DNA from: an uncultured Flavobacteriaceae bacterium
GTDB lineage: Bacteria; Bacteroidota; Bacteroidia; Flavobacteriales; Flavobacteriaceae
NCBI GenBank assembly: GCA_963704215.1
Contig: CAVPHK010000007.1
Location: forward strand, 10,823-74,822
Direction of reading: 5' to 3'
Length of the DNA stretch: 64,000 bases
Within the stretch, counting starts at the first letter, position 1, and every line of letters begins with the position of its first letter. Of this stretch, positions 1-64,000 are shown in pieces. Both the position numbers and the translations under genes were made by a program. A model generated the notes under the pieces. The model was not told the DNA's origin. It searched no databases and worked only from the letters and a program-made list of their open reading frames with translations.

Positions 1-1
1 A

Positions 2-238
2 AAAATTAAAAGTGATTATATCACGCATATTCCATTAAGCGAACTTAAAAAGTCGGTTCACAAAATAGATTCTGAAAAACAAAAAGTTATTTTTTGCCAG
101 TCAGGAATACGAAGTAAACAAGCTGTTTCAGTATTAAATAAATTAAATATTTTAAACTGCTATAGTATTAAAGAAAGTGCTTTCGAAGTAAAAGCATTTT
201 TAGAACAACATCAAAAAGCATTAACAAATGACAGATAA
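2..238 (+). CDS. 3' end of MoeB/ThiF-family protein (C-terminal rhodanese domain), truncated by window edge
   Basis: Frame 2 reads ...HIPLSELKKSVHKIDSEKQKVIFCQSGIRSKQAV...TNDR* with the rhodanese CxSGxRS loop. It overlaps the moaE start. Confidence 0.7.
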   Translation, partial: KIKSDYITHIPLSELKKSVHKIDSEKQKVIFCQSGIRSKQAVSVLNKLNILNCYSIKESAFEVKAFLEQHQKALTNDR

Positions 239-671
239 AAAACCAAAAAGCGTATTCAAACAAGGAGCTATTTCTTCAGAATTTATTGGAGAATCCATCG
301 CAAAACATCAAACCAAAACCAGTATTGGTGCGCACAATATATTTTTAGGTCAGGTGAGAGCTGATGTAATTGATGGAAAGACGGTTGCTGCCATAGAATA
401 TACCGCTTATGAAGATATGGCTAACCAAAAGTTTCACGACATTCGAGAAGCGGCTTTTGAAAAATTTGAATTAACCTGTATGCACATTTATCACAGTTTA
501 GGCACTGTAAAAGCAGGAGAAATTTGCTTATTTGTATTTGTGTCTTCACCTAGACGAAAAGTAGTTTTTAAAGCATTAGAATATATAGTTGAAGAAATTA
601 AAGCACATGTCCCCGTTTTTGGAAAAGAGATTTTTGAAGACGACACACATCAATGGAAGAAAAACACGTAA
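228..671 (+). CDS. moaE: Molybdopterin synthase catalytic subunit
   Basis: FLGQVR, IEYTAYEDMA, HSLG and VPVFGKE motifs; moa operon context. Confidence 0.93.
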   Translation: MTDKKPKSVFKQGAISSEFIGESIAKHQTKTSIGAHNIFLGQVRADVIDGKTVAAIEYTAYEDMANQKFHDIREAAFEKFELTCMHIYHSLGTVKAGEICLFVFVSSPRRKVVFKALEYIVEEIKAHVPVFGKEIFEDDTHQWKKNT

Positions 672-677
672 GTGTTT

Positions 678-717
678 TGTGGAATCGTTAATTTGTTTAA
701 TTGTTAAATCGTAAATA
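678..717. repeat. Left octamer array (YGTTWAAT x5) upstream of the four-helix-bundle gene
   Basis: tgtggaat cgttaatt tgtttaat tgttaaat cgtaaata in 8-bp register. Confidence 0.75.
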
Positions 718-1082
718 TGGCATACACGTTTGCATCTGAAAAACTAAATGTTTGGATTGATTCTAAGGAACTAGTTAAAATAATTTATACAATCACGAAG
801 GATTTTCCCGGTGAAGAAAAATTCGGATTAACAAATCAATTAAGAAGAGCTTCGGTTTCGATTGCTTATAATTTAGCAGAGAGCACATCAAGAAATACCA
901 GTAAAGATAAAGCTCATTTTACATCTTTATCGTTTAGTTCATTAATGGAAGTACTAAATCAAATAATAATTGCAAGAGAATTAAATTATATTAAAGAAAA
1001 TAATTATCAATTAATTAGAACCGAAATTGAAAAAAATTCTAATAAGTTAAACGCTTTACGAAACTCACAATTAAACAGTTAA
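717..1082 (+). CDS. Four helix bundle protein (23S rRNA intervening-sequence protein family)
   Basis: EKLNVW, FPGEEKFGLTNQLRRASVSI and NLAES family motifs. Confidence 0.92.
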   Translation: MAYTFASEKLNVWIDSKELVKIIYTITKDFPGEEKFGLTNQLRRASVSIAYNLAESTSRNTSKDKAHFTSLSFSSLMEVLNQIIIARELNYIKENNYQLIRTEIEKNSNKLNALRNSQLNS

Positions 1083-1101
1083 ACAATTCAACGCATCAAC
1101 A
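1070..1101. repeat. Right octamer array (ATTWAACR x4), reverse complement of the left array
   Basis: attaaaca gttaaaca attcaacg catcaaca. Confidence 0.75.
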
Positions 1102-1105
1102 TATA

Positions 1106-2017
1106 ATGGTAGATATCACACATAAAAGCACAACATTACGAACCGCGGTAGCACAAGCTATTGTGAAAGTCAGCAAACCCGAAACCATAATCGCCATTCA
1201 AAACGATTCGGTTCCAAAAGGCAATGTATTTGCCATGAGTAAAGCCGCGGGTTTATTAGGAGTAAAAAGAACACCTGATATTTTACCAGATTGCCACCCC
1301 TTGCCTATTGAATTTACTAGTGTTGAATACGAAATAGACGAATTAGAAATAACAGTAATTTTCACCGTAAAAACTATTTACAAAACAGGTGTTGAGGTTG
1401 AAGCAATGCATGGTGCCAGCGTGGTTGCTTTAAACATGTACGACATGCTGAAACCAATAGATAAAGGAATCGAAATTCATCATATAAAATTATTAAACAA
1501 AAAAGGTGGTAAATCGGACTTTAAAGACAGGTTTAGAAAAGATTTAACTGCTGCTGTTATAGTGTGTTCCGATACAATTTCGGAGGGACATAAAGAAGAT
1601 AAAGCAGGAAAAGCCATTATTGAAAAATTAGAAACTTGCGAGGTAAACGTTGAAGAATACATCATAATTCCAGATGAAAAAGACATCATTCAGGAAAAAG
1701 CAAAAATGTATCAAAGTCGGGGCATCGATTTAATAATATTTACAGGAGGTACTGGACTTTCGACAAGAGATGTTACCCCAGAAGCGCTTACACCGCTATT
1801 AGACAGACGCATTCCTGGTATTGAAGAAGCGATTCGTAATTACGGTCAAGACAGAACCCCATATTCGATGCTATCTAGGAGTATTGCGGGTACTCTTAAA
1901 AACACTTTAATACTGGCATTACCTGGATCAACCAATGGTGCAAGTGAATCTATGGATGCTATTTTTCCTTCGGTATTACATATTTTCAGAATTTTAAAAG
2001 GAGCCCGACACGATTAA
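1106..2017 (+). CDS. moaC: Bifunctional MoaC / MoaB-MogA molybdenum cofactor biosynthesis protein
   Basis: MVDITHK, LPDCHPL and KTGVEVEA (MoaC) fused to TGGTGLSTRDVTPEA and LPGS (MoaB/MogA). Confidence 0.93.
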   Translation: MVDITHKSTTLRTAVAQAIVKVSKPETIIAIQNDSVPKGNVFAMSKAAGLLGVKRTPDILPDCHPLPIEFTSVEYEIDELEITVIFTVKTIYKTGVEVEAMHGASVVALNMYDMLKPIDKGIEIHHIKLLNKKGGKSDFKDRFRKDLTAAVIVCSDTISEGHKEDKAGKAIIEKLETCEVNVEEYIIIPDEKDIIQEKAKMYQSRGIDLIIFTGGTGLSTRDVTPEALTPLLDRRIPGIEEAIRNYGQDRTPYSMLSRSIAGTLKNTLILALPGSTNGASESMDAIFPSVLHIFRILKGARHD

Positions 2018-2018
2018 A

Positions 2019-2084
2019 CGTTTATTCGTGGAATCGTTTAGTCGTTTAACCGATTACACAATTCAACGATTCAACAATTAAACA
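2019..2084. repeat. Empty octamer-array element (left and right arms, no gene)
   Basis: cgtttatt cgtggaat cgtttagt cgtttaac cg attacaca attcaacg attcaaca attaaaca; shares exact 11-mers with both flanks of 717..1082. Confidence 0.75.
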
Positions 2085-2094
2085 GAGCAAAGAA

Positions 2095-3102
2095 ATGAAC
2101 AAAAATAAAAACATATTACAAGATTTACATGGTAGGAACCATGCCTATTTACGCATTTCACTAATAGAACGCTGTAATTTACGTTGTTCATATTGTATGC
2201 CAGAAGAAGGCGTTCAATTGTCGCCTAAAAGTCATATAATGACCTATGAAGAAATCTATGAAATAGCAAAAACGTTCGTCAATCATGGGGTTACTAAGAT
2301 TAGACTCACCGGTGGAGAGCCCTTAATTAGAAAAGATATTCCTGTTATATTAGAAAAACTGGCTACGCTACCAGTTGAATTATCTATTACCTCGAATGCT
2401 GTAATAATTGACAAATTTATTGATGTATTAAAACAGAATAGCGTTAAAAAAATAAATATTAGTCTAGATTCATTAGACAAAAATAAATTTCATCAAATTA
2501 CCCGTCGCGATCAATTCGAAATCGTTTATAAAAACATGCTGCTTTTAGTAGAAGAAGGTTTTACAGTAAAAGTAAACGTGGTGCTAATGAAAGACTTTAA
2601 CGAGAATGAAATCATTGATTTTATAAACTTAACCAAAGAGCTTCCAATAGTGATTCGATTTATAGAATTCATGCCCTTCGATGGCAATAAATGGGATTTA
2701 AGCAAAATGGTGTCTTATAAAGAAGTGATGGAATATGTAAATGCCTCTTTTCCAGAAAACCAAATTGAGAGGCTCCAAGATGCTCCAAATGATACGTCCA
2801 AGAATTATAAAATAACTGGTTATCAAGGCAGTTTTGCTATTATTAGTTCTGTTACCAACCCATTTTGCGACTCATGCAATAGACTGCGTTTAACCGCAAA
2901 CGGTCAATTAAAAAACTGTTTATTTTCTTCCGAAGAATCCGATTTATTAACTAAACTTCGTGAAGGAAAATCTATTGAGCCTATCATTCAAAAAGCAGTT
3001 CAGGCGAAGTTTAAAGTGCGTGGAGGTATGGATACGTTAAAAAAATTACAAAAGCCTAAACTCCACAATAACAATAGAAGCATGATTACTATCGGCGGTT
3101 GA
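2095..3102 (+). CDS. moaA: GTP 3',8-cyclase
   Basis: Radical SAM motif CNLRCSYC, second cluster motif FCDSCNRLRL...C, C-terminal IGG. Confidence 0.96.
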   Translation: MNKNKNILQDLHGRNHAYLRISLIERCNLRCSYCMPEEGVQLSPKSHIMTYEEIYEIAKTFVNHGVTKIRLTGGEPLIRKDIPVILEKLATLPVELSITSNAVIIDKFIDVLKQNSVKKINISLDSLDKNKFHQITRRDQFEIVYKNMLLLVEEGFTVKVNVVLMKDFNENEIIDFINLTKELPIVIRFIEFMPFDGNKWDLSKMVSYKEVMEYVNASFPENQIERLQDAPNDTSKNYKITGYQGSFAIISSVTNPFCDSCNRLRLTANGQLKNCLFSSEESDLLTKLREGKSIEPIIQKAVQAKFKVRGGMDTLKKLQKPKLHNNNRSMITIGG

Positions 3103-3154
3103 TTTGCTCTGGATATTTTTAGTTTGTAATCAAATCATGGGATACACGATATAT

Positions 3155-4582
3155 TTATTTAACCAAAATTTTCTTCTCAAAACTACTTTTTGGCGCTTCA
3201 CACAGCGAACATTCATAGCTATCGGGCAATGTTTCGAAAGGTGTATTTGGTGAAATATGCTGAGTAATATCGCCATAAATCTCGTTGTAAACCGTTAAAC
3301 AATCTTTGCATTGAAACACTTGTTCTTCTGAAGCTTCTTTTTTAACTTCTTGCAAAGTAATATCTTCTCGTTCTGTACCTAGTTGATCGAAGTACAACTG
3401 ACTTAATTCCATTAACAACCCAGGTAGTTCTACTTTATCTACATCTTGAACGTGCATGATATAATCGCGAGTATTCGGATCGAAATTTTTGGCGTACAAT
3501 AAATTATACGTATCTCGAATTACAAAATCGCCCAACGCTTCTGGCTGTTTGTTTTTTTCGACCACTATAGACGTGAAATAATAGGCGTTACTGGCGTAAT
3601 TGGTGAGTCCGAAGGTTAAACCATAGGTACTAATATCGTTTTGATCGAAATTGGTTACCAGGTACTTTTTAAGGTTTAAAGCCTCTTTATCATTTACCGG
3701 TAAATGCCAGTTTAGCTCCAGCATAGAGTGACGCACATTGATACCGAATTTACCTAAAAATTTTTCCCACTGTAGTTTTGCCTGTAACGGAATACCTTTA
3801 ACAATAAAGGATTTCCATGGGGTAATAGATATTTTACCTATTTTATTTTCTGCACACAACTCGCACATGGCTTTTAGAAAAGCCAAGTCGTAGCGGTTAT
3901 TTCGCCAATACAATCCCAACCAATATTTGTCCCCAATTCGGTTCATGCCTTCGTAATACGGAAATGGATAAAATGGCACATCTAATGGTTTGTCTACCGT
4001 TCTGTTATTGGTATCAATAGCATCACTAACCAATTCGAAAATAGTTTCTACATTCTCTGGTTCTTCCTGCAAAATATTTTCGATGGCGAGCTCTACTTTG
4101 TCTAAATCCCAACTGTAAATAAGCGCCGGATACATGACTGTTTTTTTCCATTCCGGAAGACGAATGTATAAATACCAATAGTCTTCATGCTCTGAAGCAA
4201 TAAAGTTAATATGTCCTGTAAATAAGGGTACTAAACGTTGTTTAGGATCGGTAATATTTACACGTAATTTAAGGGTGTGTTTAAATTGTTCTAAAACATA
4301 CAAATAACGATCGCTTGTTAGCCATGAGGTATTTGGAAAGATATCTGCCGATACATAAGACGACACCATATTTTCTGTACGAACCTGATTTGGCAACACG
4401 ATTTGAAGTTTATCAAAAGTCTTTAGTTTTTCTAAATCGACAGGTTCTGGAAATATAATGTCTTGTCTAGAACCAAAAGATATGGTATCTAATCCTAAAC
4501 TTTCGGCGGCTTCACAAATGTATTTTAACTCACCAGGTGATAACACACCGCCATTAACTATTAATCTAAAAGATTCCTTCAT
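3155..4582 (-). CDS. Rubredoxin-domain protein with N-terminal nitrite/sulfite-reductase ferredoxin-like half domains
   Basis: GGVLSPGELKYICEAAE...SFGSRQDI at the N-terminus; C-terminal CKDC...FETLPDSYECSLC rubredoxin; overlaps the nitrate reductase stop. Confidence 0.8.
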   Translation of the reverse strand: MKESFRLIVNGGVLSPGELKYICEAAESLGLDTISFGSRQDIIFPEPVDLEKLKTFDKLQIVLPNQVRTENMVSSYVSADIFPNTSWLTSDRYLYVLEQFKHTLKLRVNITDPKQRLVPLFTGHINFIASEHEDYWYLYIRLPEWKKTVMYPALIYSWDLDKVELAIENILQEEPENVETIFELVSDAIDTNNRTVDKPLDVPFYPFPYYEGMNRIGDKYWLGLYWRNNRYDLAFLKAMCELCAENKIGKISITPWKSFIVKGIPLQAKLQWEKFLGKFGINVRHSMLELNWHLPVNDKEALNLKKYLVTNFDQNDISTYGLTFGLTNYASNAYYFTSIVVEKNKQPEALGDFVIRDTYNLLYAKNFDPNTRDYIMHVQDVDKVELPGLLMELSQLYFDQLGTEREDITLQEVKKEASEEQVFQCKDCLTVYNEIYGDITQHISPNTPFETLPDSYECSLCEAPKSSFEKKILVK

Positions 4583-7500
4583 GCCAATACCTTTGCGTTA
4601 TTTAAAATTTCCCTTATCTCTGTTTTACAGCTTCCACAACCTAAACCAGCACCTGTTTTATTACATAACTCAGTAAAATCATTACAACCACTTTTAATAG
4701 CTTCTTCAATATTTCCTGCCCCTACCTGACTGCAGGAACACACTAATTTACCTAAAACAGGAACATCGTTGGAAGCACCTCGCAATAGAGTATTTCGTTT
4801 TTCAGACATTTCTATTTTACTCTCAATCATGGTTTTAAATTCGGCAAACTCATTTTTATCGCCCATTAAGACCGCACCAATCAATAAATCGTCTTTAACG
4901 ATACATTTTTTATAATAACGTTTGGTAATATCGGTGAAAATAACTTCTTCATACGAATCGTCGTTTTCAGGAACATCAATATCACCAATACTACACAGAT
5001 TTAAATCGTTGAATTTCAATATATTCATTAACACTGATCCGTTATAAGATGAACTCACATCTCCTGCTATGAAGTTTGCTAATATAGTAGCCTGCTCTTC
5101 GGCTGCTGAAGTAATTCCGAATAACTGATTATTAAATTCAGCAATTTCACCAATAGCAAAAATATCTGGATGAGACGATTGTAAATGCTGATTCACCTTC
5201 ACCCCACGGCTGCATAAAATGCCATTTTCTCTGGCAATTTCTACATTTGGGATGGTTCCAATAGCATACACAATAGCATTGGCAGAAATAAATTTACCAC
5301 TCTTTAAAGTAATGTTTAATTCGCCTGTATCTTCATCATCAAACACCGTACTAACCTCATTATCGAAGTAAATTTGAATACCACGTTCCTGCACATCTAA
5401 AGCCAACAACTTGCTGGAAACTTTATCTAACTGTCTCTCCATTAATCTCGAAGCTCGTTGAATAATCGTAATTTTTACGTTTTTGTGCTTCATGGCCGCT
5501 GCTAACTCCAAACCTAATAAACCACCACCAACAATAACCACATGTTGCTCTTCGGGTGGTAAACCTGTAGCATCTAAATAGGATTTAAATCTATCGGCAT
5601 CATTTTTATTCCGCATGGTAAAACGCCCTGGCAAATCTATTTGAACATCTTTTGGAATAAATGCACGACTTCCTGTTGCCAGAATTAATTTATTGAAGGT
5701 ATGTTTCTCGCCATTAGTATCTGTAACCTCTTTATTTTCAGAATCGATTGTATTAATGGAAGTCTCTGGATAGACTTTAATATTTAATTTACTTAGCTCT
5801 TTTTGTTTTATTTTAAGAAGTTGATCCCAAGATAATTCTTCAGTCACATATTCCGGCAACAACACCCTGTTATAGAACAAATTAGGCTCTTTTGAAAAAA
5901 CATGAATTTCATCAACTTCGTTAGATTCTCTATAATTTTGAACAAATCTGAAGGCTGCAGCGCCGGCACCAACAATGATTATTTTTTCGACTGCCTTTTT
6001 ATATTTTGAAACCGATACGCGTGTGTATTTAAAATCTGGTTCTTTTGAAACTGGATCAAGCAATGTATTGGTTAAATTGTTAGCTCTGTTTAAATCGCTT
6101 TGCAGTTGTTTACCCCAATGCATCGGCAAAAACACACAACCTTTTACAATGTTATCGGTAACTTTTGCACGTACTCTAACAACGCCATTTTCACTTTTAA
6201 TTTCGGTAATATCACCATCTTTTATTTTACTCAAATACGCATCAACAGGGTTAATTTCTAATACTGGTGTTGGATAATGCGTTTTTAAACGCGATACTTT
6301 CCCGGTTTTAGTCATGGTGTGCCATTGGTCGCGCACTCTTCCTGTTGTTAAAACCAAAGGATAAGTTCCATTAGGTTGTAATGACTTATTTTCTATGTTG
6401 GTTGCCACATTAAAAATGGCTTTTTGAGACGGTGTATAAAACTTTTTATCTTGAAAAAGTCTTTGTGTTCCAGCATGACGGTGTTCTGGTACGGGCCATT
6501 GGAAGGTGCCTTCACTTTTTAATCGGTCGTAATTAAGAAACGATATATCAATTTTTGTTCCTTTAGTCATCGAACAATATTCTTCGTAAATTTCTTCAGC
6601 ACTGTTAAAATTAAATCCTCGGAAGCCCATACGCTGTGCGAAATCGCAAAAAATCTCCACATCGGGTCTGGCTTCACCCGGCGCATTAATTTCCTTTGGC
6701 AGATAAGAAATTCGTCGCTCCGAATTCGTCATCGTCCCTTCTTTTTCCAACCAACCAGCAGCGGGCAGTACCAAATCGGCAAAAGCTACGGTATCAGATT
6801 TATGCGAAATATCTTGAACAACCACAAACTTAGCATTTTTCATGGCGCGTTCTATACGATGCGTATTTGGTAAGCTTACTAACGGATTGGTACAAGCAAT
6901 CCAAATGGCTTTTAATTTCCCAGATTCTAAAGCATCAAACATTTCGGTAGCAGTTAAACCTGGTTTTGGTGATATTTGATCGACTCCCCAAAATTGTGCG
7001 ACTTCTCTACGGTGTTCTTCATTTTGTAAATCTTTGTGTACTGCCAAAAGATTTGCCATACCTCCTACTTCACGACCTCCCATGGCATTTGGTTGTCCTG
7101 TTAATGAAAACGGACCCGATCCTGGCTTACCGACTTGCCCCGTAATTAGTGATAAATTTAGTAGTGCAGTATTTTTATCGGTGCCAATAACACTTTGATT
7201 AAGCCCCATGGTCCACATACTTATAAATCCTTTTGAAAGCCCTATAATATCGGCGGCTTTTCGAATATCAGTTTCTGAAATTCCACATATTTTTGAAGCT
7301 TCTTTTAGGGAAGTATCGAAAATTTGAGTTTTATAGGCATCAAACCCTTCCGTATGGTTTTTAATGAAGTCTTCATCAATTAATCCTCGTTTATATAAAC
7401 ATCTAGCAATGGCATTGTATAAAATAACATCGGTTCCCGGAATTAATTGTAAATGCAAATCGGCGAAATTCGCTGTATCGGTTTTACGCGGATCAATAAC

Positions 7501-8100
7501 AATAATTTTTACATGGGGGTTTTTCTCCTTATGTTGCTCGATGCGTCTAAATAAAATGGGATGGCACCAGGCTGGATTTGCGCCTGTAATAAGAAAACAA
7601 TCGGCTAATTCAATATCTTCATAAGAAACTGGCACACTGTCTTCTCCAAAGGTTTTTTTATAGCCAACTACTGCCGAACTCATACACAAACGTGAATTCG
7701 TATCAATATTATTCGTTCCTAAAAAGCCTTTGGTTAGTTTATTGGCAATATAATATTCTTCGGTTAAACTTTGACCAGACACATAAAACGCCACGCTATC
7801 CGGACCATGTTTTTTTATTATAGATTTAAAAACACTCGCTGCTCTGTCTAAAGCATCATCCCAACTAACACGTTCGCGCGGATGCGAACGACTCCAACGC
7901 ATCTCGGGATGTAAAATTCTATCGGAAGTATCGTTAACAACGTAATGTAAATTCATGCCTTTAGAACAAAGCATACCCTTGTTCACAGGATGGTCTTTGT
8001 CGCCTTCAACCAGCACCTTGTTATTGTTATCTTTTTTAACAATAATCCCGCAACCAACTCCACAATACGAACACGTAGTTTTTACTTCTTTTTTATGCAT
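4579..8100 (-). CDS. nasA: Assimilatory nitrate reductase catalytic subunit fused to an NAD(P)H:FAD oxidoreductase and a BFD-like [2Fe-2S] domain
   Basis: CSYCGVGC...C Fe-S motif, RLCMSS Mo ligand, GQPNAMGGRE, TTGRVRDQWHTMT; then GAGAAA and GGGLLGLE flavoprotein motifs; CSC...GCGSC. Confidence 0.92.
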   Translation of the reverse strand: MHKKEVKTTCSYCGVGCGIIVKKDNNNKVLVEGDKDHPVNKGMLCSKGMNLHYVVNDTSDRILHPEMRWSRSHPRERVSWDDALDRAASVFKSIIKKHGPDSVAFYVSGQSLTEEYYIANKLTKGFLGTNNIDTNSRLCMSSAVVGYKKTFGEDSVPVSYEDIELADCFLITGANPAWCHPILFRRIEQHKEKNPHVKIIVIDPRKTDTANFADLHLQLIPGTDVILYNAIARCLYKRGLIDEDFIKNHTEGFDAYKTQIFDTSLKEASKICGISETDIRKAADIIGLSKGFISMWTMGLNQSVIGTDKNTALLNLSLITGQVGKPGSGPFSLTGQPNAMGGREVGGMANLLAVHKDLQNEEHRREVAQFWGVDQISPKPGLTATEMFDALESGKLKAIWIACTNPLVSLPNTHRIERAMKNAKFVVVQDISHKSDTVAFADLVLPAAGWLEKEGTMTNSERRISYLPKEINAPGEARPDVEIFCDFAQRMGFRGFNFNSAEEIYEEYCSMTKGTKIDISFLNYDRLKSEGTFQWPVPEHRHAGTQRLFQDKKFYTPSQKAIFNVATNIENKSLQPNGTYPLVLTTGRVRDQWHTMTKTGKVSRLKTHYPTPVLEINPVDAYLSKIKDGDITEIKSENGVVRVRAKVTDNIVKGCVFLPMHWGKQLQSDLNRANNLTNTLLDPVSKEPDFKYTRVSVSKYKKAVEKIIIVGAGAAAFRFVQNYRESNEVDEIHVFSKEPNLFYNRVLLPEYVTEELSWDQLLKIKQKELSKLNIKVYPETSINTIDSENKEVTDTNGEKHTFNKLILATGSRAFIPKDVQIDLPGRFTMRNKNDADRFKSYLDATGLPPEEQHVVIVGGGLLGLELAAAMKHKNVKITIIQRASRLMERQLDKVSSKLLALDVQERGIQIYFDNEVSTVFDDEDTGELNITLKSGKFISANAIVYAIGTIPNVEIARENGILCSRGVKVNQHLQSSHPDIFAIGEIAEFNNQLFGITSAAEEQATILANFIAGDVSSSYNGSVLMNILKFNDLNLCSIGDIDVPENDDSYEEVIFTDITKRYYKKCIVKDDLLIGAVLMGDKNEFAEFKTMIESKIEMSEKRNTLLRGASNDVPVLGKLVCSCSQVGAGNIEEAIKSGCNDFTELCNKTGAGLGCGSCKTEIREILNNAKVLA

Positions 8101-8213
8101 TTACAAATACGATTTATTACGAATTACGATAATTTAATTACATCAAACAAGCTCCAAATCTATTATTAGTAATACAATAAAAAAGCTACTTGTTTTTTTT
8201 AAATCTATTAAAA

Positions 8214-9647
8214 TTAGCTTTTATAATCAGCCTTAACAGCAATTAATTCTGGACTAATTTCATTTGAATTTGATTCCATTACACTTTCATCTTCCGTCGA
8301 AAAACGAATAGCAAGTGCTAAAATACCTGTTAACACAACCACAAATCCTATGATAAAATAGCCGCTTGAAACGGCACTGGATGCCGCTGCAGATTGCGCT
8401 GATTTCATAACTTCTTCACCTAGTCCTTGATTTGAAACAAGCGCTGCTTTTTCAGCTACAGCTGCCTTAGATTTTAATAACATAGCCGCTAAAAACGCCC
8501 CTACATTACCACCTGCACCAACAATTCCTGAAACCGAACCAATAGCTTTTTTATTTATAAATGGTACCACAGAAAATGTTGCCCCTTCCGCCATTTGAAC
8601 TGTTAAACTAAATAGGATTAAAAATATAATTCCTAAGAAAATACTTGTAGTAGTAGAAAATGTAACTAACATAATACCTTCTAATGATAAGATGGCTGCA
8701 AGAAATAATACACGACCACGCAAACCTTTAAGTTTGCCAAATTTATCTCCAAAAAAACCACCTAATGTGCGTGCAAAGATATTCATTAGCGCAAAGGATA
8801 AAACAATGTTCCCTGCAGTAAGTCTACTTAATTGAAAGGTATTTTGTAAATAATCGTCCATGGTACCATAAACGGTAAGTTCTATACCAAAACAAGCAGC
8901 ATAAACAACAAAAAGAATCCATGTTCTATAATCTTTTATAACGGTTGAAAAACCAACTTTATCTTTTTTAGTGGTGATAGTTTCCCCAGCTTCTCTTAAA
9001 TCTTTAAAGTTTCCTTCTGGTGTATCTTGTGTAAAAAAGTAATAGACTATTCCCATTAAAAAACAAACGATACCAGCAATAACCATAGAATATCTCCACG
9101 CCTCGGCATCGGCCACTCCAAAACTAACTACGGCAGCAGCAATTAAGGGCATTCCTAATCGGTTAGCACCACCACCTAAATTACCCCAACCAGCCGATGT
9201 AGCATTTGCGGTTCCAACTACATTGGGAGCAAACATTAAAGAGGTATGAACTTGCGTAATAACGAAAGAAGCTCCTATAAAACCAATAAATAATCTACAT
9301 ATTAAAAATTGTAGAGGCGTTTGTACCAAACCACATGCAATTACAGGAATGGCGCCTAATGTTAGCAGCCATGTGTAACATAATCTTGGTCCGTATTTAT
9401 CACATAATTTTCCAATTAGTAATCTGGCAAAAACAGTTCCTGAAACTGCTAAAATGATCGAATTCCATTTTTGAGTAGGTGTTAAACCTAAATCTTTAAC
9501 AACATCAGGCATAAACGGAACAATACCAAACCACGCGAAGAAACACATGAAGAATGAAATTGAAGTAATCCAAAATGTACGTATCGGAATAGATTTAAAG
9601 TTTAATAAATTTAATTTTGTAGCCTTAAGAGATGGTGTACTTTTCAT
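8214..9647 (-). CDS. NarK/NRT2-family nitrate/nitrite MFS transporter
   Basis: AGWGNLGGG nitrate signature, GIVGAGGNVG, about 12 hydrophobic segments. Confidence 0.92.
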   Translation of the reverse strand: MKSTPSLKATKLNLLNFKSIPIRTFWITSISFFMCFFAWFGIVPFMPDVVKDLGLTPTQKWNSIILAVSGTVFARLLIGKLCDKYGPRLCYTWLLTLGAIPVIACGLVQTPLQFLICRLFIGFIGASFVITQVHTSLMFAPNVVGTANATSAGWGNLGGGANRLGMPLIAAAVVSFGVADAEAWRYSMVIAGIVCFLMGIVYYFFTQDTPEGNFKDLREAGETITTKKDKVGFSTVIKDYRTWILFVVYAACFGIELTVYGTMDDYLQNTFQLSRLTAGNIVLSFALMNIFARTLGGFFGDKFGKLKGLRGRVLFLAAILSLEGIMLVTFSTTTSIFLGIIFLILFSLTVQMAEGATFSVVPFINKKAIGSVSGIVGAGGNVGAFLAAMLLKSKAAVAEKAALVSNQGLGEEVMKSAQSAAASSAVSSGYFIIGFVVVLTGILALAIRFSTEDESVMESNSNEISPELIAVKADYKS

Positions 9648-9667
9648 AATAGTTACTTTTATACGTA

Positions 9668-9733
9668 CAAAAATAAGTATAAATACTTAATTCTATAAAT
9701 ATAAATTACGTATTAACTAATTAATACGTAATT
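9668..9733 (-). promoter_or_regulatory. Bacteroidota -7 promoter element (TATTTTTG) with overlapping palindrome TAAGTA-N4-TACTTA and an upstream 13-bp inverted repeat
   Basis: CAAAAATA 9668-9675; TAAGTATAAATACTTA 9674-9689; AATTACGTATTAA/TTAATACGTAATT 9704-9733. Confidence 0.6.
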
Positions 9734-9886
9734 AGTAATTATCGAAAAGTGTTTTTATGAATCTTTCAAAAAAAGAATGAATAAAATAGCAGATTATGTG
9801 ATATTATATACTTTGGATAGATGCAAAGTATAATCATAATTTACTAAAAAATACGTATTCTTGATTAAAAGTAAAAAATTGAAGTA

Positions 9887-10543
9887 TTAAATAAGTTCAA
9901 ATTCCTTCGCCTTATTACTTAGTTCCAAAAGGTTTTTAACGTCTAATTTTTTCATTAAATTAAAACGATGCACCTCGGCGGTGCGTTTACTTATCTGAAG
10001 TTCTTCGGCAATGTCTTTATTATTTTTTAACTGAAGTACGAGATTCAATATCTGTTTTTCTCGTCTTGTAAGATTGAACGGATCTTCTATTTGCTTTTCT
10101 TCAGCAGATGTATGTGTGATATTTCCGTTTACAAAATTATTCATTATAATAGAAGAAATATCACCTGTAAAATACTTACCACCTGAAGCGACTTTTTGTA
10201 ATGCTTTTAAAAATTCTTCTTTACTAGCTCCTTTAAGCAAATAACCATCGGCACCAGCTTGAATCGCCTTTACTACGTATTCTTCAGAATCGTGCATAGA
10301 CAAAACAAGCGTTCTCACATCTTTGTATAATTTATTAATTTCTGCAACAACTTCAATACCATTCATTTCTGGCATTCTAATATCCACAATCAACAAATGC
10401 GGCTTGCTCTTTTTTATAACCTCAAGCGCTTCTACCCCATTAGAGGCTTCATCAACAACACGTATACCATCTTGATCTTCTAAAAGTGCTTTTATGCCAT
10501 CTCTTACTAAAACGTGGTCGTCTGCTAAAACTACATTTATCAT
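9887..10543 (-). CDS. NarL/LuxR-family response regulator
   Basis: REC domain (ADDH, DIRMP, GYLLK) plus LuxR HTH (LTRREKQIL...KDIAEELQISKRTAEVHR). Confidence 0.93.
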   Translation of the reverse strand: MINVVLADDHVLVRDGIKALLEDQDGIRVVDEASNGVEALEVIKKSKPHLLIVDIRMPEMNGIEVVAEINKLYKDVRTLVLSMHDSEEYVVKAIQAGADGYLLKGASKEEFLKALQKVASGGKYFTGDISSIIMNNFVNGNITHTSAEEKQIEDPFNLTRREKQILNLVLQLKNNKDIAEELQISKRTAEVHRFNLMKKLDVKNLLELSNKAKEFELI

Positions 10544-10568
10544 AATTTTATTCTAATTTTTATAAGTA

Positions 10569-10600
10569 CAAATTTACAAAAATTTACGTAAATATACTTA
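10569..10600 (-). promoter_or_regulatory. -7 element TAAATTTG plus palindrome TACGTA-N4-TACTTA
   Basis: CAAATTTA 10569-10576; TACGTAAATATACTTA 10585-10600. Confidence 0.55.
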
Positions 10601-12415
10601 ATTAACTATGGGTATATTTAAGGTTACACGGGTTCCTTTACCCATTTCAGAATTTAGAAACAAACGTCCATCTATATATTTAATACGCTCCTTCATAAAT
10701 GTCATACCCATTCCACCATCGCCATTTTTAACCCGCTTTACTTTTGATGGATCAAATCCTTTCCCGTTATCGTCTATCACAATACTAAGTATGTTTTCAC
10801 TATGTGATAAGGACACCAATATATGTGTGGACTCGGCATACTTAATAGCATTGTTTATGGCTTCCTGTACAATACGGTAAATATTTATTTCTACTAACGA
10901 ATCTAATCGTTGATTAAACTCTGTTTTATTAAACAGCACGATGTTTTTACCTGTTAGTTTACCCAATTCTGAAGTTAACTTGGTGATAGCTGGCACAATG
11001 CCATGATCTGATAATTCTGGCGGCGTTAAATTAAATGTCGCGGTTCTAACTCCTTTTATAATATTTGAAGTGAGTTCCTTTAAATGTTCAATTTTTGAAG
11101 CAGTTTTTTCAATATCGCTAATATCAATGCTTTCTAAATTGTATTTTAAACCGGTGAGCATTTGCCCGATACCATCGTGAACGTCTTTCGCAATGCGATT
11201 TTGCTCTTTTTCTTGGTTTTCAATTATCTGACTGGAAACAATTTTTTGCTGATTAATTTTCTCCTCAAAACTTTCCTTAGTTAAGCGTGCGATTTCGATC
11301 TGAGCTGCTTTACGCGCCGTAATTTCTGAAGCGATGATAAGAAGTTCCGATTTATCATCGGTTGGACTAAACGGAATAATGGCCATTTCTAACCAAACAT
11401 CTTGCTTGTCTTTTGTGGTTCCTTTTACTTCGCCTTGCCAACCCGTTTTCCTGTTTTTAGCGATTAAGTTTTCAATGGCCAATTGCTCGGTTTCATTAAT
11501 TGATAAAACTTCAGAAAAATTAGTGCTAATGTTAAACCTGGTGAATTTAAATAAGCGCGAAAACTTTTTTCCTATATGTACTAACATGCCATTTGGGGTA
11601 ATTCTGGCAAACAACAATGTTTCGTCCATGGCATGACTTAATGCCCGCAATTCTTTAATAGACTTTTCTTTAGATACACTTAACTCATCGGCATCAAAAG
11701 CCATTTTTTTAGCCTTCTTTTCAGCTTGTAACAATTCGGTGAGCGTTAATTTTACCGATTTTGCTGTTGGCCAGAAAATAAATAGAAATTCCCCTAACAA
11801 TATTAACAAGGTAAGTAGCATTAACAGCATTTCCAATTTGCGTAACCAACTCACTTTAGCATCGGCTTCCACATCATATTGGTTCACTATTTGATCCATT
11901 ACCTGAAGAAAATATCCTTCGTGCTTCTTAACCACCTCAACATTTTTAATAAAGGAAGAACTTGGTACAGTGGGACTGATTTCAATTGTTTCGATAATTG
12001 CTTTGGAAGCGGAACAAATACTATTGAACGTTGGGTTCAAAACTTCGAATTTCTCCTTAATTATAGCACTATTATTTCCCGGCAACCCTAAACTGTCATT
12101 CCCGTTTTGAAGTGCCTTGTGAGATAATCCCCAAAGTTTCAGGGTTTGCTTAACCTTTTCTATAAGAACTAAGCGTTCTTTAATGCTATCTTCTGTAGAA
12201 AGTAATACAATCTCTTTGGTTAATTTCTGGCTCAACATACGCTGCCTACCAGCCACATTAATAACCGAAGAATCACTTTGCTGGTCGTTTAAATGCTTGC
12301 GCACCAATATTTGACTCAGAATTACAGAAAGTGCAATAGCACTTAAAGCAATAACATACAAACGGCTTAATCTATCAAAAGTGCGTTGATCTAATGAATT
12401 ACCGTTTTTCGTCAT
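10598..12415 (-). CDS. NarX-like nitrate/nitrite-sensing histidine kinase (PilJ/NarX sensor, PAS-like, HisKA_3, HATPase)
   Basis: P-box-like INVAGRQRMLSQ, two TM helices, RIAKDVHDGIGQ, QEAINNAIKY, DNGKGF, GMG. Confidence 0.9.
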   Translation of the reverse strand: MTKNGNSLDQRTFDRLSRLYVIALSAIALSVILSQILVRKHLNDQQSDSSVINVAGRQRMLSQKLTKEIVLLSTEDSIKERLVLIEKVKQTLKLWGLSHKALQNGNDSLGLPGNNSAIIKEKFEVLNPTFNSICSASKAIIETIEISPTVPSSSFIKNVEVVKKHEGYFLQVMDQIVNQYDVEADAKVSWLRKLEMLLMLLTLLILLGEFLFIFWPTAKSVKLTLTELLQAEKKAKKMAFDADELSVSKEKSIKELRALSHAMDETLLFARITPNGMLVHIGKKFSRLFKFTRFNISTNFSEVLSINETEQLAIENLIAKNRKTGWQGEVKGTTKDKQDVWLEMAIIPFSPTDDKSELLIIASEITARKAAQIEIARLTKESFEEKINQQKIVSSQIIENQEKEQNRIAKDVHDGIGQMLTGLKYNLESIDISDIEKTASKIEHLKELTSNIIKGVRTATFNLTPPELSDHGIVPAITKLTSELGKLTGKNIVLFNKTEFNQRLDSLVEINIYRIVQEAINNAIKYAESTHILVSLSHSENILSIVIDDNGKGFDPSKVKRVKNGDGGMGMTFMKERIKYIDGRLFLNSEMGKGTRVTLNIPIVN

Positions 12416-12430
12416 TGTATGTTACCGTAT

Positions 12431-13015
12431 TTAAGAAATGGCCTGTTTTATAAGTGCCAAACTTTTATCTGAAAATTTAAGTTTTAGAGCTTCAGCATGT
12501 CCTGCTTCCGACATTTTAACCCAAGTTTTTTGAAGAATGTCAATCACCTTCTCATCGCTATGCTTTTCAGCAAACTCTTCAAAATAATAATCTAAAAACA
12601 CCAAACAAATCACATCCTCAATGGTTTGGCTTTCTTCATTCTTTTTTATAAGTTTTTTGTTGATTAAAAACGATACGCGCTCAATAAATTCAGCATCATA
12701 ACCCACTTCCTTTAAAATATCTGCAGTAATTTCAGCATGCATTTTTTTAAGTGTTTCACGCCATTTTAAATACCCTACTCTATCCATGGGGTATTCGTTT
12801 CTGGCAATTTTCCAACGGCAAACATGTTGTGCTCTGGCTGCAATTTGTAGTGCTCTAGAAGCATCGGGATTAAACTGTAACAACTTTTGAGACATCCGTT
12901 GCGAATACAATAATTCCTTAGGGAAATCCAAACCACAAGCGTGGTAAACATTAGGGTCTTCCGAGTTTTTTTTATCTATTAATGCTATGGCTGTTTCAAA
13001 ACGTGTTGGTTTCAT
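12431..13015 (-). CDS. DUF4202 domain protein
   Basis: IDKKNSEDP, ELLYSQRM, AARAQH..RW..R..YP, EDV.CLVFL and KTW.KMS motifs. Confidence 0.82.
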   Translation of the reverse strand: MKPTRFETAIALIDKKNSEDPNVYHACGLDFPKELLYSQRMSQKLLQFNPDASRALQIAARAQHVCRWKIARNEYPMDRVGYLKWRETLKKMHAEITADILKEVGYDAEFIERVSFLINKKLIKKNEESQTIEDVICLVFLDYYFEEFAEKHSDEKVIDILQKTWVKMSEAGHAEALKLKFSDKSLALIKQAIS

Positions 13016-13034
13016 GATGTCTACGTATTATTGG

Positions 13035-13412
13035 TTAATCTGAAAAGCCAATATACACATTTCCGCTTTCAATTTTAACAGGATATACCGCAATTTTTAA
13101 ATCATCACCCGCCAAATTGCTGCCATCCTCCAACGAAAAATTCTTTTTATGCATCGGGCAAGCCACTTTAGCAATGCCTTCTTTGTCGCCAATCATCCCC
13201 AACGATAAAACCATTTCCATTTTATGCGGACACAAATTCTGGCATGCATACCATTTATCTTTTCTCGCGAAATTATACACCGCGATTTGCTTCGTTTTGT
13301 ACTTTATACACGCACCACTATTTTCGGGAAAATCCGATACAGCACCTACTTCAAACCAGGTTTTAACCTCTGCTTCTGTTACCGATTTATATTGTTCAAG
13401 TATATTTTGCAT
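13035..13412 (-). CDS. nirD: Nitrite reductase (NADH) small subunit, Rieske-type
   Basis: NLCPH and VACPMHK; lies downstream of nirB. Confidence 0.93.
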   Translation of the reverse strand: MQNILEQYKSVTEAEVKTWFEVGAVSDFPENSGACIKYKTKQIAVYNFARKDKWYACQNLCPHKMEMVLSLGMIGDKEGIAKVACPMHKKNFSLEDGSNLAGDDLKIAVYPVKIESGNVYIGFSD

Positions 13413-13419
13413 AACTATT

Positions 13420-13459
13420 AGTTTATTCGTTTATCTGTTTATTTGTTTATGCGTTTGAA
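13420..13459. repeat. Solo octamer array (YGTTTATT x5)
   Basis: agtttatt cgtttatc tgtttatt tgtttatg cgtttgaa directly upstream of nirD. Confidence 0.65.
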
Positions 13460-13498
13460 ACACTTTCACAAATCCACTTTATTTAATTCATTTTTTTA

Positions 13499-13657
13499 TT
13501 TGGGCGTTTCTTTTTGCTCATACCTACAAGGTTTAAAAAAGCGTTCAGGATCACAAAAAGTCGGGCTTTACACTATATCTTTTGGTTTAACCCTTCGACT
13601 CCACTCAGGGTGACCAAAAAAGGATTTCTCCCGACGCTTCGGGACAATCCCTAACGC
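13499..13657 (+). repeat. Structured intergenic repeat, copy A (TTTGGGCGTT...GTCGGGCTTT...CAATCCCTAACGC); possible Flavo-1-like RNA or MITE
   Basis: Conserved blocks shared with 45587-45664 and 59262-59423. Confidence 0.7.
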
Positions 13658-13690
13658 AGAACAATTGATAATTGATAATTGTCAATTGAT

Positions 13691-16210
13691 TTACCACGCC
13701 TTAGGCATCTTCTGGTCGCGCATAGGCACAAACACCAAGTTATCATCCGTATCATCCGAATTCACAAAATGCTTAAAACGTTTCGCCATATTCGGGTCTT
13801 CAATAGCCTGTTTCCATTCACATTCGTACTTATTAACAAGTCCTTGCATTTCCAATTCCAATTCTTCAGCAATACCTAATGAGTCTTCAATTACAACTTT
13901 CTTTAAATATTCAATACCACCATCTAGTTTTTCTAACCAAGGTGCAGTACGTACTAAAGGTCCTGCAGTGCGTATATAAAACATTAAAAATCTATCTAAA
14001 TATTTTATGGCTGTGGCATCGTCTAATTGTTCAGCAAACAGAATAGCGTGTTTAGGTGTAGCGCCACCGTTTCCGCACACATATAAATTCCAACCGCCAT
14101 CAACAGCAATCAATCCAAAATCTTTTCCTCTGGCTTCGGCACATTCTCGAATACAACCCGAAACACCACCTTTTAATTTGTGTGGCGAACGCAAACCTTT
14201 GTAACGGTCTTCAATTTCTATGGCGAACGTTACACTTTCGTGCATACCGTAGCGACACCACGTAGAACCTACACAACTTTTCACCGTTCTTAACGATTTT
14301 CCGTAAGCGTGTCCGCTTTCAAAACCAGCATCAATTAATTCTTTCCAAATAAGTGGTAACTCGTGTAGTTGGGCACCGAATAAATCGATACGTTGTCCAC
14401 CCGTAATCTTCGTATATAAATCGTATTTTTTAGCAACTTCACCAATAACAATCAGCTTATCTGGTGTAATTTCACCACCCGCAATTCTTGGTACTACCGA
14501 ATACGTTCCATTACGTTGAATATTAGCTAAAAACCTATCATTAGTATCTTGTATAGCGACTTGTTTGTTTGGCGTTTCCATAGTAATAGTTGCGAAAATA
14601 GAGGCCAAAGCCGGTTTGCAAACTTCACAACCATCGCCTTCTCCAAATAAATTTAACGCTTCGTCGTAATCTTTAACTTTATTTACTTTTACTAAATCGT
14701 ATAATTCTTGTCGGTTAAAACTAAAGTGCTCGCAGAGTGTTTCTTTAACTTCTTTTCCTAACGATTTAAGGGTTTCATTTACCAAATCGACCACCATAGG
14801 TTTACAACCACCACAACCTGAAGTTGCTTTGGTTTTTGCAATAACATCGCCTAAATTTTGGCAATCGCCAATGGTAATCGAAGAACATATCATCCCTTTA
14901 GTAACACTCTCGCACGAACAAACTTGCGCTGCATCAGGAATATCCATTACGCTTCCAAACGATGAGCCGCCTTCTCCTCTACTTCCTAAAATGAGCTCTT
15001 CAGCATCTTCTGGAATTGGCAATCCGTTTAAATATATTTGGTGAAACATGTTATAATCTGACGCATCACCAACTAAAATTCCACCTAAAAGACTTTTTCC
15101 ATCATGACTGATATTTATACGCTTATATAAATTCTTCGTTTTGTTTTCGTATATAATAGAATAACCTTTTTCAACTGGCATAAAAGGTTCGCCATAACTC
15201 GCTACATCTACACCTATTAATTTTAATTTGGTAGACATATCAATATCTTTCGCCATTACAACCTCAGCATCTCCCAAAATTTGATTAACTGCAACACCTG
15301 CCATATCGTAACCTGGAGCCACCAAACCATAAATCATTTGATTATATAAAGCTACTTCTCCAATAGCATAAATCTCAGGATCGGAAGTTTGCATTCTGTC
15401 ATTTACTACAATTCCACCGCGTGTACCCATTTCTAAATAGCACGTTTTCCCTAATTCGTCCCGCGGTCTAATTCCTGCTGAAATAACCAACATTTCAACA
15501 TCAATTTTATCATATTCACCAAACTCCATTCCTGTGATACTCTTCTCTCCAAGAATTTTATTTGTGGCTTTAGAAAGGTGTATGTTAATCCCTAAAGATT
15601 CTAATTTTTCTTGTAATACTTTACTAGCTCTGGTATCTAACTGTCGCGGCATTAACTTATTTGCGAACTCCACCACATGCGGCTCAAAGCCCATATCCAT
15701 AACTGCTTTTGCTGCTTCCAATCCCAATAATCCTCCACCAAACACTGCTGCTTTTATAGTTTCATTTTTTCTACCTTTTTTCAATTTAGCTGCATAAGAA
15801 AGCATACCTTCTAAATCCTCAATGGTTCTGTAAACAAAAACACCTTGCTTTTCAACACCAGGAATATTAGGTACAAAAGCAGCAGAACCTGTTGCCAACA
15901 CTAAGTAATCGTACTTATAATTAAGGTCTTTAGACGTTGTAACTTTTTTAGAAACACGATGAATAGCTGTAATACGTTCTTCAGTAATTAATTCAATACC
16001 ATGTTCTTCATACCATTCCCTAGGCGCCATTTCTAGAGCCTTCGCATCTTTATTTTGAAAAAACTCACTTAAATGAACACGGTCGTATGCTGGTCTAGGT
16101 TCTTCACCAAAAACAGTTAACTGAAATTTTTTGTCTTTTGCGAACGTTACAAATTTTTCACAAAACTTGTACCCTACCATTCCGTTACCAACAACAATAA
16201 TTTTTTTCAT
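13691..16210 (-). CDS. nirB: Nitrite reductase (NADH) large subunit
   Basis: GNGMVG FAD motif, two BFD clusters, KSCVGSTWC and GCIREC siroheme/4Fe-4S ligands. Confidence 0.96.
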   Translation of the reverse strand: MKKIIVVGNGMVGYKFCEKFVTFAKDKKFQLTVFGEEPRPAYDRVHLSEFFQNKDAKALEMAPREWYEEHGIELITEERITAIHRVSKKVTTSKDLNYKYDYLVLATGSAAFVPNIPGVEKQGVFVYRTIEDLEGMLSYAAKLKKGRKNETIKAAVFGGGLLGLEAAKAVMDMGFEPHVVEFANKLMPRQLDTRASKVLQEKLESLGINIHLSKATNKILGEKSITGMEFGEYDKIDVEMLVISAGIRPRDELGKTCYLEMGTRGGIVVNDRMQTSDPEIYAIGEVALYNQMIYGLVAPGYDMAGVAVNQILGDAEVVMAKDIDMSTKLKLIGVDVASYGEPFMPVEKGYSIIYENKTKNLYKRINISHDGKSLLGGILVGDASDYNMFHQIYLNGLPIPEDAEELILGSRGEGGSSFGSVMDIPDAAQVCSCESVTKGMICSSITIGDCQNLGDVIAKTKATSGCGGCKPMVVDLVNETLKSLGKEVKETLCEHFSFNRQELYDLVKVNKVKDYDEALNLFGEGDGCEVCKPALASIFATITMETPNKQVAIQDTNDRFLANIQRNGTYSVVPRIAGGEITPDKLIVIGEVAKKYDLYTKITGGQRIDLFGAQLHELPLIWKELIDAGFESGHAYGKSLRTVKSCVGSTWCRYGMHESVTFAIEIEDRYKGLRSPHKLKGGVSGCIRECAEARGKDFGLIAVDGGWNLYVCGNGGATPKHAILFAEQLDDATAIKYLDRFLMFYIRTAGPLVRTAPWLEKLDGGIEYLKKVVIEDSLGIAEELELEMQGLVNKYECEWKQAIEDPNMAKRFKHFVNSDDTDDNLVFVPMRDQKMPKAW

Positions 16211-16229
16211 AACTACGTATTTTACGATA

Positions 16230-16262
16230 CAAACATAATTAAAAACTACGTAATTATACTTA
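16230..16262 (-). promoter_or_regulatory. nirB promoter: -7 element TATGTTTG plus palindrome TACGTA-N4-TACTTA
   Basis: CAAACATA 16230-16237; TACGTAATTATACTTA 16247-16262. Confidence 0.6.
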
Positions 16263-16378
16263 TTTTAATTTTAAAAAATGATATAAAATATGGACAATTA
16301 GCAATTTCTCAAATTGAACATTATTTTTCTAAGTATTAATCAAAATATTAATACTAGAAATACGAAAGAATAAGAAAA

Positions 16379-18674
16379 CTATATAATGTCGATTGTAATA
16401 ACGACACTTTTTGAGGCTGGTGTTTTAGCTGTGTGGGCAAAACTATCTAAAGGTACTAACACATTTGTTTCAGGAAAATAGGTAGCGCAGCAATTTTTAG
16501 GAATATCATAACCAATTACTTTAAAATTATGAGCTTCTCTAACTATCCCATTAAACTCAGATTTTAAATTAACAACTTGATGCTCTTGTAATCCTCTAAT
16601 TCTCATGTCTTCACGATTCATAAATATAACCCTTCGTTCATTATAAACACCTCTATATCTATCATCTAAACCATAAATCGTGGTGTTAAATTGATCGTGA
16701 CTACGTATAGTCATCATTATTAATTCATCCCCTTTAAGTTTCCAATCTGGCAATCTATTAATAGAAAAATTCGCTTTTCCCGTTATTGGTATTGAATTTT
16801 CTAACACGCGCTCCGTTTGGTAAGTAAAACCCTGACGGGTTTTTTAATTTCGCATTATAATTTTCAAAACCTGACACAACTTCCTGAATATCATCTCTTA
16901 CCAAATTATAATCATCTTTATATTGAAGCCATTTTATTTTAGATTTATCCTTTAAAGTTGCATTAGCTACACCACAAACCACGGCTACTTCACTAATCAG
17001 TTTATCAGAACAAGGCTCTAAAACGCCTTTTGTTGAAGATACAATCCCCATAGAATTTTCTACACTTTGTATTTGAAATCCTGTTTTTTGATAATCTTTT
17101 TCCGATCGACCCAAACAAGGTAAAATCAGCGCTTCTTTACCCGTTACTAAATGCGAACGATTTAATTTCGTACTCACATGAACCGTTAAATTACAATTTG
17201 CCAATGCCCGGGCAGCATATTGCGTATCTGGAACTGCCGATATAAAATTACCGCCCATTCCAAAAAAAACGTTTGCTTTTTTCTCATACATAGCTTTTAT
17301 GGCATCAATTACAGAATAACCATGTTTTGTTCTTGGTTTAAAGCCATATTTTACTTCAATTTTATCTAAAAATGCTTGTGGTGCCGATTCCCAAATACCA
17401 ACCGTTCTATCACCTTGCACGTTGGAATGCCCTCGCACGGGACACGTGCCTGCACCTTCTTTACCAATACTACCTTTTAAAAGTAACAGATTTACTAATT
17501 CACGAATATTATCAATGGCATTTTGGTGTTGGGTTAAACCCATTGCCCAACAAATAATAATTTTATTGTTGTTCAATATAAGATTGAAAACATCATCAAA
17601 AATAGCTTTTGAAACACCTGATGCTTTTAAGCAATCTTCAAAATTATAGGTTTTTAAATCCGCTATAAAACTATCATATCCATGAGTAAATTCATTAATA
17701 AATACTTTGTCAGAAACATCGCCATCAAGTTCCTCTTTTTCAAGTAATTTGATAAGCAACGCTTTTATAAAGGCTACATCACCATTTATGGTAATTGGCA
17801 CAAACACATCTGCGATTTTTGTTCCACCTGTAAGCAGTTTTAAAGGGTTTTGAGGATTGGTGAATTTTATCAAACCAGCTTCTGGCAGCGGATTTATGGC
17901 AATAATTTTACCGCCATTGTTTTTACATTTTTCTAAAGCAGTTAACATTCTTGGGTGATTGGTTGCTGGATTTTGTCCAATCACCATAACCACTTCGGCT
18001 TTATAGATATCGTCTAAAGTTACAGAACCTTTTCCAATCCCTAATGTTTCAGACAGCGCACTACCACTAGCTTCATGGCACATATTGGAGCAATCTGACA
18101 AATTTGATGTTCCAAACTCACGCACAAATAATTGATATAAAAATGCCGCTTCGTTGGATGTTCTCCCCGATGTATAAAAAACTGCTTCGTCGGGGTTATT
18201 TAATGCATTTAAATGCGCAGCCACTTTATTAAAAGCTTCATCCCAAGAAATGGGTTTGTAATGAGATTCACCTTCCGATAAAAACATAGGTTCTGATAAA
18301 CGACCTGATTTTCCTATTTCAAAATCGGACCAACTAGCAAGTACATTAACAGAATGTTTTGCAAAAAAATCGCCCCCAATAGTTTTATTTTGCGCCTCTT
18401 CTGCCATGGCTTTTATACCATTTTCGCAAAATTCACCTAAAGAAGAACGTTCGTCGTCTGGATCTGGCCATGCGCAACCCGGGCAATCGAAACCTCCTTT
18501 TTGATTCAGTTTTCTGGAAATCTTTAATGCATCAGATACATCCATGTATTTAACCACTTGCTTTAAAGCGGCCTTAATAGAGGTGAAACCTACACTGTTT
18601 TTTGGTGTTGGCTTAACTTTTAATTTTGAAAAATTTTCAGGTGTTTTGGCTTTATCTTCAGGGGTTAAACTCAT
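16379..18674 (-). CDS. FdhF/YdeP-family molybdopterin oxidoreductase (one frameshift near 16785)
   Basis: GFDCPGCAWPDP, FCENG, YTSGR, CSNMCHE and RGHSNVQG in the upstream ORF; MTIRSHDQFNTTIYG and TPASKSV in the downstream ORF. Confidence 0.88.
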
Positions 18675-18675
18675 A

Positions 18676-19290
18676 TTATTTTTTAAACATGTTAAAATAG
18701 GCTTTTTTATATTCAACCTTTGAATCTATATCAATATTGTTAAATGAAGCTTCTAAAACATTAACACTGCTTTTATTATTCTGTAAAATATGATTTGCTC
18801 CAATATCTCCATTTAAACTTATTAATTGGTCAAAATAAAACTTATCAAAAAGAACTGGTATTCCTAGCTTTCTATCTTGATACTGCGTTGCTATTATCTG
18901 GTTTTTATTCGGGGTGAAATTACTTAACATCCTATTCAAATAATCATCGGTAACAAAAGGTTGGTCTGCCAAAATAAAAATTAAAGCATCTATGTTTGTT
19001 TCAAAAATATATTGAGTTATAGCTTTAGAAATAGAATTGCCTAGACCTTCCTTCCAGTCAATATTATTAATAATGTTTACAGGATATTTTTTTATCTGAT
19101 TATTTATCAAATCATAATTAGCGCCTAAAATCACGGATACCTCTTTTACCTTAACTTTAAGTGCTTTTTTAATAATATGTTCAATTAAAGTTGAATTACC
19201 CCAAGAAAGTAGCTGTTTAGGTTCTCCCATTCGTTTAGAAGCCCCAGCGGCTAAAATAACAATAGCCGCACTAAATGATTCTATTGCCAT
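18676..19290 (-). CDS. mocA: Molybdenum cofactor cytidylyltransferase-like nucleotidyltransferase
   Basis: ILAAGASKRMGEPKQLL, W.EG, LADQP, GDIGA, DID; adjacent to xdhC. Confidence 0.82.
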   Translation of the reverse strand: MAIESFSAAIVILAAGASKRMGEPKQLLSWGNSTLIEHIIKKALKVKVKEVSVILGANYDLINNQIKKYPVNIINNIDWKEGLGNSISKAITQYIFETNIDALIFILADQPFVTDDYLNRMLSNFTPNKNQIIATQYQDRKLGIPVLFDKFYFDQLISLNGDIGANHILQNNKSSVNVLEASFNNIDIDSKVEYKKAYFNMFKK

Positions 19291-20323
19291 TTTTCAATTT
19301 ATGCCTTTCATGTATCTTTCCAGATTTCTTAGATAAAGAAACAGCATCCCGTTGCCTAGTAACTGCCAATATCTCTGACACTATTGATATCGCTATTTCT
19401 TGCGGTGTTTCTGATCCTATATCTATTCCGGCAGGTCCATGGATTACATCTAAAAAGCCATCACTAATTTCTGGGCAATATTCTATTAATTGAGATAATA
19501 ATTCTTCCCTCCTTTTTGTCGGACCAAGAATGCCAATATAATTTGGCTTAGCATTTTCTAAAGCCACCAAATAACGTAAATCTTTGGCAAAACTATGAGT
19601 CATTAAAACAATTGACGTTTGAGCATCTATAGCCAACAAATTGATTTCTTCGGGTGTCATAGCATAAAATTCGTTGGCACCAGGGAAATTATCAATAGAT
19701 TTAGCTTCGTTGTTTCCAGAAACTACTGCAATTTCCCAACCTGTTAATTTCGCATATTTACAAAGCTCTACGGCATCATGCTCTGCGCCGATAATAATTA
19801 GTTTAAAACATGCCGGTAGTGACTGTTTATGAACAGAAAGATGTTTCGTATTTGTTTTTTCATATTTACCACCTTGTATAGAAAAAAATTCATTTTTAAT
19901 TTTCACATACGACCCAATTCCAGACACAAAGCCTGCATGTTTATTAAAAAAAGAGTGAATTTGGAAAGTATCCCTCAGCTTTAGTCCATTTAAAAAAGCG
20001 TTTTCAAAAGCTGGTTCAGGCTGAAATATTTCCAGCAAAATATAAAGTACGCCTTCACAACCTAATCTATACTTTCCATCATAAGTCATTATCTTTGGTA
20101 CTTCTGTTTTAAAAACAGATTCCGATTGCAATAAAATTTCTTTTTCGACACAACCGCCACTCACGGCCCCTATCATTTGTCCATTTTCAAGAATCAGCAT
20201 TCTTACACCTGGTTGTCTATAAGATGACCCATCTAAATCGACTACAGAAGCAAGAACAGACTTCGAATTATTTTTTATCGATTTTAATCCTTGTAGAACA
20301 ATGTCTTTAAATTCATGAGTCAT
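19271..20323 (-). CDS. xdhC: XdhC/CoxI-family Moco insertion chaperone
   Basis: GSSYRQPG, GAVSGGCVE, YIGILG, PAGIDIGSETPQEIAISI. Confidence 0.9.
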   Translation of the reverse strand: MTHEFKDIVLQGLKSIKNNSKSVLASVVDLDGSSYRQPGVRMLILENGQMIGAVSGGCVEKEILLQSESVFKTEVPKIMTYDGKYRLGCEGVLYILLEIFQPEPAFENAFLNGLKLRDTFQIHSFFNKHAGFVSGIGSYVKIKNEFFSIQGGKYEKTNTKHLSVHKQSLPACFKLIIIGAEHDAVELCKYAKLTGWEIAVVSGNNEAKSIDNFPGANEFYAMTPEEINLLAIDAQTSIVLMTHSFAKDLRYLVALENAKPNYIGILGPTKRREELLSQLIEYCPEISDGFLDVIHGPAGIDIGSETPQEIAISIVSEILAVTRQRDAVSLSKKSGKIHERHKLKNGNRII

Positions 20324-20341
20324 TTTTATATACTATAATTT

Positions 20342-22534
20342 TTAACCATCAGTTGGCATAAAAGATGTAAATGGCTGATGATAGTAACGCGTACCTGTCG
20401 CCTTATATAATGCGTTAGCTAAAGCACCAACTACAGGTGGTAGCATAGGCTCTCCCAAACCAGTTGGAGCAATATCGTTTTCCACAAAGAAAACTTCTAT
20501 AGATTCTGGCGATTGAGAATGTCGCATTAATTGATATCTATCAAAATTTGTTTCCTTAACCTCACCATTATTAAAAGTTAATTGACTATACATGGCGTGT
20601 CCAATGCCATCAATAACACCGCCCTGGACCATATTTACAGCCGCATCTCGATTCACTACAATACCACAATCTACAGCACACCAAACTTTTTTAACTTTTG
20701 GTTGACCATTTTCCATAACTATATCTAATACTTCTGCAACGTAAGAGTCATGACAAAAATATGCCGCTACACCACGATAAACTCCAGATTTTTTTTCACC
20801 CCAATTTGATTTTTCTTTAACCAATTTTAGAACGCCTGAATAACGTTCAGCTTCATAGTCATTTTTTTCACCAACAGGTTTTTTTATAACTCTTTCGAAT
20901 AATTCTAATCGGAAATCTATGGGATCCTTTCCTGCTAATTCAGCCACTTCATCAAGAAATGATTGCTCAGCTCCTGCAGTAAAATGAGACTTTGGAGCTC
21001 TCCAAGCACCGGTAGTAATATTGGTGTTCCCACTTATAGCACCAGCATAATAATTATCTACCGTTCCAGCAGGGAATCGATTAGTGAAAACTGAACTTTC
21101 AGGTAAACCCGTACCTCTAACTGAAAAAGCAATTAAATTATTGTTTTCATCTAAACCAGCTTTGTAAGTAGATAAATATGCAGGTCTATAGGTACCTTGC
21201 GTCATGTCATCTTCTCTGGTATAAATAAGTTTAACTGGAGCTCCTATTTTTTTTGAAATAGCTGCAGCTTCCACACCAAAATGCACGTAAAGCCTTCTGC
21301 CAAAACCACCGCCCATTCTTGTCATATTCACGGTTATATTTTCAATTGGCATGTTTAATAATTTAGACACCGATCCTTCAAGTGCCTCTGGTGTTTGTGT
21401 TGGACCTATTAATTCTGCCGAATCTTCTGTAACATTAGCAAAGAAATTCATAGGCTCCATGGTATTATGAGCAATAAAAGGAGAACTATAGGTGCGTTCA
21501 ATAACTTTAGTAGCCAATTTAAAGGCAGCTTCGGGATCTCCATCTGTTCTGCTTTCCTGAACAGTACCAGAAGTAAGCGTTTTTTTCATATTATTCATAT
21601 GCATTTCTGAATTTTCCAATTCACTTACAATGTCCCAATTAGCTTTAATTGCCTTTTTTGCTTTCATTAATTGCCAAGTGGATTCTCCAACAATAGCTAT
21701 TAGCTGAAGAAAACCCTTTTCATCAGACCAACTTGGCTCAGGTATAGCAATATCAATAATAAATGCATCTTTTACCCCTGGCATTGTTTTGATTTCTTCT
21801 TCATTGAAATCTTTCAATTTCATACCAAAAGCAGGCGGATGCTGAATCATGGCTATTTGCATCCCTTCTCTTTTGAAATCTAAACCAAACAACGGTTTAC
21901 CCGTGATTATTTTTTTGCCATCAACATTTTTGACGCTTGTTCCTATTAATTTAAAGTCCTTTATATCTTTAAGTTCAACTTCTTCGGGAATTTCGATACC
22001 AACAGCTTTAGAGGCTATTTCTCCATATGTAACGCTTCTTTCTCCATTATTTTCTTCAATAACTCCCTGAATTACACTTAATTCTGAAACAGGAAGCCCC
22101 CATTCTTTAGCTGCTGCTTCTAATAACATTCTTCTTCCCGCAGCTCCTGCCATTCGAAGTGCATTCCAACTTAACTTAATAGAAAGACTTCCTCCTGCAA
22201 ATTGATTTTGATAAAATCCTGTATTTAAAGGAGCTTGTTCAACTACAACGTTTTTCCAATCTACATCCAATTCTTCTGCAACAATCATGGGCATTGACGT
22301 CCGTACATTTTGTCCAATTTCAGGATTTGGAGAAAAAATTGTAACCATTCCTGTATCTCCTATTTTGATATAACCATTGATCTCAAACCATTCATTAGGC
22401 ACTGCAACCATTTCGGGTTTCGTATCGGATATACATCCAGTTAACCAACTAAATCCTATGAGCATACCTCCACCAGCTGCGGCAGAAACCTTTAAAAATG
22501 AACGGCGATTATATTGTGTTTTAACCTTTGTCAT
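20342..22534 (-). CDS. Xanthine-dehydrogenase-family molybdopterin-binding subunit (IorB-like), with Tat signal and lipobox
   Basis: RRSFLK, LTGC, EIGQNV, GGS, GGGFGRR, GAWRAP, GLGEP. Confidence 0.9.
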   Translation of the reverse strand: MTKVKTQYNRRSFLKVSAAAGGGMLIGFSWLTGCISDTKPEMVAVPNEWFEINGYIKIGDTGMVTIFSPNPEIGQNVRTSMPMIVAEELDVDWKNVVVEQAPLNTGFYQNQFAGGSLSIKLSWNALRMAGAAGRRMLLEAAAKEWGLPVSELSVIQGVIEENNGERSVTYGEIASKAVGIEIPEEVELKDIKDFKLIGTSVKNVDGKKIITGKPLFGLDFKREGMQIAMIQHPPAFGMKLKDFNEEEIKTMPGVKDAFIIDIAIPEPSWSDEKGFLQLIAIVGESTWQLMKAKKAIKANWDIVSELENSEMHMNNMKKTLTSGTVQESRTDGDPEAAFKLATKVIERTYSSPFIAHNTMEPMNFFANVTEDSAELIGPTQTPEALEGSVSKLLNMPIENITVNMTRMGGGFGRRLYVHFGVEAAAISKKIGAPVKLIYTREDDMTQGTYRPAYLSTYKAGLDENNNLIAFSVRGTGLPESSVFTNRFPAGTVDNYYAGAISGNTNITTGAWRAPKSHFTAGAEQSFLDEVAELAGKDPIDFRLELFERVIKKPVGEKNDYEAERYSGVLKLVKEKSNWGEKKSGVYRGVAAYFCHDSYVAEVLDIVMENGQPKVKKVWCAVDCGIVVNRDAAVNMVQGGVIDGIGHAMYSQLTFNNGEVKETNFDRYQLMRHSQSPESIEVFFVENDIAPTGLGEPMLPPVVGALANALYKATGTRYYHQPFTSFMPTDG

Positions 22535-22546
22535 GATTTCTGTCTT

Positions 22547-23002
22547 TTAAAGCTTTGAAGCCGTTTTAATCGCTTGCTTGATTCTTATATAAGTGCCACA
22601 TCGACAAATATTTCCATCCATACCATTATCTATGTCTTCATCAGATGGATTTGGATTATTCTTCAATAATGCCGCAGCATTCATAATTTGACCACTTTGG
22701 CAATAGCCACACTGCGGAACATCGTGTTCGAGCCATGCCTTTTGTAATGCATGGTCGCCATCTACAGATAGTCCTTCAATAGTAGTAATTTTTGTATTCC
22801 CAATAGACGAAACAGGTAAAAGACAGCTTCTCACCGCGGCACCATCAAAATGAACCGTACAAGCCCCACATTGACCAATCCCGCATCCAAATTTAGTTCC
22901 TACTAAGTCTAAATGATCTCGTAAAACCCACAAAAGTGGCGTATCATTATCCACATCAACAGCGTGTATTTTATTGTTGATATTTAAATTGTATTTCGGC
23001 AT
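22547..23002 (-). CDS. [2Fe-2S]-binding small subunit (IorA/CoxS-like)
   Basis: [30 protein letters not shown]. Confidence 0.93.
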
Positions 23003-23110
23003 ATCTTTTAGTTTTAGCTATAAAATTATCAATATCCCAATATTTTTAGGATAAAACTTTCACTATAAATATACGAAAATGAATAACTTGTTATAAATAT
23101 AAATTAATAT

Positions 23111-24067
23111 TTAATAGTTACTCATAAACTCAAATGCCTTATACTCATTATAATAAATGTTATTTTTACCAATAAACCCAACATGCCCACCATAATTTGG
23201 CATTTCTAGAAATATATTCGGATTGTTCTTTGCGTCTTTAACAGGGTAGCATTCTGCCGACAAAAAAGAATCGTTTAAGGCATTGATAATTAGGGAAGGT
23301 GTTTTTATTTGTGGAAGAAATTGAAGGCAGCTACATTTCTCATAATAATCTTCGGCATTTTTGAATCCATGTGCTCGAGAGGTATATACATTATCAAAAT
23401 CGTACAAGGTTTTTATAGATTCAATTTCTTTGATACTCAAATCTTCGGTAAAACGTTTTTGCTTAATTTTTAATCGGTCAACCAAATGTTTTTTGAACCT
23501 TTCGTGAAATAATACATTTTTAAAAGTATGTAATTCTTTAGCAGAACCCGATAAATGACAAGGTACAGAAATTGCTACTGCTGCTTTTATTTCTGTTGGA
23601 ATCATCGTGCGTTCCCCTAAATATTTTAAAACAATATTACCTCCCAAACTGATGCCTTTTAAATAAATTTCAGAATATTCCTTTTTCAAAATCGCATGAT
23701 TAATCACGGCTTCTAAATCTTCGGTAGCACCAGAATGGTAACTTCTGTATAGCAAATTATCTTCGCCACTGCAACCTCTAAAATTTACGCAAACGGCATC
23801 AATATTATTGTTGTTAAACAATTTAGCGGCTCCGGTAACGTAGGGTCTTTGCGCATGACCTTCTAAACCATGAAGTAATATGATGAGCTTATTTGATTTT
23901 TCGTTTGAAAAACTCCAATCTAAATCAATAAAATCGCCATCATCTAATATGATGCGCTCGCGTTCTTGGTGTAAAGTCACCTTGCGAACCAACCCTGAAT
24001 AAACGGTTGAAACAAATCCTTTTTTAAAAAAGAAAGGTGGTTTATAGGTGGATTCAATTACAGGCAT
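23111..24067 (-). CDS. YheT-family alpha/beta hydrolase
   Basis: HGLEG, GISLGG nucleophile elbow, GGHVGF. Confidence 0.88.
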   Translation of the reverse strand: MPVIESTYKPPFFFKKGFVSTVYSGLVRKVTLHQERERIILDDGDFIDLDWSFSNEKSNKLIILLHGLEGHAQRPYVTGAAKLFNNNNIDAVCVNFRGCSGEDNLLYRSYHSGATEDLEAVINHAILKKEYSEIYLKGISLGGNIVLKYLGERTMIPTEIKAAVAISVPCHLSGSAKELHTFKNVLFHERFKKHLVDRLKIKQKRFTEDLSIKEIESIKTLYDFDNVYTSRAHGFKNAEDYYEKCSCLQFLPQIKTPSLIINALNDSFLSAECYPVKDAKNNPNIFLEMPNYGGHVGFIGKNNIYYNEYKAFEFMSNY

Positions 24068-24100
24068 GTTAATGTTAGATGATTAGATGTAAAATTATTG

Positions 24101-25729
24101 TTAATTGTTAATTGTTAAAGATGTGAATTTAAAATCGGTTCCATTAAAAAGGCCTTTATCGCTTAATTTTAACGACGGAATTACTAACAAGGCCATAAAC
24201 GACAAAGTCATATAAGGTGCATGTAATTTGCTTCCTAATTGTTTTGCCATACTATCTAATATAGCATATTGTTCTCCAATAGTTTTTCCATCTTTATCAC
24301 TCATAATTCCGGCGACAGGTAATGATACAATTTTTGCTTCAGAATCGCTAACAGCACAAATACCTCCTTTATTTTCAATAATTAAATTAACCGCCTTACA
24401 TATAGATTCGTCGCTAACACCTACCAGCAATAATATTATGCGAATCATGACCAACAGACGATGCGATGGCGCCTTTTTTAAGTCCGAAATTTTTAATAAA
24501 TGCCACGGCTGGTTTTTCATTTTTATAGCGATTAACAACCGACATCTTCAATATATCTTTACCAGTATTTGAAACCAGATTGCCATCAACTATTAAGGCG
24601 TCTTCAATTAATTCGTTTGTAACTAATTGCCCTTCTAAAGCTTCTATAACCCTGATTTTATTAGCTGAAGATTCCAATTTAAAATCTGAAATTTCCTTTT
24701 TATTACAGTCGAAATTATTCAGGTTTTCAAATGATACGGGTTTAATTAACGATTCACCATTATTAAAAACCAACTCCCCATTTATATACGTTTGAAGCGT
24801 TTTAAAATTTGTTAAATCTTCAACTACAATGCAATCGGCAGTATCACCAACTTGCAATAATCCTACATCTAAGTTATAATGCTTTACAGGGTTAACACAG
24901 GCCATTTGCAAGACTTTAAACACATCAATACCTTTTGCCACAGCTCGAGCGCAAAGCTTGTTTATATGATTGATAATTAAATCGTCTGGATGTTTATCAT
25001 CACTACAAAACATCATGTTTTCAAAATACTCTGGAACCAAATCTATTAGAGCATCAAAATTTTTAGCGGCACTTCCTTCGCGGATTAAGATTTTCATGCC
25101 TTTTTGAAGTTTTTCTAACGCTTCATCATAAGTAAAACATTCGTGATCGGTAGTAATTCCAGCATTGATGTACTTGGTAATATTGTTTCCCCTTAACCCC
25201 GGTGCATGACCATCAACAGGTTTATCATATTTTTTTGCCCAATCAATTTTCTTTAAAACCTCGGCATCATCAAACAGAACACCTGGATAATTCATCATTT
25301 CCGTTAAATATTTGATATCTGGATTTTCTAAAAGGACTCTTACAGCTTCAGAATCTATAACCGCGCCAGCCGATTCAAAAGTGGTTGCCGGCACACAAGA
25401 TGGTGCACCAAAATTAAACTTAAATGGTACTTTTTTACCATTTTCAATCATAAATTCAACTCCTTGAACTCCTAAAACATTGGCTATTTCATGTGGATCT
25501 GAAACCGTTGCCACGGTGCCATGTGTCACTGCTAAACGCGCAAATTCACTTGGCACCAACATAGAACTTTCTATATGAATGTGGGCATCAACAAAACCGG
25601 GTAGAATATAATTTTTCGTTAGCATGTTCCTTTTCAAGAATTGAGGTGATTCTTCCTTCTTTCAAAAGTTATTTCACCTTTAAAAATGCGTTTGTTTTTA
25701 ATATCTACTATTTGCCCTTGTAGTTTCAA
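24101..25729 (-). CDS. ade: Adenine deaminase (frameshifts near 25640 and 24420)
   Basis: [50 protein letters not shown]; TTG start [10 protein letters not shown] at 25729. Confidence 0.88.
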
Positions 25730-25751
25730 ATTATATGTTTTTTATTAATGA

Positions 25752-25778
25752 GACACTTCGACTGCGCTCAGAGTGACA
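25752..25778. repeat. REP-like element (CTTCGACTGCGCTCAG..TGAC family)
   Basis: 19/22 identical to 13593-13614. Confidence 0.55.
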
Positions 25779-25780
25779 AA

Positions 25781-27093
25781 TTATTTCAATTCAACTTTTA
25801 ATATTTGTTTGGTGTTTTCAGTGACTTTAAATCTGTTGTCTGCACGCTTTCCTATCACCCAAACAATGTTGTCTTCAGAACAAAGTAACCATGCATTTTC
25901 TTTATCTAACAAAGAATATTTTTCGTCTTTAAAGTATTTACTTAACTTCTTTTTTCCAGTCATTCCTAGTGGATAAAAAACATCACCTTTTTCCCATTTT
26001 CTAATTGTTAACGGAAATTTTACACGGTCTTTGTCAATATAAATTACCGCTGTTTCGATTTTCTGATAATTGTATCTTCTTCATTAATTAAAAGTTCCCC
26101 AAAGGGCGTACCAACAACATTATCCGATTCCGCAATTTTTATAATATGACTACTATTATTCTGAATTTCACTTAGTAATAAACAGGCTCTATCTTTTATT
26201 AAACGATGCGTGTTGGATTGCACATATTTACCAGACTGCGCATCTAACAAAGCAAATACATCTTGCCATTCTGTAAAACCAAAATCTTTTAAAAGCTCGT
26301 ATAAATATGCTTTAGGATGACCTAAATTCTTAATTTCGTTAATATTCAATGAAAATGTATAATCGTCGATTGGCTTAATAACTTTAGGAATTACCTCCGA
26401 TATTTTATCGTCCACAATACATTTTGTTCTATTTAAAAACAATTGTGTTTTAGCAAAATTTTGTAATAACTGCGGGTTAATCTCTTTAAGTATGGGAATT
26501 ACATCATGACGCAATTTATTTCTTAAATATTTTGTAGAAATATTACTGCTATCTTCTCGCCAATCTAACTTATGCTTTCTCGCATAGGTTTCAATCTCTT
26601 CTCTTGTAAAACTTAACAGAGGCCTAACCACATTGTTATTAATAACCGGAATACCTAATAAGCCATCTAATCCGGTTCCTCGTGTTAAATTAATTAAAAA
26701 CGTTTCAAGGTTATCATCGGCATGATGTGCGGTTAAAATATATTCAAAATGAAGTTGTTCGGTAAGTTCGGCAAACCATTGGTATCTTAAAACTCTTGCC
26801 GCCATCTGAATACTTATTTTTTCATCCTTTGAAAATAATTTAGTTTCAAAACTTTCAATAAACACTTCTAATTCTAAATCTTCGGCAAGTTGTAAAACAA
26901 AATCTTCGTCGGCATCACTTTCTTTTCCGCGTAAATTAAAATTACAATGTGCCAACGCCACATTTAAACCAAGTTTACTGCATAAATGCGTTAATACAAC
27001 GCTGTCTATGCCTCCAGAAATGGCGATAAGAAGCTTACTCGATTTTAAGAACGAAAGCTTGGAGTTTAATTGGTCTTGCAGTTGAATAAGCAT
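25781..27093 (-). CDS. tilS: tRNA(Ile)-lysidine synthetase (frameshift near 26050)
   Basis: AISGGIDS, AHHADD, RPLL, REDSSN, RNKLRH; C-terminal GKKKLSKYFKDEK in a second frame. Confidence 0.92.
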
Positions 27094-27214
27094 GCCTCAA
27101 ATATACAACTTTGGCTATTTAAATACATATTATTGGTTATTTTAAAATGACAATCATCATACAAGTTTCTTAATAATTTAGTAACTTTAGAAATAGATTT
27201 TTAAATTAAAAATT

Positions 27215-27907
27215 ATGGGCTCAATAGATAAACTTAACGAAAAAGCAACACAAGCTGCTTTCGATAAAAAAGTAGTTTCTGCATCTCAACAACTACATCC
27301 TTATGTTAAACACCGCCTTTATATAGCACAATCTATGGGAGTTATACCAAAAAACATGTATTCTTCTAGTGGGGTTATTGATGAAGGTATCGCCAAATTT
27401 TATGAAAATGGGTACGACATTGATATTGAACCTAATGCTTTAAAACTAAAACTATTTAAGTTTGTTGATGACGAATTAGATGCTATTTTTAAAAAGGAGG
27501 ATTTTCATAAAAACACGGTTAGTACTAATGCTATTTTAATAGAAGAATTAGATGCTTTAGAAGAAAAATATACGATTGATGATGGTTTTGACTTTGTTAT
27601 GAATGATGAGTTAAATGATATTTCTTATCAACAAGACCGCAAGCACAAGCACTTGTTTGTATATAATGAAGATGAAAATTCTGTGTTATCGGCCTTTGAT
27701 GCAGATGATGTCGCCGAAAATAAATCGAAAGAATTATTGGGTGGCATTTATAGCTGGTTACCATTAAATGTATCTGGAGTTATTGATTTGCTAGTTTTTG
27801 GAAAATTAAATTTTGAAGAAATAGCGAAAGTAAAATCTATTGAAGTTAAGCGTGTAGAATTTATATACGAAGAGGTTAAAAACAAATTTAAAGACCATTT
27901 AGATTAG
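27215..27907 (+). CDS. Hypothetical protein with weak sigma-70 region 4-like C-terminus
   Basis: 230-aa ORF; LNFEEIAKVKSIEVKRVE resembles a region 4 HTH. Confidence 0.6.
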   Translation: MGSIDKLNEKATQAAFDKKVVSASQQLHPYVKHRLYIAQSMGVIPKNMYSSSGVIDEGIAKFYENGYDIDIEPNALKLKLFKFVDDELDAIFKKEDFHKNTVSTNAILIEELDALEEKYTIDDGFDFVMNDELNDISYQQDRKHKHLFVYNEDENSVLSAFDADDVAENKSKELLGGIYSWLPLNVSGVIDLLVFGKLNFEEIAKVKSIEVKRVEFIYEEVKNKFKDHLD

Positions 27908-29198
27908 TCTTCTAAAACCTGTCGCATTGCTTTGGCTTTAACCAAACATTCTTCATATTCTTTATGTGGGTCGCTTTTAGCTGTAATGGCGCCACCTACA
28001 GAGTAAGAAATGTATTTTTTTGTTTCATTATATAAAATACTGCGTATCACCACATTAAAATCGAAATCGCCTGTAGGCGAAAAATAACCAACAGCGCCAG
28101 AATAAAGTCCGCGTTTAGTTTCTTCTAAAGCTTCAATAATTTTCATTGCTGAAATTTTTGGCGCGCCGGTCATGCTTCCCATCGGGAAGGTGCTTTTTAT
28201 AATATCGATAGGATGCATAGATGATTCTACTTTTGATTTAATGGTTGAAATCATTTGATGAACCTGATCGAATGTGTAAATTTTACAAAGTTCTTCAACC
28301 TCAACACTGCCTTTAATGGCTGTTTTAGATAAATCGTTCCGCACCAAATCTACAATCATGATATTTTCGCTGCGTTCCTTATTATTATTCAACAAATCGG
28401 TTTTTAGTTTTAAATCTTTTACTTTATTTAAAGAACGTTTTGCAGTTCCTTTTATGGGTTGTGAAACGATTGTTGTCCCTTCCTTTTTTAAATAGCGTTC
28501 TGGAGAGGCAGACAGCAAATACTTATCGTTACACTTTAAAAATGTTGCAAATGGCGGGTTAGAAATAGCATTAAGCTTGTTGTATGTTTCTAACGGATTA
28601 ATTTCGGTGTTTTCGGCATAAAACTCCTGACAAAAATTAGCTTCATAAATATCACCGCGATGAATATGAGCTAGCATTTTGTTTATTTTTTCGAAATATT
28701 CGTCTTTGTGAATACGGAGTTTTATTTTGATGGGATTGTTGACTTTGTTGATATGTTGATTCGTTGATCTGTTTAATCTCTTTCAAATCATTTTCAAAGG
28801 CATCATCAACCATTTTTAAATACTGCATTTCAACCTTATTTCCTTTAATAAAGAATAGTTTTTTTGGTTGAAAAAAATATAAATCTGGAAATTCCAATCC
28901 GTCGAAATTACTGGATTTTAAATTTTCAACAGCATTTTTTAAATCATAAGTCAGATATCCAAAAATCCAATCTTTTGATAGTGTTTGATACTCCTTTAAT
29001 TTGTCAAAAGCTTGCAAAAAAATCGGTTTGAATACTAGTAAACGCGTCAACCGCCAAAACTGCATCATAATTAGAATAATTTTGTTGATAGTTGTTAGAA
29101 TCTAACCATACTACGTCATCAAATTGCTGGCTCCAAATTAAAATCTGATGCTTAAAGTTATTAATATCTTCTGCGATATGGCTAAATGTTGTTCTCAA
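27904..29198 (-). CDS. pabB: Aminodeoxychorismate synthase component I (two frameshifts)
   Basis: WLDSN, FGYLTYDLK, GDIYEAN, SPERY, PIKGT, SENIMIVDLVRNDL, FPMGSMTGAPK across three ORFs. Confidence 0.85.
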
Positions 29199-29278
29199 AA
29201 ATAAATTTTAAGCTGTAAAGTTAGTCAGAATCATTAAAAAATGACAAATTTTGTACTTTAGTTTAATAATCACAGCAT

Positions 29279-30166
29279 ATGTTCACTTTAGAAAACAATC
29301 AACTTAAAATAGCGGTAAATAAAAAAGGTGCCGAATTGTGTAAAATTACTTCAGTTAAAAACAATACCGAATTTATGTGGGATGCTAACCCAAATGTTTG
29401 GGGCAGTTTTGCACCTAACCTATTTCCCATTATTGGCGCTTTAAAAAATGATACTTATATTTTTAACAATCAAGAATATAAACTACCAAAACATGGTATG
29501 GTTAGAAATAATGACGCCGTAGTTTTATACGAACAGACGGCTAACAGTTTAACTTTTAAATTGACATACAGTGATGCTACGTTAAAAATATACCCTTTTA
29601 AATTTGAATTTTTCATAACCTATAAACTTATCAATAATAGTATTGAAGTATTGCATACCGTTAAAAATGTAGATGATACGCCATTGTACTTCTCTATTGG
29701 CGGACACCCTGCTTTTAAATGTCCTGTTTTTGAAAATGAAGCTTATGAAGATTATTTTTTAGAATTCCAACATATTGAAAATTCTAAAACACATCTAATT
29801 AATATGGATAATGGATTGATTTCTGATAAAACAAAACCCATATTTAACAATACCAATAAGTTAGTATTAACCCATGATTTGTTTAATGAAGACGCACTTA
29901 TTTTTAAAGATTTAAAATCGAAAAAAGTAGCATTAAAAAGTAAAACTCATGGTGAAGTACTTTCTGTTAGCTATAAAGATTTTCCGTATTTAGGTATTTG
30001 GGCAAAACCAACCGGCAACTATGTGTGTGTTGAACCTTGGCTAGGAATTGCAGATAGCGAAGACACTAATCAAGATTTCAAAACCAAAGAAGGCATCATA
30101 AAATTAGAGGTGGGCAAATCGTTTGAAGCCAGCTACTTTATTGAAATTCATGAGAGTTTAGTCTAA
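29279..30166 (+). CDS. Aldose 1-epimerase family protein (LacX-like)
   Basis: GAEL, LFPIIG, KHG, GGHPAF, YLGIW, CVEPW. Confidence 0.88.
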   Translation: MFTLENNQLKIAVNKKGAELCKITSVKNNTEFMWDANPNVWGSFAPNLFPIIGALKNDTYIFNNQEYKLPKHGMVRNNDAVVLYEQTANSLTFKLTYSDATLKIYPFKFEFFITYKLINNSIEVLHTVKNVDDTPLYFSIGGHPAFKCPVFENEAYEDYFLEFQHIENSKTHLINMDNGLISDKTKPIFNNTNKLVLTHDLFNEDALIFKDLKSKKVALKSKTHGEVLSVSYKDFPYLGIWAKPTGNYVCVEPWLGIADSEDTNQDFKTKEGIIKLEVGKSFEASYFIEIHESLV

Positions 30167-30207
30167 ATAGAATTTTAAGCGTAACTTTGCCAGCTAAATT
30201 GCACACT

Positions 30208-31556
30208 GTGACTTTTCAAGATTTAAATTTAAATACACCATTATACAACGCCTTAAACGATTTAGGCTTTACTACACCAACACCTATACAAGCGGAAGCA
30301 TTTAATGTAGTGAGTTCTGGTACCGATATGGTGGGCATTGCACAAACTGGTACGGGTAAAACCTTTGCCTACATGTTGCCAATTTTAAAAAATTTAAAAT
30401 TTTCAACCCAAGAAACACCGCGTATTTTAATTTTAGTCCCTACCCGCGAACTTGTGGTGCAGGTTGTAGAAGAAATTGAAAAACTTGCCAAATATATAAA
30501 CACTCGAGTACTTGGGGTTTATGGTGGTACCAATATAAATACCCAAAAACAGGCCATTGCCGATGGCTTAGATATTTTAGTTGCAACACCCGGAAGGTTT
30601 TATGATTTAGCTTTAAGCCGCGTTTTACAGTTAAAATCGATACAAAAATTGGTTATTGATGAAGTAGATGTAATGCTAGATTTAGGTTTTAGACATCAGT
30701 TAATTAATATTTTTGATATTCTTCCAGAGAAAAGACAAAACATCATGTTTTCTGCTACCATGACTCATGATGTGGATGTGTTGATTAACGATTTCTTTAA
30801 AAGTCCGGAGCGAGTTTCTATCGCTGTTTCTGGAACACCCTTGAAAACATTTCGCAATCACGTTACGATGTTACTAATTTTTACACGAAGGTTAATTTAC
30901 TAAAATACCTTTTACAGGATACTGAAGCATTCAACAAAGTACTCATATTCGTTTCACAAAAACGAATGGCAGACCGTTTATTTGAGAAATTAGACGAATT
31001 TTTTCATGAAGAATTATGTGTGATTCATTCCAACAAAACACAGAATTACAGACTACGAAGTATTGAGCAATTTAGAAATGGTATCAATCGTATTTTGGTG
31101 GCTACCGATGTCATGGCACGTGGTTTAGATATTGATAACATTTCTCATGTTATTAATTTTGACACACCTGAGTACCCTGAAAACTACATGCACAGAATTG
31201 GAAGAACAGGTCGTGCAGAACGCCAAGGAGCATCTATTGTTTTTTCTACTGAAAATGAACAGGAATATATCGAACAAATCGAGGCATTAATGAAAATGAC
31301 TATTCCGAAAATAGATTTTCCTGAAGACGTTGAAATCTCTACAGAATTAATTGAAGAAGAACGTCCGCAAATAAAAGAACATTATAACCCAATTAAGCGT
31401 ACCGATGAAAATATGCCTGGTCCGGCATTTCATGAGAAAAAAGATAAAAATAAAAAAGAAAATTTAGGAGGGTCGTATAAATTTAAAATTGCTGCGAAGT
31501 ACAAAAAACCTAAAACTCGGGGGGATAAGAATTATAATAAACGGAAAAAGAAATAG
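30208..31556 (+). CDS. DEAD/DEAH-box RNA helicase (frameshift near 30845)
   Basis: TPIQ, AQTGTGKT, PTREL, TPGR, DEVD, SAT; then ARGLD and HRIGRTGR in the second ORF; GTG start behind TAACTTTG. Confidence 0.9.
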
Positions 31557-31622
31557 TATTCGGTGACAGTCACAGTTTTCAGGTGTTAGCGTTTTTATGA
31601 ATTAATATTTTAAGAATTATAA

Positions 31623-31649
31623 TGGATTCCTGCCTGCGCAGGAATGACA
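31623..31649. repeat. REP-like palindrome GGATTCCTGCCTGCGCAGGAATGACA
   Basis: ATTCCTGC-ctgc-GCAGGAAT hairpin with TGACA tail. Confidence 0.6.
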
Positions 31650-31655
31650 AAAATG

Positions 31656-31707
31656 ACCTAAAACTCGAGGGGATAAGTATTATAATAAACGGAATAAGAA
31701 GAAGTAG
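31656..31707 (+). repeat. Diverged direct repeat of the helicase 3' end (31508-31556)
   Basis: Encodes PKTRGDKYYNKRNKKK* versus PKTRGDKNYNKRKKK*. Confidence 0.9.
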
Positions 31708-31840
31708 GATTAGCGGTTACGTATCATAGTGCGGGTTTGTGTGCGAGGATTTCCCGCGGGAAAATCAGAAGCTAGCAAACGAGCAACGTCCTTTTGTTTA
31801 GCCTAAAATAGTAATTTTTTATTACTGTGTTGTAAACAGT
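31708..31840 (-). mobile_element. attC-like site 1 (degenerate)
   Basis: Starts 3 nt after the stop of 31844..32479 with ACTGTTTACAAC (minus strand); central GATTTCCC-gc-GGGAAAATC hairpin; ends ...AACCG/CTAATC. Confidence 0.6.
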
Positions 31841-31843
31841 TTT

Positions 31844-32479
31844 TTATTCACATAAGAGGTTATAATCATCTACAATTTGAGCTATATCATAATCTTCATA
31901 TAACTCATTATCTATATAAGACAAAACATCAGGGCAATCAGAAAAGTATTTTTTTGCATAGTTTTTAAAAGTTCGAAGATTTAAGCCAATGCCATCGGAT
32001 TCATTGATTACACGAGTTGCAACGGTTTCATTTTCGCGAATCATATAAAACTCTTGATATTTTTCAATTTTTTTGTTGCCGAAAGGGTTATTGTCCGTTG
32101 GTATTAATGAATTTCTTCCAATTTTGATTGTTCTTACATAAAGCTTTACTTTTCCATTTCTGATTAACTTAAATATAGCCATTCTTTTATTAGAAATTGC
32201 TACATACTCATAGTAACCTAAATTTGGATCGAATGTCGCAAAAAAGACTTTGTCCACTTCTGTCTCATCGAATTTTTTCTTATTTCCTTTTTCGTCTTTT
32301 TTATATTCAAGTTTAGTACTTGGTATTGAAAGTAAACCATGAGTAACCATTGGTATTTTTAATAGCCCTTTTAGGGTTTCTCCATTTTTCAAAACTAATT
32401 TCCCTGGAGTCCAGTCATATTGACTGTAACTAAAAGAATAGAAGAGAATGAAAATGATTAAAATAATTTTTCTTGACAT
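31844..32479 (-). CDS. Secreted hypothetical protein (cassette 1 cargo)
   Basis: Signal peptide MSRKIILIIFILFYSFSYSQ; GKLVLKNGETLKG and YFSDCP motifs typical of Bacteroidota hypothetical proteins. Confidence 0.8.
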   Translation of the reverse strand: MSRKIILIIFILFYSFSYSQYDWTPGKLVLKNGETLKGLLKIPMVTHGLLSIPSTKLEYKKDEKGNKKKFDETEVDKVFFATFDPNLGYYEYVAISNKRMAIFKLIRNGKVKLYVRTIKIGRNSLIPTDNNPFGNKKIEKYQEFYMIRENETVATRVINESDGIGLNLRTFKNYAKKYFSDCPDVLSYIDNELYEDYDIAQIVDDYNLLCE

Positions 32480-32490
32480 TTCTTATTCAA

Positions 32491-32631
32491 ATTGTTTACA
32501 ACGGTCTCGGCTATGAGTAGTGGCGTGGTTTGGCACTTAACTTTGCAAGTACACACCAAGCTGAAAATCCGCGAGGATTTTCAGAAGCAGGCGAGAACAA
32601 GCAATTACTTATAGCCATTGTGGCCAGCAGT
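32491..32631 (-). mobile_element. attC-like site 2
   Basis: AAC-ggtctc-GGCTATGAGTAGTGGC ... GCAATTACTTATAGCC-att-GTG imperfect palindrome; perfect central hairpin CTGAAAATCC-GCGA-GGATTTTCAG. Confidence 0.7.
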
Positions 32632-32634
32632 ATT

Positions 32635-34128
32635 TTATTTTCTTTCAATTTTCACTAATCCTTGTCTCGTTGACAAATACAAATCTCCGTTATTGTCAAA
32701 AGTCATAGTTGAAATATAAGAGGTAGGTATTTCAGAGTTTTCTGTATGATAATTCTCCCAATTGCCATTCAAATCATATCTAACCAATCCTGCTCTATCG
32801 GTTGAAATCCAAATAATATTTTCTTTTTTGTCATAAAGAACACACGTTGCATGGTTAAAGGGCATACCAGAATTTTCAGTTGTAAATTGTTTGAAGTTAC
32901 CATTTACATCTCGTATTGCTATTCCCTCGTCATTGTTAACTTGCTTTTTGTTTTTTCTGTCAAATTCGTAAAGTGTAAAGTATAGGTTTCCATTTTCGTC
33001 TTCGTCCATCGAAGTGATGCATTTTCCTTTTAAAACTGTTGATGATTTCTCGAAATTTGTTACTTGATTATTTTCATCAATCATTGCTGTTCCATCGTAA
33101 GTTCCAATCCAAATTCTGTTTTTAGAATCTCTTTTAGCAAATGAAACTCTATCTCCAGGTAAGTCTTTGAATAAGTTCTTATCAATTTTTGACCAATTAC
33201 CATCTTTAAGAATAGTTATTCCATTTTTTGAGCAGAAAAATAACTCGCCTGTTTTTGAGTTGTTAACAATATTATGCGCAGAATTAATCCCAATTTGCGT
33301 TGAGTCATATTTTACCCATTTATCATTATCATAACTGTATATATTGTTTTTAGCATAAATCCATTTTACATTATTGTTATCTGTTGCTAATTCGTAATAG
33401 CCGAAGTATTTACCTTTATCAGAAATATTTTGTTCGGCATTTTTAAATTCGCTTCCATCAAAAGTTACTAAACCTTGGCTGACGGTGACCCATATTAAAC
33501 CATTTTTATCAATAGAAATATGGTCATTCCAATTATTGGGTAAATTTGAGTTTTTTGAGTTCCAAACAGTTATTTTATAATTGCTTAAGCTTTCGTTCTT
33601 ATAAACGTAATTTTCATTATAGATTTCTGGGCTATTTGGCTTGTCAAATGATTTCTCGAAAGCCTCTTTATCAACTCTCTCAATTTGTCCTACAATTTTG
33701 TTGTTATCTACTTTGAAACCAATATTAATTGAAGATTTTTCTTCTATTTTACCGTTTGTTATTGCAGGTGTCCAATTTTTGAATCGATTCAGCTCTTTAA
33801 TTAATTTCCGCGTTATGAAGTTTTTTGATTGGTCTGTATGACTTAAAACACAAGCTCGTCCTTTTGAATCAACGAGAACTTGAAACATAACAGCACCTTT
33901 AATTCCATCCAATTTTAGTTCATCGTTCAATTTTTCTTGAAGGTTTAAAAACTCTTTTTCTTGATAACCAGCTTTGGTGTCTCCGCAGTCTAGACAAAAT
34001 TTATCAGTCTTACAGCTGTCTAATTTTACAGGGAAAAGATTTTGGGCGTTTAATGAGAATGTAATTCCCATAAATAATATAAAAAAAGGTAATTTCATTA
34101 AGTCAATTTTTTCTATGTGTTTGTTCAT
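32635..34128 (-). CDS. Secreted protein with TonB-C-like N-terminal region and beta-propeller (two-component-regulator propeller-like) repeats (cassette 2 cargo)
   Basis: Signal peptide ...TFSLNAQ; KGAVMFQVLVDSKG...WTPAITNGK; repeats NSNLPNN, NSGMPFN, NSEIPTS, DSKNRIWIGT. Confidence 0.75.
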   Translation of the reverse strand: MNKHIEKIDLMKLPFFILFMGITFSLNAQNLFPVKLDSCKTDKFCLDCGDTKAGYQEKEFLNLQEKLNDELKLDGIKGAVMFQVLVDSKGRACVLSHTDQSKNFITRKLIKELNRFKNWTPAITNGKIEEKSSINIGFKVDNNKIVGQIERVDKEAFEKSFDKPNSPEIYNENYVYKNESLSNYKITVWNSKNSNLPNNWNDHISIDKNGLIWVTVSQGLVTFDGSEFKNAEQNISDKGKYFGYYELATDNNNVKWIYAKNNIYSYDNDKWVKYDSTQIGINSAHNIVNNSKTGELFFCSKNGITILKDGNWSKIDKNLFKDLPGDRVSFAKRDSKNRIWIGTYDGTAMIDENNQVTNFEKSSTVLKGKCITSMDEDENGNLYFTLYEFDRKNKKQVNNDEGIAIRDVNGNFKQFTTENSGMPFNHATCVLYDKKENIIWISTDRAGLVRYDLNGNWENYHTENSEIPTSYISTMTFDNNGDLYLSTRQGLVKIERK

Positions 34129-34260
34129 ATTACTGGCAACAACAATATAATAAACATTATGTTCATTATACCACTAATTAAGATGTATAAAAACATGTTA
34201 TATATATCTTTCAAAATACGAATATAATAAATATTCACTTACAAAATATTACAGCTTAAA
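34129..34260 (-). mobile_element. attI-like array leader (GTTGCCAGTAAT fused to AT-rich non-attC DNA)
   Basis: The GTT core abuts the ATG of cassette 2 and is complementary to that cassette's downstream end; no attC-like hairpin upstream. Confidence 0.45.
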
Positions 34261-34307
34261 ATAACACAAAAAGGCTGCTTTTTTTTAACGGCTTAGCCTA
34301 CTTACCT

Positions 34308-35301
34308 TTAATAGTTACTAAAAACCTCATAGGTTATAGCAATGGCTATTTGGTGGTTTGTACCTGCTACATCTTCTAGTTTATAGGCTACTTTAAAATC
34401 GTATTGATTCATCTCTGCAAAATAGTTGCCCGAATTAGGATAGTATAATTGACCAACAATGGGGCTTTCTTGGTACGACCCTGGTGCTACACGCCCAAAT
34501 AATTCAAAAGGATAGAAGTCTTTGTTTACTTCAAAATCTTCATTAAAGCCCACAAACACCGTTGAAAATGGATTTTGGTTATTATTAAATTTAGTAATAA
34601 AATTAGTTTCCATTTTTACAGGTCGAATAAACTTAATTTTGCTATAGTTTAAATTATGGTCTTTAGCTAATCCATTAGTTTATAATTTTCCTCTTTTAAA
34701 GTACCAGAATAATAATCTTGATTGTTTTCTTCGGTTATAAAATTAAAATTATAGGTAACGGTTATAACTTCTTTTTTTAAATTAGCCAATGGCACCATGG
34801 TAAAGGTGCTCACATTGGTCCATAAACTATATTTTTGTGGATAACTTATATCTGTCGATCTTAATCTATAGGCTACAAAAACAGTATCTGTGATAACCCC
34901 ATTATATTGATTTAGACCGATAATAATGAACAAACTGGTTACCGTAACCTGATGAAAAATTATTATTCAACAAATGAAATTTTTCATATTCAAAGCAATC
35001 GTAAGGTTTGTTAAGCTCAATTATTTGAAGTTCGGTATTCCATAAACCATTAGGCAATTCCCATTTAATGTTTACTAACTCATCTGAATAAAATATAGGG
35101 GTGATTGCAGTTTCTGGTGAGGTAATTATAGGCTTTTCGTATTTGGCAAAATATTTCAAGCTATCTGGTGTTGGCATTACCTTTTCGCAAGGATCGGTTG
35201 AAACGGTTGTGAGTATTATCTGAATTATTATCACAAGAAACAATCAATAAAAACAGATGTAGCAAACTTAAAATTGAAAGCGTATTAATTTTAAACACCA
35301 T
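34308..35301 (-). CDS. Hypothetical lipoprotein (three apparent frameshifts)
   Basis: MVFKINTLSILSLLHLFLLIVSC lipobox at 35301; three consecutive co-oriented ORF fragments. Confidence 0.55.
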
Positions 35302-35438
35302 AAATTATAATATAAAATGTGATAAACTAATGTAATTGATTTTTTTCAATTAAAAGAGTGAATTGTCTTATAAAATAAATCATCAATATTTAAACATAAA
35401 AATGTTGTGAGAACGTATGCACTTTCCCGAGCACTTGT

Positions 35439-36361
35439 TTACGGACTTTTATCTGTTTGATTGATATCGAATACAGGAATTTTAACAATTTCGAAGGTTG
35501 CAGATGCCAACATCACTTTTCCGTTTGTTTCTTCTATTCGTTGACCAATAATTTCGTTTAGATCGGTGTTTGGTGCCTCTTCGTTTTTTATAGTCTACAA
35601 TGTATCTTAAATTAAAAGAAATCCAATTATCGGTTAACGTAATGGCAAGTGTGGGGTCTACATTGGCATCTTCAATATAATATTTATCGACTACTTTTTT
35701 CCAATCGGCAATCGATTCCTGAACATATTCAGAAAGATGCTCGGTAGCTACACTAATAATTATAGATTTTGCTAATTCAATATCAGACCCATAGCGAATA
35801 GGTAAATTAAATTCATCCCAAACAAAAGGAAAATCTTGCGAATAGTTATAAACGGGACCGCGAAAAACAAATGCATTACTTAGTTTCACTATTCGACCGC
35901 TATAATTATCGCTAGACACCCATTGCCCAATTTCCATCATCGTTGTATAAATGCTGTCAACATCAATAACATCGCCTTTTATGCCATTAATTTCAATTCT
36001 ATCTCCTGGTTTATAAACACGTACAAAAAATATGTAAAACGACCCTGCAATACTTAAAATTAATTCTTGTAATGTAATGGTAATTCCGGCAGATAACAAG
36101 CCCAATAGCTAAACCAAAATCTTTGATATTACCAGTGAAATATGAGATTGATATGCGTATTAAAAGAATAAATCCAAAAATTTCAATGCCTTTTTGAGAT
36201 TTATAACGAATCAGAAGTGTCTCGGAAATATATATTTTCAAATAGCGTTTAAAAAAGGCAATAATAGAAAACACCAAAACAATCCATAAAAAGTATTTTA
36301 ATAGTTTTACAGATGTTGGATTTTCAATCATCCAATTTTTTATACTTTCAAAAGTATCCAT
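35439..36361 (-). CDS. Small-conductance mechanosensitive channel MscS family (two frameshifts)
   Basis: GLLSAGITITLQE, YKPGDRIEINGIKGDVIDV, YNYS, ASATFEIV. Confidence 0.82.
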
Positions 36362-36470
36362 GTTATTTGATTAAAACAACAAACCTTTTTGGTTGAAATA
36401 AGAACCTTCAATCCTTTTCAATAAAGTTACTTCTTTAATACATGAAAATCAACATTTAAGGCAAAAAATA

Positions 36471-36502
36471 AATCCCTTTTAAGTATACAACAAAAAGGGA
36501 TT
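36471..36502 (-). terminator. Probable intrinsic terminator
   Basis: AATCCCTTTT...AAAAGGGATT inverted repeat downstream of 36557..37384, with a T-rich tail on the minus strand. Confidence 0.5.
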
Positions 36503-36556
36503 AAAGTCTTATAAACATATTGAGGGTAATCAACTAAATGAACCTCGAATTTAAGT

Positions 36557-37384
36557 TTATTCATCTACGCGAACTTGACTCTCAATCACGTCTTTTATAG
36601 GAATTACAAATTTGCCTTTGGTTGTTTTTATGGTTACAGATATACCATCTATCGCAATTATTTCGCCAGTTATATTATTAAATTCTATAATCTGACCAAT
36701 TTCGTAGGTTTTTCTGGCATAAAAGGTTCTTAATAAATCGCCCACCACTTTTTGAGCTCCAAGGCCTAATGCCAAAGCAAAAGCTAATAAAAACGCTGCC
36801 AAAATCATGGTAATGTTATTTGTAATAATTTCGGTGTTTACGCCTGCTTGGTTTAAAGCTGTTATGGAAATGAATATTAAAAAGATAAAAAACACTAACT
36901 GGCTAATAATTTTTGAACCCGATATCTCCATCGATTCAAACAGTGATTTTAATCCGTTTTTAACCAGATTTGCTAGTAACAAGCCTACAATAAATATTAT
37001 TAGCGCCGCAAACAACCTTGGTAAATACCCTAAAAAGTTGCTTATTTCTTGTGAAATAATTTGCAAGCCCAAAATATCTGATGCCATTATTAACAGCATA
37101 ATATAGATAAGCCATTTTACAAATACCGAAACTATTTTAATTGTATTAAAGTTTAACTTTTTGCCTTCAATAATTTCAATTTCGTTTATGGTTTCGTCTA
37201 ATTTATCGGCTTTGGCAAGCGTTAATACTTTTTTAATAATACGTACTGCCAGTTTTGCAAATAACCAACCTATTATTAAAACTACTAAGGTTCCTATAAT
37301 ATTTGGAAATATACTAGATATTTCAAACCATACCTTGGTTAAAGATTCAAGCGCTATCTCTTTCCACTGTGTTGCTTTTTCCAT
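36557..37384 (-). CDS. TM-helix-repeat / MscS-like membrane protein
   Basis: PNIIGTLVVLIIGW and YLPRLFAALIIF repeats; ALGLGAQ; YEIGQIIEF beta domain. Confidence 0.82.
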   Translation of the reverse strand: MEKATQWKEIALESLTKVWFEISSIFPNIIGTLVVLIIGWLFAKLAVRIIKKVLTLAKADKLDETINEIEIIEGKKLNFNTIKIVSVFVKWLIYIMLLIMASDILGLQIISQEISNFLGYLPRLFAALIIFIVGLLLANLVKNGLKSLFESMEISGSKIISQLVFFIFLIFISITALNQAGVNTEIITNNITMILAAFLLAFALALGLGAQKVVGDLLRTFYARKTYEIGQIIEFNNITGEIIAIDGISVTIKTTKGKFVIPIKDVIESQVRVDE

Positions 37385-37414
37385 TTTTAATTTGTTATTA
37401 GGGGTTTGGTTATT

Positions 37415-37588
37415 TTATTTTTCTCTACTTTTTATAACAGACTCTATAACGTTTCCAATATTATAAGAAAACAGTGTTGCTAAATCCATAAGTAACTTAG
37501 CCATGGCAATATCGTTCATTACCTTAGCCTTAAGTTCTGGCGGAACTTCTTTAAGTGGCTGGTTTATATGTTTAAACGGATTTTCCAT
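37415..37588 (-). CDS. Small 57-aa protein translationally coupled to the ECF sigma factor (possible anti-sigma or accessory factor)
   Basis: MENPFKHINQPLKEVPPELKAKVMNDIAMAKLLMDLATLFSYNIGNVIESVIKSREK; TAATG overlap with the sigma stop; absent from the ORF track. Confidence 0.7.
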   Translation of the reverse strand: MENPFKHINQPLKEVPPELKAKVMNDIAMAKLLMDLATLFSYNIGNVIESVIKSREK

Positions 37589-38161
37589 TAGTTAAATTTT
37601 TCATTATAAACGGCAACGAGCTTGTCTTTAGCCCTTTTTATGCGCATTTTTACGGCACTTTCGCCAATATCTAAAACACTTTCTATTTCTTTAATACTCA
37701 AAAAATCTTGATATTTTAAGAGTAAAATCATTTTCTCGTCCGGAGAAATAAGTTCTAATGCTTTTTGCAAATTTTCGACTTTCATCTCTAAAAAACTACT
37801 CTCGTCTTCAACATCCGACAGGTTTTCTAATTCTGCATAATCTGCTGTTTGTTTTTCAAATTTTTTAGCTGTGTTTCTTGTTACATAATTAACGCAATGA
37901 TTATATGTAAACGCGTATAACCAGGTTGAAAATTTAGAATTCCCTTTAAAACTGGCTAACTTAACAAAGAGTTTTAAAAACACATCTTGAGTTAAATCTT
38001 TGGCTTCGTGCTCGTCTTTTGCAAAACCATAACACTTGTTAAAAACCAATTTGGAATATCTGTCATATAAAATCTCAAACAGCAAAGTATCATTGTTTTT
38101 AACAATGACCTTTAATCAGATCGTCATCTGATAGTTCTTTACTATTTTTAAAAGTTTCCAA
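37588..38161 (-). CDS. ECF RNA polymerase sigma factor (frameshift near 38111)
   Basis: AKDLTQDVFLK, SKFSTWLY, SIKEIESVLDIGESAVKMRIKRAK; TTG start at 38161. Confidence 0.88.
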
Positions 38162-38340
38162 ATGTAGCTTACGCTAGTTTATTTAATCGTTATAATATGA
38201 CACTCTTTCATACAAAAAGTCACTTTGTATTATTCAAAAATAGTAAAGTTTTTCTTAATTAAAATTTTAGATTGCATAGATGCCCTAAATAAATTCAGAA
38301 TGGTTTAAATTTGCAACTGTTTATCGAATTTAACCAGCAT

Positions 38341-39108
38341 ATGGATTCTTCAAAAGAACTAATAAAAGCTACTAATTTACTCTTAGATATTTCTTCGCTT
38401 CTCATGGTCTCGGGAGCTAATACCGTTCGTGTAAATTTGAGTATTGCTCGGTTTGCTGCTGGATTAAATTTTAAAACTTCCTGCTTTATTAGTCATAAAA
38501 GTATCATTATGACTTTATATGAAGAAGATTCTATACAAAGTTGTACCCGCGTTAAAAACATTCCACCACACGCCATCAATTTTTCAATAATTTCTGCAAT
38601 TAGTAAAGCAAGTTGGGATGCCGTAACCGAAAACTGGACGCTCGACCAAATTTCTACCGAAATTGAAAAAATTAAAACTACCAAAAGGTATTCAAAACTT
38701 ACAGTGCTTATCGCGGTAAGTTTAGCAGGTGCTGGATTTTGTAATATTTTTCAAGGTGATTATTTAAATATGCTCGTTGCTTTTATAAGCACATTTGTTG
38801 GCTTAATTATTTTTCAATTAACCCATAAAGTAAAATACAACGTGTATATCCGTATATTTTTAGGATCGTTTATTGCATCGCTTATCGCCGGACTTGGAAT
38901 TATTTATAATATTGGCGAGCATCCACAAGCAGCCTTAGCCACATCGATACTTTATTTGGTGCCCGGGGTGGCATTAATTAACTCGTTTACAGATTTCTTA
39001 GATAACAACATCATTAACGGTATGGTGCGCTTTACCTCTGGCCTTATGACGGTTTTAGCCATTGCCCTCGGATTATTTGTAACCATGATAATTTTTCAAT
39101 TACACTAA
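38341..39108 (+). CDS. Threonine/serine exporter ThrE family, subunit 1
   Basis: LLMVSGANTVRV, LVPGVALIN. Confidence 0.85.
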   Translation: MDSSKELIKATNLLLDISSLLMVSGANTVRVNLSIARFAAGLNFKTSCFISHKSIIMTLYEEDSIQSCTRVKNIPPHAINFSIISAISKASWDAVTENWTLDQISTEIEKIKTTKRYSKLTVLIAVSLAGAGFCNIFQGDYLNMLVAFISTFVGLIIFQLTHKVKYNVYIRIFLGSFIASLIAGLGIIYNIGEHPQAALATSILYLVPGVALINSFTDFLDNNIINGMVRFTSGLMTVLAIALGLFVTMIIFQLH

Positions 39109-39109
39109 T

Positions 39110-39598
39110 ATGTTAGAAATTATTTTAAAATTATTAGAAGTTGCTGTTTGGTCTGGAATAGCGGCGCTGGGATTTGGAATTCTATTTAATATACCAAAAG
39201 GATCCATTTTTACCGTTATCGCATTAGGATTTGTGGCAGGATTAATAAAATTCACCTTGTTAAAATTTGGGGTACATATTGTTCTAGCCACCTTTATTGG
39301 AGTACTTTTTGTAGCCATTATAAGCATGCCTATTGCTCATAAAATTCATCATCCACCAGTGGTGTTTTGTATTCCACCAGTGATACCCATGATACCAGGT
39401 TATTTTGCTTATGAAACGGTGTTGGCAGTTATGAATTTTCTTTTTATTGAAAAAGATGCGGCTAAAAAACTGGTACTTATTGATGCTATATTTTCTAACG
39501 GATTTACCATGCTTTTTATATTAATTTCCATTACCGTAGGTATTTCATTACCCATGTTGGTATTACGAAAAAGTACCGTAAAAAAAATTGAAGACTAG
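39110..39598 (+). CDS. Threonine/serine exporter ThrE family, subunit 2
   Basis: GFGILFNIP, PVIPMIPG. Confidence 0.85.
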   Translation: MLEIILKLLEVAVWSGIAALGFGILFNIPKGSIFTVIALGFVAGLIKFTLLKFGVHIVLATFIGVLFVAIISMPIAHKIHHPPVVFCIPPVIPMIPGYFAYETVLAVMNFLFIEKDAAKKLVLIDAIFSNGFTMLFILISITVGISLPMLVLRKSTVKKIED

Positions 39599-39617
39599 TT
39601 TAATTAAATTTAAAAGA

Positions 39618-40398
39618 ATGAGCAAATTACTTTCTGTATTATTAGCATTTTTTATTTTTACCACAGCACAATTGCATGCAGACGATGACTGGAGTGCCAC
39701 AGGGCATCGTGTAGTAGGTAAGATAGCCACAAGTATTTAAAACCTGCAACGAAAAGGAAATATTAAAAAACTACTTAATAATCAATCGTTAGATTTTGTT
39801 TCAACCTATGCCGACGACATTAAGTCTGACAAACGTTACGATGAATTTTATACCTGGCATTTTATTAATATCCCTTTAGAATCTGATTATGAAACATCTG
39901 AAAAAAATCCGAAAGGTGATTTAGTTACTGGCATAAACTATTGCATTTCAGTGATAAAAGATAAAAATGCTAAGCTTGAAGACAAAGCGTTTTATTTGAA
40001 GTTATTAATTCATTTTATTGGCGATTTACATCAACCCATGCATGTTGGTCTTTTAGAAGATAAAGGTGGAAACGATTTTAAATTAAAATGGTTTTATGAT
40101 GACACGAATTTACATGCTGTTTGGGACAGAGAAATGATTGACAGCTACGGCATGAGTTATACGGAACTTGCTGATAATGCTGATGTATTGAATAAAAACC
40201 AAGTAAAAACCATTCAAGAAGGCTCTTTAATTGATTGGGTGAATGATACGCACAATATTAACGAGACAGGTTTATGCACATGTAAAACCCGGTGAAAATT
40301 TACGCTATAGCTATTCTTATGATAATTTTGAAACCGTTAGATCTCAACTGCAAAAAGCAGGCATTCGCTTAGCAAAAGTTTTGAATAACATATTCTAA
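39618..40398 (+). CDS. S1/P1 nuclease (several frameshifts)
   Basis: Signal peptide then WSATGH, YADDIKSD, WHF, HFIGDLHQPMH, GGN, NLHAVWD, AGIRLA. Confidence 0.82.
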
Positions 40399-40400
40399 TA

Positions 40401-40429
40401 AAAAAGGTTGACATTAAGTCAACCTTTTT
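40401..40429. terminator. Bidirectional intrinsic terminator
   Basis: AAAAAGGTTGAC-attaa-GTCAACCTTTTT between convergent genes. Confidence 0.85.
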
Positions 40430-40450
40430 AAATTATAGTTATTACGTTTT

Positions 40451-41851
40451 TTAAATATGTAACGCTCTATCTTCAGTAGCAGCCAAAGCAGCTTCTTTAA
40501 TAGCTTCTGTAAACGTTGGATGCGCATGAGACATTCTTGAAACATCTTCAGCAGATGCTCTAAATTCCATAGCAACAACAGCTTCAGCAATCATATCGGC
40601 AGCACGTGCACCAATCATATGAACACCTAAAATTTCATCTGTTTTTTTATCTGCTAGAATTTTTACAAAACCATCTAAATCCATACTCGCTCTACTTCTA
40701 CCTAAAGCACGCATTGGGAATGACCCAACTTTATAGTCTACTCCAGCTTCTTTTAATTGCTCTTCTGTTTTACCAACAGCAGCAACTTCTGGCCATGTGT
40801 AAACAACACCAGGAATTAAATTATAATCGATATGTGGTTTTTGTCCTGCAATAGTTTCAGCAACAAAAACACCTTCTTCTTCAGCTTTATGCGCTAACAT
40901 AGCTCCTTTAACAACATCACCAATGGCATAAATATTTTTAGCCGATGTTTGTAAATGATCGTTCACTTCAATTTGACCTCTATCGGTTAATTTTACACCA
41001 GCAGCTTCAGCATTTAAACCATCTGTATAAGGACGTCTTCCAACAGAAACCAAACAATAATCTCCTTTAAATTCAACTTCTTCACCTTTTTTATTATCTG
41101 CTTTTACAATCACTTCATTGCCTTTACGCTCAACAGATTTTACTTTATGTGAAGTATTAATATTGAATTTTTGCTTTTTCAATACTTTATTCAATTCTTT
41201 TGAAAGACCAGCATCCATTGTTGGAATAATTCTGTCCATATATTCAACAACGGAAACTTCTGCACCTAAACGTTTGTAAACTTGCCCAAGTTCTAAACCA
41301 ATAACACCACCACCAATAACAATTAAATGTTTTGGAATTTCTTTAAGTTTTAAAGCTTCTGTTGATGTAATAACACGTTCTTTATCTAATTTTATAAAAG
41401 GTAAACTTGATGGTTTACTTCCTGTAGCAATAATGGTGTTTTTAGCTTCAATTTCAATAGTTTTTTCACCTTTAATAGTAATATGAGTAGCATCTTTAAA
41501 ACTTCCTAAACCTTGATATACATCAATTTTATTTTTCTTCATTAAAAAATCAATACCACCTGTTGTTTGATCTACAACTGCTTGTTTACGAGCAATCATT
41601 TTTTCAAGATTCACTTTAATATCGCCAGGAATTTCAATACCATGTTCTTCAAAATGTTTAACAGCATCTTCATAATGATGCGAAGAATCTAAAAGTGCTT
41701 TACTTGGAATACAACCTACATTTAAACAGGTTCCACCAAGTGTGTTATATTTTTCTATAATGGCAGTTTTCATGCCTAATTGTGCGCAACGAATGGCTGC
41801 AACATATCCTCCAGGACCTGAGCCAATAATGGCTACATCGTATGAATTCAT
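40451..41851 (-). CDS. lpdA: Dihydrolipoyl dehydrogenase
   Basis: GSGPGGY, GGTCLNVGCIPSK, HAHPTFTE. Confidence 0.96.
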   Translation of the reverse strand: MNSYDVAIIGSGPGGYVAAIRCAQLGMKTAIIEKYNTLGGTCLNVGCIPSKALLDSSHHYEDAVKHFEEHGIEIPGDIKVNLEKMIARKQAVVDQTTGGIDFLMKKNKIDVYQGLGSFKDATHITIKGEKTIEIEAKNTIIATGSKPSSLPFIKLDKERVITSTEALKLKEIPKHLIVIGGGVIGLELGQVYKRLGAEVSVVEYMDRIIPTMDAGLSKELNKVLKKQKFNINTSHKVKSVERKGNEVIVKADNKKGEEVEFKGDYCLVSVGRRPYTDGLNAEAAGVKLTDRGQIEVNDHLQTSAKNIYAIGDVVKGAMLAHKAEEEGVFVAETIAGQKPHIDYNLIPGVVYTWPEVAAVGKTEEQLKEAGVDYKVGSFPMRALGRSRASMDLDGFVKILADKKTDEILGVHMIGARAADMIAEAVVAMEFRASAEDVSRMSHAHPTFTEAIKEAALAATEDRALHI

Positions 41852-42019
41852 AGTATAATATTTGAAGTTCGATTATTAAAAATTGAAAACAAAAATACAA
41901 ATGTTTTATTGTAAGGCAATAAAAAAGAAATGTTAATTAAAATAGTGTTAAAACTTCTACTACATTTAAAAACATGCCTTAAAAAGTTTAGGAATCCATC
42001 AAATTTTCGATGTTGTTTC

Positions 42020-43616
42020 ATTTTAAATTCGTCATTGGTTTTTATAGCATGCAATACCCAATCTAATTCGGGGTCTTTATGTTAGTTTCTATCGTCAATA
42101 GTCGGCACAATTTCTACATCGGGCTTAACGCCATAACCATCTGGATTTTGTTTAAAAGGTGTTTCAATTTGCATCAACCCCATTCTGATTTTTAGTTTGG
42201 AATTTGGTACTTGATAAATCTTGTAAATGCCGGCTACACAACCATTATAAGCACCACCCGTTTCTTCCCCAACAAAAACAGCGCGCTTGGTGGCTTTTAA
42301 ATGCGTTGAAAGTAAAGACGAAGCTGAAAAAGAATTTCCGTTAATTAACACATATAAATTGGCTTTATAGTTTAAAGGATTAGGCTCTTTTTCTTTTGAA
42401 AACCTAAGCTTATAGTAGATTTTTTCGTCTTTCTTTTTTGTTTTAATTAAATTCTGTGCAATGATAAAGGGCGACAAAATTACAGATGACACTTTAAGAA
42501 TAAAAGGCGTGGTATTCCCCATTAAATAGTTGAAATACGGCAAGCGGCTATTTACTTCACTCTCTTCAATAAGTTTGTAATTTTGGGTTGTTAAATAGGC
42601 ATATAGAAAATCTATTTCGGCTATGCGTCCACCGCCATTATCTCGTAAATCGATAATAAGATTCTTGGTTTGTAACAGAATCTAATGTTTTAAAACTTTC
42701 TTTATAAAACTTTCTATAATTACCATTAGAAAACGACTTTATTTTCATGTAAGCAATGGTGCTATCGACTCCCAAAAATTGAAAGTTACGCGTGTACCCT
42801 TCATGCTTATTTATAAAACCATGTATTCTATTAAATCGCCTATTTTGTTTCGCTACTTTTCTATTATGTTTCTTTTCTGAAGCGGTTAGTTTTAATTTCG
42901 CAATTGGCTTTAAACTATCTGTGGTAATGGAGTCTTTCTTTTTTTCTTTTTCAACACGTTTTAAGGTTCTGCTAAACAAAGAATCCTTCAACTTAAAGGT
43001 CACATTTAAACTGTCTAAATAACCTTTATCTTTAAAGTATAGCGAGGAAAAAGCATTACCCACAAGCCTATTATGTAAGGTTTTATTATAGCCATCTGAT
43101 GCAAATCGGGTTTTGTAAACATCAATTAATTCTTTGGTGTTTTCATGTTCTATCTTAACAACTTCACTACCGATTAATGTAGAATCTTCTCCCTTTAGTA
43201 TCTAAAACCCAAAGTTTATTATTTAAGTATTCAAAATCTAAATCGTAGAATTCAAACTTTTGCTTTTTTAATTTTTTATGTTCCTTGTTTGTAAATTGCT
43301 TGGTCGCAGACCCAACCGAAATATGTCCTTGCCTTACGCTAGCTACCACTGGTGCTAATTTTTTATAAAAATCACGAGAATTAATCGGTGTTGTTATAGA
43401 AGCTCTTAAGCTATCGAATTTAAAATCGAGTACTTCTTTTGGAGTATATTGGTAGAGTTTTGGATGGTTCTTCTTTAATTGTGTGTAAACCTTATCTACA
43501 TCGGTTTGTAAATTTTCAATAGAGTGTAAACGTGCTATTTGTGCGTTATACTTTTTAACACTTTTACACGACGCAACGAGCATTAAAACAAAAATAAACC
43601 CAATACTTTTTTTCAT
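42020..43616 (-). CDS. S41-family peptidase, lipoprotein (multiple frameshifts; 3' end approximate)
   Basis: LVASC lipobox, HPKLY, GH, DLRDNGGG (about 42625-42660), SFSASS, VGEETGG, GVKPD. Confidence 0.75.
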
Positions 43617-43756
43617 ATACAATAATAACGCTTTCAATACTTTCTCAACACACTTATTTATTCGAAAATATCACTTTTATCAATGCCTTAATTTTATTTA
43701 ACTTTTAATTATTTGCAATCAATTACTAAAAATAAATTTATGTAGTTTTGTGCTTT

Positions 43757-44215
43757 ATGCAAAAAAATATAAACATACAAAACAAAAAGGCGCGCTTTCT
43801 ATATGAAATATTAGACAAGTACACTGCCGGTATTGTTTTAACAGGAACCGAAATTAAATCGATACGAAGCAGTAAAGCCTCTATTGCCGAAAGTTTTTGT
43901 GAATTTAATGAAAAAGGTGAGCTTTTTGTAATTAATGCTACCATTGAAGAGTATGCTTTTGGAAATTATTACAACCATAGACCAAAAGCAGAACGTAAAT
44001 TACTTTTAAGCAAACGCGAATTAAAAAAGCTACATAAAGAAGTTCAAAGCTCTGGACTTACTATTATACCGCTACGGTTGTTTATTAACGAAAAAGGCTT
44101 TGCGAAATTAGAGATTGCCTTAGCTAAAGGAAAAAAGCTTTTTGACAAACGTGAAAGTATAAAAGACCGTGATAATAAACGCGATTTAGACAGAATAAAG
44201 AAAAACTTTAAATAA
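43757..44215 (+). CDS. smpB: SsrA-binding protein
   Basis: [35 protein letters not shown]. Confidence 0.96.
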
Positions 44216-44227
44216 TCATTTTTAATA

Positions 44228-44782
44228 ATGCTAAAAAAAACACTTCCGCTTTTATTCGTTTTATTAATTTCTTCAGTTGTACAATCGCAAGGCAAAAAAG
44301 CCCCTGCTGCCAAAGCTCCTGAAAAAGATTATACCGAAAATGTTTTAACTATCGATAGTACTATCAAAGCATTATATAGTTCTATTTCGGGTGAAAAAAA
44401 GGAAAAACGCGATTGGAACTTATTTAAATATTTATTTTATCCGGATGCCAAATTAATTGCTTCAGGCAAGAATGACGAAGGCAAACTACAAGTACGCTAC
44501 ATGAAACCAGACGATTACATAAAAAGTTCTGGGAAATGGCTAGTAGACAATGGTTTTATTGAAAAAGAAATACACCGCAAAGTAGATGCTTTCGGAACCA
44601 TGGCACAGGTTTTTAGTACCTATGAATCTTACAATAGCAAAAAAGATGAATCCCCGTTTATGCGAGGCATCAATAGTATTCAATTATTTAATGATGGAAA
44701 ACGTTGGTGGATAGTTAATGTGTATTGGGCTCATGAAAATAGAAGGAATTTAATCCCAATTGAATATTTTCCTGAAGATTAA
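44228..44782 (+). CDS. Secreted hypothetical protein (NTF2-like)
   Basis: Signal peptide; LYSSISG, RGINSIQL...RWWI motifs. Confidence 0.7.
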   Translation: MLKKTLPLLFVLLISSVVQSQGKKAPAAKAPEKDYTENVLTIDSTIKALYSSISGEKKEKRDWNLFKYLFYPDAKLIASGKNDEGKLQVRYMKPDDYIKSSGKWLVDNGFIEKEIHRKVDAFGTMAQVFSTYESYNSKKDESPFMRGINSIQLFNDGKRWWIVNVYWAHENRRNLIPIEYFPED

Positions 44783-44786
44783 AGCA

Positions 44787-45428
44787 TTAATTTTTATCTT
44801 CTAACAACGGCACAAATCTAAACTCCCCAAACTCGTGTTGCTCGAACTCTTTAGTGTCCTTTCTAATAAATAGGGTCATAATTTGACTGTCATCGCCCAC
44901 GGGAATTACCAACCTTCCTCCTACTTTTAACTGACTTAATAATGGTTTTGGCACATAAGGTGCACCAGCTGTTACAATAATACCATCAAAAGGAGCGTCT
45001 TCTTCCAAGCCTTTGTAACCATCTCCAAAAACAAGTTTTTTAGCTCTGTACCCTAATTTAGGTAAAAATTTGCTGGTTTTCTTAAACAATTCCTGTTGCC
45101 TTTCTATACTGTACACTTTGGCTCCTATTTCGCATAAAACAGCGGTTTGATAGCCACTACCAGTACCAATTTCTAGAATTTTATCATCCTTCTTTACTTG
45201 TAATAATTCGGTTTGAAAAGCTACAGTATACGGTTGCGATATAGTTTGATCTGCCGCAATAGGAAATGCCTTGTCAATATAAGCAAAGTCTAAAAACCCA
45301 GAATCCATAAACAAATGTCTTGGCACTTTACCTATAGCCTTTAAAACGGCTTCGTCTTTTATGCCTTTGCTAATTAACACATTAACTAATTGCTGTCGTA
45401 ATCCTTTATGTTTAAAAGTGTCTTTCAA
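44787..45428 (-). CDS. pcm: Protein-L-isoaspartate O-methyltransferase
   Basis: VPRHLF, QTISQP, LEIGTGSGY, FVPL. Confidence 0.94.
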   Translation of the reverse strand: MKDTFKHKGLRQQLVNVLISKGIKDEAVLKAIGKVPRHLFMDSGFLDFAYIDKAFPIAADQTISQPYTVAFQTELLQVKKDDKILEIGTGSGYQTAVLCEIGAKVYSIERQQELFKKTSKFLPKLGYRAKKLVFGDGYKGLEEDAPFDGIIVTAGAPYVPKPLLSQLKVGGRLVIPVGDDSQIMTLFIRKDTKEFEQHEFGEFRFVPLLEDKN

Positions 45429-45586
45429 AATTGGTGTGGTTTTTCAGGATAAAATTAGGTAAACATTTTTAGCTTAAAAAGCTAAATTTAGAATAATTTT
45501 AAAATGCTTTTTTATGAATTTATAATATTGGTTTTTTTAAATAAACCTTAAACTTTAGGTGCTAACGAACCATAGCAAATAGGCCC

Positions 45587-45664
45587 GCGTTAGGGATTGA
45601 AGCAAGCTACCGTGTAGCGCGTAAAGCCCGACCCTCCCGACCGCTCGGGAGGGGAACGCCCAAA
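45587..45664 (-). repeat. Structured intergenic repeat, copy B (minimal form)
   Basis: Minus strand TTTGGGCGTTCCCCTCCCGAGCGGTCGGGAGGGTCGGGCTTTACGCGCTACACGGTAGCTTGCTTCAATCCCTAACGC. Confidence 0.7.
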
Positions 45665-45746
45665 TAGTTATTTTAATTAAATTTAGATGCCAAATTATGA
45701 ACTACGTTTATTAATTATCTTATTTTTGTTGAAAACGTAAAATATT

Positions 45747-46707
45747 ATGCTAAAAGCTGGTGTACTTGGTGCTGGCCACCTCGGAAAAATTCATTTAAGA
45801 CTCTTAAAACAATCTGAAAAATACGAACTTGTAGGATTCTACGATGCCGACGAAGAAAGTGGCAAAAAGGTAGAAGCCGAATTTGGATATAAGTTTTTCA
45901 ATTCTATTGAAGCACTTATTGATGCTGTAGATATGGTAGATATTGTAACGCCTACCCTTATCTCATTACGAATGTGCAAAACAAGCCATTTCTAAAGGAA
46001 AACACATTTTTATTGAAAAGCCAATTACCAATACGGTTGAAGAGGCAGAACATATTAGAGAATTGCTTGCACAGCACAATTTAAGAGGTCAGGTTGGGCA
46101 TGTAGAGCGTTTCAACCCTGCATTTCTAGCTGTGAAAGACGAAATTAATTCGCCTATGTTTATAGAATCGCATCGATTGGCAGAATTTAATCCGCGTGGT
46201 ACCGATGTACCAGTGGTATTAGATTTAATGATTCATGATATAGATATTATTCTAAGTGTGGTAAAATCGAAAGTAAAAAATATTAGTGCCAGTGGTGTGG
46301 CAGTTATTAGTAATTCACCAGATATTGCCAATGCGCGTATTGAGTTTGAAAATGGTTGTGTTGCCAATTTAACTGCCAGCAGAATCTCTCTTAAAAAAAT
46401 GCGTAAAGCCCGATTTTTTCAAAAAGACGCCTATATTTCTGTAGATTTTCTGGACAAGAAATGCGAGGTTGTAAAAATGAAAGATGCCCCAGAAATGCCT
46501 GGTGATTTTGATATGGTGCTTCAAAATGCCGAAGGTATTAAAAAACAGATTTATTTTGATAATCCGCATGTGGCAAATAACAACTCTATTTTAGATGAAT
46601 TAGAATCGTTTGCGAATGCTATTAACACCAATTCGTCGCCAGAAGTGACGCTTCATGATGGTACTGAAGCATTACGCGTAGCAACTCAAATTATAAATTG
46701 TTTTTAA
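45747..46707 (+). CDS. Gfo/Idh/MocA-family oxidoreductase (frameshift near 45960)
   Basis: GAGHLG, EKP, VGHVERFNPA, DLMIHDID. Confidence 0.88.
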
Positions 46708-46821
46708 TCCCATCCTTAATCCTTCCCAAAGGGAAGGAAACTCTAATGAGTAAAATTTGTAATTAAATTAGACGAAACCATTAATATAACAATTTCTCTC
46801 CTTTGGAGAGATTAAGAGAGG
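46708..46821. repeat. Inverted pair of REP-like hairpins
   Basis: CCCATCCTTAA-TCCTTCCC-AAA-GGGAAGGA and, on the opposite strand, CCTCTCTTAA-TCTCTCC-AAA-GGAGAGA. Confidence 0.6.
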
Positions 46822-46824
46822 ATT

Positions 46825-47715
46825 ATGAAAAATATAGCTGTTATAGGTGCTGGAACCATGGGAAATGGCATCGCACATACCTTTGCCCAAAAAGGATTTA
46901 AAGTAAACCTAATAGATATAAGCCAAACTTCATTAGATAAAGGTCTCGCTACCATTACTAAAAATCTTGATAGAATGGTTTCAAAAGGAACCATTACACA
47001 ATCTGATAAAGACAATACACTTGTTAATATTTCAACTTTCACAAGTATCTCTGCCGGGGTTGAAAAGGTAAATTTAGTAGTAGAAGCTGCAACCGAAAAT
47101 GTCGATTTAAAACTTAAAATTTTCAAACAACTTGATGAAATTTGTGCTAAAGATTGCATTTTAGCAACCAATACGTCGTCTATATCCATTACCCAAATAG
47201 GAAGTGTAACTTCAAGACCCGATAAAGTAATAGGGATGCATTTTATGAATCCTGTACCAATTATGCAATTGGTTGAAATTATTCGGGGCTATAATACGAG
47301 CAACGAGGTTACAAAATTAATAATGGAATTATCGAAAAACTTAGGTAAAACCCCGGTTGAAGTTAACGATTATCCAGGTTTTGTAGCCAACCGTATTTTA
47401 ATGCCCATGATTAACGAATCGGTTGAAACACTTTATAACGGTGTAGCGGGCGTTAGCGAAATAGATACCGTTATGAAATTAGGTATGGCACACCCTATGG
47501 GACCATTACAACTAGCCGATTTTATAGGGTTAGATGTTTGCTTATCTATTTTAAACGTGATGTATGATGGGTTTAAAAATCCGAAGTATGCACCATGCCC
47601 ATTATTAGTCAATATGGTTAGAGCAGGAAAATTAGGCGTGAAATCTGGCGAAGGATTTTATGACTATTCCGAAAGTAAAAAAGCTGAAAAAATTGCAAAA
47701 CAGTTTTTAAAGTGA
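46825..47715 (+). CDS. 3-hydroxybutyryl-CoA dehydrogenase
   Basis: GAGTMG, ATNTSS, GMHFMNP, PGFVANR, PMGP, DFIGLD. Confidence 0.92.
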   Translation: MKNIAVIGAGTMGNGIAHTFAQKGFKVNLIDISQTSLDKGLATITKNLDRMVSKGTITQSDKDNTLVNISTFTSISAGVEKVNLVVEAATENVDLKLKIFKQLDEICAKDCILATNTSSISITQIGSVTSRPDKVIGMHFMNPVPIMQLVEIIRGYNTSNEVTKLIMELSKNLGKTPVEVNDYPGFVANRILMPMINESVETLYNGVAGVSEIDTVMKLGMAHPMGPLQLADFIGLDVCLSILNVMYDGFKNPKYAPCPLLVNMVRAGKLGVKSGEGFYDYSESKKAEKIAKQFLK

Positions 47716-47756
47716 GCCGTAGTAAACCGTATTACTTAGACTAAAAACCAGTTAAA

Positions 47757-48995
47757 ATGGCAACAGTAATTCCTTTTAAAGCAGTACGACCAACCCGAGA
47801 CAAAGTAGGGCTTGTTGCGTCGCGCTCCTATCAAAGTTATTCTGAACCCGAACTTGAAGCACGCCTAAATTATAATCCATTTTCATTTTTACATATTGTA
47901 AATCCTGGTTATAAATACGATAAAGATTTACGTGGACAGGAGCGCTACAGTCTGGTAAAAAATCGCTATTTAGAATTTAAGGAAGATGGCATTTTTGTGC
48001 AAGACCAAACACCATGCTACTATATCTACAAAATTGTAAACCGCAATGGTGATGAATTCTCTGGAATTATTGCGGCAACAAGTACCGAAGACTACAAAAA
48101 TAATGTTATTAAAAGACACGAAGATACCTTGGAGTATCGCGAACATGTTTTTAAAGATTATTTGAAAACAGTTGGGTTTAATGCAGAACCCGTATTACTT
48201 ACCTATCCAGATAACGATGTTATAAAAACTATAATTTCGAAAACTCAAAAAGTGAGAGCAGAATTTGAATTTACAACCCATTTTCGAGACACGCATTATT
48301 TATGGGTTTTAGATGATCCGATAGCGATTGAAAAAATTAAAACGGAATTCGACAATATTAAAACCATTTATATTGCCGATGGGCATCATCGAACCGCATC
48401 ATCGTATTTACTTTCGGAAGTTTTAAAATCTGAAAACCCAAATCATAATGGTAAAGAACCCTATAATTTTTTTATGAGTTATTTACTTCCAGAATCCGAA
48501 TTAAAAATTCATGAATATAACAGGCTGGTTAAAGACTTAAACGGGTTAACTAAAGAAGCCTTTTTAATTCAATTAGATACTGTTTTCAGAATTGAAAACC
48601 GTGGTATCGAGCTCTATCAGCCAACAAAAAAACATCATTTTTGTATGTATTTAGATGGCGAATTTTATTCGTTGTTTCTACGAAAAATGACTTATCAATT
48701 TGAAAACACGTTAGAGGGATTAGATACTCAGATTTTATATAAAACCATTTTAGAACCTATTTTAGGGATTTCGGATGTTAGAAATAATACCCGCTTAAGT
48801 TATTCTTACGGAACAAACAATTTGGTAACCATCAAAACCAAGGTAGATTCAGGCGAATTTAATGTTGGTTTTGGTCTTGTACCTATTAAAATAAACGAAT
48901 TAAAAGCTATTGCGAACGAAGGGTTAACCATGCCGCCAAAAAGCACTTTTATAGAGCCAAAATTACGCAGTGGTATAACTATTTATGAATTTTAG
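47757..48995 (+). CDS. DUF1015 family protein
   Basis: PFKAVRP, IKRHE, YIADGHHR, MPPKSTFIEPK. Confidence 0.9.
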   Translation: MATVIPFKAVRPTRDKVGLVASRSYQSYSEPELEARLNYNPFSFLHIVNPGYKYDKDLRGQERYSLVKNRYLEFKEDGIFVQDQTPCYYIYKIVNRNGDEFSGIIAATSTEDYKNNVIKRHEDTLEYREHVFKDYLKTVGFNAEPVLLTYPDNDVIKTIISKTQKVRAEFEFTTHFRDTHYLWVLDDPIAIEKIKTEFDNIKTIYIADGHHRTASSYLLSEVLKSENPNHNGKEPYNFFMSYLLPESELKIHEYNRLVKDLNGLTKEAFLIQLDTVFRIENRGIELYQPTKKHHFCMYLDGEFYSLFLRKMTYQFENTLEGLDTQILYKTILEPILGISDVRNNTRLSYSYGTNNLVTIKTKVDSGEFNVGFGLVPIKINELKAIANEGLTMPPKSTFIEPKLRSGITIYEF

Positions 48996-48998
48996 ATC

Positions 48999-49665
48999 AT
49001 GACGATACAAGAAAACTTAAATAAAATAAAATCTACCTTACCAAAACACGTTACGCTAGTGGCCGTTTCTAAAACTAAACCTGTTAACGCCATAATGGAA
49101 GCCTATAAAGCTGGTCAACGCATTTTTGGAGAAAATAAAATTCAAGAAATGGTTGATAAGTATGATGTTTTACCAAATGATATTGAATGGCACATGATTG
49201 GGCATGTACAAAAAAATAAAGTCAAATATATGGCATCATTTGTAAGTTTAATTCATGGTGTTGACGATATTAAATTATTAGAAGAAATAAACAAGCAAGC
49301 AAAAAAGCACGACAGAATTATTAATTGTTTACTTCAAATAAAAATAGCTTCAGAAGAATCGAAATTTGGTATGACACCCATTGAAGCATAAAAGTCTGTT
49401 ACAATCTCCTGTTTTTTCAGAATTAAAAAACATTAAAATTACAGGAGTTATGGGAATGGCTACTTTTACCGAAAATGAAAGTCAGATTAAAAATGAGTTT
49501 ACATTGTTAAAAACTACTTTTGATACCTTAAAATCATTCGAAACTTTTAACTTTAAACCAGAAACCATAAGTATGGGCATGAGTGGCGATTACGAATTAG
49601 CGATAGCATGCGGAAGTAATATGATTCGTGTTGGTAGTAGTATTTTTGGCGAACGAAATTATTAA
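48999..49665 (+). CDS. yggS: PLP homeostasis protein YggS (frameshift near 49390)
   Basis: LVAVSKTK, FGENKIQE, WHMIGH, SMGMSGDY, IRVGSSIFG. Confidence 0.9.
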
Positions 49666-49722
49666 TTATTTGGTATTTGGTAAAATTTAGCAATAAAAAA
49701 CGATTAAACACAGAAACACTTT

Positions 49723-51093
49723 TTGTACGCAATATTAGACATAGAAACTACGGGTGGTAAATATAATGAAGAAGGAATTACAGAAATTGCTATCTATAAA
49801 TTTGATGGCCATAAAGTAGTCGATCAGTTTATAAGTCTTATCAACCCAGAGCGCGATATTCAACCTTTTGTAGTAAATCTTACAGGTATTAATAACAGTA
49901 TGCTTCGCAATGCGCCTAAATTTTATGAGGTTGCAAAACGCATTGTTGAAATTACAGACGATTGCACTTTAGTAGCACACAATGCCCAATTTGACTATCG
50001 AATACTTTGCACAGAATTTAGTCGCTTGGGCTTCGAATATGTTCGTCCGTCGCTTTGTACCGTAGAGCTTTCAAAAGATTTAATTCCTGGTCAGGAATCC
50101 TATAGTTTAGGAAAATTAGTGCGCTCGCTTGGTATTCCGGTAACCGACAGACATCGAGCCACCGGAGATGCCTTGGCAACCGTAAAACTATTTCAAATGT
50201 TATTGGATAAAGATACAGGCAAAAGTATCATTCAACAATCCATACGTTTAAATCCGAAACTTCAACTAGAGCCAAAACACATAGACATCATTAAAGAATT
50301 ACCCTCTGTAACCGGAGTTTATTATATTCACAAAAACGATGGGGAAATTATTTATATAGGAAAAAGTAAAAATATAAAACAACGCATCAATCAACATTTC
50401 ACAAACACTAATCACAAATCAAAAAAATTACAAGCTCAAGTTTCTACGGTTACTTACGAAGAAACTGGTAGCGAGTTGGTGGCGCTGTTAAAAGAAAGTG
50501 AAGAAATAAAAAGAGTAAAACCTAAATTTAATCGCGCATTAAGGCGCACCTCGTTCACACATGCGTTATATAGTTTTGTGGACGATAATAATTATTTAAA
50601 CTTAAAAATTGATATTGTAGACGGGCGCAAAAAACCCATAACCACCTTCACAAATAAACAAAGTGGAAAAAGTTTTATTACAAAAGCTGTTGAAGATTAT
50701 CGCTTATGCCAAAAGTTAACAGGATTATACAAAACAAAAACCAGCTGTTTTAATTACGACATTAAAACCTGCGATGGGGCTTGTGTTAATAAGGAAGCAC
50801 CCGAAACTTATAATAAACGTGTTGAAGCCCTAATAACTAAAAACAGTTATGCGAATAAAAATATGGTAATTATTGATAAAGGACGGGATATCGACGAACG
50901 TAGTGCTATTTTAATCGAAAACGGCGTTTTTAAAGGTCTTGGGTTTTTCAATTTAAATTATCAAATTAACAACATCGAGGTATTAGAATCTATAATAACT
51001 CCCATGCAGAATAATAGAGACACGCAACATATTATTCAAAGTTACCTTCGAAAAAATAAACATGTAAAACAAATTACGTTTGATAACCCATGA
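49723..51093 (+). CDS. DEDDh 3'-5' exonuclease (Pol III epsilon-like) fused to a GIY-YIG domain
   Basis: DIETTG, AHNAQFD, HRATGDA; GVYY...IYIGKS. Confidence 0.9.
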   Translation: MYAILDIETTGGKYNEEGITEIAIYKFDGHKVVDQFISLINPERDIQPFVVNLTGINNSMLRNAPKFYEVAKRIVEITDDCTLVAHNAQFDYRILCTEFSRLGFEYVRPSLCTVELSKDLIPGQESYSLGKLVRSLGIPVTDRHRATGDALATVKLFQMLLDKDTGKSIIQQSIRLNPKLQLEPKHIDIIKELPSVTGVYYIHKNDGEIIYIGKSKNIKQRINQHFTNTNHKSKKLQAQVSTVTYEETGSELVALLKESEEIKRVKPKFNRALRRTSFTHALYSFVDDNNYLNLKIDIVDGRKKPITTFTNKQSGKSFITKAVEDYRLCQKLTGLYKTKTSCFNYDIKTCDGACVNKEAPETYNKRVEALITKNSYANKNMVIIDKGRDIDERSAILIENGVFKGLGFFNLNYQINNIEVLESIITPMQNNRDTQHIIQSYLRKNKHVKQITFDNP

Positions 51094-53051
51094 AAAACTT
51101 TACTTTACTTACCTGTCTTTTATGTAATTTTCTGCTTTTTTCTCAAACAAACTTCAACTCAGACTCCTACAATGTGTCTTTAAACGACATTGAAACGAAC
51201 GTCTTTGCTGCAGATACTACCGCGAATGCTTTGGTAATTTATGAAGCAGGCAATAGCTATGTTGACAAAAATGAATACGACCTAAGAACAGAACTAAAAC
51301 ATAAAATTAAAATATTAAAACGCGAAGGGTTTGATAAGGCAAACGTTGCTATTTATCTTTATAATAACGATGAACGGAAAGAACAAATAAAAAATATTTT
51401 TGCAGCAACCTATAACCTAGAAGCTGGAAAAATTAAGATTACAAAACTTGATGCTAAAAATATTTTTACCGAAAAATACAACGAAAATTATACGGTGGTA
51501 AAGTTTACACTACCAAACATAAAAGAAGGCTCTGTTATTACGTATAGTTACACCAAAACCTCGCCATTTATGTTTAATTATTATGGATGGGAGTTTCAAG
51601 ACGATATTCCAAAACTTTACAGCGATTACAGAACGAGCATTCCCGCCAATTGGGATTATAATATAAAATTAGTAGGATATAAACCACTAGATATAAACAC
51701 TTCAGAAGTAGAAAAAAATTGTTTGGAAGGACCCAGAGGTGCCAGCGCAGGTTGTTCTTTAATGCATTATGCCATGAAAGATATTCCGGCATTTAAGGAA
51801 GAAAATTATATGACCTCTAAATCAAACTATCTGGCGCGTATTGAATACGAATTAAAAACATTTCAAGGATTTGATGGGGTTATTAATCATTACACCAAAA
51901 CATGGGAAACTGTAGATGATGAACTAAGAAAAGAACCAAATATTGGCAGACAGTTAGGAAAGTCTATAAAATTAGAAGATTTTTTAGATGCCTCCATAAT
52001 ATCCGAAACCAATGCATTAAAAAAAGCAGAAAGCATCTATTGGTTTGTTCAAGACAATTATACTTGGAACGAAGAGTTTAACATCTTTAAAGATGTATCA
52101 ATAAAAGACATCATCAATAATAAATCTGGTAATGTTTCGGCTATAAACATCTTATTGCATAATTTATTGCTAGAGGCTGGAATTGATGTAAAACCTGTTT
52201 TATTATCAACCAGAAATAGTGGGTTTGCAACAAAAATTTTCCCAGTTATTTCAGAATTTAATTACTTAATTGTGCAAGCAACAATTAATGGTAAATCTTA
52301 TTTATTAGATGCCACCGATAAATACCTGAGCTTTGGCGATCTACCATTTAGATGTTTAAATGGTTATGGCAGAATTTTAGATTTTAAAAAAGGAAGCGAA
52401 TGGATTGATATTGCTGCAAATAATTTATCCACTAAACTATGTAAAATCGAATTAAATTTAAGCGACTCTGGCAATATCGCGGGCAAGGTTACAGACCAAA
52501 GCACTGGTTATCACGCTTTAAACAGCAAAAAGCAGTATTTTCCTAATAAAGAAACTTATGTAGATCAACTTCAAAATAATTTTCCGCATATCGAAATAAC
52601 AAACCACAGTGTTGATAACGAGGATAAAAAAAGTCCAAATTTCGTAGAAACATACGATGTAACTTACGAAGACAATCTTATTGCAGACAAAATTTATCTC
52701 AATCCGTTTTTATTTAAATTTTTTAATGAAAATCCGTTTAAACTACAAGAAAGAACATACCCCATAGATTTTGGATATAAAGATGTCTATTTCTATTCAA
52801 TGAAATTAAATATTGGTGAATCCTTTTCAATTATTGAAGCACCAAAAGATTATGTAATTTCTTTGCCTAATAATTCGGGACAATTACTATTTACAAGTAC
52901 GATTCAGAATAATTCAGTAATCGTTTCACTTAAGTTTAATTTCAAAGAATCTATTTATGGTCCTGAATACTATCCCTATTTAAAAGAATTTATGAATAAA
53001 ATTGTTGACATTCAAACCAATTCTCTTATCTTATTAGAAAAGAAGCAATAA
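51090..53051 (+). CDS. DUF3857 / transglutaminase-like domain protein
   Basis: Signal peptide; KIKILKREG, FTLPNIKEGSV, LLSTR, LLDAT, RTYPIDFG. Confidence 0.82.
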   Translation: MKNFTLLTCLLCNFLLFSQTNFNSDSYNVSLNDIETNVFAADTTANALVIYEAGNSYVDKNEYDLRTELKHKIKILKREGFDKANVAIYLYNNDERKEQIKNIFAATYNLEAGKIKITKLDAKNIFTEKYNENYTVVKFTLPNIKEGSVITYSYTKTSPFMFNYYGWEFQDDIPKLYSDYRTSIPANWDYNIKLVGYKPLDINTSEVEKNCLEGPRGASAGCSLMHYAMKDIPAFKEENYMTSKSNYLARIEYELKTFQGFDGVINHYTKTWETVDDELRKEPNIGRQLGKSIKLEDFLDASIISETNALKKAESIYWFVQDNYTWNEEFNIFKDVSIKDIINNKSGNVSAINILLHNLLLEAGIDVKPVLLSTRNSGFATKIFPVISEFNYLIVQATINGKSYLLDATDKYLSFGDLPFRCLNGYGRILDFKKGSEWIDIAANNLSTKLCKIELNLSDSGNIAGKVTDQSTGYHALNSKKQYFPNKETYVDQLQNNFPHIEITNHSVDNEDKKSPNFVETYDVTYEDNLIADKIYLNPFLFKFFNENPFKLQERTYPIDFGYKDVYFYSMKLNIGESFSIIEAPKDYVISLPNNSGQLLFTSTIQNNSVIVSLKFNFKESIYGPEYYPYLKEFMNKIVDIQTNSLILLEKKQ

Positions 53052-53073
53052 AACTTTTATTACTTTTGAAACT

Positions 53074-53926
53074 ATGCAAAAAAGCAAATTCATTAGATGG
53101 AGAATTAGACTCTATCAAATAATTTATGAAGCAGACACCCCTGCAGGTAAGTTATTTGATATTGTTTTAATGATAACCATTATTGCTAGTATTTTATTGG
53201 TCATGTTGGAGAGCGTTAAAAGTATTGACGCCAAGTTTCATGATTTCCTTAATATCTCTGAGTGGGTTATCACCATACTTTTTACGTTCGAATATATTGC
53301 GAGAATTATAACCGTAAAAAAACCAATACATTATATCTTTAGTTTTTACGGAATTATAGATTTGTTGTCCACTATACCTAAATACATTTCTTTAATTTTT
53401 GGAGGCGTACATGCTTTGGCAGCGTTACGCGCTTTAAGATTATTACGCATATTCAGAATTCTTAAAATTAACGCGTTATTTAGGAGCCTCCAATAATTTA
53501 GTCCGCGCCTTAAAAGCGAGTCGTGCAAAAATTTCTGTGTTTTTATTTGCAGTTATAATTGTAGCCATTATTCTTGGTACCATAATGTATTTAGTTGAAG
53601 GAGAAGAGAACGGATTTACGAATATTCCAAAAAGTGTGTATTGGTGTATTGTAACTCTTACTACAGTTGGGTTTGGCGATATTGCACCACAAACCCCGCT
53701 AGGGCAGTTTATTGCATCTTTAGTAATGATTTTAGGTTATGGTATCATTGCAGTACCAACGGGCATTGTATCGGCAGAATATACTGCTCAAAATAAAGAC
53801 AAACCTGAACCTGCTGATGCTAAAGTAAAACTTAACCTTAAATCGTGCCCAAAGTGTGCCGCAGAAAACCATAAAGACCATGCCAAGTATTGTTACAGCT
53901 GCGGGAGTGAAATAAAAAATGAATAA
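53074..53926 (+). CDS. Voltage-gated potassium channel / ion transporter (frameshift near 53470)
   Basis: S4 segment LRALRLLRIFRILK; pore TLTTVGFGD; C-terminal zinc ribbon. Confidence 0.88.
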
Positions 53927-54839
53927 ACTATTAATATCAATTGTTGGACCTACCGCCATTGGGAAAACGGCGTTAAGCATTAAACTGGCAAACGCCTTTA
54001 ATACAGAGATTATTTCGGCAGATTCCAGACAGTTTTTTAAGGAAATGAATATTGGCACCGCGGCACCTTCAAAAGAAGAATTAACTGAGGCAAAGCATCA
54101 TTTTATTCATCATAAATCTATTCAAGAAAATTACAACGTCGGTGCTTTTGAAAAAGATGCTTTGTCTACTTTAAATGAATTGTTTAAAACACACAATATT
54201 GCTATAATGGTTGGAGGTTCTGGAATGTATGTGGATGCCGTTACAAAAGGATTAGACGATTTTCCGGAGGTAGATGCCAGTATACGAGAAACTTTAAATA
54301 AGCAATTACAGGAAAAAGGGCTTCCCTATCTTCAAAATCAATTAAAAGAACTAGACACTATATCTTATAAAAACATTGCCATCGATAATCCGCATCGCGT
54401 TATTCGTGCTTTAGAAATTTGTATAGGTACTGGCAAACCGTATTCATCTTTTTTGAATAAGAAAACTATTAATCGTAATTTTAAAACAATCACAATCGGA
54501 CTGACTGCCGATAGAGACATTATTTACAATCGAATAAACCAACGGGTAGATATTATGATGCAACAAGGTTTGCTTGAAGAAGTTAAAAGTCTAATTCAAT
54601 TTAAAAACCTTAACGCCTTAAATACTGTTGGCTATAAAGAATTGTTTAATTATTTAAACGGTGAATGGACGTTAGACTTTACGGTTTCAGAAATTAAAAA
54701 GAATTCCAGACGCTTTGCTAAACGACAACTTACCTGGTTTAAAAAAGATGAAAACATACTGTGGTTTGATTATTTAACAAATGCTGATAGCATAGTGGAA
54801 AAAATAAAAGAAGAACTTAAAAAAGAAGGGGATTTCTAA
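53919..54839 (+). CDS. miaA: tRNA dimethylallyltransferase
   Basis: GPTAIGKT, SADSRQ, IGTA, VGGSG, RALE, VGYKE, AKRQLTWF. Confidence 0.96.
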   Translation: MNKLLISIVGPTAIGKTALSIKLANAFNTEIISADSRQFFKEMNIGTAAPSKEELTEAKHHFIHHKSIQENYNVGAFEKDALSTLNELFKTHNIAIMVGGSGMYVDAVTKGLDDFPEVDASIRETLNKQLQEKGLPYLQNQLKELDTISYKNIAIDNPHRVIRALEICIGTGKPYSSFLNKKTINRNFKTITIGLTADRDIIYNRINQRVDIMMQQGLLEEVKSLIQFKNLNALNTVGYKELFNYLNGEWTLDFTVSEIKKNSRRFAKRQLTWFKKDENILWFDYLTNADSIVEKIKEELKKEGDF

Positions 54840-54841
54840 AT

Positions 54842-55030
54842 TTTCCTGTAGGTCAAAAAGAATTTTTAGATGAAGTTAACCAAATTGTTCTTAACATTCC
54901 TAATGATAGAGGCATTGGCATTTTCTAGTCGGAACCCGCTGTTTCAACAAGAGGATCTAGAAGTTTCTTTAATACCAATGGCAATGTGCAACCTGTAATT
55001 TTAGTTTTTGATAAATACACATGTTATTAA
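54842..55030 (+). pseudogene. C-terminal relic resembling a GH53 endo-beta-1,4-galactanase
   Basis: FPVGQKEFLDEVNQIVLNIPNDRGIGIF*SEPAV...FFNTNGNVQPVILVFDKYTCY*; resembles the GH53 GQ..FL...G.G.F(Y/W)WEP C-terminus; no start codon. Confidence 0.55.
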
Positions 55031-55160
55031 AAATAAAAAACTATTATTTTATCAATACTATTTTTTTTACCCAGTGAAAACTAAATCTAATAATTGTACG
55101 TTAGGCTTTTAATAATTGTTGCATTTTAAAGTATCTTTATGCCCAAATTAAATTAAACTT

Positions 55161-55718
55161 ATGAACACCTTTTTAAAACGAGTTGTTATTCTTCTCTTTA
55201 TAATTGCTTTAGGCTTATTTTTATATTCTGTTTTTGTAGAAAATCTTTTTGAAAAACGCTTAAGTCCAAAAGACACTGTTAAATTTGAACTCAACGACTT
55301 AAAACTTAGAGTGTTTTATAACAGACCTTCTAAAAAAGGCAGAGTTATTTTTGGTGGGCTAGTTCCATATGATCAGGTATGGAGAACAGGTGCCAACGAA
55401 GCAACTACCTTCGAAACTAACAAACCTTTAAATATAAATGGTGTGAGCCTACCTCCTGGCAAATACACACTTTGGACCGTGCCAAAAGACTCAACTTGGA
55501 CAGTAATATTTAACTCTAAACAATACTCTTGGGGTGTGAATTCTGAAATGAAGCCCATGTGGGACCCTAATTATGATGTTGTAGGTATAGATGTACCCGT
55601 AATAAAATTAGACACGGAAGTTGAGCAATTTACCATTGCATTTGATAATTCCACCGATAGCTTAGCACTAACCTTAGCATGGGACGATGTAAAAGTTGCA
55701 GTACCACTAAAAAACTAA
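55161..55718 (+). CDS. DUF2911 domain protein
   Basis: SPKDTV, YNRPSKKGRVIFGGLVPYDQVWRTGANEAT. Confidence 0.9.
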   Translation: MNTFLKRVVILLFIIALGLFLYSVFVENLFEKRLSPKDTVKFELNDLKLRVFYNRPSKKGRVIFGGLVPYDQVWRTGANEATTFETNKPLNINGVSLPPGKYTLWTVPKDSTWTVIFNSKQYSWGVNSEMKPMWDPNYDVVGIDVPVIKLDTEVEQFTIAFDNSTDSLALTLAWDDVKVAVPLKN

Positions 55719-55819
55719 AATAAAACACATAAGAATTTTGGAATAAATATTTTAACTTGATTTATAAGGTTAAGTTCTAAAATTCACCTTTATAAAACTA
55801 AAATCAATACTCCTGTTAT

Positions 55820-57799
55820 ATGCTAAGTAAAATTTTTCCTAATCGTTATAAATTACTTGCAGCTTTTATTTCCATATTTTTAGTCTTCTCATTTATTTTA
55901 AGATTCTGCTTTTTAATTTGGAGTATTACACAAACTAATAATTCATTTTTTGTTTTAATAAGCACTTTTATTGTTGGTTTTTTATTCGACGTTGGAACCG
56001 TTTCATTTTTTGCAATTCCTTATATAATTTACTTAATTCTCGTTCCTAAAAAACTTTATGGCTCCTTATTCGATAAAATAATTACATACTTCGGATACGG
56101 GTTAGGAATTACCATTTTTCTTTTTTCATTTTTTGCCGAAATTACCTTTTGGTTCGAGTTTGAACGTCGTTTTAATTTTATAGCAGTCGATTATCTGATC
56201 TACACCTTCGAAGTGGTAAAAAACATCAATGAGTCCTACCCTATTCCATTACTTCTTAGTGCCATTTTAATGGTTTTATTTATCATCATCTACATCACCA
56301 AAAGAAAAAATATATTTAAAATCACGTTTAACAATAGCACAAGGTTTAAAGACAAATTACTTCCTTCTGTTGTAGTAATAAGTATCGCCTTAATTTTTGC
56401 GCTTTTTGTAAAAAATAATAACGCCGAACAATTCAATAATAGATATAATAACGAAATCGCCAAAACAGGTATATATTCCTTTTTTGCTGCTTTTAGAAGC
56501 AACGAACTGTCATACACCGAATTTTACAAAACGATTGATGACAGTATCGCCTTCAATATTGTTAAACAGAAAATAAATACTCCTAACAGCCTATTTGTAG
56601 AACAAGATAAAAAGGGAATTTACAGAACACTCACACACTCCGACAGCATAAATAACCCGGAATTAAAACCCAACGTTATTTTTATCTGTATAGAAAGCCT
56701 TAGTGCCGAATATTTAAATTCTTTAGGTGGCCATTTAAACATTACACCAACTTTAGATTCCTTATCCAATAAAAGTCTGTTTTTCACGAACCTCTATGCT
56801 ACGGGTACACGCACAGTTAGAGGTATGGAAGCCATTACATTATCTATCCCGCCAACTCCGGGAAGAAGTATTGTAAAACGAGATAAAAACCAAGGCCTCT
56901 TCACAATAGGCGAAATTTTTAAACAGAAAGGCTATACATCAAGCTTCTTTTACGGCGGTGACGGCTATTTTGATAATATGAACAACTATTTTGGAGGTAA
57001 CGGATTTAATATAGTTGACAGAGGAAGAGGTTTTTTATTAGATTCTAATGTGCACACGAAACGAACCAATATTAATGATGACGAAGTGACCTTTGAAAAT
57101 GCCTGGGGCGTATGCGACGAGGATATATATTCGAAAGTCTTAAAGGAAGCAGATAACGCTTTTTTAAAAGAAGAACCCTTTTTTAATTTTATTATGACCA
57201 CTTCTAACCACCGCCCATTCACATATCCAGAAGGTAAAATAGATATTCCGTCGGGCACTGGTAGAGATGGTGGTATTAAGTATACAGATTATGCTATCAA
57301 TAATTTTTTAAAACAAGCCAAAACAAAGCCTTGGTACAACAATACAGTATTTGTAATAATGGCCGATCATTGCGCTAGTAGTGCCGGACGCTGGAATTTA
57401 AATATCGATAAATACCGTATTCCTGCAATGATTTTTAATTTAGAAAATCAACCACCACAAAAAATTGAAAAATTAAGTTCTCAAATTGATATGTTCCCAA
57501 CTCTTTTCGCACTTCTAAATTGGGATTACACATCTAATTTGTTCGGATTAGATATTATGAAAATGACCAAAAAAGACGAGCGTGCTTTTATTGGTAACTA
57601 CAGAAATTTAGGTCTTCTAAAAGACAGACAACTCATGGTTTTAAGCGACCAAAAAGTTGTTAATTATTTTGAATGGGAAACAGATAACGATAATTTAATT
57701 CCTAAAGATGTAAATTCTAAAATGTTAGAAGAAACCATTGCATTCTACCAAGTTGCAGACTATTTATATCGAAATAATGGTCTTAAATTAAAAAATTAG
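55820..57799 (+). CDS. LTA synthase / phosphoglycerol transferase family (sulfatase fold)
   Basis: Five N-terminal TMs, NVIFICIESL, TRTVRG, TTSNHRP, YTD, ADH. Confidence 0.9.
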   Translation: MLSKIFPNRYKLLAAFISIFLVFSFILRFCFLIWSITQTNNSFFVLISTFIVGFLFDVGTVSFFAIPYIIYLILVPKKLYGSLFDKIITYFGYGLGITIFLFSFFAEITFWFEFERRFNFIAVDYLIYTFEVVKNINESYPIPLLLSAILMVLFIIIYITKRKNIFKITFNNSTRFKDKLLPSVVVISIALIFALFVKNNNAEQFNNRYNNEIAKTGIYSFFAAFRSNELSYTEFYKTIDDSIAFNIVKQKINTPNSLFVEQDKKGIYRTLTHSDSINNPELKPNVIFICIESLSAEYLNSLGGHLNITPTLDSLSNKSLFFTNLYATGTRTVRGMEAITLSIPPTPGRSIVKRDKNQGLFTIGEIFKQKGYTSSFFYGGDGYFDNMNNYFGGNGFNIVDRGRGFLLDSNVHTKRTNINDDEVTFENAWGVCDEDIYSKVLKEADNAFLKEEPFFNFIMTTSNHRPFTYPEGKIDIPSGTGRDGGIKYTDYAINNFLKQAKTKPWYNNTVFVIMADHCASSAGRWNLNIDKYRIPAMIFNLENQPPQKIEKLSSQIDMFPTLFALLNWDYTSNLFGLDIMKMTKKDERAFIGNYRNLGLLKDRQLMVLSDQKVVNYFEWETDNDNLIPKDVNSKMLEETIAFYQVADYLYRNNGLKLKN

Positions 57800-57802
57800 T
57801 AA

Positions 57803-58684
57803 TTGAAACATATTCACTTTATTGTTAATACTATTGCTGGAAAAGGTAATAACAACATCGATATTGTATTACTTGAATCGTTTTTTAATAAGGATGAATA
57901 TTCCTTAACTTTAAAACCTACCGCTTTTAAAAAGCACGCCGTAAAGCTGGCTCAAGAATCTGTTTTAGAAGAAGCCGATATTGTAGTTGCCTGTGGTGGT
58001 GATGGTACTATTAATGAGGTAGCATCTTGCCTTGTTAACACAACCATTCCGTTAGGTATTATTCCCATTGGTTCTGGAAACGGTCTGGCATCTAATTTAA
58101 ACATTCCTAAAAACATTAAAAAAGCGCTACAACTTATAAAAAACCAAGTTACTAAACGCATCGATGTTGGGCAATTAAATAACCACTACTTTTTTAGTAA
58201 TACCGGAATTGGTTTTGATGCAAGGGTAATAAAAAATTATGAAGCATCGAACGAACGAACTATCGCTAGTTATATTAAGGCAACTTTAAAATCATTAAAA
58301 AAATCAAATAAACTTCTTGAAGTCGAAACCACTTTAAACGGTAAAACCATCGTTCATAAACCATTTTTAATTTTTATTTCAAATTCTAACGAATTAGGTT
58401 ACCACCTAAGTTTAACACCAAAAGCATCATTACAAGACGGGAAATTGGACATTCTTATTGTAAAAAAACTAAGCCTGTTAAAAATCATATTATTTATGTT
58501 TTTAATGCTCTTTAAACGCCACAATATTTTAAAAGGAGTAGATTGTTATCAAACAAAAAATATAAAAATCACACAAAAAAAGAAACTCTTATTTCAAATA
58601 CAAATAGATGGCGAATTTATACTAATAAAAAAACCAACAATCGAAATTAACATTTTAGAAAAAGCACTAACTGTAATTGCTTAA
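57803..58684 (+). CDS. Diacylglycerol/lipid kinase family protein
   Basis: N..AG, GGDGTINEV, PIGSGNGLA, GIGFDA, QIDGE. Confidence 0.9.
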   Translation: MKHIHFIVNTIAGKGNNNIDIVLLESFFNKDEYSLTLKPTAFKKHAVKLAQESVLEEADIVVACGGDGTINEVASCLVNTTIPLGIIPIGSGNGLASNLNIPKNIKKALQLIKNQVTKRIDVGQLNNHYFFSNTGIGFDARVIKNYEASNERTIASYIKATLKSLKKSNKLLEVETTLNGKTIVHKPFLIFISNSNELGYHLSLTPKASLQDGKLDILIVKKLSLLKIILFMFLMLFKRHNILKGVDCYQTKNIKITQKKKLLFQIQIDGEFILIKKPTIEINILEKALTVIA

Positions 58685-59250
58685 TTTACTGCAAATTTAG
58701 TTATTAAAGCCTTGGTTATTTTATAAAACATAAAGCCAGATAAAGATCCAAAAGTTAAACCGCATACTATGTCTAGTGGGTAATGTACACCAACATAAAT
58801 TCTGCTATAGGCCACAGTAGCACTCCAAAACAGTAAAATAAATATTAAGTTTTTATAAAATGGTCTTAGAAAAAGACCAGCATATACAGCAACCGCCATA
58901 CTATTAGACGAATGCCCAGAAAAGAAACCATATTTACCACAATAGTCTACCACAACACGCATAAAGTCTGCCAATTCTAGCTCACCACAGGGTCTAAGTC
59001 TTTCAAAACCACGTTTAAATACGTTCGTAATTTGGTCTGTAAACGTTATCATTAAGGTTACCATCACTACAAAAATAAACAGGGCTTTTAATCCATATTT
59101 TTTGTACAATAAAAACAATAAGTACACGTATAAGGGAATGAAAGCAAATCTGTTAGTTACAAATAGCCAAAAATTATCCCAGGTAGGCGAACCTAAATTA
59201 TTTAAAAATAAAAAAAGTTCGGTATCGTATTCTAAAAGTTGATCTATCAT
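58681..59250 (-). CDS. PAP2-family phosphatase
   Basis: K...RLRP, FSGHSS, SRIYVGVHYPLD; likely start MIDQLLEYD at 59250. Confidence 0.9.
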   Translation of the reverse strand: MIDQLLEYDTELFLFLNNLGSPTWDNFWLFVTNRFAFIPLYVYLLFLLYKKYGLKALFIFVVMVTLMITFTDQITNVFKRGFERLRPCGELELADFMRVVVDYCGKYGFFSGHSSNSMAVAVYAGLFLRPFYKNLIFILLFWSATVAYSRIYVGVHYPLDIVCGLTFGSLSGFMFYKITKALITKFAVN

Positions 59251-59261
59251 TTTTATTATTT

Positions 59262-59423
59262 TTTGGGCGTTACTTTCGTACCTCAAGTCAGGCTTTCCGC
59301 TATATCTTTTTACGAAACAGTTTCGAACTTACTTCGAAATTACACTGTCTTAGGCTTTCAAATTCATAAAATGTTTATTGTTTATAAGCTTCGTAAAAAG
59401 GATGCCGCTTCAATCCTTAACGC
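59262..59423 (+). repeat. Structured intergenic repeat, copy C
   Basis: TTTGGGCGTT...GTCAGGCTTTCCGCTATATCTTTTT...AAAAAGGATGCCGCTTCAATCCTTAACGC. Confidence 0.7.
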
Positions 59424-59425
59424 AA

Positions 59426-59653
59426 CTACTCTTCGTATTTTAAAATTTCATTATCATAAAACTCGGTGGCAAGTTTAATAGTATTCTCAGTTTCTGCCAA
59501 CAATTCCTTTTCATCTTCTTCATCAAAATCTTCAAACCATTCAATTTCATCATCTTCCAAATTAATAATAAATCTGGGAAACTCTGTATGAATTACATAA
59601 ATAGCATTTGGATAATCAGAATTATCACCGAGAATAAATTTTGGAAGATTCAT
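59426..59653 (-). CDS. Small acidic hypothetical protein
   Basis: 75 aa; LPKFILGDN...YVIHTEFPRF; co-oriented with its neighbours. Confidence 0.7.
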   Translation of the reverse strand: MNLPKFILGDNSDYPNAIYVIHTEFPRFIINLEDDEIEWFEDFDEEDEKELLAETENTIKLATEFYDNEILKYEE

Positions 59654-59735
59654 ATTACGTTTTTTTTGTATTTAATTGTTTTTTGGTACTAAGCGATAAT
59701 GTAATAAAACTAAGCTCCAAACAATATCAAATTTA

Positions 59736-61112
59736 TTATTGATTAGACAAAATTAGTTTTTTTGAAAGATAATTAAACCTAATAAATAATAAAATTGCTG
59801 CCGTGGTTAAACCTCCAAGCAATCCTAACCAAATACCAAAGCTACCGTAAGCAGATTCCTTACCTAAAAACCAACTTATGGGGAAGCCAATAAGCCAATA
59901 AGAAACAAATGTAATTATAGTTGGTATTTTAACATCTTGCAGTCCCCGTAACGCCCCTAAAACAACCACTTGAATACTATCACTTAACTGAAAAATAGCT
60001 GCAGCAATTAACAATTTAGACGCAATTTCTACCACTTCGGTATTATCCATTAAATTTTTAGTATCATCAAAATCTACATACAACATGGGTAAATAGTTGT
60101 GAAACGTAAAAAATATAATGGCGAAACCGGTAGCCAAAATAATTCCTAATAAAAAAATGGAAAATGCAATGCGGCGCAATTCTACAAAATTTTGCAATCC
60201 TTTTTGGTTACCAATCCTTATCATCGACGCAACACTTAAACCTATAGCCACCATAAAGGTCATGGAACTTAAATTTAAAGCTATCTGATTTGCTGCTTGC
60301 GGATTTTTCCCTAACAACCCGCTTAACCAAACCGCTGCAGTAAAAATTCCTACCTCAAAAAACATTTGCATGGCACTGGGTGCGCCTAAATTCAATATTT
60401 TTTTTAGCATCAATTTATTTAAAACAAAAAATTTAATGTTTGTTACAAATATTTTTGATTTTTCTTTACTCTTCAACAAAACCCATAGATACCAAACCAT
60501 CACTATTCTAGAAATTAAGGTACCATAAGCAGCGCCAACAATTCCTAATTCGGGGAAACCAAATTTTCCAAAAATCAACAAATAATTTAAAACTACATTT
60601 ATAATGTTTGCTAATATGGTGGCATACATCGGGAAACTTGTCATGGATAAACCATCACTAAATTGCTTAAACCCTTGAAAAATAATTAGTGGTACTAACG
60701 AAACAGCAACCAAGTCTAAATATGGTACAGCAAGTTCTACAACCTCTAAAGGTTGTTTCATTGAATACATTAGCGGTTTTGCCAATAGTGTCAATAAAAA
60801 CAAGGAAACACCTAAAACAGTACATAAAAACAAACCATGTTTAAATGTGGCTTTTCCTTTTTCAAAATTTTGTTCTGCATCGGCTTCGGCAATTAATGGG
60901 GTAATCGCAGTTGAAAAACCAATTCCTAAAGACATGGCAATAAACACAAAGCTGTTTCCTAAAGATACCGCTGCAAGTTCTGCGGTTCCTAATTGCCCTA
61001 CCATAACGTTATCTATAAAACCAACAAATGTATGGCCTAACATGCCCATCATTACCGGGGCCGCCAATTGCCAATTATATTTAAATTCTTTGGTATAATC
61101 CTTTAATTGCAT
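59736..61112 (-). CDS. MATE-family efflux transporter
   Basis: DNVMVGQLG, NYLLIFG, GIVGAA, AANQIA, RGLQD; start MQLKDY behind TACTTTTG. Confidence 0.92.
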   Translation of the reverse strand: MQLKDYTKEFKYNWQLAAPVMMGMLGHTFVGFIDNVMVGQLGTAELAAVSLGNSFVFIAMSLGIGFSTAITPLIAEADAEQNFEKGKATFKHGLFLCTVLGVSLFLLTLLAKPLMYSMKQPLEVVELAVPYLDLVAVSLVPLIIFQGFKQFSDGLSMTSFPMYATILANIINVVLNYLLIFGKFGFPELGIVGAAYGTLISRIVMVWYLWVLLKSKEKSKIFVTNIKFFVLNKLMLKKILNLGAPSAMQMFFEVGIFTAAVWLSGLLGKNPQAANQIALNLSSMTFMVAIGLSVASMIRIGNQKGLQNFVELRRIAFSIFLLGIILATGFAIIFFTFHNYLPMLYVDFDDTKNLMDNTEVVEIASKLLIAAAIFQLSDSIQVVVLGALRGLQDVKIPTIITFVSYWLIGFPISWFLGKESAYGSFGIWLGLLGGLTTAAILLFIRFNYLSKKLILSNQ

Positions 61113-61332
61113 CCTGCAAAAGTAAACTTTCAACGCAGTATAAACCAATATAAAAAAGCTCTTTTAAAAACATGCCATTAACAAATGTTAATAATTTAAG
61201 ATAACTTTCTTATAATCAGGTGGTTTTTTAAAGTAAATTTGTATGTTTAAAAATTTGGATTAAAATTTTTAGAAACATTTAGCAATTATTTTATAGGGAT
61301 TTAGAATAGTAGAGTTAAAAGTTTCAAATATT

Positions 61333-61364
61333 AAAAGGAGGAAATTAATTTCCTCCTTTTTTTT
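61333..61364. terminator. Intrinsic terminator-like hairpin
   Basis: AAAAGGAGGAAA-ttaa-TTTCCTCCTTTTTTTT downstream of 61398..62339. Confidence 0.75.
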
Positions 61365-61397
61365 GATCTTAACAGTTAAACATTTTTATGCTGTAAC

Positions 61398-62339
61398 TTA
61401 CAAATTGGCTATTTGGGTTTTGGCTTCTTCAAATTCATTCATCATATCCTCTACAATTTCAGCAACTGATTTTATATCGTGAATTATAGCTGCAACCTGA
61501 CCAATTTCCAATTCACCTTCAACTAAATCACCTTCAAACATTCCTTTTTTGGCGCGCCCTCTCCCTAATAATGTTTTTAATTCATCTGCAGATGCTGCCT
61601 TAGCGTATAAATCTTGAACATCTTGGTAAAATTTATTCTTTATCAAGCGTACAGGTGCCAATTCTTTTAAGGTTAATTGGGTATCGCCTTCTTTTGCGTT
61701 TACTACTAATTGCTTAAATGATTGATTTGCAGAACTTTCAGTACTTGCTACAAATCGACTTCCAACTTGTACCCCATCGGCACCTAAAATCATAGTTGCC
61801 AACATGGCTCTACCTGTAGCTATGCCTCCGGCAGCTATTAGAGGTATTTTTAGATGTTCTTTAACAATTGGAATAAGCGTTAAAGTGGTTGTTTCATCAC
61901 GACCATTATGCCCACCTGCTTCAAAACCTTCGGCAACTACCGCATCTACTCCTGCTTCCTGTGCTTTTAAAGCAAATTTTACACTGCTCACAACATGTAC
62001 CACTATAATACCACGCTCTTGCAACCAGCTTGTCCACGTTTTTGGATTTCCAGCAGATGTAAATACAATCTTAACACCTTCTTCTACAATAATATCCATA
62101 ATCTCCTGGATATTTGGATAAAGCATTGGCACATTGACACCAAAAGGTTTATCCGTAGCTTTCTTGCATTTTTGAATATGTTCCCGAAGCACTTCGGGAT
62201 ACATGGAGCCCGCACCAATGAGACCTAAAATTCCTGAATTACTTGCTGCTGAAGCTAAGCGCCAACCGCTATTCCAAACCATTCCAGCTTGTACGATTGG
62301 GTATTTTATATTGAATAGTTTGGTTATTTTATTAGCCAT
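61398..62339 (-). CDS. Nitronate monooxygenase / FabK-like flavin oxidoreductase
   Basis: PIVQAGM, EGFEAGGH, IAAGGI, GVQVGSRF, GQV. Confidence 0.88.
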   Translation of the reverse strand: MANKITKLFNIKYPIVQAGMVWNSGWRLASAASNSGILGLIGAGSMYPEVLREHIQKCKKATDKPFGVNVPMLYPNIQEIMDIIVEEGVKIVFTSAGNPKTWTSWLQERGIIVVHVVSSVKFALKAQEAGVDAVVAEGFEAGGHNGRDETTTLTLIPIVKEHLKIPLIAAGGIATGRAMLATMILGADGVQVGSRFVASTESSANQSFKQLVVNAKEGDTQLTLKELAPVRLIKNKFYQDVQDLYAKAASADELKTLLGRGRAKKGMFEGDLVEGELEIGQVAAIIHDIKSVAEIVEDMMNEFEEAKTQIANL

Positions 62340-63957
62340 TTATTGCTTTATAAGTTTAATAGTTTGAGATATATTTTTAGATTGTAAAGTTACCAAATAA
62401 AGACCGTTCGATAAGCTTAACAACTCCACTTCATTGTTAACAGGGGTTATAAATGTACTTAACACTAATTTTCCTAACACATCAAAAATTAAGACGGACA
62501 CAGAATCTTCAGTTGAAGGAATCTTTATATAAGCCTTCAAACTCGCTGGATTTGGATATAGTTTAACTTCTGTATTGCTTTCTGCATCCGTTAAGGCGAT
62601 GCCAGAATTTAGTGCCATTTGTAAATTTGGAATACCGAAACCCAAATAATAATCGGGTGTTGCGTACTGTGAGGCCGATTCTCTTACTAATTGCATTATA
62701 TCGCTATTATTTAGACTGGGCAGTGCTTGCCATAAACAAACTATCCCACCAGCTAAAATGGGAGAACTAAAAGAAGTTCCATTGGCCGAAGCAATCACGT
62801 CGTTTTCTGTAATTACAATACTTGTCTGCCCTTGAGCTACCACATCTGGTTTACGTGTAGGTTGTAAACTGCTTCCTCTCGAACTAAATGTGGCATATAA
62901 CCCCGCAGAAGTCACAGCTCCAACACTCAATACGCCCGCAGCATCGGCAGGTGCACCAACTATTCCCCAACTATCGTTTCCAGAGTTCCCAGCAGAATTT
63001 AGCAATAACATCCCTTTTTCAAAAGCAATATTAGCACCCCGTGTTATAAATGCTGTATTTCCATTCATTTGCGATGGCGAATAACTATAATTCGGATTAT
63101 CATACGTGGTATAGCCCAACGATGTGTTTATAACATCCACTCCTAAACTATCGGCACGTTCTGCCGCTTCCACCCAATAGCTTTCTTCTACTGGATTTTC
63201 AGTTTGGGGCATCTTCTGTTATAAACAAATAATAAGACGCATCGGGTGCTGTACCTACATACTGATTTTCGACATAACCTGCCATGGTGCTTAAAACCAA
63301 GGTACCGTGATTACTGGTTGTATTGGTATACACATCAGAATCTCTATTTACAAAATCGTAAGTTCCTAATATATTACTGGCATTTCTTAATCGCTGAAAT
63401 CCCGCCATGGCATTTACATTAGGAAAACCTGCATCCAGCACAGCCACAGTCATTCCTGTACCTGTATAATTAGCTAAGTGTAATTGCTCGCCTTTAAACA
63501 TTTGAATTTGATTGGCAGCGCTACCGTAATTAAATGATGTTAAGCTATTTTCTAATTTTGATTGTTTTTTTGATTTTACTATTTTAAAATCATTTAAACT
63601 TTTATCAGCAAAATCAATGAAGTCAATAAACGAAAAGGAACTTGTTAAATTTTTTATAGCGATTTCGCTGCCTCGAACATGAATGGCGTTCAACCATTTC
63701 GATTTTGCCATAACAGTAATTCCTGAAGCGTTTTTTAGTTGCGAAATATAGGATTCGTTTACCGGAACATCGCGAGCATCAATAACAACCCCATGTGCAT
63801 TTTTTCGATCGATGGCTTTTTGTGATAAAATGCTAATAGGATTTGAAACCGAACTTGAAACATTTTGTTTGTCCATTAAATACACCCAGGCATCTTGTTG
63901 CGAAAAAACATTAAAACAATAAAAATGCAGTAGAAACAATAGTAGGTATTTCTTCAT
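62340..63957 (-). CDS. S8 subtilisin-family serine peptidase with T9SS type A C-terminal domain (frameshift near 63205)
   Basis: AVLDAGF, HGT, SAGNSG, GTSFSSP; YPNP...GLYLV...KLIK C-terminal domain. Confidence 0.9.
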
Positions 63958-64000
63958 AGCAAAACGATTTAAGTCTTTGCAATTTATGAAATTACTCCCG

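Follow-up and report, generated by a model that had tools for sequence, protein, structure and literature searches.

Inverted octamer arrays around a four-helix-bundle gene in a flavobacterial moa operon: candidate protein-binding arms of an operon-junction cassette

In the moa operon of an uncultured Flavobacteriaceae bacterium, a small gene lies between the moaE-like gene and moaCB, enclosed by arrays of short tandem repeats that face each other, and the following junction, between moaCB and moaA, holds a similar pair of arrays with no gene between them. The locus raises the questions of what the arrays are, how the gene came to lie in the operon, and how the filled and the gene-less copies are related. 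On the reading that we prefer, to which we assign a probability of about 50%, the arrays (arms) would be inward-facing DNA sites for the encoded Avd-like protein, and the cassette would spread by lateral replacement at operon junctions. The window, which is the whole stretch of 64,000 nucleotides that was analysed, contains the following features.

228–671, plus strand: moaE-like host gene, upstream of the cassette (below the NCBIfam cut-off, E 1e-13)
661–678, plus strand: 7-bp inverted repeat enclosing the moaE stop codon, at the left edge of the cassette (read from the sequence)
677–716, plus strand: left arm, four octamer units and a degenerate fifth, reaching up to the ATG
717–1082, plus strand: four-helix-bundle gene, PF05635/TIGR02436, 121 aa, lineage A, predicted S23p/Avd fold
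1070–1101, minus strand: right arm, four opposite-strand octamer units overlapping the last codons and the stop of the gene
1106–2017, plus strand: moaCB host gene, with the filled element ahead of it and the empty one behind
2019–2084, no strand: gene-less octamer arm pair (four units, 2 nt, four inverted units)
2095–3102, plus strand: moaA host gene, following the empty element
13419–13442, plus strand: solo octamer array of the same arm family, right-arm-like, just ahead of the start of a minus-strand gene
28745–28777, plus strand: solo octamer array of the same arm family, within a long intergenic stretch

The inverted arrays with an 8-nt period around the PF05635/TIGR02436 gene, and the gene-less pair at 2019–2084, had been described in an earlier note on this DNA, and both were confirmed in the sequence. 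The two 11-mers shared exactly by the filled and the empty copy also lie where that note placed them (679–689 = 2028–2038 and 1083–1093 = 2058–2068); each occurs twice in the window, and they occur 4 and 5 times, respectively, in the genome. As for the five left units that it had counted, those starting at 677, 685, 693, and 701 are good octamers, and the fifth, at 709, is present in degenerate form only. The right arm ends 4 nt ahead of the moaCB start, and the whole cassette is 430 bp.

The consensus first given for the units, YGTTWAAT, proved too narrow, as the strict matches number 2 in the left and 1 in the right arm of the filled copy, and 0 and 1, respectively, in the empty copy. Across relatives, the consensus is T-Y-G-T-T-D-A-W; the arm units are degenerate rather than perfect, yet are kept at 8-nt spacing: of 69 start-to-start distances, 48 are 8 nt and another 16 are 16 nt. 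Both arms independently share one logo, in which C is avoided exactly where G-U pairing would be permitted, and their polarity is fixed, with G exceeding C in the left arm at 28 of 36 loci and C exceeding G in the right arm at 33 of 36. The arrays lie far above what chance would produce. A three-unit matrix scan of the genome gave 50 raw matches, as compared with 1 in block-shuffled DNA; the matrix was built from these arms, and the four arms themselves are counted among the 50 matches.

The encoded protein scored 107.9 bits against PF05635 (cut-off 33.8) and 101.4 bits against TIGR02436 (cut-off 24). The profile search returned four-helix-bundle families only, with no transposase (DDE, HUH, or serine/tyrosine recombinase), and, to our knowledge, neither a catalytic motif nor a partner enzyme is known. 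The predicted model of the product (pLDDT 97) was superimposed on the pentameric Xcc0516 (2GSC), the sole matching sequence with a solved structure, with a TM score of 0.94 and an rmsd of 0.9 Å, on BT_0352 with a TM score of 0.80, and on Avd with a TM score of 0.78 at a structural-alignment identity of 6%. The match to Avd bears out the Avd-like fold proposed earlier; the score for the Avd family itself (NF033474) was 25.1 bits, under the cut-off of 80. From its similarity to the pentameric 2GSC only, the lineage-A protein is expected to assemble into a pentamer like that of Avd. Purifying selection acts on it (dN/dS 0.05–0.17 across 10 pairs), and broken copies account for 3 of the 16 filled lineage-A loci and 1 of the 14 lineage-B loci. 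The PF05635/TIGR02436 family is carried by 52 of the 61 genomes sampled at the level of Bacteroidota.

The association of such arrays with the four-helix-bundle family, which the earlier note had proposed to follow through the genome, was observed at all 8 loci at which the 9 PF05635 matches of this genome lie. Each of these loci has inverted periodic arms with a different 6–8-nt word, and all of them sit in sense between co-oriented protein-coding genes, none in an rRNA gene; the host junctions other than the one described here are presumably rfbB–rfbA, ffh–folD, groES–groEL, atpA–atpG, hisH–hisA, batC–batD, and an efflux pair. Among 795 genes that lie between co-oriented genes, as called by a simple ORF caller, flank complementarity (z ≤ −3) together with 6–8-nt periodicity on both sides was found for 7 of 7 family genes and for 0 of 788 other genes, at thresholds that were set after data inspection, and the eighth family locus, tested separately, gave a z of −3.1. 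With wider windows, the test was positive for 9 of the 30 loci from the phylum, 20 of the 80 from the clade search, and 1 of 200 controls, and the link between the arms and the family across the phylum is strong, yet not universal. The own right arm was the best inverted partner of the left arm at 15 of 36 loci and among the top three at 19 of 36, as compared with 5 of 36 in a direct-orientation control. Both neighbours had the same orientation as the cassette in 27 of 30, 36 of 36, and 45 of 50 cases; among small genes, this held for 544 of 899.

Of the eight loci described above, three (contigs C10:771824, C4:227432, and C12:258332) are frameshifted or stop-carrying and retain their arms. 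On a cyanobacterial plasmid (NZ_CP054697.1; L247:377–745), a copy lies antisense between two ribonucleotide-reductase genes, and the polarity of its arms, GGGAGTA/TACTCCC, tracks the small gene, not the operon.

For lineage A, proteins found elsewhere keep the octamer, the mean number of shared 5-mers being 41 at an identity of at least 55%, 35 at 45–55%, and 20 below, and the arm similarity drops with protein identity (Spearman 0.68 over 85 rows, among which kin are not independent). Beyond lineage A, the tracking of protein by word is weak and was seen at an identity of at least 60% only, where 7 different-site pairs shared 37 on average, versus 22–27; an overall correlation between word similarity and protein identity was absent in 630 pairs. 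Each lineage of the protein has one word, which is retained at different junctions, most clearly in lineage A.

The junctions of the operon were compared at 113 moaCB loci. From 300 family genomes, the best 100 of 145 matches were taken; 14 loci from the genus, this one among them, were added, and one duplicate was removed. At moaE–moaCB, where, as elsewhere, the states were assigned by eye, 45 loci were bare, 16 held lineage A, 14 held lineage B, which is about 25% identical to lineage A and has heptamer arms, and 12 held empty A-type arms; the others were part-deleted A (3), nested (1), other (20), or without moaE in the stretch (2). At moaCB–moaA, 12 loci held the empty octamer pair, 56 were bare, 39 held other short inserts, and 6 stretches were without moaA; the filled state was found at 0 of 107 loci, where the largest gap was 255 nt. 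The comparison agrees with the earlier proposal that filled and empty states both exist, and the 45 bare loci establish that the gene is not a constant member of the moa operon.

The states are spread over the moaCB tree, on which lineage A requires 14 changes, at least 8 of which are forced by starred branches, and lineage B requires 12, at least 5 of which are so forced. The two closest relatives of this genome hold lineage B. Of two sister genomes, one (G307) is B-filled and the other (G311) holds a double empty A element, and the two differ by 7 mismatches in the final 30 nt of moaE, as compared with 0–4 per 30 nt elsewhere. When four further junctions were compared in the sisters, both flanks were obtained for three, all of which exhibited similar swaps, involving cassettes, empties, other inserts, and bare gaps. 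Distinct lineages are in competition for one and the same junction. Co-conversion tracts were not found past 9 nt of moaE or about 15–45 nt of moaA, where the background is saturated; the short flank tracts at the swaps could, alternatively, result from erosion of ordinary recombination tracts.

The last three codons of moaE tend to match the cassette type: a Lys in the moaE tail was observed at 9 of 16 lineage-A loci, 0 of 45 bare loci, and 0 of 14 lineage-B loci. This Lys may have been carried with the cassette or copied within the small inverted repeat at 661–678. The same inverted repeat is present again in several lineage-A copies, and the Lys-for-Val change that accompanies it was seen only alongside A-type or unclassified inserts. 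A one-codon extension of moaE, considered as an insertion scar, was rejected because bare alleles are equally long.

Deletion intermediates were observed at three loci (L152, L158, and L041), one of them joined via a short direct repeat inside the ORF. These part-deleted copies show that gene-less arms derive from filled ones by internal deletion. At another site (L258:574–1154 versus L280), sisters hold different four-helix-bundle ORFs within the same arm type, and one of the two carries an additional 165-bp palindromic insert. Some junctions hold stacked elements (L067, L069, L073, and L057), in which either a filled cassette is followed directly by an empty pair or one empty follows another.

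With respect to mobility, every lineage-A protein at an identity of at least 70% sits at moaE–moaCB, whereas at 45–69% identity the clade is found also at other junctions with the same octamer, indicating that relocation took the gene and its arms along as one, and was rare. No near-identical copies were found at separate sites: within G307 or G311, which have 22 family matches each, the maximum nucleotide identity was 74% (36 loci). No recent transposition was detected. When 42 junctions in the filled or empty state and 45 bare ones were looked over by eye, no consistent direct repeat was seen at the two ends, which old insertions could have lost. The distances of the gene and of moaCB correlate (Mantel r 0.89, n = 11; 0.61, n = 8), and the conflict between the two trees gave p-AU values of 0.024, 0.055, 0.078, 0.026, and 0.10, two of the five being significant; much of the inheritance is therefore vertical. 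Taken together, these comparisons portray a cassette that stays in place for long, is lost often, and comes back laterally to the junction it had occupied. As for the small mobile unit that had been postulated, its movement would be slow and mostly same-site.

Carriers and excision products were also looked for. There were 0 matches in 50,697 phage records, and 27 plasmid records matched, each at less than 60% identity. In the contigs of 4 of 20 listed sequencing runs, which drop rare variants, no clean same-strain joint was found; the joints across the cassette always hold 14–15 other letters, and represent bare alleles of other strains.

The gene-less copy at 2019–2084 had been taken for the empty state of its filled neighbour, a reading that the comparison does not support in this simple form. 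Its left arm is 75–97% identical to same-site empties of other genomes, versus 66–78% to filled arms, and the site is filled at none of the 107 loci. As a whole, it is 70–95% identical to same-site empties; the identity is 55–68% with empties of other sites and 55% with shuffles. Within one moaA clade, the empty copy is 87% identical in 28 pairs, as compared with 37–43% for the fourfold sites of moaA and moaCB, and in 38 other pairs the values are 77% and 34–36%, respectively. Because it was never seen filled and is conserved far above neighbouring silent sites, the empty copy is old rather than newly derived from the filled copy next to it, and it is probably under selection. A single origin on the moaA tree, which is a quick tree, was rejected (p-AU 0.0005), with starred branches forcing just 2 changes, and one distant genome evidently received the empty copy along with moaA. 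A multicopy MITE was considered and rejected, since the 22-nt signature of the empty copy was found no more than once in any of 301 genomes.

Such conserved empty arms would be unexpected in a purely selfish remnant, and they would favour a different explanation, in which the element is a domesticated regulatory module: the protein on its arrays would tune the downstream operon genes, the arms would serve as translation-start and regulator sites, and the turnover would be ordinary transfer and deletion without drive. The purifying selection on the protein and the lack of recent transposition would fit this explanation, as would the solo right arms, which often stop a few bases short of a start codon, like the TAACTGA repeats (PMC4679880, in its accessible part). 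However, 45 of the 113 loci have no insert at all, unrelated lineages with different words occupy the same junction, the host genes are functionally unrelated, the number of matches varies from 1 to 22 per genome in one genus with many copies broken, and in 7 of the 12 genomes with the empty copy the filled lineage-A gene is absent at the neighbouring junction. We consider a regulatory module unlikely for these reasons.

A further possibility, which the earlier note had raised, is that the arms act as RNA. The element would then be an intervening sequence in the mRNA, in which the arms pair and RNase III frees the gene as in 23S rRNA, the empty copy being a processing hairpin. The 23S rRNA element of the same family indeed has heptamers, terminal inverted repeats, and RNase III cutting (PMC4990558, in its accessible part), the cassettes are nearly always in sense, and in the predicted fold the arms pair so as to enclose the gene, although the z of the whole cassette is only −1.3, versus −2.5 for the empty copy. 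If selection acted on a helix in the transcript, G-U pairs should be tolerated and A-C pairs should not. The ratios of sense G-U to its mirror class in six sets were 13:15, 5:8, 23:30, 28:29, 8:17, and 4:3, so that a sense excess is absent in five of the six, and the pooled ratio was 81:102 (107 of 135 loci, weak best alignments being excluded), in contrast to 19:1 in the tRNA acceptor stems of this genome. Most arm mismatches are transversions and lie at fixed positions of the unit, 6 and 8, and the sense duplex is stronger than the antisense duplex in just 5 of 16, 3 of 14, and 17 of 36 cases.

Pairing of the left arm with its own right arm was scarcely better than with that of another genome at the same site (−22.9 versus −22.5 kcal/mol, p 0.30); the ungapped own-arm score within one site was 17.3 versus 16.3 (p 0.03), and over 33 loci of mixed sites the own-arm preference was significant (p 0.0007), as expected from site lineages. 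The covariation term of the alignment was +0.16, which might be weakened by the ability of periodic arms to pair in any register, and the Rfam covariance models, including Gut-1 and Flavo-1, gave 0 matches up to E 5 in the window region 600–2200. The wobble and covariation signature of an RNA stem is therefore absent, and one cyanobacterial copy is antisense to its neighbours; an mRNA intervening sequence appears rather unlikely.

The single logo in both arms and the missing wobble signature instead indicate a degenerate protein-binding word placed in inverted orientation, and only DNA offers such an inverted word in the same reading at both ends. The arms are therefore read as likely DNA binding sites for the encoded protein, in keeping with one of the two roles that the earlier note had suggested for them. 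By analogy, the known relative Avd, which binds RNA, and the related rRNA element, which is cut as an RNA stem, would argue against DNA sites, and the RNA of the arms may incidentally pair and be cut alongside.

In a non-autonomous retroelement, a borrowed reverse transcriptase would receive the RNA of the cassette from the Avd-like protein, and the resulting cDNA would be recombined into junctions. The structural likeness to Avd, the very short flank tracts at the swaps, and the sense orientation would suit this, whereas the PF00078 reverse transcriptase gave no match in this 87%-complete genome or in 4 of 5 high-copy genomes, the Avd family score is 25 bits against a cut-off of 80, and no RNA-stem signature is present, making a retroelement very improbable. 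Passive simple repeats, born by slippage beside an ordinary accessory gene, could account for the perfect slippage-expanded single arrays seen at these junctions and for the A+T-rich DNA, but are largely refuted, and hardly credible, given the inverted geometry with fixed polarity, the degenerate units at 8-nt spacing, the matrix scan, the restriction of the arms to the PF05635 family, and the word that follows the protein lineage.

The preferred reading, of DNA arms and lateral replacement, starts from the established anatomy, the sense orientation at operon junctions, the four alternative junction states, and the conservation of the arms. The host transcript would express the four-helix-bundle gene, and the protein ring would bind the 4–5 units at each end of its own DNA, with roughly one unit for each of the 5 subunits. 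The bound protein would bring together or protect both ends, with host recombination doing the chemistry, and binding would favour entry of the cassette into the gap between the stop and the start codon in relatives; relocation to new junctions would be rare. Deletion of the ORF would leave the arms, of which the A/C-rich right arm would then act as the start region of the next gene. The copy at 2019–2084 would accordingly be placed as an old gene-less derivative that selection may have preserved for two roles, as a binding site and as the region where moaA translation starts.

Several known systems resemble parts of this element; the sources cited for them by PMC number or DOI are drawn on for the portions available to us. 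The S23p intervening sequence of 23S rRNA has heptamers ahead of the start codon and is excised by RNase III (PMC4990558). The cassette shares with it the protein family, a length of about 430 nt, terminal inverted repeats, tandem units before the ATG, a patchy distribution, lateral transfer, and ORF decay (PMC4990558). In contrast to the S23p sequence, it lies in protein-coding operon junctions, at many unrelated sites per genome and with lineage-specific words, its gene-less arm pairs persist, and its arms are degenerate and without wobble bias; in the rRNA element, by contrast, RNase III cuts a nearly perfect stem of 28 bp (PMC4990558).

The homology of PF05635 and Avd has been noted (PMC10053308), and the same four-helix fold is found in Avd of diversity-generating retroelements (PDB 4DWL, 8UB7). 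Avd is a pentamer in which all five subunits bind nucleic acid, in the crevices between them, gripping flipped-out bases (10.1101/2023.10.23.563531); the pentamer here is a predicted one. Unlike in a diversity-generating retroelement, there is no reverse transcriptase, template, or variable repeat, and the neighbours are moa genes. IS elements with MITE derivatives, and RAYT/REPIN systems, also combine an autonomous-looking copy with gene-less derivatives, inverted ends, and intergenic locations. Unlike these, the element encodes neither a transposase nor an HUH domain and exhibits no recent multicopy spread, mainly undergoing same-junction replacement; by eye, a target-site duplication was not consistently seen, although old insertions could have lost theirs. 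It departs from rRNA intervening sequences, diversity-generating retroelements, and IS/MITE elements on their defining features.

Comparable intergenic short tandem repeats are the cyanobacterial STRRs. In Geobacter metallireducens, paired opposite-strand arrays of 3–5 tandem 7–8-nt units lie between operon genes, and one listed repeat family has the consensus TWGTTGAY (PMC2700814). They were read as protein-binding DNA sites, of IHF/HU-type global regulators, and the available text contains no filled/empty comparison (PMC2700814). A link to a four-helix-bundle gene was found neither in the text of PMC2700814, nor in part 1 of 3 of its Table S4, nor in 13 of its 19 supplements by term search. 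Intergenic heptamer runs of the TAACTGA type end just before start codons, with a carrier not known (PMC4679880); like the arms, they are short tandem units before a start codon and patchy across phyla, but they are described as solo direct repeats without a gene, whereas here the repeats are arms or leftovers of a cassette. The accessible portions of PMC5524665, PMC2996986, PMC3543383, and PMC2864571 hold no link between the gene and the repeats. Within a limited reach into subscription journals, no literature tying the gene to flanking operon arrays was found, and Geobacteraceae supplements could hold one; the cassette clearly exemplifies an operon-junction form of the S23p element, one that is apparently undescribed so far.

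A wider hypothesis, which is tentative and which we regard as possible rather than probable, is that PF05635 proteins drive widespread enzyme-less homing cassettes. The ring would read its own 6–8-base word, one per subunit, at both ends of its gene and borrow host recombination to occupy the short gap from a stop codon to the following start codon, lineages would displace each other at a shared junction, and the gene-less leftovers would be the intergenic heptamer and octamer arrays of many phyla as well as the source of ORF-bearing rRNA intervening sequences. The cassette as read here would provide a testable ligand and a likely life cycle for a very large protein family of unknown function, and would join three puzzles: the S23p rRNA intervening sequences, the paired intergenic 7–8-nt arrays, and the origin of Avd. 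Lineages A (octamer) and B (heptamer) at one junction offer a ready cross-specificity comparison, and the family would be a natural library of modular repeat-reading rings, provided that every lineage is specific for a word of its own.

Some minor observations concern arms at other places. Single arms have grown into long perfect 7- or 8-nt runs at moaCB–moaA in six loci (L013, L028, L031, L147, L158, and L187) and, likewise, into a long perfect tandem run at moaE–moaCB in one (L184), which suggests that solo simple-sequence repeats descend from such arms. Outside the window, this genome holds further gene-less A-type arm pairs between co-oriented genes at C1:327103–327176 and C1:334144, junctions that we take to be hisG–hisD and lpxD–efp, respectively. 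Hybrid leftovers, with the left arm of one word and an A-type right arm, lie at C6:61846 and C11:33719; at the first of these junctions, relatives appear to carry a lineage-A gene. At C13:23111–23426, also outside the window, a 105-aa gene lies within a non-periodic, G+C-rich inverted repeat, pieces of which are found at other intergenic sites as well; this gene presumably resembles a GIY-YIG nuclease.

Follow-up and report, generated by a model that had tools for sequence, protein, structure and literature searches.

A decaying two-cassette array of an integron-like system in a Flavobacteriaceae genome, probably driven by a tyrosine recombinase without the IntI insertion

In integrons, the integrase IntI carries an additional domain specific to it (10.1101/2022.02.06.479319), and the cores of the recombination sites follow the consensus GTTRRRY / RYYYAAC (PMC5027507). 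Two reports on resistance genes touch on the system presented here. In Riemerella anatipestifer, aph(3')-IVb was captured without homology, along with 27 bp of upstream and 140 bp of downstream flank, by a mechanism that the report states to be unexplained (PMC13148043); the role of the 'xerD' gene beside tet(X) variants was likewise left open (PMC7473080). In the parts of these two reports on which we draw, adjacency or an attC-like stem-loop is noted, and no cores, cassettes, attI or enzyme are defined. Our search of the literature found no published description of the system.

We analysed a stretch of 64,000 nucleotides (the window) from an uncultured Flavobacteriaceae bacterium, in which a preliminary description, made from the sequence alone, had read two neighbouring genes as cassettes of a Flavobacteriaceae integron-like system. 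Our analysis supports that reading and confirms a genuine two-cassette integron-like array. The array is a decaying outpost, with an attI-like site left over at its head and two attC-like sites that are both damaged, and comprises the following features:

34138..34211, minus strand: orphan attI-like site, with a 25-bp palindrome (34146-34170), a 5-nt spacer and G^TT (34140/34139)
34129-34140, minus strand: GTTGCCAGTAAT, core before the cassette 1 gene
32502..34139, minus strand: cassette 1, 1638 bp, from the TT of the first core to the G of the next
32635..34128, minus strand: cassette 1 gene, 497 aa; likely start at 34098 (487 aa)
32620-32631, minus strand: ACTGCTGGCCAC, after the cassette 1 ORF (32635-34128)
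32500..32622, minus strand: attC-like site A, 123 nt, between the two genes
32491-32502, minus strand: GTTGTAAACAAT, before the cassette 2 ORF (31844-32479)
31714..32501, minus strand: cassette 2, about 788 bp, its 3' boundary approximate because its 3' site is decayed
31844..32479, minus strand: cassette 2 gene, 211 aa, a Bacteroidota protein of no known family
31829-31840, minus strand: ACTGTTTACAAC, after the cassette 2 ORF
31712..31831, minus strand: attC-like site B, decayed

All the motifs quoted in the preliminary description lie on the minus strand where it had placed them. Its observation that the two ends of each cassette match one another also held, with the counts exchanged: 9/12 for cassette 1 (497 aa) and 11/12 for cassette 2 (211 aa), while cross pairs between the ends of the two cassettes match at 7/12. 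Site A reads, in order, inverse core, 3 nt, a 16-nt left arm (32601-32616), a variable loop, a 16-nt right arm (32509-32524), 6 nt and GTT; its inverse core is CAC, where the family described below has AAC. The arms form 13 Watson-Crick pairs, two G-T pairs (on the plus strand) and one mismatch, and the loop holds a perfect 10-bp hairpin (32561-32584). The wobble-containing arm and the hairpin had both been recognized but had been assigned to the second spacer rather than to the one between the genes (32500-32622), and the mismatch had gone unmentioned. The arm-paired fold of site A has a computed energy of -19.2 kcal/mol on the plus (bottom) strand versus -13.9 on the gene strand, and the intact spacer has fold z-scores of -3.20 (plus) and -1.94 (minus). 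A related spacer does follow the 211-aa gene (profile score 54.5), but this site B has decayed: its AAC inverse core is intact, the right arm is eroded and the GTT lost, no register of 118-129 nt restores the arm pairing, and its fold (z -0.66 / -1.23) is no better than that of shuffles. Rfam gave no match in the window region and only two chance-level matches in four arrays; a terminator scan was at chance level, and a sigma-70 promoter scan, by a tool that does not cover Bacteroidota promoters, returned 15 hits against 15.1 by chance. An unrelated REP-like repeat lies just downstream of the array.

Both spacers belong to a family of palindromic sites of about 123 nt (range in the family 123-190 nt, all asymmetric hairpins). 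The many copies at gene ends that the cassette reading predicted are present, with 35 profile matches in the same genome; a purely structural detector found 15 sites there versus none in one locally shuffled copy. The exact site pattern occurs in 102 of 150 Flavobacteriaceae genomes, and within every array the sites have one orientation. Cassette-specific end matching, which had been described for the window, extends to other copies: 48 of 60 distinct intervals match at no fewer than five of the six positions beyond GTT (shuffles: mean 4.5, maximum 14 in 10,000), although 12 do not, and the same test applied to the two cores of one site succeeds in only 4 of 84. Whole cassettes are also reused, in that the 766-bp and 1669-bp cassettes of contig C12 recur at 98-99% identity in arrays of two other genomes (G009 and G008), behind other sites. 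Were the spacers instead dispersed REP-like or terminator repeats, with genes that arrived otherwise and end matches that are incidental, then the strength of the internal hairpins, the occurrence of lone copies at scattered loci and the REP-like neighbour of the window array would be accounted for. Cassette-specific end matching already contradicts this, as do whole-cassette reuse bounded at GTT, the single orientation per array and published capture ends that fall inside cores (PMC13148043), and we give the idea almost no credence. A search for circle-closing joints in eight contig sets, confined to contigs and disregarding three joints with sides under 30 nt, found none. Among sequencing runs, none contained as much as half of the stretch, and no RNA run was listed as containing it.

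Partners at the crossover share 3 bp only (AAC/GTT). As had been proposed from the window, the cores break the integron rule, with only 12 of 84 distinct sites fitting GTTRRRY / RYYYAAC and seven free bases following GTT, and the core-to-arm spacers of 3 nt and 6 nt are borne out across the family, versus 5-6 unpaired nt on each arm in integrons. Since AAC/GTT alone is common to the partners, strand exchange would need a 3-bp microhomology, as in integrons; each cassette circle would carry a fully complementary core, GTT-N7-A at one end and C-N7-AAC at the other. The arms of the 84 sites comprise 1098 Watson-Crick pairs, 204 G-T pairs on the bottom strand, four on the top strand and 38 others. 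Their variable columns covary (mutual information up to 1.6 bits, for example a column pair joined in 84/84 sites by four pair types). Columns 12 and 17, by contrast, are fixed as A.C in 81/84 and 78/84 sites. No extrahelical bases were seen, all 16 arm columns pairing without gaps in the 84 sites, a result favoured by the choice of these sites with ungapped arm profiles. In computed folds the bottom strand does better in 78/84 sites when folded freely and in 81/83 when arm-paired.

From these observations, we consider it probable that the window holds a two-cassette array of an integron-like gene-capture system in which a tyrosine recombinase, co-oriented with the cassettes, with a predicted HARP-like domain but no IntI insertion, cuts and joins them at GTT while the bottom strand is folded. 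The fixed A.C mismatches, which become G-T pairs on the bottom strand only, would together with that domain likely replace extrahelical bases and the IntI insertion in the choice of strand. The same cassettes and recombinase might instead work through sites in duplex form, as Xer and phage integrases do, with the palindrome serving as protein-binding arms or as an RNA stem and not as a folded DNA substrate. This would suit an enzyme without the IntI insertion, whose best solved sequence relatives are archaeal XerA, as well as arms without extrahelical bases. The strand bias is, moreover, partly compositional, slid registers being also bottom-heavy in G-T (e.g. 225/59 and 153/5), and the arm-paired fold is often not that of minimum energy, coming within 1 kcal of it in 43/83 sites (37 for the top strand). 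Yet the arms covary while the fixed A.C positions persist, and the 3 bp shared at the crossover are too little for ordinary duplex strand exchange. Insertions point the same way: a group II intron lies antisense inside the inverse core in 6/6 copies examined and IS110 lies antisense directly after AACA in 4/4 full copies, which is the targeting practised by parasites of attC-type hairpins and mirrors the pattern of single-stranded attC, for which IIC-attC introns and IS1111-attC elements have been described (PMC3001079, in the part used here). We therefore regard double-stranded sites as unlikely and retain folded bottom-strand recombination as the preferred reading.

The window holds no recombinase gene or remnant (best tblastn E 0.12), in agreement with the preliminary description, which had, however, missed the attI-like site before cassette 1. 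The tyrosine recombinase that it anticipated at the head of such arrays exists as one copy elsewhere in the genome (contig C11, 11359-12543) and in congeners. This enzyme has PF00589 and PF13495 domains, and the catalytic R-K-H-R-H-Y residues (R232, K257, H321, R324, H347, Y356) are invariant in 14 recombinases. Sites lie downstream on the same strand in 13 of 17 full-length congeneric copies, and the other four reach a contig edge within 1.3 kb; the C11 orthologue in one congener (G004, 88%) precedes a different first cassette. The IntI insertion (about 42-43 aa), to which the preliminary description had drawn attention, is absent: the alignment to IntI4 (2a3v) falls into two pieces that skip it, and the spacing from K..R to HxxRH is 58-61 aa versus 100 in 8/8 correctly extracted IntI. 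The enzyme scores below cut-off for TIGR02249 (203.7 < 265), NF040815 (208 bits < 220) and the XerC and XerD equivalogs (176.8 < 335 and 175.3 < 330), and the genome has separate XerC/D-like genes. Its closest solved relatives by sequence are archaeal XerA (5hxy, E 6e-43; 4a8e). A quick tree placed the recombinase and IntI in one clade of support 100, apart from XerC/D; four of its 12 IntI rows were mis-extracted (two dropped, two junk rows), and because inner support was low we claim no branching order. It is likely that the system is driven by this recombinase without the hallmark IntI segment.

The recombinase has an extra N-terminal domain of about 80 aa, which we predict to be HARP/XPB-like. 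Its best PDB profile match is 4o66 (E 0.03), and Pfam HARP appears in 7 of 43 N-termini (best E 9e-4). The top fold matches of the modelled domain are SMARCAL1 HARP, the XPB damage-recognition domain and the T4 UvsW N-terminus (Z 7.1, 6.9, 6.5), with 4o66 at Z 4.3 (rmsd 1.9 over 49). HARP, the XPB damage-recognition domain and the UvsW N-terminus form one structure-recognition family. These domains are helicase-linked, whereas here the domain is fused to a recombinase, and the scores are modest: the HARP match is weak by each measure, Z of 4.3-7.1 being a range that the tool calls common. Pfam at loose thresholds gave nothing consistent on eight single N-termini, the signal coming from the 43-row alignment only, and matches in a whole-protein fold search were filled by recombinase cores. 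The domain is present in 21/21 family genomes with at least 15 pattern sites (of 150; Fisher p 2e-4, the genomes being kin and not independent). Against a strict association, 26 of the 150 genomes have sites without a domain match and 26 the reverse; relatives that lack a domain match (L084, L089) are followed by cassette chains too, two domain-bearing loci (L044, L056) showed no cassette chain, and in G728 the array is about 24 kb away from the recombinase, which is itself followed by nothing.

One could also see an ordinary CALIN here, with cassettes placed by a canonical IntI, since lost or residing in other hosts, and the HARP-type recombinase a bystander. The crossover AAC/GTT is shared with integrons, 78 of 251 phylum genomes pass the cut-off for IntI (TIGR02249), and the genome studied is 87% complete. 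Nearly all of those 78 are outside this class, however, and 0 of 17 genomes of the family exceed the cut-off, against 102/150 with sites; the sites lack both extrahelical bases and GTTRRRY, and a HARP-type gene immediately precedes the first cassette, the junction between them being attI-like. We judge a canonical IntI very unlikely to have built these arrays.

That array-head junction is a non-attC GTT junction with a palindrome and a putative attI role: the GTT of the first cassette lies 33-136 nt past the recombinase stop in 11 loci (993 nt on C11), preceded by the palindrome. In the window, the 70 bp or so that precede cassette 1 share 82% identity, over 68-77 nt, with post-recombinase DNA of two congeners (G010, L017, E 1e-11; G007, L018, E 3e-13), where the matching stretch runs from about 10 nt past the stop codon to the first cassette's GTT; no second copy was found in the genome itself. 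This identity leads us to take the stretch as an attI-like site now without its recombinase gene and, given that it is kept while both attC-like sites are damaged, the array is not merely integrase-less. An insertion of cassette 1 at a random secondary GTT was dropped once the homology was found. Both cassettes would have entered at this site, cassette 2 being the earlier arrival if the usual order applied; the recombinase gene may have been lost, or the enzyme may have acted in trans, and later decay of the sites would have fixed both genes in place.

Relatives show both cassette gain and loss at the locus and cassette reuse elsewhere, as had been suggested. Both cassettes are missing at the same locus from the closest relative, and cassette 1 is absent there in 14/14 congeners compared, two of which end early at contig ends. 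By sequence identity, cassette 1 is traceable to other genomes with exact boundaries at GTT: it recurs in assemblies X4 (about 94%) and X14 (about 91%), where the DNA beyond 32502/32500 is unlike that of the window and the 5' ends read TGCCAGCA. The first ATG of its gene is missing in X14, which fits the later start. The protein carries Reg_prop beta-propeller repeats (PF07494, E 3e-13; PDB 3v9f and 4a2l, E about 1e-12) that resemble the sensor part of hybrid two-component systems; PADLOC found no defence match, and two loci with homologues at 27-33% (L028, L029) have no cassette ends. The cassette 2 gene has no Pfam or PADLOC match, its Atlas neighbours are unnamed, and it occurs in 11 of 400 family genomes, with 30 homologues. 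Two homologues (L147, 50% protein identity, inside a five-site array; L155, 32%) share its GTTGTAAACA ends, and the unit is also present in contig X2 (31815-32503). As a point against the cassette reading, 9 of 13 other homologue loci, plus L144, have no cassette ends, L156 being of another type. Both proteins have hydrophobic N-termini by eye; secretion is putative.

In related bacteria, tet(X) and other resistance genes are likely captured by the system as well. On the Riemerella plasmid NZ_CP073240, 8 of 15 genes examined lie in seven cassettes whose ends match (aadS, tet(X) twice, a RelE pair, estT, a phosphotransferase and aph(3')); two others have a site behind only and five have none. 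On the plasmid copy, the published aph(3')-IVb capture ends in the 5' GTT at its second T and in the 3' GTT after the GT, its flanks totalling 167, equal to the predicted 28 + 139, although the portion of the report used here names no recombinase for the experiment (PMC13148043). The recombinase family also includes, in shortened form, TnpF ('xerD'), which accompanies tet(X3)/tet(X5) on plasmids of Acinetobacter. It is 44% identical to the C11 protein and groups with full-length relatives that bear the N-terminal domain; downstream come a palindrome and then GTT-N7-ATTT before tet(X3). Only 4/7 positions agree between the ends of tet(X3) there, however, and tet(X5) is not followed by a site.

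Both the definition of integrons and the search for them rely on a single integrase domain and a single site geometry. The present system has neither and yet is found in 102/150 family genomes, so that a large pool of cassettes would escape standard tools. We lean towards the wider hypothesis that a second kind of integron, so far undescribed, operates in Bacteroidia, one in which a tyrosine recombinase with a HARP domain but no IntI insertion acts on wobble-marked single-stranded hairpins; that it occurs in about two thirds of Flavobacteriaceae genera and is maybe the stock from which IntI arose; and that it is the missing mechanism of homology-free resistance capture in Riemerella and of the first mobilisation of tet(X), the Acinetobacter 'xerD' neighbour being a shortened copy. 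This makes testable both how Riemerella integrates resistance genes without homology (PMC13148043) and what 'xerD' does beside tet(X) variants (PMC7473080), and provides a natural point of comparison when asking how folded single-stranded DNA became a substrate of tyrosine recombinases. What the window itself contributes is its orphan attI-like site, together with a cassette that can be followed, with exact boundaries, into other genomes.

Compared with known systems, the likeness is greatest to integrons (IntI/attI/attC), with which this one shares single-gene, promoter-poor cassettes in one orientation, the AAC/GTT crossover, an imperfect palindrome favouring the bottom strand, an attI-like site beside the recombinase, orphan arrays, and inverse cores that take antisense insertions of group II introns and IS110. 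The closest are sedentary chromosomal integrons with a co-oriented intI (Treponema type) and CALINs. Unlike in integrons, the recombinase lacks the IntI additional domain and has an extra N-terminal domain of about 80 aa, the sites have a 16-bp arm with fixed A.C/G-T positions instead of extrahelical bases, and the attI-like site has a palindrome of about 25 bp and lies 3' of the recombinase gene. Archaeal XerA and NF040815 ('site-specific tyrosine recombinase/integron integrase') likewise lack the insertion and are the best sequence matches, whereas XerC/D-dif modules use a 28-bp dif in place of 123-190-nt asymmetric hairpins and cassette arrays. The tet(X3)/tet(X5) 'xerD'/TnpF setting and gene capture in Riemerella anatipestifer share with it the recombinase family and ends in GTT cores.

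BLAST and an iterated profile search of the genome to which the window belongs returned 35 matches to the palindromic spacers of the window array: 19 on contig C12, eight on C13, four on C11, two at the window locus and single ones on C1 and C15. Orientation is uniform inside each cluster, and the majority of sites begin a few bases past a stop codon, which bears out the expectation of many spacer copies tied to gene ends. Rfam holds no family matching the site sequences. From 150 other genomes of the family, sampled as one per genus, an exact degenerate pattern retrieved 940 sites in 102 genomes, and the reversed pattern, used as a control, retrieved none. The arrays at fetched loci L002-L004 include a long site subtype (180-195 nt) and two small gene pairs that, judged by eye, are toxin-antitoxin-like. 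The C13 array (L004) and an array with other cassettes in congener G009 (L025) both lie behind one housekeeping gene.

The motifs, open reading frames and spacers quoted in the preliminary description of the two-cassette array are all where it placed them; its end-match counts were interchanged, the actual values being 9/12 for cassette 1 (the 497-aa gene) and 11/12 for cassette 2 (the 211-aa gene). The well-paired arm, in the site between the genes, does contain the two G-T pairs described, together with one mismatch that had gone unmentioned, and the inverse core of this site is CAC rather than AAC. At the last site, after cassette 2, both the GTT and the arm pairing are gone. The window was said to lack an integrase, and we found no recombinase gene remnant in it. 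Genes at 24101-25637, 27904-29068, 30187-31556 and 34308-36361 (adenine deaminase-like, helicase, mscS-like and a gene upstream of the array) are split by frameshifts, probably assembly errors because the genes are intact in relatives. About 60 nt of the helicase gene end are duplicated (88%) just downstream (31500-31710), and the copies flank a short G+C-rich inverted repeat (31625-31648) of a distinct REP-like family, which has dozens of genome-wide copies and is unrelated to the cassette sites.

Using arm profiles, we called 103 sites in this genome and 28 loci, 84 of them with both cores present. In 48 of 60 distinct neighbouring-site intervals, at least five of the six bases that follow GTT agree with the opposite end of that interval (shuffled: mean 4.5, maximum 14), whereas the cores within one site agree with each other in only 4/84; this is in line with the cassette-specific ends proposed from the window. 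The 12 unmatched intervals are mostly long, and the long ones may conceal an uncalled site. The complete end is GTT-N7-A-TTT against AAA-C-N7-AAC, in which position 11 (A against C) is never complementary. Departure from the GTTRRRY rule is general, with only 12/84 cores fitting it, and the unusual core-to-arm spacing recurs: AAC, 3 nt and a 16-nt arm, with the opposite arm stopping 6 nt ahead of GTT.

Over these 84 sites, the arms form 1098 Watson-Crick pairs and contain 38 mismatches; G-T pairs number 204 for the bottom strand and 4 for the top, a slid-register control attributing part of this bottom-strand bias to composition. Free columns covary and two columns are fixed as A.C; the arms have no extruded bases in this set, which was chosen by ungapped profiles. 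In computed folds with the arms paired, the bottom strand, opposite to the genes, is the more stable in 81/83 sites, as anticipated, although this fold lies close to the minimum-energy fold in only 43 of the 83.

The genome encodes four tyrosine recombinases. One, a 394-aa protein, is encoded on C11 immediately ahead of an array that reads in the same direction; an HU-like gene separates the two. A recombinase beside such an array had been sought, and this one lacks the IntI-specific insertion. Its alignment with IntI4 falls into two pieces separated by a ~43-aa gap, and the motif spacing is 58-61 aa vs 100 in IntI. The HU-HIG gene (L001:7772-8179), which precedes the attI-like site, is missing from the orthologous locus of G004, the closest relative. 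Homologues of the recombinase occur in 11/14 congeners; 13 of the 17 full-length copies that we fetched stand at the head of an array, and the other four run into contig ends. In a quick tree, IntI and the array recombinases form one clade with XerC/D outside. IntI above cut-off was found in 0/17 genomes of the family and 78/251 of the phylum, and therefore the phylum overall is not integron-poor.

The recombinase carries an extra N-terminal domain of ~80 aa (structure model pLDDT 86), whose best matches, every one modest, are XPB, UvsW, MotA and the HARP domains of SMARCAL1. Among the 150 genomes, domain and sites occur together in 76, sites only in 26, the domain only in 26 and neither in 22; all 21 genomes with at least 15 sites have the domain. 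Far longer family members (575-718 aa; L078, L081, L085, L086, L090) start with the same domain; the only sign of extra copies of it is two weak matches in L060. Gemmatimonadota and Ignavibacteriota records (L084, L089, L096) contain chains of end-matched cassettes behind related recombinases in which the domain profile gives no match. A 115-137-aa gene with CxxC motifs, possibly a regulator or partner, adjoins many array recombinases, mostly divergently (L013-L018, L021-L024 and genome G728).

Gain or loss of cassettes among relatives was evident at the window locus: in G004 (90% DNA identity) the helicase gene abuts mscS and the ~3.9 kb holding the array is missing, and neither cassette occurs there in any of the 14 congeners fetched, two of which ended early at contig ends. 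The region just past the helicase gene is a genus-wide insertion hot spot (L030-L043): G012 has a Cas9-type locus there, G010 has further decayed sites, and G009, in which cassettes are absent from this spot, has a 332-aa homologue of window 34308-35243. Downstream of recombinase genes, a ~25-bp palindrome takes the place of an arm ahead of the GTT of the first cassette. Because the 70 bp in front of cassette 1 share 82% identity with this stretch in G010 and G007, where it starts ~10 nt past the recombinase stop, the window retains an attI-like site from a recombinase clade other than that of C11. Since the assembly is 87% complete, the cognate gene possibly lies elsewhere in the genome.

Cassette 1 occurs in two isolate-size assemblies, X4 (~94%) and X14 (~91%). 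In both, the DNA past 32502 or 32500 is dissimilar and the 5' ends re-establish the end matching; in X14 the cassette is preceded by an attC-type spacer. It is present also in assemblies X3, X5 and X7. Two cassettes of C12 are found again, at 98-99%, in arrays of other species. Homologues of the cassette 2 gene with an identical core share 50% and 32% identity, and others are ordinary genes; one (L156) lies between copies of a different, very short repeat whose core is GTT/AAC and which may belong to a further cassette system.

A protein search with the C11 recombinase matched 85 plasmids, 50 of them from Acinetobacter, where the match is a short TnpF/'xerD' ahead of tet(X3) or tet(X5). This protein clusters with full-length relatives, 8/10 of those tested having the N-terminal domain. 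Between it and tet(X3) lie a palindrome and GTTATGTGCCATTT; the far end of tet(X3) matches at only 4/7. On a Riemerella plasmid, 8/15 genes lie within seven end-matched cassettes, with sites of 123-125 nt and the geometry of our family. The recombinase family occurs in 71/121 genomes of Riemerella's family, and in G728, where the RelE cassette stretch is present at 100%, a full-length recombinase lies ~24 kb from an array. According to PMC13148043, aph(3')-IVb integrated homology-free beside relE-hthR together with 27 bp of upstream and 140 bp of downstream sequence; its authors note an attC-like stem-loop and term the mechanism unresolved. Mapped on the plasmid copy, both captured ends fall inside GTT cores, assuming the same start and flanks in the donor strain, which the paper states for the downstream flank.

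Anatomy, end matching, cassette reuse, linkage to a recombinase and the missing IntI insertion are observed directly, and we have little doubt that the window units are mobile cassettes of an integron-like system. It is likely that, in addition, recombination would proceed on the bottom-strand hairpin at AAC, with the strand chosen through the fixed wobbles and the N-terminal domain, that cassettes would be loaded at the attI-like site, and that the window sites decayed afterwards. We found no published description in the literature searched, most subscription journals being outside its coverage; supplements listing Bacteroidota CALINs are possible for PMC4889954, 10.1101/2022.02.06.479319 and 10.1101/2024.07.02.601686. 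A group II intron and an IS110 have inserted antisense at the inverse core of our sites, the pattern described in integrons for IIC-attC introns and IS1111-attC elements (PMC3001079). The system differs from integrons in IntI, core consensus, extrahelical bases and spacer length, yet it appears to work like one.
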